Assembly (NCBI GenBank): GCA_902500055.1
Contig: GCA_902500055.1_4131.1
Length of the DNA stretch: 64,000 bases
Direction: 5' to 3' (one strand)
From: Escherichia coli
GTDB lineage: Bacteria > Pseudomonadota > Gammaproteobacteria > Enterobacterales > Enterobacteriaceae
Notes under the pieces: model-generated
What the model was told of the DNA's origin: nothing
What the model saw: the letters and a program-made list of their open reading frames with translations, nothing else
Database searches by the model: none
Shown: in pieces, positions 1 through 64,000 of the stretch
How the letters are laid out: each line of letters starts with the position of its first letter
Position numbering within the stretch: the first letter of the stretch is position 1
Program-made: the position numbers and the translations under genes

Positions 1-206
1 TTTACTTTGTATCTCTCTCTGGAGGGCATCAATTAACAACAGTACAGCATTCTCTTGATAGTTTGTTCCTAAGACTGAAAGCATCTTAATCTCATTTACT
101 ACGATCAACTTCTTTGAGCGTTCAATAATGTTACTATTATAAACGGCGTTACGTGCTGGATAAGTTTTTGCAAGACGAACATAATATTCATCTTTACTTA
201 AATTAA
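1..206 (-). CDS. family A small protein, partial (3' end lies beyond window start)
   Basis: Minus-strand ATG at 204-206 abutting stop of next gene; encodes LGTNYQ motif at about 47-66. Confidence 0.4.
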
Positions 207-425
207 TCATTTGCATTTACTTTTAACCTCTTTCTGTAGAGCGTCAATCCATAGATCCACATACATTTGTTGATAGTTTGTGCCTAAGAGTGCACCTACA
301 TAGAGTTCAGTTACTAGTGCGTGCTTAAGGTTAGCTTGGATGCTCTTATCGCTTGATAAGATTTTCCTTCTGCTGGTGCATGTTTTCAGGAGTCTGATGT
401 ATTCAAAGCCTTGTAAATTTCTCAT
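207..425 (-). CDS. family A small protein (C-terminal GTNYQ...SK motif)
   Basis: ORF track 72 aa; motif LGTNYQQMY...KSK shared with neighbours. Confidence 0.6.
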   Translation of the reverse strand: MRNLQGFEYIRLLKTCTSRRKILSSDKSIQANLKHALVTELYVGALLGTNYQQMYVDLWIDALQKEVKSKCK

Positions 426-649
426 ATTTTGGATACCACCTTGTTACGTAAGGCACTTAACAATACGTCAGTGTAGATGTTTTGATAGTTTGTCCCTACG
501 AAAGCACCCAACTTCATTTCAGCTATTATAACACATTTGTCCTCTTGTGCAATAGATTTGTTTAACACAATACTATACACTTTTGATTTGATAGTTTGTA
601 ACCTCCAATGATACTGAAACTCATTTAGTGTTATCATTCTCGTCTCCAT
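422..649 (-). CDS. family A small protein
   Basis: ORF track 75 aa; FVGTNYQNIY motif; stop/start overlap with neighbours. Confidence 0.6.
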   Translation of the reverse strand: METRMITLNEFQYHWRLQTIKSKVYSIVLNKSIAQEDKCVIIAEMKLGAFVGTNYQNIYTDVLLSALRNKVVSKI

Positions 650-870
650 ATCTCGGTTCTAATGTGTTGACATTGTGCTTCGATGAACATATCTATTGAT
701 TTGGCAATTGCTTTTTTATCAGTGCCTGTCATCAGTACAAGCATCTCTGCCTCACTATGAATTAAACGCATGATATCATAGGGTAATATTTCAGATACAG
801 TGTCATAGTGTTTCTGTGCCAGTGTCTGCAATAGTTTACAATACATTTTGTGATTTAGTCTTTGTCGCAT
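634..870 (-). CDS. hypothetical small protein (divergent, inside family A train)
   Basis: ORF track 78 aa, co-oriented and packed in operon. Confidence 0.45.
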   Translation of the reverse strand: MRQRLNHKMYCKLLQTLAQKHYDTVSEILPYDIMRLIHSEAEMLVLMTGTDKKAIAKSIDMFIEAQCQHIRTEIWRRE

Positions 871-1127
871 TGTTTATTCCATTCTTTTTTGGCTCTATGG
901 GTTTTATATTGGATTTGGTTTCTCAATGCTGCCAGGTATCGTAGAATGAACAGTTCTTGATAGTTTGTTCCAATGAATTTCATAAGATAAACATCACCGT
1001 TGATAACATCCAATTCAGGTGCACCATGTAATGCATAGTTTTTTCTAAGGGTGTTAAGAATAGAGAAGAGGGCGGCTTGATACTCAGAGCTTGATAAAGT
1101 TTTCATATTTTTCCACAATTCGTTCAT
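855..1127 (-). CDS. family A small protein
   Basis: ORF track 90 aa; FIGTNYQELF motif; exact start uncertain (overlaps upstream ORF). Confidence 0.55.
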   Translation of the reverse strand: MNELWKNMKTLSSSEYQAALFSILNTLRKNYALHGAPELDVINGDVYLMKFIGTNYQELFILRYLAALRNQIQYKTHRAKKEWNKQCDKD

Positions 1128-1341
1128 TTAGTTTTATCTGTATAAGATCCATTAGTTGTTCAAGATAATCGGTACAATATTTCTCTTGATATTGGGTTCC
1201 CACAAAGTACAGCAACCATAGCTCATGAACTTTAACTTTCATCTCGTTCCATGAAAGTGCATCGTCATCGTAGATTACTCTTGCTTCTGGGGTGAGCTTT
1301 CGAATTCTAAGTGAATATTCATCGTTCGTCAAGTGTTTCAT
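1084..1341 (-). CDS. family A small protein
   Basis: ORF track 85 aa; FVGTQYQEKY motif. Confidence 0.6.
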   Translation of the reverse strand: MKHLTNDEYSLRIRKLTPEARVIYDDDALSWNEMKVKVHELWLLYFVGTQYQEKYCTDYLEQLMDLIQIKLNERIVEKYENFIKL

Positions 1342-1496
1342 TTACATTTATCCCTTATTAGATTTGTGAGTGCAACTATGTGTTCATGGATATAAAAATT
1401 CTGATGAGAAGTTCCAAGAAAGTACAACATCCATCCCTCACTCTGCTCGACTTCTAGTTTAGTATCGAGTTGGTCAGATATGTTAATGAAAACCAT
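1338..1496 (-). CDS. family A small protein (52 aa, below ORF-track cutoff)
   Basis: Manual translation MVFINISDQ...LGTSHQNFY...DKCK; ATGA and TAATG overlaps with flanking genes. Confidence 0.5.
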   Translation of the reverse strand: MVFINISDQLDTKLEVEQSEGWMLYFLGTSHQNFYIHEHIVALTNLIRDKCK

Positions 1497-1720
1497 TAGT
1501 TCTTTTCCTTTCTTTCTATTTGTTTCATAAGAACATTGATATACTCACCCGCAAACCTATTCTGATACTGCGTCCCCATGAATTCCAACATCCATACTTC
1601 AGCAACCTTTTCTTCAATTTCAGTCCATTGTAAGTACATCATAGTGAAGTAAATGGTGTTCTCTTTTTTTCTGGCACTCTTAGCACGGGCCTCGTATTCA
1701 AAGTTATTAATGATGTTCAT
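1496..1720 (-). CDS. family A small protein
   Basis: ORF track (start trimmed to Met12); FMGTQYQNRF motif. Confidence 0.55.
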   Translation of the reverse strand: MNIINNFEYEARAKSARKKENTIYFTMMYLQWTEIEEKVAEVWMLEFMGTQYQNRFAGEYINVLMKQIERKEKN

Positions 1721-1934
1721 TACATTTGTCCATAATGTAATTCTTGAGTGCAACTATGTGTGCAATAACATACTCTTCCTGGAAGTTCGTCCCCAGTACA
1801 GCCATCATGCGTATATCGGTGGTGTTTATCCTGTGTTCTCTTATACATAAACCTTCTTTGTGAGGAAGTGTAAAATATTTGTTTATTGCAGCAATGATAA
1901 TTTTATTCTTCTCGGAATTACTTAAATGTTTCAT
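1707..1934 (-). CDS. family A small protein
   Basis: ORF track 75 aa; VLGTNFQEEY motif. Confidence 0.6.
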   Translation of the reverse strand: MKHLSNSEKNKIIIAAINKYFTLPHKEGLCIREHRINTTDIRMMAVLGTNFQEEYVIAHIVALKNYIMDKCNEHH

Positions 1935-2143
1935 AGTTTACTCCTGATATAATTCTGAAGTGCAATTAAGTATTCCCCTACATAATACACCTGAAAGTCT
2001 GTATCAAGGAATGCACCCATAAGTAAATCTTTTTCTAATACCCTTGATAAGTTAAGGTCTGCATTTGAAAGGTATATAAGTAAGATTTCACCCTGTGCGG
2101 AATTGAAACGTTTCTTATATTCTTCTGGTGTTAAAAAAATCAT
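1931..2143 (-). CDS. family A small protein
   Basis: ORF track 70 aa; FLDTDFQVYY motif; ATGA overlap. Confidence 0.6.
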   Translation of the reverse strand: MIFLTPEEYKKRFNSAQGEILLIYLSNADLNLSRVLEKDLLMGAFLDTDFQVYYVGEYLIALQNYIRSKL

Positions 2144-2355
2144 AATTTGCTCCTGATATATTTCTCAAGAGATGACAAATACTTTTCCTCATAATACTTC
2201 TGATAGTCTGTTCCTAAGAATGCACCCAATAGTATATCATTTTCCAATACCTCGGCTAAGTTTAAATCAGAAGTCTCTTCGTATATTATGAGGATTTCAA
2301 GTTGTCTGGCAGCGATGCGTTCAGTATATTGATATGAGTTTTCTATAATAATCAT
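2140..2355 (-). CDS. family A small protein
   Basis: ORF track 71 aa; FLGTDYQKYY motif; close paralog of 1931-2143. Confidence 0.6.
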   Translation of the reverse strand: MIIIENSYQYTERIAARQLEILIIYEETSDLNLAEVLENDILLGAFLGTDYQKYYEEKYLSSLEKYIRSKL

Positions 2356-2561
2356 AATTTACTCTTTATATCTTCTATTAAAAATCGAATCCATTCTTCA
2401 ACATAATCTTCCTGATGGTTTGTGTTCAGTACAGCTAACATGCGGATCTCTGCTCTTGCAACTTGGATTTCAGTTTTAGGAAGGTCTTTGCTGATATCCA
2501 ACATTAAGTCCATGTATTTCAAGATAAGACCTAATGATTGGGTTCGTGTTATAGTTTTCAT
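2352..2561 (-). CDS. family A small protein
   Basis: ORF track 69 aa; VLNTNHQEDY motif. Confidence 0.6.
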   Translation of the reverse strand: MKTITRTQSLGLILKYMDLMLDISKDLPKTEIQVARAEIRMLAVLNTNHQEDYVEEWIRFLIEDIKSKL

Positions 2562-2764
2562 TGTTTACTCTTTATATCTTTTATTAAATGTAAAATCCAA
2601 TCATTAACAAAACTTTCTTGGAAGTTGGTTCCCAGTCCAGCCATCATCCACCACTCCGATAGAATAAACTTTTTTTCATCCCTAGATAACTCATCTGGTA
2701 TATATATATTCTTTCTATATTCGATCATAAGATTATATAGTTGAAATTGTGTGATAATTTTCAT
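2558..2764 (-). CDS. family A small protein
   Basis: ORF track 68 aa; GLGTNFQESF motif. Confidence 0.6.
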   Translation of the reverse strand: MKIITQFQLYNLMIEYRKNIYIPDELSRDEKKFILSEWWMMAGLGTNFQESFVNDWILHLIKDIKSKQ

Positions 2765-2958
2765 AGTTTACCCGTTATATCTTCAATTAAATATGAAATC
2801 CAATCCTTGACATACCTTTCCTGAAAGTTAGTTCCAATGAATAGTGCCATAACCAATTCACGCTTATATGCAATACCACGGATATGTGACATATGTAGGA
2901 TATATGCCATGTTATTGATAAGTCTTTCGTGATGTTCTGCTTGAGTTAAAATACGCAT
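2761..2958 (-). CDS. family A small protein (first gene of operon)
   Basis: ORF track 65 aa; FIGTNFQERY motif. Confidence 0.6.
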   Translation of the reverse strand: MRILTQAEHHERLINNMAYILHMSHIRGIAYKRELVMALFIGTNFQERYVKDWISYLIEDITGKL

Positions 2959-2983
2959 AGGGACTCCATTAAAAATAATATCA

Positions 2984-3013
2984 ATCCTATAATATACGAT
3001 TCGTATAAAAAGT
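2984..3013 (-). promoter_or_regulatory. candidate sigma70-type promoter for family A operon
   Basis: Minus strand reads TTGACT-16 nt-TATTAT upstream of 2958 start; adjacent AT-rich inverted repeats at about 3100-3180. Confidence 0.4.
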
Positions 3014-3207
3014 CAATAACATTTTATTAGTAATACCCCTTTATCGAAGTCGCTAAGGTTACCCGCAGTTAAGCCCCCTACGCATTTTGCCATAGTCCAA
3101 TCCCTTTTTATTCATAAAAGTCAAGGGATTACCTATGCATTTTTTTAACGCTGAAATTTAAAAATGCCTTGACTTTTTTATGATTCAGTACTAAATCCTT
3201 TTACGCA

Positions 3208-3417
3208 TTAATCCTTCGTTACGCTTACGATTATCTGTGTATCCCCATAGTCCTGCCATACTTCCACGCCAGCCGTCGCCCTGGTTAGTCGTGCTGTCAT
3301 CTGCTTAATGGTCTTAGGCTTTAGTGGAACCTGTTGCAGTACTGTACGCATAGCACTATCGACGTTATCATGTACGCCTGCAATAGTGCCTAGAACGCTG
3401 TATACTGTATAGAACAT
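3208..3417 (-). CDS. hypothetical protein
   Basis: ORF track 69 aa; AGGAGG-like RBS upstream. Confidence 0.55.
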   Translation of the reverse strand: MFYTVYSVLGTIAGVHDNVDSAMRTVLQQVPLKPKTIKQMTARLTRATAGVEVWQDYGDTQIIVSVTKD

Positions 3418-3485
3418 ATGTATGCCCTCCTGATATAGTTAAGGCCGCTAGAGAGCGGCCTATGATGTTTGGTGATGTGTATTGC

Positions 3486-3887
3486 TTACAGCCCTAAGAT
3501 AGTACGTGCTTCGTTACGTTCCTTAGTTTGCTGCATGATGTAAGCTAACTGGTCCTTGCTAATGTATCCCTTGTCCATAGCTTCACGGATAGATACATCA
3601 TAAGCACCGAACCCCGTGCGAACGATACGCACATCATTCAGGTTAGTGTTATAGATACCGCCGAGATCAACGGATTCGAATACTGCATCAACTGTATATT
3701 CGTTGTTACCGTCATTGAAGTTTTCAATCTCAATGTTACGGGACACGGCCCAACGTTTACAGCTTCCAATGATGCGGCAATATTCAGGGTGCATATGACC
3801 ATTACTTACAGCGTGTTCAAGGCCAGCTTTACCAAAAGTCCGGGCCAGTACTAAAACGTCAGCGAAGGAATTGATTGAGAAGGTCAT
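3486..3887 (-). CDS. hypothetical protein
   Basis: ORF track; start trimmed to Met12 (MTFSINSF) with AAGGAG RBS; upstream Met lies in 5' hairpin. Confidence 0.6.
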   Translation of the reverse strand: MTFSINSFADVLVLARTFGKAGLEHAVSNGHMHPEYCRIIGSCKRWAVSRNIEIENFNDGNNEYTVDAVFESVDLGGIYNTNLNDVRIVRTGFGAYDVSIREAMDKGYISKDQLAYIMQQTKERNEARTILGL

Positions 3888-3907
3888 GATAAAACTCCTT
3901 AATTTAG

Positions 3908-3970
3908 GAGGGAGAACCATTTCCCCCTCTCTATGTAAAACATTATACTTGATTCTAAGTACTATGCAAG
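3908..3970 (-). promoter_or_regulatory. promoter plus 5' stem-loop cassette (PeSL-like)
   Basis: Minus strand: -35 TTGCAT (3964-3969), 16 nt, -10 TATAAT (3942-3947), then hairpin GGGAGAACCATTTCCCC. Confidence 0.55.
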
Positions 3971-3976
3971 TACTTT

Positions 3977-4309
3977 TTACATTTTAATACCTGGATTCAG
4001 GTAGCGGTGAGATCCATATTCTGGATCGGTTTCGGTCCAGTACTGTAAATCGATAGTACCTTTCGCGTTAATCTTGTCTACCAGCTTATTCATCTTAGCG
4101 TATACTACATCAGCATCGATGCGTTTAAAGCCAGTGGCTTTAGTGAAGTAGTAGTGATTTGCTTCACTATCATTCAGGATGTACCGAGAACCGTTTGCCG
4201 TTTGTGCGATAATGATTGAGTATTCTACGTTACGGTCGAGGCCGTCGATGAATACAGAGGAAACATTAGTACGGATGAAAGCTTTAACGATAGCGATTGA
4301 AGTAGTCAT
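3977..4309 (-). CDS. hypothetical protein
   Basis: ORF track 110 aa; RBS AGGAG upstream. Confidence 0.6.
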   Translation of the reverse strand: MTTSIAIVKAFIRTNVSSVFIDGLDRNVEYSIIIAQTANGSRYILNDSEANHYYFTKATGFKRIDADVVYAKMNKLVDKINAKGTIDLQYWTETDPEYGSHRYLNPGIKM

Positions 4310-4511
4310 TTTGAATCTCCTAACTTTGTGGGCCGTCGCACCATTGCCGCCCTACGAGATACATTATTGCAGTACTGATATACTTTGTCAATACTTTTTT
4401 TATTAATAGTTTTCACTCCACCAGCAGATAGTTACTCACCGTTATTAACTATATATTTTGGATACACTTATGCACCCTGTGGGCTAGTTTTTGTCTATGC
4501 GTATATAATAG

Positions 4512-4555
4512 CAAAGGGACTGACCGGAGTCAATCCCTTTTTTTATTCTTTTTTG
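4512..4555 (-). terminator. UNCG-tetraloop intrinsic terminator (bidirectional)
   Basis: Hairpin GGGACTGACCGGAGTCAATCCC flanked by A-run and T-run. Confidence 0.5.
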
Positions 4556-4756
4556 TTAGATGATTCTCCAATCATCAACGATCATGGTAAGATACCGAAC
4601 CAGTGATTCGAGTGATTCGTGTTCTCGATAGTCTGCCGCACCGCCAGCGGTACAAGTACAGCCGATTAAGCCGTTTTGCAATTCCTTAATCTGTACATCG
4701 ATAAGGTTGGCTTTAGCTTCTTTCAGTACTTCAACCAGGGCGATAGCGATAGACAT
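4556..4756 (-). CDS. hypothetical protein
   Basis: ORF track 66 aa. Confidence 0.55.
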   Translation of the reverse strand: MSIAIALVEVLKEAKANLIDVQIKELQNGLIGCTCTAGGAADYREHESLESLVRYLTMIVDDWRII

Positions 4757-4778
4757 AATGTTTTACTCCAAACTATTG

Positions 4779-4842
4779 GCGGGAGAACTATTCCCCCGCT
4801 CTATGTAAAACATTATACATTACTGGTTAGTACTGTCAAATA
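4779..4842 (-). promoter_or_regulatory. promoter plus 5' stem-loop cassette (PeSL-like)
   Basis: -35 TTGACA (4835-4840), 17 nt, -10 TATAAT (4812-4817), hairpin GGGAGAACTATTCCCCC. Confidence 0.55.
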
Positions 4843-4846
4843 GTTT

Positions 4847-5104
4847 TTATGAAATATCTTCGATGTAGTCGGCCCATTTCATTTTTTCAGTACTGTCAAG
4901 TGCAATCGGATTGCTAGGATCAAACCATTCACCATTCCCGCAATACATCCCCACGGCGACGGTTTTATATCCATCCTGGGCCGCACTCCACGACATTGCA
5001 CGATAGATATGGCCTTTAACTGGTTGCAGTACTGGTAACGTTTTATGGTCTTCTACGTAGGCCATAGCTTGAGGATTTACCCGATATTGTGTGAATTGAT
5101 CCAT
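4847..5104 (-). CDS. hypothetical protein
   Basis: ORF track 85 aa. Confidence 0.55.
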   Translation of the reverse strand: MDQFTQYRVNPQAMAYVEDHKTLPVLQPVKGHIYRAMSWSAAQDGYKTVAVGMYCGNGEWFDPSNPIALDSTEKMKWADYIEDIS

Positions 5105-5180
5105 TATGTTTCCCCTTGTAGTTAGTAAAGTTATTACATCAGTACTATCAAGCTATGTCAATAGTACTGAAATAAAACTT

Positions 5181-5405
5181 TTAGATTAGATTATTGAGGC
5201 CGTTGATGGTAGACTCGCTTTCTTCTTTCTCCCATTGGCGGTAGTACTTCCATGCTTCATGATATGTGGCGATTAGTTCATCTTTTTGATCCTGGTTACA
5301 TGCCAGTACTGAATCACGGTGAGCGGTGTTATAGATAGAATCGAATGATTTCTTCTCTTCTGCCAGGTTAGCTACTTCCCGCATCAGTTCATCAAAGTTA
5401 GCCAT
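5181..5405 (-). CDS. hypothetical protein
   Basis: ORF track 74 aa. Confidence 0.55.
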   Translation of the reverse strand: MANFDELMREVANLAEEKKSFDSIYNTAHRDSVLACNQDQKDELIATYHEAWKYYRQWEKEESESTINGLNNLI

Positions 5406-5421
5406 TTTATTACTCCTTTTA

Positions 5422-5482
5422 GTGGGGGAGGATATCTCCCCCTATGCAAAACATTATACTTTGTTTTAGTTATTATGCAAGT
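5422..5482 (-). promoter_or_regulatory. promoter plus 5' stem-loop cassette (PeSL-like)
   Basis: -35 TTGCAT (5475-5480), 16 nt, -10 TATAAT (5453-5458), hairpin GGGGGAGGATATCTCCCCC. Confidence 0.55.
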
Positions 5483-5736
5483 ACTTTTTTCATATAAACA
5501 TTAAATTCTACACCGCCGTAACCTTCCACGATGATATGTTTTGCGTTATCACGCTTGCACATAGTGAAACCGTTGTTGATATGTTCTGCATTTTCCAGGG
5601 ATACATCACCGATTGCAGCACATACGGCACTAATAACAGTATTCCGCAAAGTACTGGTATCATTAGCGGTCATAGTAGTTTGCAGTACTACGTTGTCGTA
5701 TACGTGTGCATTGATAGTGATTTCGATAGTGTTCAT
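5473..5736 (-). CDS. hypothetical protein
   Basis: ORF track; start trimmed to Met19 (MNTIEITI) with GGAG RBS. Confidence 0.55.
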   Translation of the reverse strand: MNTIEITINAHVYDNVVLQTTMTANDTSTLRNTVISAVCAAIGDVSLENAEHINNGFTMCKRDNAKHIIVEGYGGVEFNVYMKKVLA

Positions 5737-5754
5737 GGTGTATCTCCTGGACTT

Positions 5755-5818
5755 GAGGGGAAACCATTTCCCCCTCTCGATATAAAACATTATACGTTAA
5801 TCTAACTACAATGCAAGT
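5755..5818 (-). promoter_or_regulatory. promoter plus 5' stem-loop cassette (PeSL-like)
   Basis: -35 TTGCAT (5811-5816), 16 nt, -10 TATAAT (5789-5794), hairpin GGGGAAACCATTTCCCC. Confidence 0.55.
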
Positions 5819-5823
5819 ACTTT

Positions 5824-6015
5824 TTAAATTTTATTTCCGATATAGTCCGGCATGTTCTTTTCAGTCATACGCTTTGCTAATGTCTGCATATGGCTTATAG
5901 CGTTCAAGGTGTCTTCCTCCAGGGATGAATCAAGATAATCAGGATCATTCTTCACCTTGCAATGATTATGATAGCGTAGTACAGCCAGTACTTTTTTAAC
6001 TTCTTCAACTGTCAT
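5824..6015 (-). CDS. hypothetical protein
   Basis: ORF track 63 aa. Confidence 0.5.
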   Translation of the reverse strand: MTVEEVKKVLAVLRYHNHCKVKNDPDYLDSSLEEDTLNAISHMQTLAKRMTEKNMPDYIGNKI

Positions 6016-6284
6016 AATAAGTACCCCACTTCGTTAGCTTTCAGGTTAGTATCAATCATCAGTGGATTTTTGTAGTTCACAAAACGATTAGTTTTCTCGA
6101 TAGCGAATCCCATATAATCCAGCTTGCTTACAGTACATTCATTCTTAAAAACTTCTTTCGCTGTATCGATGGCTGATTGCATGGATAACCGCCCATCTAA
6201 ATTAATGTTTCCAAATGATCCACCAGCAGAAGTAGGATTACCGTTCATATCTTTAATGATCATAGTAGCGGAGTAGCTGGACAT
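6012..6284 (-). CDS. hypothetical protein
   Basis: ORF track 90 aa; ATGA overlap with downstream gene. Confidence 0.55.
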   Translation of the reverse strand: MSSYSATMIIKDMNGNPTSAGGSFGNINLDGRLSMQSAIDTAKEVFKNECTVSKLDYMGFAIEKTNRFVNYKNPLMIDTNLKANEVGYLL

Positions 6285-6372
6285 AATTTTGTTTCCTTTT
6301 ATTGGTGGGGGAGAACTATTCTCCCCTTGATGTAAACTATTATACAGTACTGATATACTTTGTCAAATACTT

Positions 6373-6777
6373 TTATTCGCCCATATAGATTAAGTTATCA
6401 TCGCCTACATAGGGATCGCAAACGTTGATTTCTTCGCAGTACTTCGTGAATACATCGCCATAGTGACCTAAACCACGATCCCAAAAACCAGTTCCGTGAC
6501 CTTCGCGGGTAAGGAACAGATCATGACCAGCTTGCTCATAACCGTAATCAATAAACATACCGCGAACTACTTCCAGATCATTACCGTGTTTCTCAATGAA
6601 GCGAGAACATGCAATCACCGCCGCTTGACGTGCTTCATCAGATAACTCATAATCTTCCAGGTAATCGCCGTTATCATTATGTACAGTACTGAATTGCATA
6701 GCTTCAATGTAACCAGCGACCATTGCAGCATGATTTTTATCGTTGGCGATATTCCGAGCAAGATTAGTAGTAGTCAT
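6373..6777 (-). CDS. hypothetical protein
   Basis: ORF track 134 aa. Confidence 0.6.
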   Translation of the reverse strand: MTTTNLARNIANDKNHAAMVAGYIEAMQFSTVHNDNGDYLEDYELSDEARQAAVIACSRFIEKHGNDLEVVRGMFIDYGYEQAGHDLFLTREGHGTGFWDRGLGHYGDVFTKYCEEINVCDPYVGDDNLIYMGE

Positions 6778-6861
6778 GATTTTATTCCTTTTAGTATCGG
6801 GGAGAACTATTCTCCCCTTGATGTAAACTATTATACAGTACTAAGATACTTTGTCAAATAC

Positions 6862-7083
6862 TTAATTACGTTTAAAATGATATGTACCTTTATCATCCTG
6901 TACGCCCCATACTGATTTACCATCAACACCAGTGAAGCCGGATTGTAATTCAATATGGAAACCATTATTATCAACTACAAAAACTTTTTTATTTTCATCC
7001 CGATAACATTGATATTCTGAATCAACATTAAAGGCCGCATCATTCAGACGATTGGAAGCGTAAATGCAAGTCATTGTAGTCAT
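6862..7083 (-). CDS. hypothetical protein
   Basis: ORF track; start trimmed to Met12. Confidence 0.5.
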   Translation of the reverse strand: MTTMTCIYASNRLNDAAFNVDSEYQCYRDENKKVFVVDNNGFHIELQSGFTGVDGKSVWGVQDDKGTYHFKRN

Positions 7084-7264
7084 GATTTTATTCCTTAATA
7101 TACCAGGGAGAACCATTTCCCCCTCTCGATATAAAACATTATACTTGATTCTAAGTACAATGCAAGTACTTTTTAAAAAATAGTTTTCAGTACTGAATAC
7201 TTATATAATAGATACACTTCCGCACCCTATGGGTCAGTGAGTTATCTCTCAATGGATATATAAT

Positions 7265-7300
7265 AGCAAAGGGACTGACCGGAGTCAATCCCTTTTTTAA
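7265..7300 (-). terminator. UNCG-tetraloop intrinsic terminator (bidirectional)
   Basis: Hairpin GGGACTGACCGGAGTCAATCCC 7271-7292, T-run on plus side. Confidence 0.5.
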
Positions 7301-7306
7301 TCTTTT

Positions 7307-7891
7307 TTATCGTGTTACCTTACTTGCTGCCACATCACGCTTTTTATAGTACTGATTCCAGATATTGCAGGTTAAACCGTAATCAAGTACTTTAATAAGG
7401 CCATTACGATCCTGGCCGATATTCTGTTTTCTGATATCTCTTATCGTTAGTGTTGATAATGTATCATCGACGTGTTGTAGTGCATCAGCAAAGCGGTGCT
7501 GGCGTTCGATTGCATTACGTTTAATATTGTACTTTAATTCATTGCACGCGTTTACGTGCTTCACACTACCTTTGCTTGCAGTACTCAACCGATCCATAAC
7601 GATAAACATATTATCAGGATCGCATAAATGCATATGCACCTTTGCAAAGTACTGTTTCAACTGAGGGCGGTCATAGTCTAAAAAATTCCATACCTTACAT
7701 TCAGTTTCATTTTGTTCTACACCCGCATCACAATTCGCGACCTTAATCACTAACCGATCATTTAAAGCGAAAACTATACGGGAAGAACCAGCACCGATGA
7801 TCTCCAGGCCAGCTAACCGACAAGCTGAAAGGATCTCTTTGTTGGTTTCCATTTCTGACAGTGTACGGATGAATTTAGTATAATTACGCAT
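7307..7891 (-). CDS. eukaryotic-like Ser/Thr protein kinase
   Basis: Gly-rich loop IGAGSSRIVF, VIKV lysine, catalytic loop IRDIRKQNIG, DFG-like IKVLDYG; start trimmed to Met20 with AAGGAGAA RBS. Confidence 0.7.
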   Translation of the reverse strand: MRNYTKFIRTLSEMETNKEILSACRLAGLEIIGAGSSRIVFALNDRLVIKVANCDAGVEQNETECKVWNFLDYDRPQLKQYFAKVHMHLCDPDNMFIVMDRLSTASKGSVKHVNACNELKYNIKRNAIERQHRFADALQHVDDTLSTLTIRDIRKQNIGQDRNGLIKVLDYGLTCNIWNQYYKKRDVAASKVTR

Positions 7892-7922
7892 TGCATGTTC
7901 TCCTTGAGTTAATGAAACTATA

Positions 7923-8165
7923 TTACAGTACTTTACTATCAATGGCAACTACTTTTTTAACATTAACGGCGTGGATCACTTCCTTCGTGTTTTTAGTACT
8001 GAATACTTTCGCCGCTCCTTGTTCGACCGTGATACGATAGCGACCATTAACATCAACCATATTAATAAAGTCCGGCGTGCTGAATGGTGTTGTTTTACAT
8101 TTGAGTACTGTTAACAGTTCCACCAGCGATGTAGTTTCTTTGATACGTTTTTCTAAAGTAATCAT
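7923..8165 (-). CDS. hypothetical protein
   Basis: ORF track; start trimmed to Met20; upstream 57 nt is a repeated promoter (TTGACA-17-TACTAT). Confidence 0.5.
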   Translation of the reverse strand: MITLEKRIKETTSLVELLTVLKCKTTPFSTPDFINMVDVNGRYRITVEQGAAKVFSTKNTKEVIHAVNVKKVVAIDSKVL

Positions 8166-8222
8166 TTTGTTTCCCCCGTGTTGGTATGTACATATAGTAC
8201 TAAAACATTTGAGTACTGTCAA

Positions 8223-8441
8223 TTAGATAATATTATATTTCTTTAAAGATAATGCGTCTTGGGTTGGCTGATACTCGATACCGTTCCCATTATTGACTTC
8301 AACTAATAAACCTTTGTCAATTAGTTTTTTAATAGTACGATACCCCTGTTGAAAATTGGTAAAATGTGAATCATTACGAAAGGTATAACCGTGCTTAACT
8401 GCTTCATCAATAGTTTTCTTTTCGATTTTAGATAATTTCAT
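8223..8441 (-). CDS. hypothetical protein
   Basis: ORF track; start trimmed to Met20; same repeated upstream cassette as 7923-8165. Confidence 0.5.
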   Translation of the reverse strand: MKLSKIEKKTIDEAVKHGYTFRNDSHFTNFQQGYRTIKKLIDKGLLVEVNNGNGIEYQPTQDALSLKKYNII

Positions 8442-8494
8442 TTTGTTTCTCCCGTGTTGGTATGTGTACATAATACTAAAACAATTGAGTACTG

Positions 8495-8749
8495 TCAACG
8501 TGATATTAGTTTTATTTTCTTATTATATTGTTGGTGTTCATATAGGTTTATTTTTCCTGTGTTCTCTATTACTATTCTGTTGTTAGTGTCCACATCGATT
8601 ACACGCAGTTTCCCGTTGCTTAACTTCCTTGGTAATAGGTTACCATTAATAAACTCATTAGCAAGCTGTACGGCCTTTGTGATGATTCTCTTCGGTGCTT
8701 TATAGTGTACCCGTAAGATGTTATCTTTATATAGTTGAACCTTAATCAT
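8495..8749 (-). CDS. hypothetical protein
   Basis: ORF track 84 aa. Confidence 0.5.
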   Translation of the reverse strand: MIKVQLYKDNILRVHYKAPKRIITKAVQLANEFINGNLLPRKLSNGKLRVIDVDTNNRIVIENTGKINLYEHQQYNKKIKLISR

Positions 8750-8761
8750 TTTGTTTGTCCT

Positions 8762-8789
8762 ATAAAAAAGGCGGGATCAGTTCCCGCCG
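8762..8789 (-). terminator. intrinsic terminator
   Basis: Minus strand hairpin GGCGGGAACTGATCCCGCC followed by T-run. Confidence 0.55.
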
Positions 8790-8810
8790 TGTTGTTAGTA
8801 CTGCAAGTTA

Positions 8811-9206
8811 TTAGATAACCTGGCGGCGTTTACTGTATACTGTTACACGATTACCCTTACGATCATGTCGGATCTCTTTCTGGTTGCGAATCAGTTCACT
8901 TGGACGCTTAAGGTTTGCCAGGTGATCCGCGTGAGTCCATGCGGTGTGGTTTACCTGTACTTTGATATCAGAATCAGCGATAAACTCATCTTGTGCGTCA
9001 AGTATTGCCGCCAGCATATCCGCTCGTTTTAGTTCTGCTGCTGTTAGTACTGGCTCAGGTGAATTCACAATATCAGAGATTTCTTTGAACTGTACGGCCC
9101 AGCGTTGACCTTTCGGTGCTGTCGTTCCCATGTCTTTAAATGCTGCTCCTTCCTCGCGTGCAACAATACGGGCAGCTTCACGGGTAGCGTAGAATTTAGT
9201 AATCAT
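8811..9206 (-). CDS. hypothetical protein (paralog of 20866-21132)
   Basis: Shared motifs YFATRE.AR, FKDMG, RWAV, RKGNRVTVY. Confidence 0.6.
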   Translation of the reverse strand: MITKFYATREAARIVAREEGAAFKDMGTTAPKGQRWAVQFKEISDIVNSPEPVLTAAELKRADMLAAILDAQDEFIADSDIKVQVNHTAWTHADHLANLKRPSELIRNQKEIRHDRKGNRVTVYSKRRQVI

Positions 9207-9301
9207 GGTATACATCCTATTAGTTGAGTTAGTACTACAAGTTAGAGTCTATTATAAAGTACTATCTGGGCAATGTCAAATAGTACTTTAAATGGATTCT
9301 A

Positions 9302-9625
9302 TTACATGTCTTTCTTACGTTTTACATCGTAGTAGCGAACTGTTATTTCTTTGTTAATCTCTTTTTCGATGCGGTGAATAACTTTTTCTTTCGGGTTGAA
9401 ACCTATAACGGTTTCTTTAATGATCTCCAAACCAGTGTATTCGCCTTGCGTACCGTAACCGTATGTAAAGGTTTCGTGTCCCAGGTCTTCCCAGCGGTCG
9501 CCAATTAACGCAGACACGTAGCAAGAGTGGTAAGTATTGCCGTTCCGATCAGTCCAGCGATTAACTTTAATGTCAAAGGAGGTTACAATTTTCAATTCCA
9601 CTTTCTGGGTAAGGATCATAGCCAT
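9302..9625 (-). CDS. hypothetical protein (paralog of 15258-15602)
   Basis: ORF track 107 aa; shared YGYG core and C-terminal VKRKKD. Confidence 0.6.
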   Translation of the reverse strand: MAMILTQKVELKIVTSFDIKVNRWTDRNGNTYHSCYVSALIGDRWEDLGHETFTYGYGTQGEYTGLEIIKETVIGFNPKEKVIHRIEKEINKEITVRYYDVKRKKDM

Positions 9626-9712
9626 TTTTATTTCTCTCTCTTTGTTAGGAGGGGAACCATTTCCCCGCCTTGATGTAAACTATTATACAGTACTAAGATA
9701 CTTTGTCAATAC

Positions 9713-9988
9713 TTAAGTATTGTAAATGTCGTGAATAGTGATAAAGTTTTTACGCCCGTAAACCTGTAAATCGGTATTAATGTAATGCTTATCAAGTACA
9801 TCCTCGACGCTTAAAGCCGTGTCGTGAATATCTTCGTAGAATTGAGGATCTACAATCTTGCTTAAGTCATCCGGCGTTAACTTATCGTTAAGCCATTGAA
9901 CCGCCTGGATATCTGCATCACGTTTCCATTGTTCCAGGTTAGTAGTCAGTACTTGTTCGATTTCGTTAGCTGTCAGTAGAATCCGCAT
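9713..9988 (-). CDS. hypothetical protein
   Basis: ORF track 91 aa; preceded by long duplicated leader. Confidence 0.55.
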   Translation of the reverse strand: MRILLTANEIEQVLTTNLEQWKRDADIQAVQWLNDKLTPDDLSKIVDPQFYEDIHDTALSVEDVLDKHYINTDLQVYGRKNFITIHDIYNT

Positions 9989-10002
9989 TTTAATGTTTCC
10001 TT

Positions 10003-10190
10003 ATCAGTGGTTGATGTAAGTATTATACTCGTTTACTTTCTATTGTCAAACTATTTTATCAGGGGAGTTTTTCGTATGTCTTACTCCTGGACTACTTAAC
10101 GGGGTTACTTGTTTCGTTCCCCGTCCTGATGTAAAACATTATACTTGATTCTAAGTACAATGCAAGTACTTTTTAAAAATAGTTTTCAGT
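10003..10190 (-). repeat. duplicated leader cassette with tandem promoters (copy 1 of 2)
   Basis: Near-identical to 20138-20320; contains TTGACA-16-TATAAT plus PeSL-type promoter and two hairpins. Confidence 0.6.
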
Positions 10191-10312
10191 ACTTGATAGT
10201 ACTAGCCACCAGCAAACAATAGATACATTTATGCACCCGGTGGGCTAATTTGTTTCTATGCGTATATAATAGCAAAGGGACTGACCGGAGTCAATCCCTT
10301 TTTCAATTATTT

Positions 10313-10462
10313 TTAAACTTCTTTCGGGTTGCGATAGGTGATAGCGTTCGGGTACATTTGTTTAATGTTATTCCATGCCTGGTTAACATTATAACCACTT
10401 GAGCGAATCAGTTGGTTACTACCGACACCTTGAAACACTACTTCAAATAAGAATTCTTTCAT
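10313..10462 (-). CDS. hypothetical small protein (49 aa, below ORF-track cutoff)
   Basis: Manual translation MKEFLFEVVFQG...; ATGA overlap with upstream gene stop. Confidence 0.4.
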   Translation of the reverse strand: MKEFLFEVVFQGVGSNQLIRSSGYNVNQAWNNIKQMYPNAITYRNPKEV

Positions 10463-10632
10463 GCTTTCACCTCGCTATCTGCTTTGCCTTTACGCCAGGC
10501 CGTTGCTAATTGTTCGCGTTGCCATAAGTCGAGTGATACGTAAAGTTTTGCATTATCACCCTTCGGATATTCGCCAGTAGTACCAATCCGATAAAACAGA
10601 TCTTTCAGTACTGTTAATTCTACCTGGACCAT
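10459..10632 (-). CDS. hypothetical small protein
   Basis: ORF track; start trimmed to Met35 (MVQVELTV) with AGAGGA RBS. Confidence 0.5.
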   Translation of the reverse strand: MVQVELTVLKDLFYRIGTTGEYPKGDNAKLYVSLDLWQREQLATAWRKGKADSEVKA

Positions 10633-10718
10633 TATACTTTCCTCTTTGTTAGGAGGGGAACTATTCCCCTTCCGATATAAAACATTATACACTTTATTCA
10701 GTACAGTGCAAGTACTTT

Positions 10719-10931
10719 TTAATCTTTCAGCCAATGATCCTGAATGAATTTTTCACCGAAACCTTGCTGCATTGATTGTAACAGACGTTCGCGATGAGCG
10801 GCGGCGAATTGCTCAGTACTATGCGTTACACCTGGTTGATATCTGGATTCACCATTGGGGGCGATGTATTGTACATCCCACGGTTTTTCGTTAGTATCAG
10901 ACCATTTACGAACGATTAGTTGACCTTGCAT
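10719..10931 (-). CDS. hypothetical protein
   Basis: ORF track 70 aa. Confidence 0.5.
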   Translation of the reverse strand: MQGQLIVRKWSDTNEKPWDVQYIAPNGESRYQPGVTHSTEQFAAAHRERLLQSMQQGFGEKFIQDHWLKD

Positions 10932-11017
10932 TTTTCTTTCCTCTTAGTGGGGAGAATCATTTTCTCCCCTTCATGTAACTTATTATACAGTACTATAATC
11001 TATTGTCCAGTACTTTT

Positions 11018-11206
11018 TTACAGTTTATGAATTAATTCTTTATCTAAGCGATAGCGTACATTATTAATGGTAACAGCATTATTTTTAATGCTACGCTGTA
11101 CGGGTCCACCAGCAATAACAAACGTTGCTTTATTGCCCCGAACAATGATAGCACTTCCAGGATTACCGAAATCATCTTGTACTAAAATACTTGATAAGTT
11201 TTCCAT
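11018..11206 (-). CDS. hypothetical protein
   Basis: ORF track 62 aa. Confidence 0.5.
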   Translation of the reverse strand: MENLSSILVQDDFGNPGSAIIVRGNKATFVIAGGPVQRSIKNNAVTINNVRYRLDKELIHKL

Positions 11207-11284
11207 TTTTATTTCCTCTTAGTAGGGGAAGATGTTTCCCCTTGATGCAAGTACTATAACAGTACTGAAAACTAAATGCAAGTA

Positions 11285-11641
11285 CTATGATAAAATCATG
11301 ATAGGATATTCACTATCTATCAATACCTCGAATCCGAAACCTTCGTACCATTCTTTAAGATTAAAGGCGTTATCTTCTCCCGTATCGCATTCTAAGATGA
11401 TACAATCTGAATCATCGGCGGCATCGATAAAGGCATTCATTAATTCGTTACCTTCACCATTGCCCCGACTATCAGGATCAACATAAAGAGAATCAATAAA
11501 CGCTACACGGTCATAATCAAGATCCGGTGCAATGATTCCACGTTTAACAAACCAGTACTGCAATTGTGCTACTTTGCCCTGTACCTGATAACCAGTGATC
11601 TCTCCATTGTCAGTAGTACGCGTGATATGTTGTATTCCCAT
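11285..11641 (-). CDS. GNAT-like N-acetyltransferase (putative)
   Basis: Motif YVDPDSRGNGEGNELMNAF (R-G-x-G-x-G acetyl-CoA loop) and C-terminal WYEGFGFE. Confidence 0.45.
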   Translation of the reverse strand: MGIQHITRTTDNGEITGYQVQGKVAQLQYWFVKRGIIAPDLDYDRVAFIDSLYVDPDSRGNGEGNELMNAFIDAADDSDCIILECDTGEDNAFNLKEWYEGFGFEVLIDSEYPIMILS

Positions 11642-11705
11642 GATTACTATCCTCAGTTAAGATATAAAACATTATACACTATCTTTCAGTACTGTCAATT
11701 ACTTT

Positions 11706-11963
11706 TTATCTCATAGATCTATGCCAACAATTACGCGGTTGACGTTTAAAAATACTATCATGATCCTCCTGGCAAGTTATGCAGTACTTACACCCCTTAA
11801 CGACCTGGCGGCGATTCTCAGGGATTTTATCGCCGCAGTCGAGGCAATGTATCAGTGATTCTATTTGTGCGTTAATTTGCGTTCTAGCGTGGTTAACAGC
11901 AGCCTGAATCACTGCGTTAATCTCGTCTTGTTCGGCCCCATCTTTCGCGAATCCTACAGCCAT
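11706..11963 (-). CDS. TraR/DksA-family C4 zinc-finger protein (putative)
   Basis: CLDCGDKIPENRR...CKYCITC four-cysteine motif. Confidence 0.55.
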   Translation of the reverse strand: MAVGFAKDGAEQDEINAVIQAAVNHARTQINAQIESLIHCLDCGDKIPENRRQVVKGCKYCITCQEDHDSIFKRQPRNCWHRSMR

Positions 11964-12293
11964 TATTTTAACCTCATTATAAAAATACTATAGTACTGTA
12001 ATGCGACAATAATATTACTTGTTCTTACTTTTTCCAATCCACATGATACCACATATTCATTACCATATGTGCGGAACGATACACCATGAAAATTTTTATA
12101 CACTTGCACTACTAATCATAACCTTTCGTCTAACCAACTGCATAGAATTATACTACTTTACGCAAATTGATCAAGTATTGATCAGATCATTTTTGATCAA
12201 TATTATACAGTTACATTTGTGCACCCTATGGGTTAGTGACGTTCTCGTCTTGATGTAAGTATTATGCCAGTACTGGATGATATTGTCAATAGA

Positions 12294-12491
12294 TTATTTT
12301 AATTTTTTTCTGTCATTGATTAATGCTTTCAGTACTATACTAATGATTTGCAATGATTCATCAATGACTATAAAATTATTTTCTTTCATTAGATGATAGT
12401 TACCATTGATTGTATATTCTAAGGAGTACTGTTTACGTTTAATTTTTGATAATGTTTCTATTTGTTTTTGTACTGATTTCATGCTAATCAT
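12294..12491 (-). CDS. hypothetical protein
   Basis: ORF track 65 aa. Confidence 0.45.
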   Translation of the reverse strand: MISMKSVQKQIETLSKIKRKQYSLEYTINGNYHLMKENNFIVIDESLQIISIVLKALINDRKKLK

Positions 12492-12596
12492 TGGTAAACG
12501 TCCTGTAACGCATTCTAACGAGATAAACGGTTGAGTACTGGCATTGTATAGGGTAATGAATTAAAGCCCACCAGCGTTAACCAGTGGGCTATAATC

Positions 12597-12740
12597 TTAC
12601 ATCTTGCGGATAATCTTAACAGTATCTTTCACCGATTTACCGTTTTGCTGACATTGCTCGATCATCGCGTATTGTTCTGCGGTCAGATCCTCGCCAGTTT
12701 TTGCCAGTACTGCGTCGATGAATGAATCCAGTGCGATCAT
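12597..12740 (-). CDS. hypothetical small protein (47 aa)
   Basis: Manual translation MIALDSFIDAVLAK...; RBS-like AGAGAGAGAAACAAA upstream; hairpin downstream. Confidence 0.4.
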   Translation of the reverse strand: MIALDSFIDAVLAKTGEDLTAEQYAMIEQCQQNGKSVKDTVKIIRKM

Positions 12741-12832
12741 TTTGTTTCTCTCTCTTAGGTTAAGTTAACTACTGTTTATAAAACTTATTATACAGTACTA
12801 TCAAACGTTGTCAATAGTACTGGTAATATATT

Positions 12833-13045
12833 TTAATTGATGATGGTTAATGTAAAGTTATAATCCCCTGCCTGGTATAGTACTTTATCGCCGAACGTGC
12901 CGACACGTTTCATATTGCAATAGATACCCATAACACTTTTTACATCTTTGATATTCCGAACGCCCGTAATATCCTTGTTTAAATGATCGTGATCAGAAAA
13001 TAAAACTTGTTTTGCATTTTTCAGTACAGTGCAGATATTAGCCAT
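12833..13045 (-). CDS. hypothetical protein
   Basis: ORF track 70 aa. Confidence 0.5.
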   Translation of the reverse strand: MANICTVLKNAKQVLFSDHDHLNKDITGVRNIKDVKSVMGIYCNMKRVGTFGDKVLYQAGDYNFTLTIIN

Positions 13046-13141
13046 TTTGTTTTCTCTCTCTGTTAGTGGGGAGAAGTTTTTCTCCCCTTGATGTAAACTA
13101 TTATACAGTACTATAATCTATTGTCAAACTATTTTTTTATA

Positions 13142-13483
13142 TTATTCGAAATCTTCTGGACCGGACTGATAATCATCTTCACCGTATGCACTTTCTAACT
13201 TCTCGCCAGTGTGATCATCAGTTAGTGAATCATCCTCATAATTCACGTCTACGCCTACAATGTAAAACTGGCTATCGTCTGGATCATTGAAATTAATTTT
13301 CTGAATGTTTACAATAACTGTATTGATGCCCAGGACACAGCCATCAGCCGTTACAAAGTACTGATATTTTTCACAACCGCCTGAATTGAAACCGTAATTA
13401 ATTTCGGCCCGACCATCATTTAAACGCAGTGCCTGGGCGATGATTTCATTTTCAAAGTTAGATTGAGCAATTGAGATAGTCAT
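13142..13483 (-). CDS. hypothetical acidic protein
   Basis: ORF track 113 aa. Confidence 0.55.
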   Translation of the reverse strand: MTISIAQSNFENEIIAQALRLNDGRAEINYGFNSGGCEKYQYFVTADGCVLGINTVIVNIQKINFNDPDDSQFYIVGVDVNYEDDSLTDDHTGEKLESAYGEDDYQSGPEDFE

Positions 13484-13697
13484 GATTTGTTTCCTTATTA
13501 CCAGGGGAAACCGTTTCCCCTTTCGATGTAAAACATTATACGCTTATTGAGATAGTTTGCAAGTACTTTTTAAAAATAGTTTTCAGTACTCAATACTTAT
13601 ATAATAGATACACTTATGCACCCGGTGGGCTAGTGAGCTATCTCTCAATGAATATATAATAGCAAAATGGCTGACCGAAGTCAACCACTTTTTTCAT

Positions 13698-13832
13698 TTA
13701 TTTTTTAGCTTTCAGTACTGCCGCCTTTCGCGTCATGCCTTGCTTAATGTACTCCTTTACTTTCGCTTTACGTGCTTTCGCTTTATCTGCTTTCGTTTTA
13801 GGAGTACTGTAAATTAAACCGTTAGGATTCAT
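13698..13832 (-). CDS. hypothetical small basic protein (44 aa)
   Basis: Manual translation MNPNGLIYSTPKTKADKAKARKAK...; terminator hairpin downstream; weak RBS. Confidence 0.3.
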   Translation of the reverse strand: MNPNGLIYSTPKTKADKAKARKAKVKEYIKQGMTRKAAVLKAKK

Positions 13833-13918
13833 TTAAATCACCATAAAGAATAGATAGGTTACTAACAATGCCGCGATCAATGCACCGATCACCGCTGAAC
13901 TGTAATAAGCTAATGATT

Positions 13919-14071
13919 TCATTTTTTAGCCTGAAAATAATGTTTAATTTGAGCGGCGGTCAGTGCACAATTACGCAGGAAGTTTTCTGTATAACTTTTG
14001 CGAGTACTGAAAGAGAATTGACCTTTGCCGTTACCGATAGTAACATCAAACCGAGCGTTGTATTGTTTCAT
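13919..14071 (-). CDS. hypothetical small protein
   Basis: ORF track; start trimmed to Met11. Confidence 0.45.
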   Translation of the reverse strand: MKQYNARFDVTIGNGKGQFSFSTRKSYTENFLRNCALTAAQIKHYFQAKK

Positions 14072-14152
14072 TTTGTTTCTCCTGTTATTGGGGAGAATCA
14101 TTTCTCCCCTTCATGTAAACTATTATACAGTACTAAAAACTAATTGCAAGTA

Positions 14153-14299
14153 CTATTTTTTAGATTTACGCAAACTTTCTACCATCTCAGGAGTAAGGCC
14201 CGGCGGGTAGGAAACTACTTCATCAACGAAACGTAAAGGGAATACCCCAGCGAAAGGTGAACGTGCTTTCTTAGTATTACTCTTTTTTGATGCTTTCAT
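14153..14299 (-). CDS. hypothetical small basic protein (48 aa)
   Basis: Manual translation MKASKKSNTKKARSPF...; AAGGAA RBS; PeSL upstream. Confidence 0.4.
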   Translation of the reverse strand: MKASKKSNTKKARSPFAGVFPLRFVDEVVSYPPGLTPEMVESLRKSKK

Positions 14300-14368
14300 T
14301 TCATATTCCTTAATTAGTGGGGAGAATCATTTCTCCCCTTCATGTAAAACATTATACGCGTTTAAAAA

Positions 14369-14578
14369 CTAATTGCAAGTACTATTTGAAAGTAAATGCT
14401 CATACGCTGCATTAACTACGTTTTCAATAACCGACTGTACAGAAAGATCCCCCACGTCCTGGCTATAGTAGAAATCGCTTACAGTGGTGTCATCGTATGC
14501 AAATACTTTACCAGGTACGGCATCAATCACATACATATTAACCTTTAAGATGTCGATCTTATCCTGTACAGTAAGCAT
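14369..14578 (-). CDS. hypothetical protein
   Basis: ORF track 69 aa. Confidence 0.5.
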   Translation of the reverse strand: MLTVQDKIDILKVNMYVIDAVPGKVFAYDDTTVSDFYYSQDVGDLSVQSVIENVVNAAYEHLLSNSTCN

Positions 14579-14583
14579 ATTAA

Positions 14584-14856
14584 TTAACCTTTTAAGTACT
14601 GGCTTAAGTAGTCTTGTTGATCTTCGGTGATTGCAGCCATCTTCCCTAGTACTGGATTGATGATATAATCCCCTGTAACGTCCTGTAACGCATTCTCAGG
14701 CGGTTTAACGGCTGGGGTAGCCATAGCCATTGCCTGGACTTGTTCGACGCTGTAACGCTCATATAGGCGGCATTCTTCCGGTGTTAACATAGCATCAGTA
14801 CGCTTCATCGGTTTAATGATGCTTTCGATCTCATTCAGTACTTGATTAACGTTCAT
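14584..14856 (-). CDS. hypothetical protein
   Basis: ORF track 90 aa. Confidence 0.55.
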   Translation of the reverse strand: MNVNQVLNEIESIIKPMKRTDAMLTPEECRLYERYSVEQVQAMAMATPAVKPPENALQDVTGDYIINPVLGKMAAITEDQQDYLSQYLKG

Positions 14857-14907
14857 GGTATAATCCCCAATATAAGCGGCCTGAATCGACCGCTAACGAT
14901 GTTTTGA

Positions 14908-15177
14908 TTAATAGGTGTATGGTTGACGCTCAAACAATGATTGCACGTTGTACGCCCCGCTTATGGGCTTCGCTGGTAAATCAATTTTATATTGTTCACG
15001 CTTAAAGATAATAAAACGGCAATTGTTTTTAACATCAAAATTGATTGAACGTTCCAGGAGTTTACCATCGTGCACAAATACAAGATAACCGCTTGGTACT
15101 TGTTTTGTAGTACTGGTTGCAACCATAGACCGCCGAACATGTGTACCTGCATCGATTAAAGTACTGATATTTTTCAT
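14908..15177 (-). CDS. hypothetical protein
   Basis: ORF track 89 aa. Confidence 0.5.
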   Translation of the reverse strand: MKNISTLIDAGTHVRRSMVATSTTKQVPSGYLVFVHDGKLLERSINFDVKNNCRFIIFKREQYKIDLPAKPISGAYNVQSLFERQPYTY

Positions 15178-15257
15178 TATACGATCCTCTTAAGTTAATT
15201 TAATTTCTTTCCCCTATGCAGACACTATATCAAAGTATCTGCATAAAGTAAAGCTAA

Positions 15258-15602
15258 TTAAAGATCTTTTTTGCGTTTAACATCAGTTACCGAACTGTAA
15301 ACAGTGATATTATTGTCACGGCAAAAACGGGAAAGATAAGAACCGCGTAAAAACTCTTTATCTTCCATATTAATAACCTTGCTAAATTCTTCCATTGCTA
15401 CAGTGTCAAAGTGATCCCCGTATCCATATTGGAACGGCACGTTTACTACTTCAATAAAATTACCATCAATTTCTACGTCTACACTTAAAGAGAAATAAGT
15501 GTTACCATATGAAGCCTGGAACCAACGCCGAGCGGCAATATGTACAACTTCAACAGAAGACAGGTTGATATTTTGTTTTGCGATAGTGTTGATATTAGCC
15601 AT
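15258..15602 (-). CDS. hypothetical protein (paralog of 9302-9625)
   Basis: ORF track 114 aa; shared C-terminal VKRKKD and YGYG core. Confidence 0.6.
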   Translation of the reverse strand: MANINTIAKQNINLSSVEVVHIAARRWFQASYGNTYFSLSVDVEIDGNFIEVVNVPFQYGYGDHFDTVAMEEFSKVINMEDKEFLRGSYLSRFCRDNNITVYSSVTDVKRKKDL

Positions 15603-15690
15603 TTTAATTTCCTCTTAGTTGTCTTGATAAAATCTATTATGCCAGTACTATCAAACTATGTCAATAGTACTGTGATAATATTTTTACTTA
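15603..15690 (-). repeat. about 90 bp promoter-region direct repeat (second copy 15897-15990)
   Basis: TTGTTTCCTCTTAGTTGTCTTGATAAAATCTATTATGCCAGTACTATCAAACTATGTCAATAGTACTGTGATAATATTTTTACTTAC occurs twice. Confidence 0.7.
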
Positions 15691-15896
15691 CTTTCTTTCG
15701 CTGCTTTGTGCGTTGCCACTGCCATAACCACATCAGCACGAACAAAGTTTTTTACCGTGTCAGTGTAGTAATTGATTGCATCGTCAACATCTGTAAAAAT
15801 CCGATACATGCCGCACCACGATACTTTATAACCTTCTTTCACTTCTTCCAGCTTAACCAGTGATTTGTTTACTTTGATTTTTGTGATGATAGCCAT
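15684..15896 (-). CDS. hypothetical protein
   Basis: ORF track 70 aa. Confidence 0.55.
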   Translation of the reverse strand: MAIITKIKVNKSLVKLEEVKEGYKVSWCGMYRIFTDVDDAINYYTDTVKNFVRADVVMAVATHKAAKESK

Positions 15897-15977
15897 TATT
15901 GTTTCCTCTTAGTTGTCTTGATAAAATCTATTATGCCAGTACTATCAAACTATGTCAATAGTACTGTGATAATATTT

Positions 15978-16121
15978 TTACTTACTTTTTGCTTTCTTTG
16001 CTGCTTCCACCTGGTCGGCCCACTCTTTACCCCATACCTGAGCGTTATAGTGATACTGACAAAGAGCAACGCCCCGCTTTAAACCAGTAATAGATTTCTG
16101 ACCACATTGACAAGTTTTCAT
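15978..16121 (-). CDS. hypothetical small Cys-containing protein (47 aa)
   Basis: Manual translation MKTCQCGQKSITGLKRGVALCQYHY...; AAGGAAA RBS. Confidence 0.4.
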   Translation of the reverse strand: MKTCQCGQKSITGLKRGVALCQYHYNAQVWGKEWADQVEAAKKAKSK

Positions 16122-16207
16122 TTTAGTTTCCTTGTAGTGGGGAGAACCATTTTCTCCCCTTGATGTAATGTATTATACTTTATTCGATTTACTTTGCAAG
16201 TACTTTT

Positions 16208-16435
16208 TTAATTTAATTCATCAAGGCAAAGGATACGCTCAACGCCCAAATCAGTTAAACTAATCGACGGCACTTGATAGGTTTCAATGTATGCTACACT
16301 TGCCCACTGACCGAACTCATTAACGGCCCAGGTATTCATTGCATTTTGCAATTCCGCACCTTCCTTGTTGGTAATGACTGCAACTACTTGTTCGTTGCCA
16401 GTAGTACCAGATACGCGAGTAATGATAATAGCCAT
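16208..16435 (-). CDS. hypothetical protein
   Basis: ORF track; start trimmed to Met20. Confidence 0.5.
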   Translation of the reverse strand: MAIIITRVSGTTGNEQVVAVITNKEGAELQNAMNTWAVNEFGQWASVAYIETYQVPSISLTDLGVERILCLDELN

Positions 16436-16669
16436 TGTTTTGATTCCTTTGATTTGGAAGGAGAACCGTTTCCCCCTCTCGATGTAAAACATTATACGCT
16501 AATCTCTTAATCGTGCAAGTACTTTTTATTACTTTTTGCAAAATACTTTAAACGCACTCAATCGCATTCTAACGACTTTAACGCCACCAGCTAGGGCAAT
16601 GCATCAGATAAACAGTTTAATACGTTAGAATCGTTTCTAGGCGGTGCTGGTGGCCTGGTAAACGATAAA

Positions 16670-16700
16670 CACAAAAAAGCCCACTGTATAAGTGGGCTAA
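16670..16700 (-). terminator. intrinsic terminator
   Basis: Minus strand hairpin AGCCCACTTATACAGTGGGCT followed by TTTTTTGTG. Confidence 0.55.
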
Positions 16701-16719
16701 TGATTCAGTACTTTAATTG

Positions 16720-17202
16720 TTATGCTTCAACTTTGCGATGAGCTTCGATCCATTCCTCGCGAGTCATACCACTGGAGTTAATCGCATCCAGTACTACCGC
16801 AATGCAGTTACCACGCACCGGAATCAGATATTCTTCCCCGTTATCAAGTACTACCGCTACACGTTCTTGAATCCATTTTTTAGCTTTTACTTCTGGCTTA
16901 TCTTCACCGTACTTTTTCGCCAGGGCTTTTTGTGCCATCTCTGTAACTACTTCCAGATCCAATCCAACTACTGCCGCCTGAATACTTTCAATTGTTGCTT
17001 GTAGTTCTGCTTCACGGGCCGCCTTTGCCGCTTCAATTTCTGCCGCTTTATTTGCTTGTAGTTCTTTCGCAGTACTGTAAGCGATGTTAAAATTATTGCG
17101 TACCGCTTTCATGGTATCGTTATCCAGTTCAGCCAGGATCTCAGCCGCGACGTTAGTTTCATTTGCTACCAGTGCTTTGATGAATGATTTTACATTAGCC
17201 AT
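16720..17202 (-). CDS. hypothetical Ala-rich coiled-coil protein
   Basis: ORF track; start trimmed to Met6 with GAGGA RBS. Confidence 0.6.
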   Translation of the reverse strand: MANVKSFIKALVANETNVAAEILAELDNDTMKAVRNNFNIAYSTAKELQANKAAEIEAAKAAREAELQATIESIQAAVVGLDLEVVTEMAQKALAKKYGEDKPEVKAKKWIQERVAVVLDNGEEYLIPVRGNCIAVVLDAINSSGMTREEWIEAHRKVEA

Positions 17203-17401
17203 TTTATAAATCCTCAATTAAAGTTTAGTTTACGTTTATTAGTGTATCAAAGTTTTCTCGACGTGTCCAGTTTTTCGTTCGACTTACTGGCGGTCTACTT
17301 AGTGCTCCCCGTCTTGATGTAATACATTCTACGCTTTTCTGCGGTAATGTCAACTACTTTCTTAAAACTATTTTCAAAGTATCTCAGTACTACGATACTA
17401 C

Positions 17402-17431
17402 AAAAACAAAAAAAGCCCACCAGGTGGGCTA
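17402..17431 (-). terminator. intrinsic terminator
   Basis: Minus strand hairpin AGCCCACCTGGTGGGCT followed by TTTTTTTGTTTTTG. Confidence 0.6.
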
Positions 17432-17436
17432 TGTAC

Positions 17437-17667
17437 TTAATCAGTGAGTAAAATATTAAACACTTTACCATTTAACGTTATTGGTGCACTGCTACCAGGC
17501 TCAAGATCCGTTAATATACCTGCAATCGCTTTATCATTGGCGACCTTTCCAGTGTCCAACAGTACTACAGTACTGATAAGATTAACGCTCGTTTCAATAT
17601 CATAATGCACGGCGTTAAGTAGTTGTGTAGTACTGCTTTCGTTAAGTAAAACAATTCGCTTAGTCAT
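17437..17667 (-). CDS. hypothetical protein
   Basis: ORF track 76 aa. Confidence 0.5.
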   Translation of the reverse strand: MTKRIVLLNESSTTQLLNAVHYDIETSVNLISTVVLLDTGKVANDKAIAGILTDLEPGSSAPITLNGKVFNILLTD

Positions 17668-17688
17668 GATGTTACCCCGTAGTATCTA

Positions 17689-17988
17689 TCAACGGCAATT
17701 AATAACGCCGGTATGCGTTACTTTCTCAGTATCCATTACAGTGACCGAACCGCGTTTAGTACTGGCATCATAATAAATTGTCGTGCTACCGTTTTCGTCT
17801 TCTTCATGGAACGGGCCGTTTTTAAATGCTTCCGGCTGAATCTCCAGATCCTTTAATACAATCTCGCCAGTACTTTCATCGGTCATTGCAACAGTGCACT
17901 GAATGAATTTTTCACTACTTACATCTAATGACGCATTAACAGCGAAAGAGGAAACAGATAAAGCCAGGGCGATGATTGTAATTTTCAT
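17689..17988 (-). CDS. secreted protein (signal peptide)
   Basis: N-terminus MKITIIALALSVSSFAVNAS. Confidence 0.55.
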   Translation of the reverse strand: MKITIIALALSVSSFAVNASLDVSSEKFIQCTVAMTDESTGEIVLKDLEIQPEAFKNGPFHEEDENGSTTIYYDASTKRGSVTVMDTEKVTHTGVINCR

Positions 17989-18072
17989 TTGATTATCCTT
18001 AGTTACCAGGGGGAACCGCTCCCCCTTGCGATGTAAAATATTATACAGTACTAAAAACTATTATCAAGTACT

Positions 18073-18309
18073 TTATGATTTTTTATAAAACATTTCAGCA
18101 GTGATATTTTTACCCGTTGGCTGTACTTTATCCAGAATTTTTTGATGCCCTGGTCGTCCAAAGGAATATGATCCGTAAACAGTAAACCAGTAGTTGCCAT
18201 CAGTGTTTACATGTACAGCACAATAGGGTACGCCCCGCGATTCATCACTAGTAAAGTGTGCTACCGTTCCCGTTACATTCGAAGTCGTTGATTTGATTTG
18301 TTCAAGCAT
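18073..18309 (-). CDS. hypothetical protein
   Basis: ORF track 78 aa. Confidence 0.5.
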   Translation of the reverse strand: MLEQIKSTTSNVTGTVAHFTSDESRGVPYCAVHVNTDGNYWFTVYGSYSFGRPGHQKILDKVQPTGKNITAEMFYKKS

Positions 18310-18553
18310 TTTATTATTCCTTAGTTACCAGGGGGAACCGCTCCCCCTATGCAAAACATTATACGCGTTTAAAAACTAATTGCAAGTATTTTAATAAAAA
18401 GTATTTGAAAAATAGTTGTTGACAAGTGCATCCAGTACTGGCATAATTACTACATCAAGACGAAACAGTCACTAACCCACCGGGTGCCGAGATCCGTCTA
18501 TTAAATGATTCAGTACTGAAAAAGTAACGGGGAGTTATTATCTCCCCGCGTTG

Positions 18554-18775
18554 TTATTTTGTAAGGTATAAACAGAAGTCGCCTTTATTTGCTACGCCGC
18601 CAGTGTAACGCGATGAATAGTTAGAAACGTCCTGGACTTCTGCTATTACCAGGGTATCATCATTCAATTCGTCGCAGAAGCAAACGGCTGGATCTTGTAC
18701 GCCGATTTTGTCGGCATGTTCCCGCATAGATTTCACCAGTGCTTCCAGTTGGGAAAGAGTAGTGATATTAGCCAT
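18554..18775 (-). CDS. hypothetical protein
   Basis: ORF track; start trimmed to Met11. Confidence 0.5.
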   Translation of the reverse strand: MANITTLSQLEALVKSMREHADKIGVQDPAVCFCDELNDDTLVIAEVQDVSNYSSRYTGGVANKGDFCLYLTK

Positions 18776-18863
18776 TTTATTTTCCTCATTACCAGGGAGA
18801 ACCATTTCTCCCTTTGATGTAAACCATTATACAGTACTGAAAACTAATTGCAAGTACTTTTTT

Positions 18864-19124
18864 TCAGTATTGTTTATCGTCGTCTTCCTCGATGAATTGA
18901 CCGACGAAATGATCTACTTTCGCTTTGAGGCTTTTATAATCTTCTTCTACTTCCGTTAAACGTTCCTGGTAGTATTCCAGTGCCTCAAGATACGCCGCCT
19001 CAGCAGTTTTTGCACGCATAGCTAAATTCATTCCACGCGTTTCATCATAAAGCCAATAACCATCGGTGCACTGGCTAATAGATAATGACTTGCTTAGTGC
19101 TGTATAGCTAATTACTTTACTCAT
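18864..19124 (-). CDS. hypothetical protein
   Basis: ORF track 86 aa. Confidence 0.5.
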   Translation of the reverse strand: MSKVISYTALSKSLSISQCTDGYWLYDETRGMNLAMRAKTAEAAYLEALEYYQERLTEVEEDYKSLKAKVDHFVGQFIEEDDDKQY

Positions 19125-19181
19125 TAGATAACCCTCAGTAAAGGCGGGAACTATTACCCGCCATTATCTCAGTACTGAATA

Positions 19182-19421
19182 TTACATTCCAACCATTGCA
19201 GCACGGATCGCCGTAGTGCTATACTTGAATCCGTCCGGCGTTGTAGTAGTACCGTTGGCTTTTAATCTGCGGTACATACATTCCGCAGCAATATCTTTCG
19301 TTTTACTTTGTGCGATGCAATTTTGAGCAATCCGGTATAATGATTCATCGTTATTGATCCAAAGGCTTACATTCCAATGAGTTTTGTTTTTGTGCCCGTT
19401 GTAAGTTTTAGTACTAGCCAT
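19182..19421 (-). CDS. hypothetical protein (paralog of 21221-21460)
   Basis: Shared HKNKTHWNVSLWINNDE and TPDGFKYSTTAIRAAMVGM. Confidence 0.6.
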   Translation of the reverse strand: MASTKTYNGHKNKTHWNVSLWINNDESLYRIAQNCIAQSKTKDIAAECMYRRLKANGTTTTPDGFKYSTTAIRAAMVGM

Positions 19422-19511
19422 TTTTAAATCCTCGTTTGAGCGGGGAACCACTCCCCGCCTTGATGTAAAGTATTATACGCTTTTAAACTTAGTTTACAAG
19501 TACTTTTTAAA

Positions 19512-20120
19512 TTAATATTCGATTGATTCCACTACGCCATCAATAACATTGAATTGATATTCGTTACCCTCAATCAGTGCAGTAATGTTTTCAGTAGTGA
19601 ATTGATCCTCATATGCATTCTCTAAATCACGGTACAACTTACGAGATAATTCACGGATCGCATCAGTCAGTAAGTTTTCCAGATCCTCAGCCAATGCCGC
19701 CTGTTTTACAGTTAAATCAGTGTAGCGAGTATCAACGCAACCGCCTACCGTGTTTTCGTGTGCGTAGCGTGATTGGAAACGTTCTACACTCATTTCTAAA
19801 TCATCCTCGTTCAACAGGTGACGGATTGAACGATATTTCGTTAACGCCTTAACCTTGCGTAAAAACTTCTCAGCGTCAACGTGGTTAGTACTGATTGATG
19901 CACCGTCACCTTGCGACCAAAAACCACTGTATTGCAATTCAGCTTCATCTATGCCGTATTCTGGTAGTACTGTTTCTTTATAGTACTCGATAACGCCCTC
20001 AGCAAAGAAATTATCCTCACATGAACGCTCACGATCCCGAACCAGTTCAATAGCCGCCGTTTTTTGTTCTGCGTTCAGTTCAGAAAAAGCCATAACAAAA
20101 GTAGTAGTGATAGTTTTCAT
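19512..20120 (-). CDS. hypothetical acidic protein
   Basis: ORF track 202 aa; GAGGG RBS; preceded by duplicated leader. Confidence 0.6.
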   Translation of the reverse strand: MKTITTTFVMAFSELNAEQKTAAIELVRDRERSCEDNFFAEGVIEYYKETVLPEYGIDEAELQYSGFWSQGDGASISTNHVDAEKFLRKVKALTKYRSIRHLLNEDDLEMSVERFQSRYAHENTVGGCVDTRYTDLTVKQAALAEDLENLLTDAIRELSRKLYRDLENAYEDQFTTENITALIEGNEYQFNVIDGVVESIEY

Positions 20121-20137
20121 TTTGTAACCCTCATTCA

Positions 20138-20320
20138 GTAGTTGATGTAAGTATTATACGCTTTTACTTTCTATTGTCAAACTATTTTATCAGGGGAGTT
20201 TTTCGTGTGCCTTACTCCTGGGCTACTTAACGGGAAGTTACTTATTTCGTTCCCCGTCCTGATGTAAAACATTATACGCCTTTAAACATAGTTTACAAGT
20301 ACTTTTTAAAAATAGTTTTC
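20138..20320 (-). repeat. duplicated leader cassette with tandem promoters (copy 2 of 2)
   Basis: Near-identical to 10003-10190. Confidence 0.6.
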
Positions 20321-20547
20321 AGTACTGAATATTAAAAAAAAGTATTGACAGCATTATCAAGTACTGGCATAATATACCCCATGACAACAGCTAACCCACC
20401 GGGTGCACAATTGTAACTATACTAAACTAATTTTTCTATAGATACACTCCCGCACCCTATGGGCTACGGCTTATCTGCCAATGAATACATTATGCCAGTA
20501 CTGACAAAATAAGTCAATACCGGCAATTGTAAAGATTTGTAAACTGC

Positions 20548-20784
20548 TTATACTGCAATCGCGTCCAGGCTGTAATAATAATAAGTGCCGTATTGGTGTA
20601 CTTTATTACCTTTTATTTCAGTACTGAATGAATCCGAACGGTTTGCATATGATGTTAATTTAAAGTACTTTGATTTGCTGATACGTTGCCATACACCACA
20701 GATCCGCTGTAAGTAAGTAGTTTTATTCGTGGTAGTATCTTTTACGGTTTTAACTTCAGTCATATACATATTAGTCATTTTCAT
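20548..20784 (-). CDS. hypothetical protein
   Basis: ORF track 78 aa. Confidence 0.45.
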   Translation of the reverse strand: MKMTNMYMTEVKTVKDTTTNKTTYLQRICGVWQRISKSKYFKLTSYANRSDSFSTEIKGNKVHQYGTYYYYSLDAIAV

Positions 20785-20865
20785 TACTCCAGGTTATAGG
20801 CGGGAAGAGTTCCCGCTCTCGATGTAAAACATTATACGCTTTTATCAGTACGGTGCAAGTACTTT

Positions 20866-21132
20866 TTATTCAAGTACTGCAATCTTTTTAGTACGGTACA
20901 CGGTCACGCGGTTGCCCTTTCGGTCGAGCTTTATTTCTACCACTCGACGCGATACACTATCGGGACTTTTTAAGGCCGCTAACCAGTACTGTAATGATCT
21001 GGCCGTACTACGCTTTACAATGGCCCAACGTTCACCACTTGCCGATCCCGCTCCCATATCTTTAAACGTTGCCCCGTCCTGGCGTGCGGCGATCCGAGCT
21101 TGTTCACGCGTCGCAAAATACTTAATATTCAT
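20866..21132 (-). CDS. hypothetical protein (paralog of 8811-9206)
   Basis: Start trimmed to Met13; shared motifs with 8811-9206. Confidence 0.6.
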   Translation of the reverse strand: MNIKYFATREQARIAARQDGATFKDMGAGSASGERWAIVKRSTARSLQYWLAALKSPDSVSRRVVEIKLDRKGNRVTVYRTKKIAVLE

Positions 21133-21220
21133 GTTGTTGCCCTTATCGTTGGTGTATGAATAAAACACTATTATAAAGTACTATCCCCGTGCAATAGTAC
21201 TTTAAATAAATTCTATTCTA

Positions 21221-21460
21221 TTACATTCCAACCATAGCCGCACGGATCGCAGTAGTGCTATATTTGAATCCGTCCGGTGTTTTATCTTGTCCAGTCTGTT
21301 CTAAAAATAACATCATATGACGGGCCGCATCATTGCGATTAGTATTGGCGGCAATAAAGTCCAGGGCCAACCGATACAATCCCTCATCGTTATTAATCCA
21401 CAGGCTTACATTCCAATGAGTTTTGTTTTTGTGACCTAAGAACATTTTTGATTTAGCCAT
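21221..21460 (-). CDS. hypothetical protein (paralog of 19182-19421)
   Basis: Start trimmed to Met14; shared motifs. Confidence 0.6.
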   Translation of the reverse strand: MAKSKMFLGHKNKTHWNVSLWINNDEGLYRLALDFIAANTNRNDAARHMMLFLEQTGQDKTPDGFKYSTTAIRAAMVGM

Positions 21461-21552
21461 TTTTTTAATCCTCTTATATAGTGGGGAACTATTCCCCACC
21501 TGATGTAAAACATTATACGCTTTTATTCAGTACTGTCAAACTAATTTTTAAC

Positions 21553-21915
21553 TTATTCGTAAATTTTGCCACTGTCAGCCCATACCAGGAAACGAGGCAT
21601 ATTATCCCATGCATCTTGTTTTAAATTTAAACCGTGTAATACTTCTGTACTTTCCATTCCTGGTACTGGTTTACTATACACCGCGAAATTTTCGCCCATA
21701 TACTGATAAACCATCGTCAAATCACTGGCGATCATCTTATGGATCATCGCATCAAGCATCACGGTGGCGGCGTATTGTTCACGCTTAAGCGGCAGCATTT
21801 TAATCAGTTCGCGGTATGCGTCAATGTGAGTTTTAACCGTTGCCGCCGGAAGATCTTTCATATCGTCGCGGAAGTTAACCAGGTTAGCAATGATTTTAGT
21901 GATTTGAGTCGCCAT
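21553..21915 (-). CDS. hypothetical protein
   Basis: ORF track 120 aa. Confidence 0.55.
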   Translation of the reverse strand: MATQITKIIANLVNFRDDMKDLPAATVKTHIDAYRELIKMLPLKREQYAATVMLDAMIHKMIASDLTMVYQYMGENFAVYSKPVPGMESTEVLHGLNLKQDAWDNMPRFLVWADSGKIYE

Positions 21916-22027
21916 CGTTTTAATCTCTTAAAAGTGAGTAGGGAAGTGTTCCCGCTCTCGATGTAAAACATTATACGCTTTTTTCAGTACTGTGCAAGTA
22001 CTTTCTACAAATACTTTTAAAATAGTT

Positions 22028-22127
22028 TTCTTTCTATATAGGGGAACTATTATTCAGTACTGAATCAATCCAGGGGAACTATCTTTCTATATAGGAGTAC
22101 TATTATTCAGTACTGAATCAATCCACT
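22028..22127. repeat. tandem direct repeat, 2 x about 45 bp
   Basis: TCTTTCTATATAGG(G/A)G..ACTATTATTCAGTACTGAATCAATCCA occurs twice in tandem. Confidence 0.7.
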
Positions 22128-22277
22128 AAATCATCCCTATACCCCGTAAAACGGCCTCAGACGCATTCTAACGCATTAATACACCTAAGCTATACATTTG
22201 CACCATTCTAATCATTCCAGGGCTTTACGGGCCGTTTAAACGCGTTAAATTATTTTCAATTATTTTGTTTTTAGGTA

Positions 22278-22305
22278 TTGACTTGATCCTGAAAAAGCGT
22301 ATAAT
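22278..22305 (+). promoter_or_regulatory. near-consensus sigma70 promoter in non-coding hub
   Basis: TTGACT-16 nt-TATAAT. Confidence 0.5.
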
Positions 22306-22420
22306 TACTACATAGACGCGAGAAAGCGGAAACCCCAGGGGGTGCGGAATTACGCCCAAAATTCAAGATATAAAAAAAGGATACACTCCCGCACCCTAGC
22401 AGGCAAACGCACTTTCTCAG
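22306..22420 (+). ncRNA. candidate small RNA unit 1 (speculative)
   Basis: Downstream of promoter 22278-22305; no ORF; shares CGAGAAAG, GGGTGC and TTACGCCCAAAATTCA blocks with unit 2. Confidence 0.25.
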
Positions 22421-22493
22421 TACTGAAATATAGTACCATAGTCCGGCCCAGGATAGCAAGCAAATTAATTAAAATTTTTTTGCTTCCAGGGTA

Positions 22494-22521
22494 TTGCTTT
22501 ATTTTTTCAGTACTGTATAAT
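22494..22521 (+). promoter_or_regulatory. near-consensus sigma70 promoter with extended -10
   Basis: TTGCTT-16 nt-TG-TATAAT. Confidence 0.5.
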
Positions 22522-22600
22522 AGTTCCATCAAGTCGAGAAAGACTCAAGCCCACCGGGTGCATAGTTACGCCCAAAATTCAGTACTGAAAAAATTTTTAA
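22522..22600 (+). ncRNA. candidate small RNA unit 2 (speculative)
   Basis: Downstream of promoter 22494-22521; paralogous to unit 1; no ORF. Confidence 0.25.
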
Positions 22601-22618
22601 AAATATCCGTCCAGGCCG

Positions 22619-22647
22619 TTGACATTGCCCCCAGTTTATAAGATAAT
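22619..22647 (+). promoter_or_regulatory. near-consensus sigma70 promoter
   Basis: TTGACA-17 nt-GATAAT. Confidence 0.45.
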
Positions 22648-22740
22648 GATTCCAGATTCAGAAAAATCTAACTCCAGATACTGCGGGGAAACTATCCCCA
22701 CGCGGTAGGGGAACTATTGGAAAAAACAAAATAAAATTTT

Positions 22741-22875
22741 GATTTAGCCGTCTATACTTCCAGACGTGTAACCATCTAGCCGTTTAGCCGTCCAAACGTC
22801 TAGCCATCCAGCCATCCAGAAATCTAGCCGTTTAGCCGTCTAGATGGATAGCCATCTTTACTTCCAGACTTCTGG
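22741..22875. repeat. iteron-like short direct and inverted repeat cluster
   Basis: TAGCCGT/TAGCCAT heptamer about 8 times, CTAGCCGTTTAGCCGTC twice, palindrome CCATCTAG/CTAGATGG, ACTTCCAGAC twice. Confidence 0.65.
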
Positions 22876-23925
22876 AGGGCTAGACATATCTACGTCCAAA
22901 ATCCACCCAGGGTAACTACACCCAAAATCCGTCAGTACTATACCATAGATCTATCTTTTGAAAGGGAGTATTCAGTACTGCCATCATAGCCCTCACTATG
23001 TTACCCTAGGAGGATGAAGACCATCATGTAGTACTGAATACTGTTAGAGGGAATCCACCAGCTTGTGCTGGTGGCATAATGCATTAAATTAAAATCAGTA
23101 CTGACACCATTCTGTTAATATCAGTACTGTTTATATTACGAAAAAAGAGGTTATAAAAAGATGTACCACCCATAGGAGGAACTATCCTTTCAGTACTGTC
23201 TCACGACAGGAGGTAGAGTGAATGAATTGTTTGCGGCAACTCATCTCTCTATGTAGAACATTATACAGTACTGAATCATAATGTCAATAGCTTTCTTTCA
23301 TTATTCAGTACTGATATTCTTGAGAACTACCCGACTACAAACATCATTATATCCCACAAATCATAAACGTCCCAACGTAAATTTCAACTTTCGAAGATCC
23401 AACTTTTATTTCATAGGTACTCCAAAATTTTTAGGATCGAGATTTAGGATGGAGTACTAACCAACTTTTTGCTGGAGCCTCAAGGGGTAATGGAATTTTA
23501 CCCCGAAGGGTAAAAGGGTAATTGTAATTAAGGTGAAAGTAATAATTCAGTACTAATCATTGTGTGATTACTTTTGATTACATTTGATGTAATTTGCAAA
23601 ATGGAAAAGGAGCTTGGAAACTACAAAGTACGGCAGACTTCCTCTGCCTACTTAGTGGGATATCAGTACTGAATCATTCACACACATTTCCGTGCATTCT
23701 TGAGCAATCTTGTCTATACTAATCAGTACTGAATCATATATAATCATTCTGTGATTCTACGGTGCTCATATAAATGTTTATATATGATTACTTATGACTA
23801 CCTATGATTACGGGGTTTAGCCTGGGGAGAATCCTAGTGATCGCATTTGTCCAGGCTGAATTTTAACAATTCGCCTGTACATAAAGGTTGTTCACTAGGA
23901 GCTTCCCCTGTCTCTATGTGTTTAA

Positions 23926-24117
23926 TTACTTTCTATATATAAGCATTAAGATATAGTAGTACTGATTATACTGTACATTCTCTTTAATATTATAAGGGTC
24001 TATAGCAATCTCGGTACATCTGTTAAATGCATATCTATTAAATGCCAGTGGAATTATAGATCTAATCCATACTTGTTCATTTTCTTTTAGTTTACTTATA
24101 TAGAAGTTTTTATACAT
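23926..24117 (-). CDS. family B small hypervariable protein
   Basis: ORF track 63 aa; termini MYKNFYISKL...ILMLIYRK. Confidence 0.6.
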   Translation of the reverse strand: MYKNFYISKLKENEQVWIRSIIPLAFNRYAFNRCTEIAIDPYNIKENVQYNQYYYILMLIYRK

Positions 24118-24132
24118 AGTATTCTCTATTAA

Positions 24133-24315
24133 TTAATATGATAGTACTAGTGTTAGTACTGAGCACAATTGTTCTTTATAGTTCTTATGGTATATAGAAT
24201 CTTTTATGCACTCATTGAAGTGCCATAGGTATAATCTTGGGTCGCATTCTTTATATATTCTTACGGGGACGAATGTTAGTTTTCGTATATAGAATTCTTT
24301 ATGTTCTTTATTCAT
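24133..24315 (-). CDS. family B small hypervariable protein
   Basis: ORF track; MNKEHKEFYIRKL...LTLVLSY. Confidence 0.6.
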   Translation of the reverse strand: MNKEHKEFYIRKLTFVPVRIYKECDPRLYLWHFNECIKDSIYHKNYKEQLCSVLTLVLSY

Positions 24316-24316
24316 A

Positions 24317-24505
24317 TTAGTACCTGAATATAAGTAGGATTATGTTATAGTACTGGTTAGTACTGCAATGATTCTCTATACATCGATTAACAGTTATGGA
24401 ATAGCTATATCTGGCGTAAGCATTATCCAGCGGGATTTTACATTGAGCACTTAGAGAAAGTACAGTAGGTAGTGTATTCAAATAGAAGTCTTTGTAATTA
24501 TTCAT
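24317..24505 (-). CDS. family B small hypervariable protein
   Basis: ORF track; MNNYKDFYLNTLP...ILLIFRY. Confidence 0.6.
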   Translation of the reverse strand: MNNYKDFYLNTLPTVLSLSAQCKIPLDNAYARYSYSITVNRCIENHCSTNQYYNIILLIFRY

Positions 24506-24707
24506 ACAGGAATAGTATACCTATGATACCTGAGTACAGGTTAGTACTGTTACCATCTTCGTTTGCGTTTAAAGTCATTTGAATACAATTATTGTAGCAT
24601 ACTCTGCCGAAAAATGTATTAGTACTTAAAGGTGGAGTAGTCCTTAGAAACATTTGTTCTGAGGGGCTGAGGTGTTTGGAGTAGTATTCTTTATGTTCTT
24701 TATTCAT
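24498..24707 (-). CDS. family B small hypervariable protein
   Basis: ORF track; MNKEHKEYYSKHL...ILFLYE. Confidence 0.6.
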   Translation of the reverse strand: MNKEHKEYYSKHLSPSEQMFLRTTPPLSTNTFFGRVCYNNCIQMTLNANEDGNSTNLYSGIIGILFLYE

Positions 24708-24712
24708 ATTAG

Positions 24713-24898
24713 TTAGTGTCTGTATATAAGTAATAGTAAGAATACGTACTGCACTTGTTCATCTTTAGTATTGAGTACTGTACGTATTGCGTCATTAAAC
24801 AAGAATATAGTACTTGGGTCATGAGAATTTAAAGGGGTTCTGGGTACGGCATGTTTGTAGTTCCCTTTAACAAATTGTGTGTAGTATTCTCTATGCAT
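24713..24898 (-). CDS. family B small hypervariable protein
   Basis: ORF track; MHREYYTQF...LLLLIYRH. Confidence 0.6.
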   Translation of the reverse strand: MHREYYTQFVKGNYKHAVPRTPLNSHDPSTIFLFNDAIRTVLNTKDEQVQYVFLLLLIYRH

Positions 24899-24899
24899 A

Positions 24900-25085
24900 T
24901 TAGTACCTATATATTAGGGCGATAATGTAGTACAATTCATATGGAATGTAATTTGGGGTGATCGCACACTGTGTATGGTAAATGAATTGTTCGGTATTTT
25001 TCTTATCCTTGATATCTATTGGGATTAGTGGTATAAGCATTTGGGAGTTTAGATCGAGATGGCTTAAGTAGAATTCTTTATGCAT
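24900..25085 (-). CDS. family B small hypervariable protein
   Basis: ORF track; MHKEFYLSHL...IIALIYRY. Confidence 0.6.
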   Translation of the reverse strand: MHKEFYLSHLDLNSQMLIPLIPIDIKDKKNTEQFIYHTQCAITPNYIPYELYYIIALIYRY

Positions 25086-25094
25086 ATTGTTCTT

Positions 25095-25283
25095 TTAGAA
25101 TACGAAAGCTAGGTACAGGGTATGATACAGTACTCGATGATAGCTATCAAAATCTAGTATACATGCTTTAGTGCACATAGTAAAGTACACTTTATCGTTT
25201 TGTGCAATGATACCGCGAGGTTTATCTAATAGATTAGTACTGAGGTACATTGGGAAATATTTTGTGTAGTATTCTTTATGCAT
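25095..25283 (-). CDS. family B small hypervariable protein
   Basis: ORF track; start trimmed to Met16 (MHKEYYTKYF). Confidence 0.6.
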   Translation of the reverse strand: MHKEYYTKYFPMYLSTNLLDKPRGIIAQNDKVYFTMCTKACILDFDSYHRVLYHTLYLAFVF

Positions 25284-25284
25284 A

Positions 25285-25467
25285 TTAGTACCTGAATATA
25301 AGTAGGATAGTGTTATATAGCTGGTCATAACTACTACTATTTTCTATACTTCGTTCTATGCAGTTATTGAATCCCAGTACTGCCAAATCGTTATCCATAG
25401 GGACTTTGTATCTGGCGTAGTGTTCAAAAATGCTGGGGAGAAATTGTGTGTAGTATTCTTTGTGCAT
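25285..25467 (-). CDS. family B small hypervariable protein
   Basis: ORF track; MHKEYYTQFLP...ILLIFRY. Confidence 0.6.
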   Translation of the reverse strand: MHKEYYTQFLPSIFEHYARYKVPMDNDLAVLGFNNCIERSIENSSSYDQLYNTILLIFRY

Positions 25468-25468
25468 A

Positions 25469-25660
25469 TTAGTACCTATATATTAGTAAAAGGATGTGAT
25501 ACAGTACTCGATTATAGTCTTCAATATATATCGAGGATTTAGTGCACTTAATGAAATAGTCTTTTTCGTAGTCTTTTTCTATACTCAATTGTTTTGTTGG
25601 TACAAGGTGTTGGAGATACATTGGGAGTTTCTCTATGTAGTATTCTTTGTGGTTATTCAT
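25469..25660 (-). CDS. family B small hypervariable protein
   Basis: ORF track; MNNHKEYYIEKLP...LLLIYRY. Confidence 0.6.
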   Translation of the reverse strand: MNNHKEYYIEKLPMYLQHLVPTKQLSIEKDYEKDYFIKCTKSSIYIEDYNRVLYHILLLIYRY

Positions 25661-25668
25661 ATTATGTG

Positions 25669-25848
25669 TTATTTCGTGAAAACAAGGGTTAGTACTGCAT
25701 AGTACAAGTCATACGTATCTTTAGGGTTAATAGCACCTTTAATACATTCTTTCATTACTTCATTATAGATAATTTTAGTACTGAATGTATTGGATGTTAC
25801 TATATCGGAATTAAGGTACGAGAGGTAGAATTCTTTATAAGTATTCAT
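25669..25848 (-). CDS. family B small hypervariable protein (59 aa, below ORF-track cutoff)
   Basis: Manual translation MNTYKEFYLSYL...YYAVLTLVFTK. Confidence 0.5.
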   Translation of the reverse strand: MNTYKEFYLSYLNSDIVTSNTFSTKIIYNEVMKECIKGAINPKDTYDLYYAVLTLVFTK

Positions 25849-25849
25849 A

Positions 25850-26032
25850 TTAGTACCTGAATGTTAGCATTACTACGTAGTACAGCATATATGGATTATC
25901 ATCGTATATGAGCGTGTACTTAGTACATTGTTGGAACATTATCTTTGCGTGATCTTTGATACCCAATGCAACGTTTGGTATATGGTGTTGTAGATGCATT
26001 GGGATTTTATCTTTGTAGTATTCTTTATACAT
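25850..26032 (-). CDS. family B small hypervariable protein
   Basis: ORF track; start trimmed to Met22 (MYKEYYKDKIP). Confidence 0.6.
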   Translation of the reverse strand: MYKEYYKDKIPMHLQHHIPNVALGIKDHAKIMFQQCTKYTLIYDDNPYMLYYVVMLTFRY

Positions 26033-26684
26033 AGTTTGAAATATACGTAATGAGGTGATGAAATTTCTTATCAGTACTGATAAGTTCCTGTACATGTTTT
26101 GTTAGTTTGTACGCGTTTTTATAGAGTTCTGGATTATCGATTACAGTACTGTACATGAATTCTTCTTCTGGTGTTAATTCTTTGTTTTGTAGTTCTTTGA
26201 GGAATTGCAGTACTGTATCAGTTTCGTTAGTACGTTGCTTTTGGAAGAAGTGCATGTTATCGTGTATTTTTTCTGAACCCATGCAGTACATATCGCCGAT
26301 TTGGAATTGTGCAGTACTGATATCATGGGTGCTATTACAATTCCCGAAGAAGTATACATTCCCGAAAGATAGAATTATAGTGCACGGGATATTATCCATG
26401 TGTATATAGATAGATGCATTCTTTAGTGCTTTTGTGCTGGTATTAGTACTCAATACTTTTAAATCAGTATGATAGATATTAATAAAAGCAAGAGCTATAT
26501 TATTTTTCTTCAAGTACGATTTGAGGTTCTTAGATACGAGAACATTTCTGGATTTTTTCTTTTTATTTCGTTTCTTTAGTACATTAGGGTGATACGTATA
26601 TGCAGATGTAATAGATTCTGCTTGAATACTGTTGAGGTACTTAAAGTGCTTAAGGTATTGTTTGCTGTGTGCATTAAGTTTCAT
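26025..26684 (-). CDS. hypothetical protein (219 aa) embedded in family B array
   Basis: ORF track; long ORF in AT-rich DNA; no family B motifs. Confidence 0.55.
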   Translation of the reverse strand: MKLNAHSKQYLKHFKYLNSIQAESITSAYTYHPNVLKKRNKKKKSRNVLVSKNLKSYLKKNNIALAFINIYHTDLKVLSTNTSTKALKNASIYIHMDNIPCTIILSFGNVYFFGNCNSTHDISTAQFQIGDMYCMGSEKIHDNMHFFQKQRTNETDTVLQFLKELQNKELTPEEEFMYSTVIDNPELYKNAYKLTKHVQELISTDKKFHHLITYISNYV

Positions 26685-26694
26685 TTGGTTTCCT

Positions 26695-26874
26695 TTATAC
26701 AGATGCTAGTGCGAGGATTTCCCTGAAGGGATTATCTTTTGTTAGTGCGTGATGAATGCAGCTATTGAGATTAATATTTTTAGTACTGTTAGTTGCCAGG
26801 TTGTAGTACTTCACGAAGGTGTCGTACATGAAACGGTCTTTAATGCTTATGTGTTCTATATAGTATTCTTGCAT
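26695..26874 (-). CDS. family B-like small protein
   Basis: ORF track; start trimmed to Met26 (MQEYYIEHIS). Confidence 0.5.
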   Translation of the reverse strand: MQEYYIEHISIKDRFMYDTFVKYYNLATNSTKNINLNSCIHHALTKDNPFREILALASV

Positions 26875-26882
26875 ATTATTCC

Positions 26883-27062
26883 TTACATAGAGATGAGTTT
26901 CAGTACTTCTCTGTACGTGTACTTTTCGTTTTGTGCTTCTACTGTACATGATAGAAAGTATCGTTTTTTATCTCTTTTGTTCCCGACTGTGTAGTACCTT
27001 TGGAATTTATTATAGTTGTATCTATCTTTGTGCTGAAGTTTATAGATATAGAATTCTTGCAT
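26883..27062 (-). CDS. family B-like small protein (59 aa, below ORF-track cutoff)
   Basis: Manual translation MQEFYIYKLQHKDRY...EVLKLISM. Confidence 0.5.
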   Translation of the reverse strand: MQEFYIYKLQHKDRYNYNKFQRYYTVGNKRDKKRYFLSCTVEAQNEKYTYREVLKLISM

Positions 27063-27070
27063 AGAGTACC

Positions 27071-27256
27071 TTAGATAGAGATTAGTTTCAGTACTTCAAT
27101 ATATGTGCGGTACTCTGCTTTAATTAAATTTGTACACACTGTAAGGGAATTTCTTTGTATAAGTTTATTGCCGCTTTTATACGCATTTCTCCACACATAG
27201 AGATGAGATCTTTCTGGCATAGATAGTTTATTTGTATAGTACTCAAATGTATTCAT
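27071..27256 (-). CDS. family B-like small protein
   Basis: ORF track; start trimmed to Met8 (MNTFEYYTNKL). Confidence 0.55.
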   Translation of the reverse strand: MNTFEYYTNKLSMPERSHLYVWRNAYKSGNKLIQRNSLTVCTNLIKAEYRTYIEVLKLISI

Positions 27257-27266
27257 AGTATTCTCT

Positions 27267-27452
27267 TTACATATCAATAAGTTTCAGTACTGCTCTGTAC
27301 GTGTACTTAGTTGTTAGTGTTTCTTTTATAGCAGTACTGAAGTAATGTTGTTTGTCCCTTATACTACCGCGTTTGTAGTACCATACATGGGAGTTGTGGG
27401 TGTACTTGTCCCTGTCGGATAGATTTTGGTAATAGTATAATATATGATTCAT
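27267..27452 (-). CDS. family B-like small protein
   Basis: ORF track; MNHILYYYQNL...AVLKLIDM. Confidence 0.55.
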   Translation of the reverse strand: MNHILYYYQNLSDRDKYTHNSHVWYYKRGSIRDKQHYFSTAIKETLTTKYTYRAVLKLIDM

Positions 27453-27661
27453 GGTAATGTAATTAGCCTTATTATGTTAAAGTACTCGGTTCCTGGTACA
27501 CCTTGTAGAATATTATCAACTACATTTTCTTGGTGCAGGATTAATACATTCGGTGCGGTTCTTTTAAGGTTTTTTAAAGTACTGTATTCTTGTTTAAGGA
27601 TGAACTGTACATCTTTAGGGAGAATATCTAAGTAGTACTGGTGTATGTTCATAGTTTTCAT
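27449..27661 (-). CDS. family B-like small protein
   Basis: ORF track; MKTMNIHQYYLDILP... Confidence 0.55.
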   Translation of the reverse strand: MKTMNIHQYYLDILPKDVQFILKQEYSTLKNLKRTAPNVLILHQENVVDNILQGVPGTEYFNIIRLITLP

Positions 27662-27672
27662 ATAGTACTCTT

Positions 27673-27858
27673 TTAGAACTTAAAGATGAGGTTCATGATA
27701 GATAAGTACTTAGTTTCAGGAAATTGATGTTCTATTGCATAACGTGTCTCCAGTCTGAAGTCAAATTTATAAAAGGGACTATTCATATCCATAGGTTCAT
27801 TGGGAAATGAATCTCTGTATTGTTTGTGCAGCTTACTACAGTAGAATTCTTTATACAT
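27673..27858 (-). CDS. family B-like small protein
   Basis: ORF track; MYKEFYCSKL...IMNLIFKF. Confidence 0.55.
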   Translation of the reverse strand: MYKEFYCSKLHKQYRDSFPNEPMDMNSPFYKFDFRLETRYAIEHQFPETKYLSIMNLIFKF

Positions 27859-27859
27859 A

Positions 27860-28072
27860 TTAGTGCTCGATTAAAAGGGTTAGGATGTAATAGTATTGCA
27901 TACTTTCTACCCCTTGTACAGCATTTCTTATTTTATTATTCCTGTACGAGTTCAAGAGTTTAGGACAATGTTTGAAGTTTATATAATTATTTTGTGTATA
28001 CAGTAGGCTTTCTCGTAGACCTTTTGTTGGTAGTGCATCGATGTAGTACTGTTCAATGTTCATAGTGTTCAT
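27860..28072 (-). CDS. family B-like small protein
   Basis: ORF track; MNTMNIEQYYIDALP... Confidence 0.55.
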   Translation of the reverse strand: MNTMNIEQYYIDALPTKGLRESLLYTQNNYINFKHCPKLLNSYRNNKIRNAVQGVESMQYYYILTLLIEH

Positions 28073-28296
28073 AGAGCTACCAGTACTAAGATTTTTGATA
28101 ATTGTTTATTGCTATCCCCGCAGATGGTGCTGTGTAAAATACTCACTACAAGGGTATCAAGTGCATTGTTCAGCATAAGGTTACATCCAGTACTGTTATG
28201 TGTTTTTAGCTCTATTAGCCACGAACAATCCGCGAGAAACTTACCGTACTCTAGTTCATTTAGAGTATTAATGTAGTACTTAAGTGTAGCTGTCAT
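28069..28296 (-). CDS. family B-like small protein (first gene of minus array)
   Basis: ORF track; start trimmed to Met19 (MTATLKYYINTL). Confidence 0.5.
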   Translation of the reverse strand: MTATLKYYINTLNELEYGKFLADCSWLIELKTHNSTGCNLMLNNALDTLVVSILHSTICGDSNKQLSKILVLVAL

Positions 28297-28398
28297 GTGT
28301 AGTTCTCCTTGTATTCCTTCTATAGTACACCAGTACTGAAAGGATGTCAAGGGTTTTGTTTATGGGGTAAATATGATATAATGAATAAAGGAGGAAAT

Positions 28399-29304
28399 AT
28401 GTTACCTTTTGTTAGAATGTTTGATTATGGGAATGAAGCTCCATTACCAGCCCCAAATGGTGGTATACGAACTCAATTTACCACATCACCAGTACCTTCA
28501 GCACGAAATAACTTTGGTTATACGTATGATGCATCAAGAAATACTGCTTATATATTTGGTGGTATAATGAATACTTCGAACCAGGATAATCAGTTATGGA
28601 GTTTTAATTTAAATTCTAGAATATGGGTACAATTATCATCACCACCAGTATCCACCTATGGAAGTGCATTGTGTGCCTATCAAGGAAAAATATATTTGTT
28701 CGGTGGTTTAGGTGCAGCGAATGTTGCTAATAATAATTTTTATGTATATGACATAAGCTCTGATACATGGACACTGAATAATACAAGTGTTGGCAAACCT
28801 AACCAGGCAGTATATAGTAAGATGATTACTACAGGGGATAAGATATATTTGTGGGGTTCACCGTCTAATACTGCATTATATAGTTATACGCCGAGTACTA
28901 ATACATGGGCATCGTTAGGTACTACTGGGAATACAACAAACAATGGTGGTGGTGATATGTGCACTGATGGTACTTACATATATTTTACAGGACAAGGATC
29001 TACTCCTGCACAAAAATATCACATAGAGAGTGCGGTTTGGTCAAGAATGGCAGCAGTTGGTGGAGCTAACCCTAGTAAGATAATTTACAATAGATATGAC
29101 AAAGGTATATATGCAGTATCTTATGGTGCATTAAATTTATTAAAATATGATGCCGAGCAAAACAAATGGATACCATTAGCTATCAATACAACGTTGAGTA
29201 ATAGTACTGGTGCATTATTTGGCTCTAATAATAGTGCTGAAATATTTTACGTACTTGGTTACGACAACGGGACACGTGTTAATACGCAGTATGTTTTTAA
29301 ATAA
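28399..29304 (+). CDS. family C member 1: conserved N-terminal peptide + Kelch-like beta-propeller
   Basis: AGGAGGAAAT-ATG; N-terminus MLPFVRMFDYGNEAP; six blades with IY.FGG/W pattern. Confidence 0.8.
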   Translation: MLPFVRMFDYGNEAPLPAPNGGIRTQFTTSPVPSARNNFGYTYDASRNTAYIFGGIMNTSNQDNQLWSFNLNSRIWVQLSSPPVSTYGSALCAYQGKIYLFGGLGAANVANNNFYVYDISSDTWTLNNTSVGKPNQAVYSKMITTGDKIYLWGSPSNTALYSYTPSTNTWASLGTTGNTTNNGGGDMCTDGTYIYFTGQGSTPAQKYHIESAVWSRMAAVGGANPSKIIYNRYDKGIYAVSYGALNLLKYDAEQNKWIPLAINTTLSNSTGALFGSNNSAEIFYVLGYDNGTRVNTQYVFK

Positions 29305-29316
29305 TTTGGAGGAAAT

Positions 29317-30466
29317 ATGTTACCTTTTGTAAGAATGTTTGATTATGGGAATGAAGCACCTACCAACTCTGGGCGTTTTAAAATATATTCCAGTGATTCT
29401 ATGTATCTTCATGATACTTATACTGATAAGTTGTATGCATCTTCTGCGACGAATTGGGGTACTGGTACAGGTGTAGCATCGAGTAAATTTATTCTTTGTG
29501 CGGAGAATGTTAAACGAGTTCTATTGGAAGATAACAGTAGTGATTGTCAATTGTATGAAGAGAAAGGTACTGGAAAAGTTTTTATCACTGGTAACACGAA
29601 GGCATTCACTGGTGTAACTGATAGAAAAACTTTGTGGACGGACTGTACTACGTGGATAACATCAAGTGGTATTAATGTTTCTGATATAAAATACATGAGT
29701 AGTTTTTATGATATGAAGGTGAATTTGATAACAAACGATGGTACATTGTATTGTTGTGGAACTAACAATATATCGAACATATCATCATTTGGTGATGGCA
29801 CAAACATTAATTCTTTTAACACATTCAAAAGAGTAGATACTATAACTTCGGTTAAAAAGGCAGTTGGTAACATTTATTTGCGAGAAGATAATACTTTATG
29901 GGGTTGTGGTTTTAACTATTACTACCAGTTGGGTACTGGTAATCAAACTTCGATTACTGGGGTGACGATGATTTCTTCGGATGTTATAGATTTTGATGTA
30001 AGTTATCAGAGTACATTTTTTTATCAAATCGGATAATAATTTGTACGCATGTGGGAAGCAGTACGGAGCACAATATGGTAATGAATTTGGCACAGGTGGA
30101 ACATCTACTAGTACTGATATTCAATACAAGACTCCTACATTATTGAGTACAGGGGTATATGGTGTATATGCATGTGTTGCTAACATGGCATCACATATTG
30201 TCAAAGCAGATGAAGTTCTATATGCTTCTGGATCGAATGGGTTTGGGCAATTAGGTGTTGGTAATAATAATAATCAGTACTCCTATACTCCTTCATATAC
30301 TTCGTTTAATACTTCGTGTAATTTGGTACGCACTCCATCTGGTTCACTTATACTTACTGACACTTCGAAGTTATATTATTCGGGTGCTTCATTTGTAGTA
30401 ATGGGTGGTAGTGCTGGACAGAACGTTCTTAATTATACCGAAGTCGATATGTCATTTGTGCAGTAA
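29317..30466 (+). pseudogene. family C member 2, interrupted by frameshift at T7 tract (pseudogene, phase-variable or sequencing error)
   Basis: ORF 29317-30036 (MLPFVRMFDYGNEAP...) continues in +1 frame as 30041-30466 with RCC1-like repeats; T7 run at 30016-30022; a T6 run would fuse them into about 383 aa. Confidence 0.6.
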
Positions 30467-30475
30467 ATTAATATA

Positions 30476-30502
30476 CCAGTACTTGATACTGGCTTTTTTT
30501 GA
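30476..30502 (+). terminator. family C cassette terminator hairpin
   Basis: CCAGTACTTGATACTGG followed by T7. Confidence 0.6.
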
Positions 30503-30534
30503 TTAAATATAGTATAATGAATAAAGGAGGAAAT

Positions 30535-31644
30535 ATGTTACCTTTTGTAAGAATGGTTAAGTACGGGAATATTGCACCAGTACCGAAAAAAATAAAGAAA
30601 GTTATAGCAGGATATGATAATTTATATGTACTATATGGTGATGGTTCGCTATATGGTTGTGGAATCAATAACTATCAACAGTTAAATATTGATGGAACTG
30701 CTACACAAAATAATTGGGTACTAATTACCAATGGTGTTAGTAATGCATGGGCTGGTGGATACAATATTTTATATTTGAAAGAAGATAAATTTATAATGCA
30801 CGGAACTAATGTCTCATTAGGTTTAGGAAATACTACAATTCCATTAGGTGGAGTAGATGTAACTTCTTCATTCCCAGATATCTCTAATATTAAAATGATA
30901 TCCATTGGTTTTGATTCAATGCACTATGTTAGTGCTGATGGTACAACTGTATATGGAAGAGGTATGAACACAAATGGTTCTGTTGGTTCAGGTAGTACTT
31001 ACTCACAGAGTACTTTCACTTCAGTACTGAATAATGGAACTAATCAGGTTATTGATATATTTGGTAACGTTAATAATACAGTGCTTCTAACATCGAATGG
31101 TGAGCTTCGAGCATGTGGGACAAGTGCTTATGGTTCTATAGGAAATGAAACTGGTAAGTGGACATCGTTTGGTTTAAAATTATCTGGCACTAAAATAATG
31201 GGTGGTAATGGGTATAGTACGCTTGCATATACAAATTCGGGAATGTACCACTCAGGGTGGCAGTTAAATGGGGAACTAGGAAATGGTTTAGATACTAACG
31301 TACAGGTATATCCATTTCAATTTAACTCTAAAACGATAGATAGCAAGATAGATAAAATTGCCAAATCATCATCTGGGTCATATGTTAACATGTACTCAAC
31401 AACAGAAGGAAAGATATATACGACAGGTTCGTTTGGTAAAAACGGGTCAACTACTGCATTGAATTTGTTCACCAATACATTAACACTTATAAATTACAAT
31501 CCAGATACCGCCTCGTTGTATACGTGCACAAACTTCAGTGTTGTGTATGATGGTAATGAAACTATTGCTGTAAGTGGTAGTCCTACATATGTACCAGGGG
31601 GCGTTGCCGCTAATAGATGGACTACAATTCCATTACCCAAGTAA
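30535..31644 (+). CDS. family C member 3: N-terminal peptide + RCC1-like beta-propeller
   Basis: TATAAT, AGGAGG, MLPFVRMVKYGN; repeats LYGCGINNYQQL, VYGRGMNTNGSVG. Confidence 0.8.
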   Translation: MLPFVRMVKYGNIAPVPKKIKKVIAGYDNLYVLYGDGSLYGCGINNYQQLNIDGTATQNNWVLITNGVSNAWAGGYNILYLKEDKFIMHGTNVSLGLGNTTIPLGGVDVTSSFPDISNIKMISIGFDSMHYVSADGTTVYGRGMNTNGSVGSGSTYSQSTFTSVLNNGTNQVIDIFGNVNNTVLLTSNGELRACGTSAYGSIGNETGKWTSFGLKLSGTKIMGGNGYSTLAYTNSGMYHSGWQLNGELGNGLDTNVQVYPFQFNSKTIDSKIDKIAKSSSGSYVNMYSTTEGKIYTTGSFGKNGSTTALNLFTNTLTLINYNPDTASLYTCTNFSVVYDGNETIAVSGSPTYVPGGVAANRWTTIPLPK

Positions 31645-31650
31645 TACTAT

Positions 31651-31678
31651 GCCAGTACTTGATACTGGCTTTTTTTGA
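31651..31678 (+). terminator. family C cassette terminator hairpin
   Basis: GCCAGTACTTGATACTGGC followed by T-run. Confidence 0.6.
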
Positions 31679-31711
31679 TTAAATATAGTATAATGAATAA
31701 AGGAGGGAATT

Positions 31712-32839
31712 ATGTTACCTTTTGTTAGAATGTTTGATTATGGGAATATAATCGAAGTTAATAATATAAAGAAAAGTGTTGTTAGTTACACTCTTGAAAT
31801 GTTTCTAATGCAAGATGGCACTGTATATGCACACGGTGAAGATTCAAACTATAATGCGGGTTTAAGTACAAAGTTTGTATCGTTAGGAGCAGTTCAACAA
31901 ATCACAACTGAAGTTGATGACTTATGGTTAGGATCGTTTTCCGTTGTTATTAAAGGTGATAAAATATATGGTTCAGGTTCAACATATGCATTCACGAATT
32001 CTAATACTTTCCAACAAGGATATACTGACTGGGCTGTGTATTTCACTGGTATAGATGTTACCCAAATTAAAAAAATGTTATGTGGTTATACAGCATTTAC
32101 ATTAATGAAAGACGGAACACTTTATGGAAGAGGATGGAATCGAAGTGGTTCATTAGGTTTAGGACATAAAAATTATGTTTCAGCGTGGACTGTACTTGAC
32201 ACTAATGTGGATAATATATTTGGCGGTTACCTTGGCGATACATTGTTTAAGATTAAAAACGATGGAACTGTATATGGTTCAGGTTCAAATAACAGCTTTC
32301 AAGTTAAAGCAACATCGGGTGATGCAACCACATTTGTTCCGTTGTTTGATGATATATCTTATGATATAAAATGCAGTTTTGTTTCTGGTGTTGGTTTTGT
32401 AATGATAACATCTGATAATAAAATATATGCAACTGGAACTACTTTTGCTGGTAGTGGTGCACATAGTAAAGTTTTTGATGTTGGTTTTACTATAGGTGAT
32501 ATGAGTAATATATATCATCCTGATTCGTTGGACTATTCGACTAGTGTTGTATTTTTAATTAATGCAGATACAAACAAACTAATAGCAACTGGGCATACCC
32601 CATTTACGGGAAGTAGTTCAAGTTCCCTTCCATATTTTACAGCATTTCAAGAATTCAATTTTACATCGTTCAATTCGAATACACGATATAGTGGGTCTTT
32701 ATACTGGAATACATTTTACGAAGGTAATAATGTATGGATGAATGGATATAATCCTAAAAATACGGGTGGAAAGAATTTCTCATTGTGTTCAATACCGTTA
32801 GATACTATTATTACTAAGCAAATTGATTTACCTTTTTGA
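31712..32839 (+). CDS. family C member 4: N-terminal peptide + RCC1-like beta-propeller
   Basis: MLPFVRMFDYGN; repeats LYGRGWNRSGSLGLG. Confidence 0.8.
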   Translation: MLPFVRMFDYGNIIEVNNIKKSVVSYTLEMFLMQDGTVYAHGEDSNYNAGLSTKFVSLGAVQQITTEVDDLWLGSFSVVIKGDKIYGSGSTYAFTNSNTFQQGYTDWAVYFTGIDVTQIKKMLCGYTAFTLMKDGTLYGRGWNRSGSLGLGHKNYVSAWTVLDTNVDNIFGGYLGDTLFKIKNDGTVYGSGSNNSFQVKATSGDATTFVPLFDDISYDIKCSFVSGVGFVMITSDNKIYATGTTFAGSGAHSKVFDVGFTIGDMSNIYHPDSLDYSTSVVFLINADTNKLIATGHTPFTGSSSSSLPYFTAFQEFNFTSFNSNTRYSGSLYWNTFYEGNNVWMNGYNPKNTGGKNFSLCSIPLDTIITKQIDLPF

Positions 32840-32846
32840 ATACTAT

Positions 32847-32877
32847 GCCAGTACTCAAGTACTGGCTTTTATTTTTG
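32847..32877 (+). terminator. family C cassette terminator hairpin
   Basis: GCCAGTACTCAAGTACTGGC followed by T-run. Confidence 0.6.
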
Positions 32878-32911
32878 ATTAAATATAGTATAATGAATAA
32901 AGGAGGGAAAT

Positions 32912-34105
32912 ATGTTACCTTTTGCTAGAATGGTTAAATACGGGAATAAACTGCCTATTCCTGATCCAGTTGAGTTCACTGATGTTTTACAGCAACATTA
33001 TACTAATGCTATGTATCTACATAAGCCCACGAATACACTATACGGTTATGGTGGTAATAACTTGAGCCAATTAGGTCTAGGGAATCGATCGGCAGTTTCT
33101 ACTTTTACAGTACTGGCAACGCACTGTGCAGCCTTTTGGTTAGGCGTTCATGGATCATTGATGATTGACTTGGATAATAGAATATATTTCACAGGGAATA
33201 CAGTAGCATTCCCCGATTATGGAGATGCAACTCCAGTTAATGGTTATTTTAGAACATGGACTGATGTTACTGCCGCATTTAACAAAATAAATGTACACGC
33301 TAATTTAATCAAGAGTGTACATATAGGTGAAAGTACTAGAATATTACTACACGATGGAAGAGTCGTTGTTTGTGGTAAAAATGCAAATGCCGAATGTGGA
33401 ACAGGTAACCAAAATCCCATTCCAGTACTAACAGTTGTTACTGGTATGGGTGAAGTTTCTCAATTGGCGTGTTCATTACAGGGTACGCACTATCTCAAAA
33501 CAAATAAAGAAGCATGGTTTTGTGGTAAGGATAACTTTGGTGAAAGTGGTGGTGGGACTAGCTCATACGTTTTTACTAATAAATTAATACGAACCAACGT
33601 CGATTATATAAGTACTACTTATGATGTTACCTGGTGGTTTACTGCCGGTAGGGTGTACTGGAGTGGTAGAAACAATTCTGGACAAGCTGGGAATGGTACT
33701 ACTTCAACTACAAACCAATTAACTACAGTTCAGAATTCACAGGTTATAGTGAATATTAGTGATGGTTTCCTGTGTCCTAGTAATATGGGTAACTCAACAA
33801 TTGGTGCACCTATGGCTCAATACCCATCATATGTCAGGAGTGCAGGCATCAATACATATGGTCAAGAAGGGACGGGAAATACAACAATAATTACTTCGTG
33901 GGGGGCGTTTTCTTTAAGTGCGATACAGGGTGGATATGACAATGTTCTTATGGCATCCAAAGACTGGTCCAGAACAATAATTATAACTAAAGATTATAAA
34001 TTATATGCATGTGGGGGCTTTAACGGTTCAGGTAGTAAATTACCGGATGGTACTTACTTAATTAAAACATTAACATTAATGCCAACGCAGTTATGGCAAT
34101 CATAG
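32912..34105 (+). CDS. family C member 5: N-terminal peptide + RCC1-like beta-propeller
   Basis: MLPFARMVKYGN; repeats LYGYGGNNLSQLGLGN, VYWSGRNNSGQAGNG. Confidence 0.8.
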   Translation: MLPFARMVKYGNKLPIPDPVEFTDVLQQHYTNAMYLHKPTNTLYGYGGNNLSQLGLGNRSAVSTFTVLATHCAAFWLGVHGSLMIDLDNRIYFTGNTVAFPDYGDATPVNGYFRTWTDVTAAFNKINVHANLIKSVHIGESTRILLHDGRVVVCGKNANAECGTGNQNPIPVLTVVTGMGEVSQLACSLQGTHYLKTNKEAWFCGKDNFGESGGGTSSYVFTNKLIRTNVDYISTTYDVTWWFTAGRVYWSGRNNSGQAGNGTTSTTNQLTTVQNSQVIVNISDGFLCPSNMGNSTIGAPMAQYPSYVRSAGINTYGQEGTGNTTIITSWGAFSLSAIQGGYDNVLMASKDWSRTIIITKDYKLYACGGFNGSGSKLPDGTYLIKTLTLMPTQLWQS

Positions 34106-34114
34106 GAGAAAATC

Positions 34115-35224
34115 ATGTTACCTTTTGTTAGAATGTTTGATTATGGGAATATCACACCTGGTCCTAAAAATATAATTAAAGTTGGTGCTTCTACACAGGG
34201 TCAATTCTTATTGACAGATTCACATGATTTATATTACATAGGTAGAAATCAAGGTGGTGAATCTGGAAATGGAAATACCAACACAGTATCCTCATGGATA
34301 TTAGTAAGTACAGATGTTTCTAATTTTTTCGTGGGTGATCGTACACTTGTTATTATTAAAAATGATAATACGATATGGTCATCAGGTCAAACGTACTGGT
34401 TCACATCTTCCACAACTACTTCTTACAGTACTGTATTAGTTGATAGAACCAGTTGGTTCACAAATGCAATACCAGTAAGTGAAATTGCTAATATTGTATG
34501 TACATATGGTTTAATATTTGTACTTAGCACTAATTCAGTACTCTATGGTGCAGGGGCTAATGGATATCGTGGTGCTTTAGGTATTGGTTCATCATCAATT
34601 TACACATTAACTCAATGTGCTACTAATGTGCGTAAAGTAATGACGAATTCAAATGACAGTATGTATATTACATTAGATAATAAGTTATATAGTTCTGGGT
34701 GGAATGACAGGGGTCAGCATGGCACGGGGAACCGAACACAAATTAACACGTGGGGATTACGTAGTACTGGAGTAATAGATGCAGCTATTGGTGGACATAC
34801 ACTCAATTACTATAATGGTACATCATATTTCACATGTGGTACAACTCCAAACTTTCTTAGTTCAGATTCAACTACATTCAAAGCAGTTCCTGTAAGTACT
34901 TTACCTAATAATTCACCTTTGTTTATGACAAATTCAGAGGCAACAAGCACGGCTACGCAAATTATATTAACTAGTGCATATCAGAAAGGTATTGGGGGAA
35001 ACCGTGGTTTGGGATTAAACAATTCTCAAACGGGTGCTATCTATAGTGCTGCTAATTTACAATTACCTGTAGAAGTTAGTGAGATTAGTGATGTTGCTTT
35101 TAGTGACGGATTAACATCATTATTAACCAAAGACGGGAATGTATATAGTACTGGATCGTATTACGCCATTCCAGGTGCAAGTGCAGATGTTGCAGTCTTT
35201 ACTAAAATTGATTTACCAAAATAA
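34115..35224 (+). CDS. family C member 6: N-terminal peptide + RCC1-like beta-propeller
   Basis: MLPFVRMFDYGN; follows member 5 with no terminator (co-transcribed); repeats LYSSGWNDRGQHGTGN. Confidence 0.8.
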   Translation: MLPFVRMFDYGNITPGPKNIIKVGASTQGQFLLTDSHDLYYIGRNQGGESGNGNTNTVSSWILVSTDVSNFFVGDRTLVIIKNDNTIWSSGQTYWFTSSTTTSYSTVLVDRTSWFTNAIPVSEIANIVCTYGLIFVLSTNSVLYGAGANGYRGALGIGSSSIYTLTQCATNVRKVMTNSNDSMYITLDNKLYSSGWNDRGQHGTGNRTQINTWGLRSTGVIDAAIGGHTLNYYNGTSYFTCGTTPNFLSSDSTTFKAVPVSTLPNNSPLFMTNSEATSTATQIILTSAYQKGIGGNRGLGLNNSQTGAIYSAANLQLPVEVSEISDVAFSDGLTSLLTKDGNVYSTGSYYAIPGASADVAVFTKIDLPK

Positions 35225-35230
35225 CATAAT

Positions 35231-35260
35231 GCCAGTACTCAAGTACTGGCATTTCTTTTT
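35231..35260 (+). terminator. family C cassette terminator hairpin
   Basis: GCCAGTACTCAAGTACTGGC followed by T-rich run. Confidence 0.6.
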
Positions 35261-35295
35261 GGGGTAAATATAGTATAATGAATAAAGGAGGAATT

Positions 35296-44526: not shown

Positions 44527-44889
44527 TTATTTCCTCATACCCAAACGTTGGTGGATTTCAGAGATCTTTATATACAATAGTACCACAAGGTGCAGTACTA
44601 AACAACATATAATTACGGCTAATACCAATGAACATATCATAAGACCGAAGGTTATTGTATTCAAAGAGGATGTGAACAGTCCAATTATTAATACAATAAA
44701 ACCAAAATTGAATACTGTACCCAACACAGTATATGCTGGACTATATCTCTTTTGGATTACATCATATATATTTGATAATGGTCGCTTATGGAAGTACTTC
44801 CCAATGCACACGAATGCATTCAGTGAGAAGATAAATGTATACGCCATTACTAGTAATTGACCAACGAAAGATAATTCTATCCCGTTCAT
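44527..44889 (-). CDS. family D small polytopic membrane protein
   Basis: ORF track; start trimmed to Met22; hydrophobic helices. Confidence 0.6.
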   Translation of the reverse strand: MNGIELSFVGQLLVMAYTFIFSLNAFVCIGKYFHKRPLSNIYDVIQKRYSPAYTVLGTVFNFGFIVLIIGLFTSSLNTITFGLMICSLVLAVIICCLVLHLVVLLYIKISEIHQRLGMRK

Positions 44890-44890
44890 A

Positions 44891-45259
44891 CTAACCTCGT
44901 TTACGTTTTTTAATTGTACTGTGCATCTTTTCGAAATAGGGAACCAAAACATATTGAACAGTTTGCCAGATAACCATTAGATTATGCACTGCACCACCAA
45001 GGATACCAAACACTAGAACAATAATTGCCATAATAGGATCACCGTCTACCATACCCCATTTAAAGATATGTAAAATCCAAGCAATGACTAGACAAAATAA
45101 ACTAAGCCAATACGTAATGAAAAATCCGGCTTGTAGTTCATAATCATCAGCAATTTCATCGTATACCGTTTCTAAAAATGATACACAAAAGAATTTACCA
45201 ATTATAACCACAGTACTAATAAACAACATAGCAGTTAAGATAATAAGAGCAATTTCCAT
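44891..45259 (-). CDS. family D small polytopic membrane protein
   Basis: ORF track 122 aa; C-terminal basic tail KKRKRG. Confidence 0.6.
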   Translation of the reverse strand: MEIALIILTAMLFISTVVIIGKFFCVSFLETVYDEIADDYELQAGFFITYWLSLFCLVIAWILHIFKWGMVDGDPIMAIIVLVFGILGGAVHNLMVIWQTVQYVLVPYFEKMHSTIKKRKRG

Positions 45260-45573
45260 TACATCCCTCGTTTACGCTTTTGATTGCGTCTAAATTCTGT
45301 TAGTCCACGGCTAATCGGCGGCATCAGACTACATAAAAAAGTAACAGTTGTTGGTAGTAACATCAAGTCAATCATTGCAGTGTTATCTGGTGGATCAAAA
45401 ACCAAAAAATACACACAAGAAACACTAATAATGGTTGAACCGATAAAAGGAATACAAAATTCTTTTATCTGTTTTTCAACATAATCAAACATCTTGAGTA
45501 CAAATAAAAATCCAACCCAACACATAATGAAATAGAATGAATACAACGTGTAAATCAATGTTACTATATCCAT
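45259..45573 (-). CDS. family D small polytopic membrane protein
   Basis: ORF track 104 aa; C-terminal tail RRNQKRKRGM. Confidence 0.6.
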   Translation of the reverse strand: MDIVTLIYTLYSFYFIMCWVGFLFVLKMFDYVEKQIKEFCIPFIGSTIISVSCVYFLVFDPPDNTAMIDLMLLPTTVTFLCSLMPPISRGLTEFRRNQKRKRGM

Positions 45574-45911
45574 TAGTACCTCGCATCAGGAACTTTAGCA
45601 CGTAACTTATGAACGACTGGGAACAACAACAAACTTACATATGCAATAGTTGAACCCCAATAGAATACTAATACAATTGGTTCACCATTAGAACGGAAAC
45701 CTCTACTAATCATTGAGTAGTGAATAATAGGCATAATCATCGCCATACCAAACCATGCGTGTAATTTTAATTGCAGCATGTTATCAGCGATGAATACTGA
45801 AATTGGTCGTTTAAAGAACCACATCAGAAAGTAGAATCCAGCACTAATAATATAGTACATGGTACTAACTTTCATATACCACGGCAGTAAATCAATAAAG
45901 TACTCCATCAT
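45573..45911 (-). CDS. family D small polytopic membrane protein
   Basis: ORF track 112 aa; FFKRP after TM, C-terminal KVPDARY. Confidence 0.6.
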   Translation of the reverse strand: MMEYFIDLLPWYMKVSTMYYIISAGFYFLMWFFKRPISVFIADNMLQLKLHAWFGMAMIMPIIHYSMISRGFRSNGEPIVLVFYWGSTIAYVSLLLFPVVHKLRAKVPDARY

Positions 45912-46255
45912 TCCTCCGGTATCTTATTTCGAAGTTCAATCATAACACAACAAATTTTAATGGTCAATATAAAAGTTAAACATATCATCCCAAGTGTGCC
46001 GTAAACTGCGGAAAAAGCTGGTAGTACCTTTCCTGTGAGTGTTGCTACAATACATGCAATCAATGTTGATGCAAACAACGATTGATTAATGGCAGAATTC
46101 ATAAAATCTTCACCATTACGTTTATAGAATTGTCGTTTAAAATACCATCCTAGAAACATAACTACCCAAAATGATACATAAGTTGTTAGAATAATCCCTG
46201 CAAGTGAATGTGCAACTGAACTACTCCTTAAAAACTCAAGATAAGCTTCAAACAT
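45908..46255 (-). CDS. family D small polytopic membrane protein
   Basis: ORF track 115 aa; YFKRQ, C-terminal RNKIPEE. Confidence 0.6.
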   Translation of the reverse strand: MFEAYLEFLRSSSVAHSLAGIILTTYVSFWVVMFLGWYFKRQFYKRNGEDFMNSAINQSLFASTLIACIVATLTGKVLPAFSAVYGTLGMICLTFILTIKICCVMIELRNKIPEE

Positions 46256-46593
46256 TAGAAGTCTCCGCGAATTTTATCTCTACCATGAATAATGAGATGG
46301 ATTAAGTATACAACTAACCAAATGAACAACCCAAAGAATACAATATATTGTGAGATTGAGTTCAAGTGAGGATTGGCACAATAAATTAAGTGTGCCATAA
46401 GACCAACAATTGCAAACAAACCTTGAACTAGTGTGTAAAGAACTAGTGATGAATTCCTTACTGGATACAGTTTAAAAACAATTTTCTTTTTAAAATACCA
46501 CAGTACTACAACCAGTGCATGATAAAAGAAAAAACCAAACAGATAAATCAAAGTAATACTAATCATTGTATCTGAATTAAAAAACTCAAGCAT
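46255..46593 (-). CDS. family D small polytopic membrane protein
   Basis: ORF track 112 aa; YFKKK after TM. Confidence 0.6.
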   Translation of the reverse strand: MLEFFNSDTMISITLIYLFGFFFYHALVVVLWYFKKKIVFKLYPVRNSSLVLYTLVQGLFAIVGLMAHLIYCANPHLNSISQYIVFFGLFIWLVVYLIHLIIHGRDKIRGDF

Positions 46594-46660
46594 ATCGTAT
46601 CTCCGGTGGTGAATATTAAGTTATAGTACTACCATAGTGTAGTACTGTCAATACATGTAA

Positions 46661-47434
46661 TTAAATTTTCTCAAGGAACATATTCTCTGCCATTGATTCC
46701 CAATCGTATGGGAATTTATTATACAAACCAGCGATCAGTACTGGCATACGCAGTGATGGACTACGCAAACGTTCTTCGTTGTTCAGCATCCAATTCAGGA
46801 TTGCTTTACAACCATTTTTGTTAACACCATTGTTTTCAAGGATGTTAGTTTTGTTCATGATGTTCTCAATGTGAATCATCACTTCTTCGTTGGTGAACAG
46901 TTGCAGGTCAACAAAGATACTACGAGTGATCAGTGCATCGATGTGTGGTGCTAAGCTGCTTTTACCTTTAGCAATCTGTGACAGGTTTTTGTTAGTCAGA
47001 AAGATTACTTTACCACGGAATTCAAACTGCTTAGGGATACCCTGCTGTTCCAGGTACTTAGCAGAAGTCGCGTAAGAAACTACACGCTTCTCTGACGTAT
47101 CCAACACAGCTTTAAGCAAATCAATATTAGTCTCGTCAGAGAAGATATCAACGTCATCAAGTAACAGTACTGATGCGGCATGACGTGAACGATACAGTGC
47201 TTCGTACAGACCCAAAGTAGTTACTTTACCACTGATTTTCTTGTAGTCGATTTCAAAGTTATCATCAGCTTTCTGTAACCGTTGGTCAACGTTATAAGTT
47301 TTACCAACACCACCTTTACCTGATACGATCAGAGAGTTGATAGAGTTAGCTTGTGTATCAAGAAGGCATTCCAGTGCAGCCATCATGCTATTGAAGTTTT
47401 TTTCGATTTGGATTGCTTTCTCTTGACGGGTCAT
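46661..47434 (-). CDS. P-loop ATPase with deviant Walker A (ParA/MinD-like)
   Basis: SGKGGVGKT Walker A and VLLLDDVD Walker B. Confidence 0.6.
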   Translation of the reverse strand: MTRQEKAIQIEKNFNSMMAALECLLDTQANSINSLIVSGKGGVGKTYNVDQRLQKADDNFEIDYKKISGKVTTLGLYEALYRSRHAASVLLLDDVDIFSDETNIDLLKAVLDTSEKRVVSYATSAKYLEQQGIPKQFEFRGKVIFLTNKNLSQIAKGKSSLAPHIDALITRSIFVDLQLFTNEEVMIHIENIMNKTNILENNGVNKNGCKAILNWMLNNEERLRSPSLRMPVLIAGLYNKFPYDWESMAENMFLEKI

Positions 47435-47469
47435 GGTTTGTCTCCTTCGTTTCGATATAGATATAATAG

Positions 47470-47505
47470 CAAAAGGGCCGACCTAAGTCAACCCTTTTTT
47501 TATTC
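47470..47505 (-). terminator. UNCG-type tetraloop terminator (bidirectional)
   Basis: GGGCCGACCTAAGTCAACCC with T-run. Confidence 0.45.
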
Positions 47506-47864
47506 TATTCTAACTCACTCATTGTGGTGATAGTTAATCCCATTTCTTCTGCAATGTTGCATAGCAAACCAACTGCATTGCGAAGAATATCAGTGTTATC
47601 CACCGAGAATGATGAGTTTTCATTTACAGTTGAAGACTCAATGTAGTACTCAAAATAACGAGAAGTTGAACGGACAACTTTAACACCTTCATACTTCTGT
47701 AGTTCAGAGTTGATACGCTCGATGAGCGAATCTTCCAGTACTCGATAGTCACCATTCATTCCACGTTTCCATCCATCAGCAGGACGGAAGTAAAACGTCT
47801 TGGTGCGTTGAACAGTACTAATTACCAGTGGATTCAGTTCAGTGATTTCAGATAAAGATGCCAT
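47505..47864 (-). CDS. hypothetical protein
   Basis: ORF track 119 aa. Confidence 0.55.
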   Translation of the reverse strand: MASLSEITELNPLVISTVQRTKTFYFRPADGWKRGMNGDYRVLEDSLIERINSELQKYEGVKVVRSTSRYFEYYIESSTVNENSSFSVDNTDILRNAVGLLCNIAEEMGLTITTMSELE

Positions 47865-47929
47865 TTCCGATTCCTCATTAGTTGGTGTACATACATAATA
47901 CAGTTAAATGAGTACGGTGTCAATACCTT

Positions 47930-48265
47930 TTACTCAACAATTCCCAACTTAACAATCTCATACCCATCGAGTTGCCCGTGGGGACACTCAGGTGTTTCAT
48001 AAGATGAACCATCATGGATGTCCTGGCATTGACTTTTGGAATTCTCAAGCAATCGTTGCAGTACTGATACGTCATCAAGAACGTAATACAAGTTAGCATA
48101 TAAGTCCGTTACAATACAGTACTCCAACATGTCAAATGTATCAATCGAAATTTCAACCTTAGCAAATCGTTTCTTTTCTTTATTATACAGTGCGTACATA
48201 TTAATCTCCATAATCAAGTTTAACCAACTTACCACACAGATACCCAAAGTTTTCTGGCTTCGCAT
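47930..48265 (-). CDS. hypothetical protein
   Basis: ORF track 111 aa (alternative start at Met19). Confidence 0.5.
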   Translation of the reverse strand: MRSQKTLGICVVSWLNLIMEINMYALYNKEKKRFAKVEISIDTFDMLEYCIVTDLYANLYYVLDDVSVLQRLLENSKSQCQDIHDGSSYETPECPHGQLDGYEIVKLGIVE

Positions 48266-48311
48266 CTGAATAGAAGAAGTCAGTACTTAACTCTGAATCC
48301 AATGCTAAAGC

Positions 48312-48572
48312 TCACAACTCCACCCAAAATAAACCCCTATGTTGTACTGGCTTACAACGTTTCTGTACAGTTACTAGTCCAGTACATGATGACCACAACG
48401 TAGGGCAGATACCACTATTACTACGCTTGGAGTACTGCATCCACGAACGTTCATTGAGGTTAGCTATCATCCCTGTTAAGAATAGCTTCCAACTTTTAAA
48501 GGTTGGAATCTTGATAGCATATTCCCCAATGAGTATGACAGTTCGTGTTGCACCTTTCAAATCTATATTCAT
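48312..48572 (-). CDS. hypothetical protein
   Basis: ORF track; start trimmed to Met17. Confidence 0.45.
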   Translation of the reverse strand: MNIDLKGATRTVILIGEYAIKIPTFKSWKLFLTGMIANLNERSWMQYSKRSNSGICPTLWSSCTGLVTVQKRCKPVQHRGLFWVEL

Positions 48573-48583
48573 ATTTTTTTTAA

Positions 48584-48835
48584 TTAGAAGAACACAAACC
48601 AAGTCCAGAATAAATTCCACACTACAAATAAAGACATAGTGGTTTTATGTACAATATCAGCAGTACTGGTCCATCCTCCACCGTGTCCTATTCCATTTAT
48701 GAATAGAACTAAGAACAAGATACCATTTACTACAATAGTACATAGTAAGTACACAAACACATTCCATGCAAGTTCAGGGGATACTAACGTAAATGGTAAA
48801 ACAATTAGTAGTATTAGAACTAATAAAATTTTCAT
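48584..48835 (-). CDS. small membrane protein
   Basis: ORF track 83 aa; two hydrophobic helices. Confidence 0.5.
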   Translation of the reverse strand: MKILLVLILLIVLPFTLVSPELAWNVFVYLLCTIVVNGILFLVLFINGIGHGGGWTSTADIVHKTTMSLFVVWNLFWTWFVFF

Positions 48836-48902
48836 TTATCGCCTCACTTAATTAACGTGACAATTAGTACGAATCAGATTCCCAGTACTCGATTGCTTCT
48901 TT

Positions 48903-49040
48903 CAGCAATTCTTTAGCACGTTGTTTTGCAATGCGAGCGGGAAACTGATATGTGTACATTAACTGACGCTTCACTTCATTCAGCGAAAGCTGTTCATGGT
49001 ACAGTGCATCCATCAGTCGATTACGAGTACGTAGTTTCAT
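48903..49040 (-). CDS. hypothetical small protein (45 aa)
   Basis: Manual translation MKLRTRNRLMDALYHEQ...; AAGGA RBS. Confidence 0.3.
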
Positions 49041-49051
49041 ATAAGTTATCC

Positions 49052-49606
49052 TTATTTCAAAGAATCATAGTAAGCAGTGTCAAAGATTGGAGTCATAATA
49101 ACATAGTCAATACGGTCAATGTAAGTTGAACTCCACATTTCTGGTTTGTCATATAACTGACGCTCGCGTTCATTCATACGAGTCAGTACTTCTTCCAATT
49201 TACTACGTGAAGCCATCAATGTATTACGCGATCCATAAGTGAAGTACTCAGTCCATTGATATTCATATTCAGTACTGATAGATTGAATAGTACCATCTTT
49301 GAAATGAGCTAATGCATAACCTTTCTCTACAAAGTTATCAGGTGGAAGAACACCATCTGGATTAGTTTTCAATGCTTTTTCTAACTTTTCTTTAATTTCA
49401 GTTAACGTGCATACTGAACGAATGTTCTTCAGGTTTGATACTTGAAAATCACTGTACTTTCCAAAGAAAAATACACGCCAATCTTTAGGTTCATTATCAG
49501 ATACGGTAACATCAGGATGATGGGCGAGTAAACGAAGAAGGCCAGCTTTGTGACCGTTAATGTAGATTTCATGGATGTGGTTAGCAGTTTTCTTAAAAGT
49601 AATCAT
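49052..49606 (-). CDS. hypothetical protein
   Basis: ORF track 184 aa. Confidence 0.6.
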   Translation of the reverse strand: MITFKKTANHIHEIYINGHKAGLLRLLAHHPDVTVSDNEPKDWRVFFFGKYSDFQVSNLKNIRSVCTLTEIKEKLEKALKTNPDGVLPPDNFVEKGYALAHFKDGTIQSISTEYEYQWTEYFTYGSRNTLMASRSKLEEVLTRMNERERQLYDKPEMWSSTYIDRIDYVIMTPIFDTAYYDSLK

Positions 49607-49682
49607 GGTAGTTCCTCGATTGTAGGGATGAGAAGTTCATCCCCTTGATAAGCATTATACAGTACTGAATGTGTTTGTCAAC

Positions 49683-50078
49683 TCAAAATAAATTCATTTC
49701 ATGTGCGTATTGTGGTTCAAGATAAGATAAGTTTTTGAAACTGTCTTTCAATTCCGCATCATCTACGTACACAGTACCAGGTACATTCCCCATAGTGAAG
49801 CCAACCCAAACAGTCATGTTTCCAGTTCCTAAGCGGGGCATTGATAGCGTCCCGTCAGGTGAAACATCAAACGCTACACTAAAGTCATCCGTTACAACTT
49901 CCGACCCATTTTCCAGAATAATACAACCACGTTCTTTAAGCTTCTGAATGTGGATAGCAGCCTCTACAGCACGTTTAAAGTTATAATAAGACTCTTTATC
50001 CTCGAACATTGATTGTTTAACCAGACGCTTGTTTAGCTCGGTTACTTTGTGCATTTGACGCATTACTTCAACTCCCAC
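49683..50078 (-). CDS. hypothetical protein
   Basis: ORF track 131 aa. Confidence 0.55.
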   Translation of the reverse strand: MGVEVMRQMHKVTELNKRLVKQSMFEDKESYYNFKRAVEAAIHIQKLKERGCIILENGSEVVTDDFSVAFDVSPDGTLSMPRLGTGNMTVWVGFTMGNVPGTVYVDDAELKDSFKNLSYLEPQYAHEMNLF

Positions 50079-50317
50079 AGTTGTAGAATTTCATAAGAGC
50101 CTGGTGGTGCTGGATTGATAATCTCAGGGTATTCAGTACTGTTAGGATTACCACCAGCATTGAACTCAGCAAGTAATAATTCGAGTTCATTCCTATCATG
50201 AACAACAAACACGCAATATCCAGTTCCTTCTTCAAGAACTGTAGTTGATCCCGCACAATCCCATACGGTATCAATACATAATAATTCTTTAGTGTTTTTA
50301 TTACGCAACGCAAACAT
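50063..50317 (-). CDS. hypothetical protein
   Basis: ORF track 84 aa; AGGAGA RBS; preferred over overlapping 50068-50481 frame. Confidence 0.55.
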   Translation of the reverse strand: MFALRNKNTKELLCIDTVWDCAGSTTVLEEGTGYCVFVVHDRNELELLLAEFNAGGNPNSTEYPEIINPAPPGSYEILQLWELK

Positions 50318-50326
50318 ATATGTCTC

Positions 50327-50695
50327 CTATCGATTCGGCATATTCTTTCGTAGTCGCAAGAGAAATTCAACCACTGACCATGTTGTAATGAAGGCAATAT
50401 AAGTTGCAAGGAATCCAGTAAGAATAAATGCAACCAGCGTACTACCATTTGGGGAATCAGTTTTAATGCCGATGACACCATCGGCTACAGTGAAACATGT
50501 AGCCATTAATGTGTAACCTACGTACAACACAAAGAAAAACTCATTCTCCATTGAAGGATAGAAACGGTTAAACACTTTATAAAATTTAAAGTACAGTAGG
50601 ATTATACCAACAAAGGCATAGAATGTAAACAGTGTTGTTATAATATATGAGATTAGGTTCAAATTATACATATCAACGCTCCGGTAGATTATCAC
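50327..50695 (-). CDS. family D small polytopic membrane protein
   Basis: ORF track 122 aa; C-terminal RLRKNMPNR. Confidence 0.6.
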   Translation of the reverse strand: MIIYRSVDMYNLNLISYIITTLFTFYAFVGIILLYFKFYKVFNRFYPSMENEFFFVLYVGYTLMATCFTVADGVIGIKTDSPNGSTLVAFILTGFLATYIAFITTWSVVEFLLRLRKNMPNR

Positions 50696-51020
50696 GTAAT
50701 GTTTTAATTCGATGATACATTTTCATACCAATATTACCAAAGATACCATATCCAAGTACTAAAATGTATGCAATAAGCATAGTAATAATTACTATAGTGC
50801 CAAAACTATAATGTACACTACTGATACCCATTGTAGTTTCAACGATTATTTGAGAAACTGAAAGAATCAAAAGTACAACTACAATTGGATGATTTGGGTA
50901 CATTCGGTTGAACAACGTTTTGTACTTAAAGAAGCACAGTACTCCACCGAATAAGAAGTAAACAATGTAAATGCAAGCAACAGCATAGGCAAACATGTTA
51001 GTGTAATAAATCATTTCCAA
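50673..51020 (-). CDS. family D small polytopic membrane protein
   Basis: ORF track 115 aa; C-terminal LRDNLPER. Confidence 0.6.
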   Translation of the reverse strand: MEMIYYTNMFAYAVACIYIVYFLFGGVLCFFKYKTLFNRMYPNHPIVVVLLILSVSQIIVETTMGISSVHYSFGTIVIITMLIAYILVLGYGIFGNIGMKMYHRIKTLRDNLPER

Positions 51021-51023
51021 TCC

Positions 51024-51362
51024 TTACTTTTCAGGGATATTAGAACGCCATATATCAATGCGATGAACTAGTCCAAAGAACAACCATACTGGAACGGCAG
51101 CTATCATAACAACAAATGAAAACCCAGTCAACACCGATACCAGATTTAATTCATCAGTACTATACCCACATATCAGTACTTCTAATATTCCCCACGTACA
51201 TGCACAAAACATCAAGAATGAAATTGGGGCATCATAGTAGATACGTTCATATAAAGTAGTATATCGGAAGAATGCAATAATATAGCAAAACATATAATAC
51301 ACCCAAACCAAAGATACTACATAAAATGATACTTTGTTTATTAATTCAAAATATTGTTCCAT
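51024..51362 (-). CDS. family D small polytopic membrane protein
   Basis: ORF track 112 aa; C-terminal WRSNIPEK. Confidence 0.6.
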   Translation of the reverse strand: MEQYFELINKVSFYVVSLVWVYYMFCYIIAFFRYTTLYERIYYDAPISFLMFCACTWGILEVLICGYSTDELNLVSVLTGFSFVVMIAAVPVWLFFGLVHRIDIWRSNIPEK

Positions 51363-51364
51363 TT

Positions 51365-51646
51365 TTACCCCAATATATATTCAGAGAGTAATGTATTAGC
51401 TTCATCTTTGTTCTTAAGGTAATACATGTAATATAGATTCGGTTCACCATCTTTAGAACTCAAATCGAAGTACTTTAAACTATGTACTTTCATAGTAAAA
51501 ACAAATAATGACTTAAAACCAATCTCACCGTACTTAATAAACAGTTCATCCAAATGAATGTAACTTTTTGATTTGGATAATTCTTTAACGTCTGCATCAA
51601 TTTCAGATAAAAGATGCTTACCTATTAAGTTTTCAAATGAACGCAT
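51365..51646 (-). CDS. hypothetical protein
   Basis: ORF track 93 aa. Confidence 0.5.
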   Translation of the reverse strand: MRSFENLIGKHLLSEIDADVKELSKSKSYIHLDELFIKYGEIGFKSLFVFTMKVHSLKYFDLSSKDGEPNLYYMYYLKNKDEANTLLSEYILG

Positions 51647-51707
51647 GATTTTATCCTTTACCGCAATTTTTATGGTTTATTAAGAATACACCAGAACATC
51701 AGTTCTG

Positions 51708-52349
51708 TCAATAAAAAACTGGATCTTCTTCAGTAACTGGTATTTCTCTACGTACATCACACGAAAGAGGATCAGTAATGAATACATTGCCATCTTTATC
51801 CATCATCACATTACTTGAATGAATGTCTGGTACAAAACGCCCGTGAAACTCTTTCATGATGTTAGCAGCGACCGTTGCAATAGCAATCTCTTCAGAATTT
51901 CCACGCATATCATTCACTGAAGTAGCGTACTGACCAGCATGTGCATAAGAATATAAATCTCCAATTTTAGTACTAACAAAGTCATCATAATTATTTTTTT
52001 GTTTAATTATAGGATAGTACTTGTCCATCTCATACCATCCAAAGTTTCCTTGTTCGTTGGCACTGTAGATCACTGGAAGAAACTTGGTTCCTGCGTTTTC
52101 AATGCAGTACTTTGCATAAGCACGAAAACCATCCCAGCGTGAAGTGGTTACTTTAAATGCACGTCCAGGATAGTTTTTATGTTCAACTACTACAGAGTAC
52201 ATCCCCATTCCAAGCAAAGTAAGTCCAGCAGCTTTAACTTGTGGAAAGATTACGCGTTCAGCATAAGGAATATCAAACTCCATCGCACAACGAGTTTTTG
52301 ATGGACGCAAAATGTCAATTAAAGTTTTGAATATGTCTTGCTTAGTCAT
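51708..52349 (-). CDS. protein-kinase-like phosphotransferase (putative)
   Basis: Gly-rich LGMGMYSVVV, AFKV lysine, catalytic DIHSSNVMMD, FITDP; start trimmed to Met12 with AGAGGA RBS. Confidence 0.5.
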   Translation of the reverse strand: MTKQDIFKTLIDILRPSKTRCAMEFDIPYAERVIFPQVKAAGLTLLGMGMYSVVVEHKNYPGRAFKVTTSRWDGFRAYAKYCIENAGTKFLPVIYSANEQGNFGWYEMDKYYPIIKQKNNYDDFVSTKIGDLYSYAHAGQYATSVNDMRGNSEEIAIATVAANIMKEFHGRFVPDIHSSNVMMDKDGNVFITDPLSCDVRREIPVTEEDPVFY

Positions 52350-52382
52350 TACTTTATCCTCTGTAGTTAATACCAACATCAT

Positions 52383-52420
52383 AACAAAAAAGGCTGACCG
52401 AAGTCAACCTTTTGTTTTAT
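52383..52420 (-). terminator. UUCG-tetraloop intrinsic terminator (bidirectional)
   Basis: Minus strand GGTTGACTTCGGTCAGCC followed by TTTTTTGTT. Confidence 0.6.
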
Positions 52421-53679
52421 CATTTACCGTATTTGCTCATGATATCCTTTTCCCAAGGAGTTACATTTCCATTTTCGTAATCACGGAAAGAGTCATCAAG
52501 TGTAGTCAATGCATAATCATATGCCTCACCGGATTCAACATCAATGTCAACAGCACCATTCACTACATCAGTCCACGCTTTTTGTAGTTTACGAGCGTTG
52601 TTACCAACTTTATCTTTAATCCAACTAAGATTTCGGTTTATACTCTTCTTATCAGCACCAGCTTTTTCACCAACATCTGCAACCCATTGCATTAATTTCT
52701 GTAGTTCGTTATGGGATTTTTCAGTCATTTGGCGGTCTTGTGACAGTTCAGCTTCCATGTCATCAATTTCTTCGTCTGAATGAACATCATTCTGTTCTAC
52801 TGCACCTTCTTCATCATCACGCATCAGATAACCATCTCGTGTAACCTTCTCACCATGATCAGCTTCATACTTTTTCATAGTATTGAATGCAGCATCCATT
52901 GCAGTTACAAAACGACTCTTTTCACCTTGTACATAAGATTTAAGTGCATCGTTAACTGCATCAGATACTAATTTAATCTTATCGTCTTTACCTTCCAGAC
53001 GGTTTTCTAACTTAGCTAGTACATTCTTAACTTGTTGAGCATTAGCACGGTCTTCTTTACCAATACTATCAAATGTTTTAAGTACGCTTTCAAGACTTAC
53101 TTCCTCTTGTGCAGGCACATCACCTTGTTGCGTACCTTCAAGTGCACGCATTATAGTACTGAATACTTCAGTTGGTTCAGTACTGGTATTTCCACTCATT
53201 GCATCAAGTACAGCTTGTGCTTTGACTTTTAATTCTTCTTTAGGTACAGATTGCAATTCTTTCACAATACCTTGGATAAGTTGTGGTTTATTAGCAAAAA
53301 TCTTACCTAACTTATCAGACAGTTCTTTGACAGGGTTAACCGCCTTTGGTGCTTCTTGTTTTGGTTCTTCTTTCGCAGGAGCAGACTTTTCTTTTTCTTC
53401 ACGTTCCATATCAGCTAGACGTTGTTTTTGTGTAGCATTAAGAAGTCCCAATGAATTAACATAACGTAGCTTTTCTAGCTCAGTCATGTTCTCAGTACTC
53501 TTAACTTCACCTGCTTCTGCGTTTGCCTTACCAGCAAGTCCCGTTCCTTGGTTTCTGGAACCACGTGAACCTTGTCCTGCTTGATAACTATTTTTGCGAC
53601 GATTTCGGTCGGCCCATTTATCCGAGTGTTGTACTAGTCCACCATTACGATGTTTCATATCCCCATTATCTTGTGGCAT
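52420..53679 (-). CDS. hypothetical acidic coiled-coil protein with basic N-terminus
   Basis: ORF track 419 aa; shares YVNSLGLL region with 55024-55407. Confidence 0.65.
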   Translation of the reverse strand: MPQDNGDMKHRNGGLVQHSDKWADRNRRKNSYQAGQGSRGSRNQGTGLAGKANAEAGEVKSTENMTELEKLRYVNSLGLLNATQKQRLADMEREEKEKSAPAKEEPKQEAPKAVNPVKELSDKLGKIFANKPQLIQGIVKELQSVPKEELKVKAQAVLDAMSGNTSTEPTEVFSTIMRALEGTQQGDVPAQEEVSLESVLKTFDSIGKEDRANAQQVKNVLAKLENRLEGKDDKIKLVSDAVNDALKSYVQGEKSRFVTAMDAAFNTMKKYEADHGEKVTRDGYLMRDDEEGAVEQNDVHSDEEIDDMEAELSQDRQMTEKSHNELQKLMQWVADVGEKAGADKKSINRNLSWIKDKVGNNARKLQKAWTDVVNGAVDIDVESGEAYDYALTTLDDSFRDYENGNVTPWEKDIMSKYGK

Positions 53680-53683
53680 ATTT

Positions 53684-54226
53684 TTAATCCTCTATCCATG
53701 TTTGATTGTATAAAATACGACGTATTGTTTTTTTACATACACGGTATTTATTACAATTTTCTCGTGCATATTCTATCACATCATTATAATTATCATTATA
53801 ATCTTTTCTTATTTCTCTTACAATTTCCCATGTCAACACAGCAGCACCACGATTAGTTGTTGCGTTACCATGTGAATAAGAATATAGTACGTTTTCAGAT
53901 GCTGTGTTCCATTCCAAATTCAAATAGTGATTGTTACTTCTATTACAATCTTTATGGTTTATGTGAACAACTTTTTTCTTTGTTCTACTCGCCCACTGTA
54001 ACTGTTTCTGTGTGGGTGGTGGTAAAAATGCTTCAGCTACTAGTCGATGAATCGCCTTTCTATTTTTCACAGAATTGCGATACAAATCGACCTTCACATA
54101 CCCATCTTTATTTTTAAATCCACAACTTATATATCCAGTTTGTTCGTTTCTTACTCTTCCATGATCAGAAATTGAATAGTCATAATCAGGAATTAATTTC
54201 CAACGTTCCATGTTTATTTCTTCCAT
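53684..54226 (-). CDS. HNH homing endonuclease
   Basis: N-terminal WKLIPDY...YSISDHGRVRN, HRLVAEAF, HINH.D..R.NN...NLEW. Confidence 0.75.
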   Translation of the reverse strand: MEEINMERWKLIPDYDYSISDHGRVRNEQTGYISCGFKNKDGYVKVDLYRNSVKNRKAIHRLVAEAFLPPPTQKQLQWASRTKKKVVHINHKDCNRSNNHYLNLEWNTASENVLYSYSHGNATTNRGAAVLTWEIVREIRKDYNDNYNDVIEYARENCNKYRVCKKTIRRILYNQTWIED

Positions 54227-54229
54227 TAT

Positions 54230-54265
54230 ATATAAAGGTTGACCGAAGTCAACCCTATTTTCACT
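54230..54265 (-). terminator. UUCG-tetraloop intrinsic terminator
   Basis: GGTTGACCGAAGTCAACC perfect hairpin. Confidence 0.5.
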
Positions 54266-54276
54266 GTACTATACCA

Positions 54277-54573
54277 TTAGTAGTTACAGTCAGCTTTCGC
54301 TGTGAATGTTTTACTTTCTCCGCGTTGTGTGGTGATTCGTCCGAGTAAAGTAGTTTTGTCAATAGTCATTGTAGTTAGTACTGGAACATTACCTTCAAAG
54401 TCAATAGCTTTGAAATTGTAGGTGGTTTCATTCTCCACTACACTTGGACCAAAGAGTTCATATGTGTTGATTTCAAGTGTGTCACCATCTGAACGCAACA
54501 GTGTGCAGTCCAGATTAGGAGTAGCCAGTACAGGGAAAGCCAAACACATTATCATTGCTATAATTAATTTCAT
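54277..54573 (-). CDS. secreted protein (signal peptide)
   Basis: N-terminus MKLIIAMIMCLAFPVLA. Confidence 0.55.
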   Translation of the reverse strand: MKLIIAMIMCLAFPVLATPNLDCTLLRSDGDTLEINTYELFGPSVVENETTYNFKAIDFEGNVPVLTTMTIDKTTLLGRITTQRGESKTFTAKADCNY

Positions 54574-54833
54574 TTCACTTCTCCTGATTTTTTCTTAGGA
54601 TCAACCAATGACCAAATGAAGAATCCGAGAATTACAAGTACCCACAGAATCATGATAAAGAAAGCAAACAGTACAATAGTATTTGTCAAAAAGAAATACA
54701 ATAGAATGTTCGACCCAATACTACATACAATCAATGCAGCTTCATGTTTAACAACACGAATGGCTGTAATGAGTGCGGGAAGAAATCCGACAAATAACAG
54801 TACTAACGCATATAGTGATAATGTTTCAGCCAT
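54570..54833 (-). CDS. small membrane protein
   Basis: ORF track 87 aa; hydrophobic helices. Confidence 0.5.
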   Translation of the reverse strand: MAETLSLYALVLLFVGFLPALITAIRVVKHEAALIVCSIGSNILLYFFLTNTIVLFAFFIMILWVLVILGFFIWSLVDPKKKSGEVK

Positions 54834-54989
54834 GATATCCCTTATTTGGTTTGTTCAACACTAGGTGTATTGATATAGGTGTCAATTGAATAACATACTG
54901 TACCCACTACAACAGCAGCGATTAGGGCAGCAACTACAAATTTCAAACCTTGCATATATGATACCTCAGTTATATTGAGAAGTTATGAT

Positions 54990-55030
54990 ACAACAAAGGG
55001 CTGACCTTAGTCAACCATTTTTATTACTTC
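54990..55030 (-). terminator. tetraloop intrinsic terminator
   Basis: GGCTGACCTTAGTCAACC with flanking A/T runs. Confidence 0.45.
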
Positions 55031-55407
55031 TTGAACTTATGTTTTTCACTTTCGATTGCATTCACGATTTCATCATGAATTTTACGAAGATTGTGAGTTT
55101 TCTTTAGAGAATCATGCAATGCACGGAATGCAGAGTGTACAGTTGCTTTAAAGTGCTCTTTAGGAGTTACTTTAAGTTTCTCGATAATATCACGTACATA
55201 GATTGGGTGATCCTCAAACACACGATTAAGCTCATGGCCTAGTGATTCTAGGCTAAATGCTTTTTCACGGGATGGACGATCATGTGCAAGACTTTGGTCT
55301 GGTTTTAGAAGACCTAGTGAATCTAGATACTTGTGCTTATGTGCATTGTCTAGACCAGAAATATCAACATCATGTGATGGATCTTTCTTATTCCATTTAC
55401 CAACCAT
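55024..55407 (-). CDS. hypothetical protein (shares domain with 52420-53679)
   Basis: KYLDSLGLLKPDQ and HPIYVRDIIEKLKVTPKEHFKA parallel RYVNSLGLLNATQ and KPQLIQGIVKELQSVPKEELKV. Confidence 0.6.
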   Translation of the reverse strand: MVGKWNKKDPSHDVDISGLDNAHKHKYLDSLGLLKPDQSLAHDRPSREKAFSLESLGHELNRVFEDHPIYVRDIIEKLKVTPKEHFKATVHSAFRALHDSLKKTHNLRKIHDEIVNAIESEKHKFKK

Positions 55408-55522
55408 TTTTATAACTCCTATAAGAGATAAATTTTACTATAATATTTATAGTTCCGTTGTCATTTATATCGAATGACATAAAACATTATATCATAATAA
55501 GAATGGTTGTCCCAAAGTTAAA

Positions 55523-55966
55523 TTAGTACTGATCAAGTTCAGATGTAAAAATGAATGCATCCATGTCTTCCAACGTAAGTTTTAAGTCTGGTACATACTT
55601 AAGAATAACGCACTCTGGCTTCTTAATAGCAGCTTGATAAGCAGCAATGGCAAGGGATTCCAACTGCTGTGCTGTATAATTTTTCCGTTCTGCATTAAAA
55701 ACTTTGTTTTTGATATCACCACCTGGGAGTTTTTCAAACTCACGCATAACTGCGGCAAGAACATCGTCGGCAGTGTTACTATATACCCATTGGGGTAATT
55801 GCATTACATTATAAATCACACCACTATCATCCATCAAAGAGATCCATTTATATCCATCACTCGCACTGAACAAACGCCCTTTTAGTACTGTATTATTGGT
55901 TAAATTTACAAATGCAAAAATATCTTGTTCGTTAAGTTCAATACTATTAACATTTACCCAACTCAT
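55523..55966 (-). CDS. hypothetical protein
   Basis: ORF track; start trimmed to Met11. Confidence 0.55.
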   Translation of the reverse strand: MSWVNVNSIELNEQDIFAFVNLTNNTVLKGRLFSASDGYKWISLMDDSGVIYNVMQLPQWVYSNTADDVLAAVMREFEKLPGGDIKNKVFNAERKNYTAQQLESLAIAAYQAAIKKPECVILKYVPDLKLTLEDMDAFIFTSELDQY

Positions 55967-55979
55967 TACGATTCCCCAT

Positions 55980-56552
55980 TCATAAATCACGAACAATATT
56001 CATTAAACACAATTTAGGCTTTATAGAATTCAAAACCCATATGCACTCTTTGTAAGTAGCTATTATATCATCTAAATGCTCAGTCACAATACTTTCTTGA
56101 AAATATTCTTCATCATTGAGCTTTGCTAATTTAGTAACATCACATGTAGGCACTATAGGTCTGGATTGTACACCCATTCCATTATTGATATTAGTGAAAT
56201 GTACAAAATGGTACTTCACAACACCTTTATCTAGATTTATTATACATGACAAATTTTCCAACTCAGTTAGTTTTTTATTACAAGTAACATTAATGAAACC
56301 AGCATTATAGGCTCTATAATCATCTACTGATATCTCAAAATCATTACGTTCAAATATAAGTGAAATGAGTTGGTCCAGTGGTTTGACATTCATATATTTT
56401 AATGAATTTACGTATGATACTTCAATCTTAGATGAAATTATCTTTTTACTAAGTGCAGTTAAATCTTTGTTAGATTTAACTGTTAAAACAATAGGTTTAA
56501 ACCTAGAACTTTTGTTCTTTTTTGATACTTTAAAACGACCTTTACGATTCAT
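55980..56552 (-). CDS. hypothetical protein
   Basis: ORF track; start trimmed to Met9. Confidence 0.5.
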   Translation of the reverse strand: MNRKGRFKVSKKNKSSRFKPIVLTVKSNKDLTALSKKIISSKIEVSYVNSLKYMNVKPLDQLISLIFERNDFEISVDDYRAYNAGFINVTCNKKLTELENLSCIINLDKGVVKYHFVHFTNINNGMGVQSRPIVPTCDVTKLAKLNDEEYFQESIVTEHLDDIIATYKECIWVLNSIKPKLCLMNIVRDL

Positions 56553-56559
56553 AATTTCC

Positions 56560-56781
56560 TCAATTAATAATTTCACATTTAACGTGTGGTTTATATAGCA
56601 TAATTAACCCATTTTTAAGTACAATGATTGTTGCTCTGTTAGTAATCGAAACGTTTTTAATTATACTTTTTTTATATGTTTCAACATATTTCTCTTCATA
56701 ATTTATACATTTAACATATTCTTTTTGTTTAGCACTTACAACAGTACTGAATAATATCAGTACAAGTACTATATATTTCAT
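56560..56781 (-). CDS. secreted small protein (signal peptide)
   Basis: N-terminus MKYIVLVLILFSTVVSA. Confidence 0.5.
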   Translation of the reverse strand: MKYIVLVLILFSTVVSAKQKEYVKCINYEEKYVETYKKSIIKNVSITNRATIIVLKNGLIMLYKPHVKCEIIN

Positions 56782-56833
56782 TACTATACCTTATAAACAA
56801 AAAGGAATTCATTTAAGAATTCCTATTTTACAA

Positions 56834-57127
56834 TCATTTATCTAACATACCATTGTGTAAACGTTCATATACTTCAGTTCGACGCAAATTCACAATATCT
56901 TCTGCGTATTTTAATGTAAATGCCCATGCTTTTGGATGTACGTTAAGCTTCATACGAATTCGATTTTTCATCAACTCTCCACTTAAACGAATAAATTCGT
57001 GTACACCACGACTACCGTATTCAGTAATTAAATCATTAATGTACATATCACGAAGAGTTTCATCTGCACATTCTTTAACCATTTCTACGTCAGCGACGAT
57101 GCTTTCATTAACTGAAGTACTGATCAT
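56834..57127 (-). CDS. hypothetical protein
   Basis: ORF track 97 aa. Confidence 0.5.
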   Translation of the reverse strand: MISTSVNESIVADVEMVKECADETLRDMYINDLITEYGSRGVHEFIRLSGELMKNRIRMKLNVHPKAWAFTLKYAEDIVNLRRTEVYERLHNGMLDK

Positions 57128-57138
57128 TTTAATTTACC

Positions 57139-57405
57139 TTATTTAAATTCGACTGTAATTTTATCACCTTCAACTACGAACTTACAGTTGTAGCGACGTG
57201 CCATATCCATGTACATATGCTCAGAGTACCAAGGAACATCAATAATCGGATGCTCTGCATATTGTAGAACTTCACGGTCGCCCACTGTAGTAATGATGAA
57301 AGGAATGTTCATCTCTCGTAAAAACAGTTCAGCACCAGGAGAACGATTAATAAATTCAGTATCATTACGTAAAGTAAATCCATTATATTGTAATTTAAGC
57401 TTCAT
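57139..57405 (-). CDS. hypothetical protein
   Basis: ORF track 88 aa. Confidence 0.5.
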   Translation of the reverse strand: MKLKLQYNGFTLRNDTEFINRSPGAELFLREMNIPFIITTVGDREVLQYAEHPIIDVPWYSEHMYMDMARRYNCKFVVEGDKITVEFK

Positions 57406-57419
57406 ATGTTATCCTCTAT

Positions 57420-57764
57420 TCAATACCATTCTTTAAAACCATTAAGTTCGGCTACGTGAGTGATTATAACACATATAACATTCAGGTCAAGTATAATTTG
57501 ATCATAATTTAATTTTATACGATCATCATTATATGCTCTAAAAACTACATCGTAATCAAAGAAATTTGCGTTTTCATCATTCATTGAAACGATTCGGTAT
57601 CTACGTCTTCCATCTGTATTGAATATAGTTAAACACTGTTGAAACTTTCTCATTAACTGTTTAGATAGGATATTATAATATTCAATATCTTTTTGTGAAT
57701 TACGTGGGTCATCAGGAAGATAGAATGAAACAAATTTCTTTAATTCTATTTGAGTTTTATCCAT
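57420..57764 (-). CDS. hypothetical protein
   Basis: ORF track 114 aa. Confidence 0.5.
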   Translation of the reverse strand: MDKTQIELKKFVSFYLPDDPRNSQKDIEYYNILSKQLMRKFQQCLTIFNTDGRRRYRIVSMNDENANFFDYDVVFRAYNDDRIKLNYDQIILDLNVICVIITHVAELNGFKEWY

Positions 57765-58197
57765 ATATTACCTCATGTGTTTCTCTTTTACTTTGTCGGA
57801 ACTCATCCTTTGCTTCCTTAACTGACATGATACGAACTAATTTAGCACTACCGCAATAGTACTGAACCTGATTACGACCAATGTCTACATGGTGGTCTGG
57901 AACTTCATATACAGATATAGCAAACCCAGCACGATGCAATTTACCTAAGTCCATAGTGAAGAATCTGAACAAATCTTTCAAACTTTGACAGCCAAATACC
58001 CATCCACTTTTGATTGAATAGATCCCATCCTCAGTTGGTTCAGGTTGGAATTGAGAAGGTGTAGTCATGAGCAAACGGTCAAATCCATTTTTAGTACTGT
58101 ATCTGGTTGAATACCGTGCAAACGGACCTACAGTTCGTGCAGGATCTAAGTTAGGTTCAATGTAACTAAATTTAAGTTCAAAACGATATACATACAT
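57757..58197 (-). CDS. hypothetical protein
   Basis: ORF track 146 aa. Confidence 0.55.
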   Translation of the reverse strand: MYVYRFELKFSYIEPNLDPARTVGPFARYSTRYSTKNGFDRLLMTTPSQFQPEPTEDGIYSIKSGWVFGCQSLKDLFRFFTMDLGKLHRAGFAISVYEVPDHHVDIGRNQVQYYCGSAKLVRIMSVKEAKDEFRQSKRETHEVIYG

Positions 58198-58231
58198 AAT
58201 TAAAATCCTCTAATTTATTAAGAGAATTATA

Positions 58232-58268
58232 ACAAAAAAGGCTGACCGAAGTCAACCTTTGTTTTGAA
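58232..58268 (-). terminator. UUCG-tetraloop intrinsic terminator (bidirectional)
   Basis: AAAAAAGGCTGACCGAAGTCAACCTTTGTTTTG. Confidence 0.55.
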
Positions 58269-58443
58269 GTTCTTGAACTAATTGTCGTACTTCGTTAATA
58301 TTATTACACTGCTTTACAGTGAAGTAATCATACTTACGACCATAGGTTCTTGGGTCATCACCTTCCATATACTGCTGCACATCAAAGATTTGTAAGTAGG
58401 GATGCTGCATAACACGAATATTTTCACTTTGATAAATCAACAT
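58252..58443 (-). CDS. hypothetical small protein
   Basis: ORF track; start trimmed to Met19; stop lies in terminator stem. Confidence 0.4.
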   Translation of the reverse strand: MLIYQSENIRVMQHPYLQIFDVQQYMEGDDPRTYGRKYDYFTVKQCNNINEVRQLVQELQNKG

Positions 58444-58447
58444 AATA

Positions 58448-58798
58448 TCAATCCTTATATTTACACAAGCCACCAAAACTAGTTTCTTTAGCACCACGAC
58501 GCATCATAACTAATTTAGCATATTGTGTACCATTACTATCTTCATATACATCTACTTCAATAAACGCTAAGAAGTTAGGGTCTGTGTCGTTAGAAAACTC
58601 AGTGAAGCTAATGTCGCCTACTGTATGCTCTTTAACAAACGTATATGATTGTCCATCAATATATACAATATCTCGATCGTCACTATCACCTTGATAGATA
58701 TGTTTAATATTACCATCTGTACAAACTAAACCTTCCAATGGTTCAGCATATGACAATCCACACATTAACATACATACAAAAAATAAAATAATTTTCAT
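58448..58798 (-). CDS. secreted protein (signal peptide)
   Basis: N-terminus MKIILFFVCMLMCGLSYAEP. Confidence 0.55.
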   Translation of the reverse strand: MKIILFFVCMLMCGLSYAEPLEGLVCTDGNIKHIYQGDSDDRDIVYIDGQSYTFVKEHTVGDISFTEFSNDTDPNFLAFIEVDVYEDSNGTQYAKLVMMRRGAKETSFGGLCKYKD

Positions 58799-58800
58799 GA

Positions 58801-59178
58801 TTATTTTCCTCCAACGTTAAGTGATTTCTTGTACTGATATTCTTTATAAGTACTATACCATATATCACCAACGTAAATCAAGTACCACGTAGCAGGATAA
58901 AGAGCCAATCCAGTACTGATGTATACGAACTTTTGGTCAAGGACATCAAATACATGCAGAAGGAAAGTTACTCCCATAATGCAAGAACAAATTAACCATA
59001 AGTTATAAGCCATTGAATCGCAAGCAAAAATAGAATCAAGCTTAGAAATTAGGACATATTTGTTTGTTAAAATAAAATGAATTACTGCAACTAAACAATA
59101 TCCTGCCATAAAAATAGAAATTAAAAAAGACAGAATAATTGGAATATTCAACAACAAAAGTAAAATAGTGTTTACCAT
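58801..59178 (-). CDS. polytopic membrane protein
   Basis: ORF track 125 aa; several hydrophobic helices. Confidence 0.55.
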   Translation of the reverse strand: MVNTILLLLLNIPIILSFLISIFMAGYCLVAVIHFILTNKYVLISKLDSIFACDSMAYNLWLICSCIMGVTFLLHVFDVLDQKFVYISTGLALYPATWYLIYVGDIWYSTYKEYQYKKSLNVGGK

Positions 59179-59190
59179 TTTTTTTAAGTC

Positions 59191-59550
59191 CTATATTTCA
59201 CAGTGTAAGTTCAATTTATCTATATCTAGGTCACGGCGTACCGATGAGTCCAAGTAAATTACTATATAGATATCACCATTACCAGTTCTTGGGTCTACAA
59301 TTAATATTACGTTTGCTAATGTACCAGAATCATCTCTATAAGTCGAGATTTTTTTATTACCGATAATACTTTCTACTTTAAAACGATAAATCACACCATC
59401 AACAACTATATTTTTACCATTTCTAGGGTCGTTAGTCAATACATGCCACGTTCCCTTAGTACTACGACAATATGTTTCTGCTGCTACACCATAACTAAAA
59501 CATGAAAATAATGCACACACAAGTGCTATTAATTTTATATAGCTTTTCAT
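59191..59550 (-). CDS. secreted protein (signal peptide)
   Basis: N-terminus MKSYIKLIALVCALFSCFSYGVAA. Confidence 0.55.
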   Translation of the reverse strand: MKSYIKLIALVCALFSCFSYGVAAETYCRSTKGTWHVLTNDPRNGKNIVVDGVIYRFKVESIIGNKKISTYRDDSGTLANVILIVDPRTGNGDIYIVIYLDSSVRRDLDIDKLNLHCEI

Positions 59551-59628
59551 AACAAACCTCTAACGAGAAATACTTCTGTACTATATATATGTACAGAAGT
59601 ATTTAATACTATAGAGGTATTTTGACTG

Positions 59629-59955
59629 TTACATCTTATTCGTGAACTTGAATTTGATAATATCAATCCAAATTTTAACATTTCCTGCAAATAGTGCTTT
59701 GATTAGCCACATAATTGCAACAAAGTTCTCAACTAAATCCAAAGTTTTAACTACTGCACCGAGTGGGAAGATAAAACTCAAAACCCATACAATTACTGAA
59801 ACCACAACGACTGTATAGAAAATACGCACAATCGGTGAATCAAGCATAAACAACTCAGAGAACTCTTTTTTATCATTATCATCAGTAATAAAGCATTCGT
59901 AAACCAGAAGCCAAATCAGAATTAAAGACGGAATTGAAATTAGTACTGATAGCAT
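59629..59955 (-). CDS. membrane protein
   Basis: ORF track 108 aa; hydrophobic helices. Confidence 0.5.
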   Translation of the reverse strand: MLSVLISIPSLILIWLLVYECFITDDNDKKEFSELFMLDSPIVRIFYTVVVVSVIVWVLSFIFPLGAVVKTLDLVENFVAIMWLIKALFAGNVKIWIDIIKFKFTNKM

Positions 59956-60015
59956 ATTTTTTACCTCAAGTTTAAGTGTTAAGTTTCAGACTACAGGAAC
60001 CATTATACAGTACTA

Positions 60016-60255
60016 CTAATTGTTGTCAACTGGTTTTTCTTCAATAAGCATAAGATAACTGATTACGAAGAGTAATACCGACACAATATCAATAACAGTA
60101 AAGCTCACGGGAATGATAATAGAAACCAGTACTAATGCCACGTTTAGCAAGAATACAGTAGTGATATCTACAATCGGTCGTTTAGTGGCTAATGCTACTA
60201 GTGTAGGATAAAACATAAACAATAGTGCAACAACAAAACTTAGTACTAGATACAT
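60016..60255 (-). CDS. small membrane protein
   Basis: ORF track 79 aa; two hydrophobic helices. Confidence 0.5.
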   Translation of the reverse strand: MYLVLSFVVALLFMFYPTLVALATKRPIVDITTVFLLNVALVLVSIIIPVSFTVIDIVSVLLFVISYLMLIEEKPVDNN

Positions 60256-60833
60256 TTCTTTTTCACCTTAATAAAATTATAACACAAAACCACATCAACA
60301 TCTGGTTCATCATACAAGTACTCAAAACGTTCTTTACTTCGTTTAGTACCAATATAATCACCATTCTTATGCCAACGCCATCCACCATCCTTTGGTTGTT
60401 CAGACTTCAGTACTGGGTGATAGCACAGGACAATTTCTTCTGGACCTTCAATTAGGTTCTTGTACTTATTCATAATCTGTTCAAGCGTATCTGCTACACC
60501 ATAAGATGGATGCATAAGATAAGACTCAGGACGTGGACGTCCACTTGGTAGAATATCATCAGTACTATTAAAGATAGCACGGAAGTCTTCAGATGTGTAT
60601 AGACTTCCATCTTCATGGATCATTGGGTATTCATCCACTACATCGTAATCAGTGAAGTGTTCAATTGCATGTCCAGGTCGATAACCTGCAAGGATACCTG
60701 CATGTTTAGTCTGGACAATAGTCATAACAGATGTATTGTTGTTTACAGTTGGATCATGAATTTCAGCCCAGAACGGATGATTTGGGTCAAAAGTTGCATT
60801 TACCAATGTACACTCACCAATGTAATCAAACAT
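60246..60833 (-). CDS. hypothetical protein
   Basis: ORF track; start trimmed to Met32 (MFDYIGECT) with AAGGAAACT RBS. Confidence 0.55.
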   Translation of the reverse strand: MFDYIGECTLVNATFDPNHPFWAEIHDPTVNNNTSVMTIVQTKHAGILAGYRPGHAIEHFTDYDVVDEYPMIHEDGSLYTSEDFRAIFNSTDDILPSGRPRPESYLMHPSYGVADTLEQIMNKYKNLIEGPEEIVLCYHPVLKSEQPKDGGWRWHKNGDYIGTKRSKERFEYLYDEPDVDVVLCYNFIKVKKKCI

Positions 60834-60939
60834 AGTTTCCTTGAAGTTTAAAGAAACCCCACGTAATGCCCAGTCAGGTGAAGTGATGAAATTAAGATTA
60901 ACTAACATAAGTATCCTCAGATGCAATTTTTTGATGTGG

Positions 60940-61155
60940 TTATTGTATCAAAGATGTATCGATTTGTACAACATTTATTGTAACTATTTCGTACATATAG
61001 TCAGGTGCATTGAACTCAGCATACCACTCAATGATCTCACAGGCAGCATCAACTTGGTTGTTCGCATTAACACGTCTTGCATAGGTACTAGACATTTTAT
61101 ATCTACCATTTACATACACGTTATATACACCATGACACCACCACATCTTAGTCAT
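60940..61155 (-). CDS. hypothetical protein
   Basis: ORF track 71 aa. Confidence 0.45.
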   Translation of the reverse strand: MTKMWWCHGVYNVYVNGRYKMSSTYARRVNANNQVDAACEIIEWYAEFNAPDYMYEIVTINVVQIDTSLIQ

Positions 61156-61366
61156 TTATGCTAGGCCATACTTTGTATTGTAAGTTCTGGTATTGAAATT
61201 TACCAATTTCATTTTTCTTACGGAATGATTCATCTACTTGAATTTCCGCATCGTACTGACCATCAGCCTGTACAACGTACTTAAATTCTTCTACGTGTGA
61301 AAAACGTTGACCTTCACCTTCTGGTTTATAGACTTGTACTAAACCTTCAACTAGATATAAATTCAT
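61148..61366 (-). CDS. hypothetical protein
   Basis: ORF track 72 aa. Confidence 0.5.
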   Translation of the reverse strand: MNLYLVEGLVQVYKPEGEGQRFSHVEEFKYVVQADGQYDAEIQVDESFRKKNEIGKFQYQNLQYKVWPSIND

Positions 61367-61369
61367 TTA

Positions 61370-61591
61370 TCATTCCTCATCACTTTCAGTTAGCATAATG
61401 CTATGTACAGTTTCCACATAGCGGTGTGTTTTAGGTGTGTTATACTTTGTAATTTCATCAAACAATTTAAACAGTGCATCTACTTCACTAAGAGCACGAA
61501 TGAATACATCCATCTTGGTGACTACTCTGGAAAACCCGCGTATGTTATTAAATTCAGAGACGTGTTCATACACAACATAGTATCTATTCAT
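61370..61591 (-). CDS. hypothetical protein
   Basis: ORF track 73 aa. Confidence 0.5.
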   Translation of the reverse strand: MNRYYVVYEHVSEFNNIRGFSRVVTKMDVFIRALSEVDALFKLFDEITKYNTPKTHRYVETVHSIMLTESDEE

Positions 61592-62106
61592 ATATTAAAA
61601 AGTTCCATGAATTCATTGAATAAAGAAGTTCTAATGCACATAACAAATTCAAAGTCAACATCGATGGTGTCAAGTAGTTTGAACAACTTTGGTACTAATG
61701 GATCATTCACCTCAAAGTTATAAATCAAACTTTGTTGAAACACATTTTCTTCAGTACTATAATCAATAACAAAATATTCAGCAATACCAGGTGGTGTGTA
61801 AACATCATATAAAATATGGCGGTGATGATTTGTTTTAGAACTAGGGGAATATATAAGTTCTATTTCATAAGATTTATCAGCACTGCGTGCGTAACAAACA
61901 ATATCAGTACTTGTTATTTCTGAACCATCACTTCTCTCTGAAAAACAAATATCAGCATATCGTTTTCCAGAAAGATTCAAAAGATCATGAGTTGTTTTAC
62001 CATAACAGAAATCAGTTTCAATGCGTATCACATCTTGATATTCAATTGGTCTTGTATCGCGGCGTTCACGATTAAACACTAATGTCAACAACTCATTAAT
62101 ATCCAT
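61588..62106 (-). CDS. hypothetical protein
   Basis: ORF track 172 aa; ATGA overlap with downstream gene. Confidence 0.55.
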   Translation of the reverse strand: MDINELLTLVFNRERRDTRPIEYQDVIRIETDFCYGKTTHDLLNLSGKRYADICFSERSDGSEITSTDIVCYARSADKSYEIELIYSPSSKTNHHRHILYDVYTPPGIAEYFVIDYSTEENVFQQSLIYNFEVNDPLVPKLFKLLDTIDVDFEFVMCIRTSLFNEFMELFNI

Positions 62107-62306
62107 TACTTAGTCTCAATAACCTTTAGATTTACAAAGTCACCTTTAACCTTCATACATTTGTATTCAGTGCGAGTTTCATCACCAGCATCACGAGGCC
62201 AATGAGTTGCAGAGTAACACTGATCAGGTGTTTTATATACACCTTCACCAACGGTGCGAGTGATTTCACCATTAGTTAGTACTACTGCAAGATATAAAGT
62301 AAACAT
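62106..62306 (-). CDS. hypothetical protein
   Basis: ORF track 66 aa. Confidence 0.5.
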   Translation of the reverse strand: MFTLYLAVVLTNGEITRTVGEGVYKTPDQCYSATHWPRDAGDETRTEYKCMKVKGDFVNLKVIETK

Positions 62307-62457
62307 ATTAGTCCTTACAATAATTTATTAATAATAATAGCACCCAAACCAAGTACTGCAATAATTGCAGATACCCACATTACCGCGTTCACTGTACCTG
62401 TGAGTTCTTTATCAAACTCTCGGCACTTCTTGCGGTAATCTTCCCACTCTTTGTTAT

Positions 62458-62673
62458 TCACACTGCCACTCCTAATAGGTCGGTAGCTTTCTTGAGTACT
62501 ACGTCAATGGTTTCCAGTACTGCACCTTTGTGTTCAATTGATACAATATTATTATAAGTATCAAGGTCCAAGTACTCCATATATTCAGTTTTGAATACAC
62601 GAACATCAGTACTAGTGATTTTAATATCACAACCTTTATCCCAAATAACCTGCATCATTTCATTGGTAGTCAT
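62458..62673 (-). CDS. hypothetical protein
   Basis: ORF track 71 aa. Confidence 0.5.
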   Translation of the reverse strand: MTTNEMMQVIWDKGCDIKITSTDVRVFKTEYMEYLDLDTYNNIVSIEHKGAVLETIDVVLKKATDLLGVAV

Positions 62674-62948
62674 TATTCAACCTTATCATAAACAAGTTTG
62701 TGTGTGCTTAGTACTTTGTTGTGATGTCCAGGGCATTCATATACATACAATCGCTCCTGTCGTTTTTCCCAACCACCACAGATACGACCTGATTGTGTAC
62801 ATACCTCATACTCGTTAATAAAAGACTTACCTGTGAATGTACAATCCTGACGAACTAAGTCTTTTGCACTAAACCTGCCGTCATCATTACATGCTGTAAG
62901 AAACATTGTACAGAATACAAAGACAACTGTCAATAGTTTTTTAATCAT
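62673..62948 (-). CDS. lipoprotein (putative)
   Basis: N-terminus MIKKLLTVVFVFCTMFLTACNDD with lipobox-like LTAC. Confidence 0.55.
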   Translation of the reverse strand: MIKKLLTVVFVFCTMFLTACNDDGRFSAKDLVRQDCTFTGKSFINEYEVCTQSGRICGGWEKRQERLYVYECPGHHNKVLSTHKLVYDKVE

Positions 62949-63313
62949 TGAACATCACCCCAACGGAAGCCATTCATATAATTCAAATTCACCTCAACGA
63001 GTTCATGTGTTTTTGTACACCAAATTGATAGAGTTTTTGTAACATCACCAGGTGAACTTTCATACTTCACACAATACCCTTCAATGCGAAGAGTTTTGTT
63101 AGTCCAATGTTGCCACTCAATCCAAATTTCATTAGGATAATAAACCATATCTTCCTTGAACCTATGGTATTGATCCATCGGTAAGTGACCTTCAACTTCA
63201 ATTACTTCAGCACTTCGAGCCAGTTTTTCAAGCTTGTACTTTATTTCAGCAAGATATTCTTCATCATTCAGACGAGTTAATAAATCTGCTGCACGTGTTG
63301 TATCAAGGCTCAT
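62945..63313 (-). CDS. hypothetical protein
   Basis: ORF track 122 aa. Confidence 0.55.
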   Translation of the reverse strand: MSLDTTRAADLLTRLNDEEYLAEIKYKLEKLARSAEVIEVEGHLPMDQYHRFKEDMVYYPNEIWIEWQHWTNKTLRIEGYCVKYESSPGDVTKTLSIWCTKTHELVEVNLNYMNGFRWGDVQ

Positions 63314-63315
63314 TG

Positions 63316-63561
63316 TTATTCTCCATGAATTACGGAAGTGTTGATTCGTGTTTTACCGCTAGTGTATCCAGTACTTGTATTTGCATTAGGACAGTACACA
63401 GTGTATAAAGTCGCACCAGCACCATCTTGTTGCATACGATAAATCTTACACCCTGCTTCTTTTAATTCAGCAGGTAGAACAAAATCACTTGTACGTTCTT
63501 TGGTAGAAGCATCACATGCAGTGAGTAGAAATGCGACGAGTACTGCTACAATGTATTTCAT
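63316..63561 (-). CDS. lipoprotein (putative)
   Basis: N-terminus MKYIVAVLVAFLLTACDAS with lipobox LTAC. Confidence 0.55.
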   Translation of the reverse strand: MKYIVAVLVAFLLTACDASTKERTSDFVLPAELKEAGCKIYRMQQDGAGATLYTVYCPNANTSTGYTSGKTRINTSVIHGE

Positions 63562-63869
63562 TAACGAACCTCCACTTCTTGAGAAAGAGCATGAGTCAGT
63601 GCATTTGAATTCGAACCATTCATTTCACGCTGACATACAAACATAATGGCATCTTGTACTGAACCTGCGATTTCATACTCACGACCTTCTGGATCAGTTA
63701 CCAGATGTTCAACGATACAACCACCTCTCAGTACAGAAGCACCAGTACTTACACTAATCCTGTAACCTAAAAAATCAAACTGCATACATGCGTCAGTAGG
63801 TTTCATCCAATAACCGCTGTTTTGATTCAAATCGATGATTACAAAACCTTGAGTGTTAGTTTGAAACAT
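63561..63869 (-). CDS. hypothetical protein
   Basis: ORF track 102 aa. Confidence 0.55.
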   Translation of the reverse strand: MFQTNTQGFVIIDLNQNSGYWMKPTDACMQFDFLGYRISVSTGASVLRGGCIVEHLVTDPEGREYEIAGSVQDAIMFVCQREMNGSNSNALTHALSQEVEVR

Positions 63870-63894
63870 AGTTAATTCCTCATTTAATTTAAAA

Positions 63895-63990
63895 GGGCGG
63901 GAACGCAGTGACGAGTACGATTATGCTGTCTTTCCTTTCACTGCATTCCCTTTGATATAAACATTATACTGCTATTATTCAGTACTGTCA
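63895..63990 (-). promoter_or_regulatory. promoter plus long 5' stem-loop cassette (PeSL-like variant)
   Basis: Long hairpin GGGAACGCAGTGA...TCACTGCATTCCC then TTTGATATAAACATTATAC signature. Confidence 0.45.

Positions 63991-64000: not shown

Follow-up and report, generated by a model that had tools for sequence, protein, structure and literature searches.

A predicted free-standing homing endonuclease gene in a recombinant tract upstream of a virion structural gene of an Asteriusvirus jumbo coliphage

The HNH locus and its neighbours

The stretch of DNA analysed in this study (64,000 nucleotides, hereafter the window) is, judged by its sequence, part of an Asteriusvirus jumbo coliphage genome of the 121Q/PBECO4/phAPEC6-like kind, being 97–98% identical over 24 kb to phages UB, JP4, phAPEC6, PBECO4 and 121Q, and about 87% identical to the clade of EC.P1, fEgEco12 and CMSTMSU. 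On its minus strand, an open reading frame (ORF) for an HNH protein, present exactly as first described, is preceded in order by the gene of a 127-aa virion protein, a 37-aa ORF, an 87-aa ORF, a 98-aa ORF and a UUCG hairpin, and is followed by the gene of a 419-aa virion structural protein and then by another UUCG hairpin. The genes and signals around the HNH ORF are:

53684–54226, minus strand: HNH ORF, 180 aa at its maximal extent, with an upstream in-frame ATG at 54226
53684–54211, minus strand: probable true extent of the HNH gene, 175 aa, starting at Met6
52420–53679, minus strand: virion structural protein gene, 419 aa, directly downstream of the HNH gene
54277–54573, minus strand: small ORF, 98 aa, with a hydrophobic N-terminus, a possible signal peptide judged by eye
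54570–54833, minus strand: small ORF, 87 aa, hydrophobic and membrane-like, inside the transferred tract described below
54237–54254, minus strand: terminator-like UUCG-tetraloop hairpin, GGTTGAC-TTCG-GTCAACC, upstream of the HNH gene
52392–52409, minus strand: UUCG hairpin with a T-tract after the structural gene, the first terminator-like site 3' of the HNH gene

The HNH gene thus stands between genes unrelated to it, as the original prediction had it: the 98-aa ORF upstream and the structural gene downstream. The 419-aa product of the latter matches PHROG 20398 (E = 9e-170), with 121Q gp201 and fEgEco12 g555 annotated as virion structural proteins. The two genes are tightly packed; the HNH stop codon (53684–53686) is followed 4 nt on by the structural-gene ATG (53679), and the GAGGA ribosome-binding site of the structural gene (53688–53692) lies inside the HNH 3' coding sequence. 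Neither the 98-aa nor the 87-aa ORF matched a Pfam or PHROG family.

Several features of these neighbours can be added. In phage vB_Ec-M-J the region matching the two small ORFs is annotated as 'immunity to superinfection' and 'membrane protein', annotations that Pfam and PHROGs do not support, and in EC.P1 a 1-nt indel near 54586 merges the two ORFs into one. The large structural gene encodes 419, 497 or 509–515 aa across clades through internal length differences. The 127-aa virion protein (55024–55407, minus strand) looks like its short paralogue: both proteins match PHROG 16530 strongly, and the 127-aa protein matches PHROG 20398 only weakly. Two genes downstream of the HNH gene lies a T7 gp0.7-like protein kinase gene (51708–52382, minus strand), identified from the protein kinase annotation of relatives and the Pfam Phage_T7_kinase entries of contig tables.

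No RNA or intron family in Rfam was matched between 52000 and 56000, and the flanking ORFs are complete, separate genes; the HNH gene is therefore free-standing, as originally described, and we rejected an intron-encoded HNH gene on the same two observations. In HNH-less relatives the hairpin and the structural-gene ATG are separated by about 60–75 nt of plain intergenic DNA, with no split gene. The further proposal that UUCG terminators flank the gene stood on one side only: one lies upstream at 54237–54254, whereas the next on the downstream side, at 52392–52409, comes after the 1.26-kb structural gene. The upstream hairpin ends the small-ORF unit, is conserved in phages with and without the HNH gene, and folds into a 9-bp stem; the whole 91-nt stretch containing it and a second small stem has a minimum free energy of −16.5 kcal/mol.

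Domain architecture and fold of the HNH protein

Profile searches, the check suggested with the original prediction, found an HNH fold and accounted for both of the modules that had been noticed in the sequence. Both Pfam matches score above the curated gathering cut-offs. The N-terminal RWKLIPDY/WKLIPDY module belongs to a NUMOD4 domain (PF07463, residues 7–49; E = 4e-7, 30.6 bits against a cut-off of 23.4), and the HNH motif falls in an HNH_3 domain (PF13392, residues 58–113; E = 3.6e-7, 30.1 bits against 24.8) with its H..N..N residues intact, in agreement with a match to the PHROG 59 'HNH endonuclease' profile (E = 5e-37) and with the structural match described below. The domains are laid out as follows:

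54080–54208, minus strand: NUMOD4 N-terminal beta-strand DNA-binding module, residues 7–49 of the 180-aa ORF (RWKLIPDYDYSISDHGRV...)
53888–54055, minus strand: HNH_3 catalytic (beta-beta-alpha-metal) domain, residues 58–113, with the motif N90-H91, N103, N112
53711–53830, minus strand: putative C-terminal three-helix (helix-turn-helix-like) DNA-binding domain, residues 133–172

Because all close homologues begin with M-E-x-W, which corresponds to Met6 of the 180-aa ORF, and because a database copy (P0001) that is 100% identical to the HNH protein is 175 aa long, translation likely starts at 54211 (Met6), not at 54226. The protein is an addition to a well-known kind, the identical sequence being already named 'HNH endonuclease' or 'NUMOD4 domain-containing protein' in NCBI and UniRef. 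No paralogue of it was found in the window by tblastn.

Among solved structures, the sole sequence match in the PDB is I-HmuI of Bacillus phage SPO1 (1u3e; E = 2e-5, residues 8–127). I-HmuI is a monomeric, strand-specific nicking enzyme. In an alignment of 44 homologues (A2), which also served as the basis of an AlphaFold2 model, H91, N99 and N103 are invariant and N90 is nearly so. The H-N-N motif positions of the two proteins align, N90-H91, N103 and N112 corresponding to I-HmuI D74-H75, N87 and N96, and N112, the counterpart of the metal-binding N96, is kept in five close lineages. The model is confident (mean pLDDT 92) and consists of an N-terminal beta module (strands within residues 9–58), a beta-beta-alpha core and three C-terminal helices (133–146, 150–157 and 165–172). 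Searched against the PDB with Foldseek, it gave a single significant match, to 1u3e_M (E = 6.8e-8, probability 1.00, 182 aligned columns), with a TM score of 0.53, an rmsd of 8.8 Å and about 23% identity; the modest TM score and the large rmsd are probably due to domains being oriented differently in an extended protein that was modelled without DNA.

From the model and the Foldseek alignment, domain order and fold follow those of the solved I-HmuI–DNA complex, both proteins running from a NUMOD4 beta module through an HNH catalytic domain to a C-terminal helix-turn-helix. The C-terminal end itself, K(T/S)(I/L)RRILYNQTW, is conserved in five lineages, and its helices gave only weak, partial and non-significant Foldseek matches to homeodomain-type helix-turn-helix folds (E about 2–5). 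Profile, alignment and model together support assignment of the ORF as an I-HmuI-type HNH endonuclease (NUMOD4, HNH_3 and helix-turn-helix). It differs from I-HmuI in a 12-residue insertion (PPPTQKQLQWAS...) that its lineage carries before the HNH motif, and in its setting, I-HmuI being encoded in a group I intron of a DNA polymerase gene whereas the window gene is free-standing and intergenic. The protein also matches the profiles of the NUMOD4–HNH_3 phage genes of PHROG 59 and PHROG 959 strongly, and 1,364 phage records, T5-like, SPO1-like, Enterococcus and Lactococcus phages among them, contain homologues with 30–43% identity; unlike these genes at large, the sub-lineage of the window (54–100% identity) is tied to the site before a RaK2/121Q-type virion gene.

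Filled and empty sites among related phages

A tblastn search of 45 related phage records found the HNH gene in EC.P1 only; its product there has 100% amino-acid identity, and no other match reaches 45%. The exact protein occurs on at least 23 contigs, and among the matches listed, 10 of 10 places have its gene 4 nt before the structural gene and span two backbones (the 419-aa and 497-aa versions of the structural gene). The gene is thus polymorphic for presence and absence at one fixed site in otherwise collinear genomes.

Comparison with relatives lacking the insertion, as suggested in the original prediction, defined both the filled and the empty site. BLAST and MAFFT alignments against fEgEco12 and phAPEC6 delimit the following block:

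53629–54233, strand not assigned: block without counterpart in HNH-minus relatives, 605 bp, containing the HNH gene plus codons 1–17 of the structural gene

The block takes the place of about 107 bp that hold a TATAAATA box, the structural-gene ribosome-binding site and the canonical first 15 codons of that gene (MPGQFTDKNGGNMAG). Codons 1–17 linked to the cassette (53629–53679) encode the variant MPQDNGDMKHRNGGLVQ instead. At its right edge, the block abuts the conserved hairpin at 54237–54254, which so marks that edge of the cassette. In an exact-match scan of IMG/VR, the filled-site junction was found on no contig and the empty-site junction on one.

A recombinant tract around the cassette

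Sliding identity and informative sites place the cassette within a longer segment whose affinity differs from that of its surroundings:

53560–54926, strand not assigned: EC.P1-clade tract, co-conversion-like, in a phAPEC6-like backbone

Its left junction falls between 53,455 and 53,560 and its right junction between 54,926 and 54,932. Outside it, the window is 98–100% identical to phAPEC6 (up to about 53,455–53,551 and again from 54,932), and EC.P1 is 70–90% identical to the window; within it, identity to EC.P1 is 99–100%, with 12 differences over 1,367 bp, one of them in the HNH gene. Other HNH-plus contigs differ from the tract at 0–12 positions. The tract carries the HNH gene, the 98-aa and 87-aa ORFs and the new first 17 codons of the structural gene. 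Both small ORFs are missing from phAPEC6, UB, G17 and 121Q, the HNH-minus members of the backbone clade examined in detail, and are present in the fEgEco12 clade, which lacks the HNH gene. As read from these identity profiles, this distribution shows that the HNH gene came recently, inside a 1.4-kb patch in front of the virion structural gene.

The HNH-plus phAPEC6-like contigs have a left-hand pattern in common and three different right junctions, at 54926|54932 (the window and L007), 54917|54923 (L010, L013 and L016) and 54987|54992 (L011). The three right junctions fit repeated gene conversion around the cassette; these contigs may also go back to a single transfer, the right side having recombined later. 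Because the region 53,455–53,527 holds no informative sites, the two histories look alike in these data.

Long-term association with a shared slot

Metagenomic relatives of the HNH protein with 85, 59, 57 and 54% identity are all encoded 1–11 nt before a homologue of this structural gene. Compared with the 85%-identical copy (L017), the HNH gene has a dN/dS of 0.08, and compared with the more distant copies 0.19–0.30, which is purifying selection; in the L017 comparison the two neighbouring genes have similar dS values, 1.09 for the HNH gene and 0.94 for the structural gene. Since dN/dS is low and dS is alike in both genes, substitution patterns identify the HNH gene as functional and as having co-diverged with its neighbour.

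Two other phages, UB (L004:3108–3881, minus strand) and TH47 (L025:1825–3009, minus strand), have an unrelated endonuclease-like gene in the same intergenic slot before the same structural gene. The two copies are 38–45% identical to each other, match PHROG 681 (E = 1e-42) and have weak, sub-threshold Pfam matches to DUF4379 (a treble-clef zinc finger) and MUG113. These T5orf172/MUG113-type genes, with their treble-clef zinc-finger repeats, belong to a different family from the HNH gene, and no paralogue of either protein was found in the window. UB and TH47 each have their own variant N-terminus of the structural protein, that of TH47 (MPSDYNNGDMKHRNGAIVQHS) resembling the one in the window, and the UB copy leaves the TATAAATA box intact. 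Because two unrelated endonuclease families share it, the slot before the structural gene is, on this comparative evidence, a hot spot for homing-endonuclease genes. RaK2 contains eight places matching the PHROG 681 family.

Probable homing and its alternatives

We consider it probable that the ORF is a free-standing homing endonuclease of the I-HmuI type that acts by the homing mechanism outlined here. Four observations support the homing-element interpretation of the original prediction: presence in 1 of 45 records, a constant site, a foreign tract of about 1.4 kb and differing right junctions. By analogy with I-HmuI and T4 MobE, the enzyme would bind a long asymmetric site in HNH-less Asteriusvirus genomes during mixed infection, probably in or close to the stretch that holds the virion structural gene's promoter, ribosome-binding site and 5' end. 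It would nick one strand, and this nick would become a break through replication or processing. With the HNH-carrying genome as repair template, the gene and its flanking markers would then be copied into the broken genome, in this case along with the two small genes. The carrier itself would be immune through replacement of the target region of about 107 bp, including the first 15 codons, by the cassette and its recoded N-terminus. This proposed basis of immunity is weakened by more distant HNH copies (L018, L021 and L022), which are found beside structural genes that keep the canonical MPGQFTDKNGG start, so that immunity does not in general require recoding of the N-terminus.

The gene setting has a close precedent. 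Homing endonuclease genes cluster beside essential phage genes (PMC10448857), and T4 MobE, a free-standing HNH enzyme that depends on upstream transcription, makes a strand-specific nick in an HNH-less relative whose repair co-converts flanking DNA (PMC2790892). Like mobE, the window gene is wedged at the 5' end of a conserved gene, and its recombinant tract and hitch-hiking neighbour genes fit the MobE picture of co-conversion. The target neighbour is nrdB for MobE and the virion structural protein gene of an Asteriusvirus jumbo phage here. The likeness is one of gene setting, by which a similar activity may be predicted.

On a related reading, the nuclease persists chiefly for its benefit to the phage, for example as a weapon against competing HNH-less relatives, whose DNA it would cut, and its own propagation is secondary. 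An intron-encoded HNH enzyme of PhiPA3 is reported to interfere with a co-infecting phage (PMC11620839), and that precedent favours this reading, as do the strong purifying selection (dN/dS 0.08) and the position of the gene before a virion gene, the product of which competitors need as well. Most relatives, on the other hand, do without the HNH gene, the sequence offers no direct evidence of such a role, and a weapon with the same biochemistry is compatible with homing. As the main reason for the gene's retention, we judge it unlikely.

Alternatively, the nuclease gene could have been a passenger, brought in when mosaic jumbo phages sharing a host cell underwent ordinary homologous recombination, with the endonuclease uninvolved. 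Co-conversion of flanking markers is consistent with homing, and recombination independent of any endonuclease could yield the same pattern. Identity to the window switches among relatives away from the HNH gene too, that of UB and G17 shifting along the structural gene within 52,400–53,150; as these phages are generally mosaic, the recombinant patch is not in itself proof of endonuclease-driven conversion, and the single left-hand pattern of all HNH-plus phAPEC6-like contigs would also suit a passenger. Against this, the foreign tract is short and stays close to the HNH block, its junctions lying about 70–175 bp and about 15–80 bp from heterology; the HNH lineage is found at the same position before the same gene at 54–85% identity and under purifying selection; and other phages have an endonuclease gene of an unrelated family in that slot. 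A short hugging tract, a constant position and a shared slot are together typical of homing sites, and we regard a passenger origin as distinctly unlikely.

That the protein is a decayed, inactive remnant of a homing endonuclease might be suspected from two residues: Asn stands before the catalytic His where I-HmuI has Asp (Asp74), and Tyr stands at position 115 where relatives have His. Neither position is conserved across I-HmuI-type enzymes as a whole, and the NH dipeptide is the family norm, N90 being nearly invariant. The reading frame is intact in at least 23 contigs, dN/dS is 0.08, H91, N103 and N112 are kept and the full-length model is confident, observations on which the pseudogene reading was rejected and which leave decay very improbable. 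A terminase-associated or essential HNH protein, such as a packaging cofactor of the HK97 gp74 type, has the shared HNH motif and nothing further in its favour and was rejected as hardly credible, since no terminase stands among the neighbouring genes, which are small ORFs and one virion structural gene, the family is HNH_3/NUMOD4 and not that of packaging HNH proteins, and nearly all close relatives lack the gene, which is therefore not essential.

By itself the HNH gene would be a routine annotation. The value of the probable homing system lies in offering a clean natural case of homing-endonuclease-associated gene flow in Asteriusvirus coliphages, with a clear filled site and empty site available in jumbo phages, a short donor tract that also brought two accessory genes into a new backbone, and a slot taken by at least two unrelated nuclease families. 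It is also a testable system that bears on marker exclusion and on recombination among related jumbo phages combined in cocktails, where such phages are therapeutic candidates.

Expression signals at the insertion

The cassette may have changed how the structural gene is expressed. The TATAAATA box occurs once in the 64-kb window, against 13.4 ± 3.8 expected, and this sole copy (55444–55451, minus strand) lies shortly before the gene of the 127-aa virion protein. The five HNH-less relatives examined each have another copy in front of the large structural gene (L001:3322, L003:2947, L004:3112, L005:3089 and L006:2443), which HNH-plus alleles lack. In the 4.6–6.2-kb loci compared from relatives, the box is confined to positions before the two virion structural genes. 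This distribution suggests that TATAAATA is a T4-late-type promoter, taken out by the cassette, inside which only variants with one mismatch were found, TATATATA (54234–54227) and AATAAATA (53752–53745). One further match lies at the cassette border:

54225–54252, minus strand: sigma-70-like promoter match, TTGACT-16 nt-TATAAT, 11 of 12 positions, a consensus match only

This match is made up of one arm of the hairpin and the first bases of the cassette, and its −10 box overlaps the ATG at 54226. Promoter-like sites are about as frequent in the region as in shuffled sequence (16 against 13.2 expected), and we therefore do not rely on it.

With the box gone, transcription of the structural gene in HNH-plus phages would pass through the HNH gene or begin upstream of it; candidate signals are TATATATA at 54234–54227 and the sigma-70-like match at 54252–54225. 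The two genes are probably co-transcribed, given that no terminator lies between them. Folding of the HNH 5' region returned only the upstream hairpin and no convincing structure that would hide the ribosome-binding site (z = −1.3).

Taken jointly, the loss of the box, the ribosome-binding site now placed within the HNH gene and the exchange of the first 17 codons allow a more speculative reading, which we hold only tentatively: expression of the structural gene may have become dependent on the cassette, the recoded N-terminus may serve as an immunity determinant, and the 5' end of the gene may be the hot spot of a three-way arms race, a possibility raised because UB and TH47 carry two other endonuclease-linked N-terminal alleles. 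If so, a cassette-dependent structural gene would make the nuclease gene hard to lose.

The hairpin that borders the cassette belongs to a set of six near-identical ones, GGTTGAC-TTCG-GTCA(A/G)CC, on the minus strand of the window (13669–13686, 47476–47493, 52392–52409, 54237–54254, 54999–55016 and 58240–58257), where 0.01 would be expected by chance, and this family looks like a reused intergenic terminator module.
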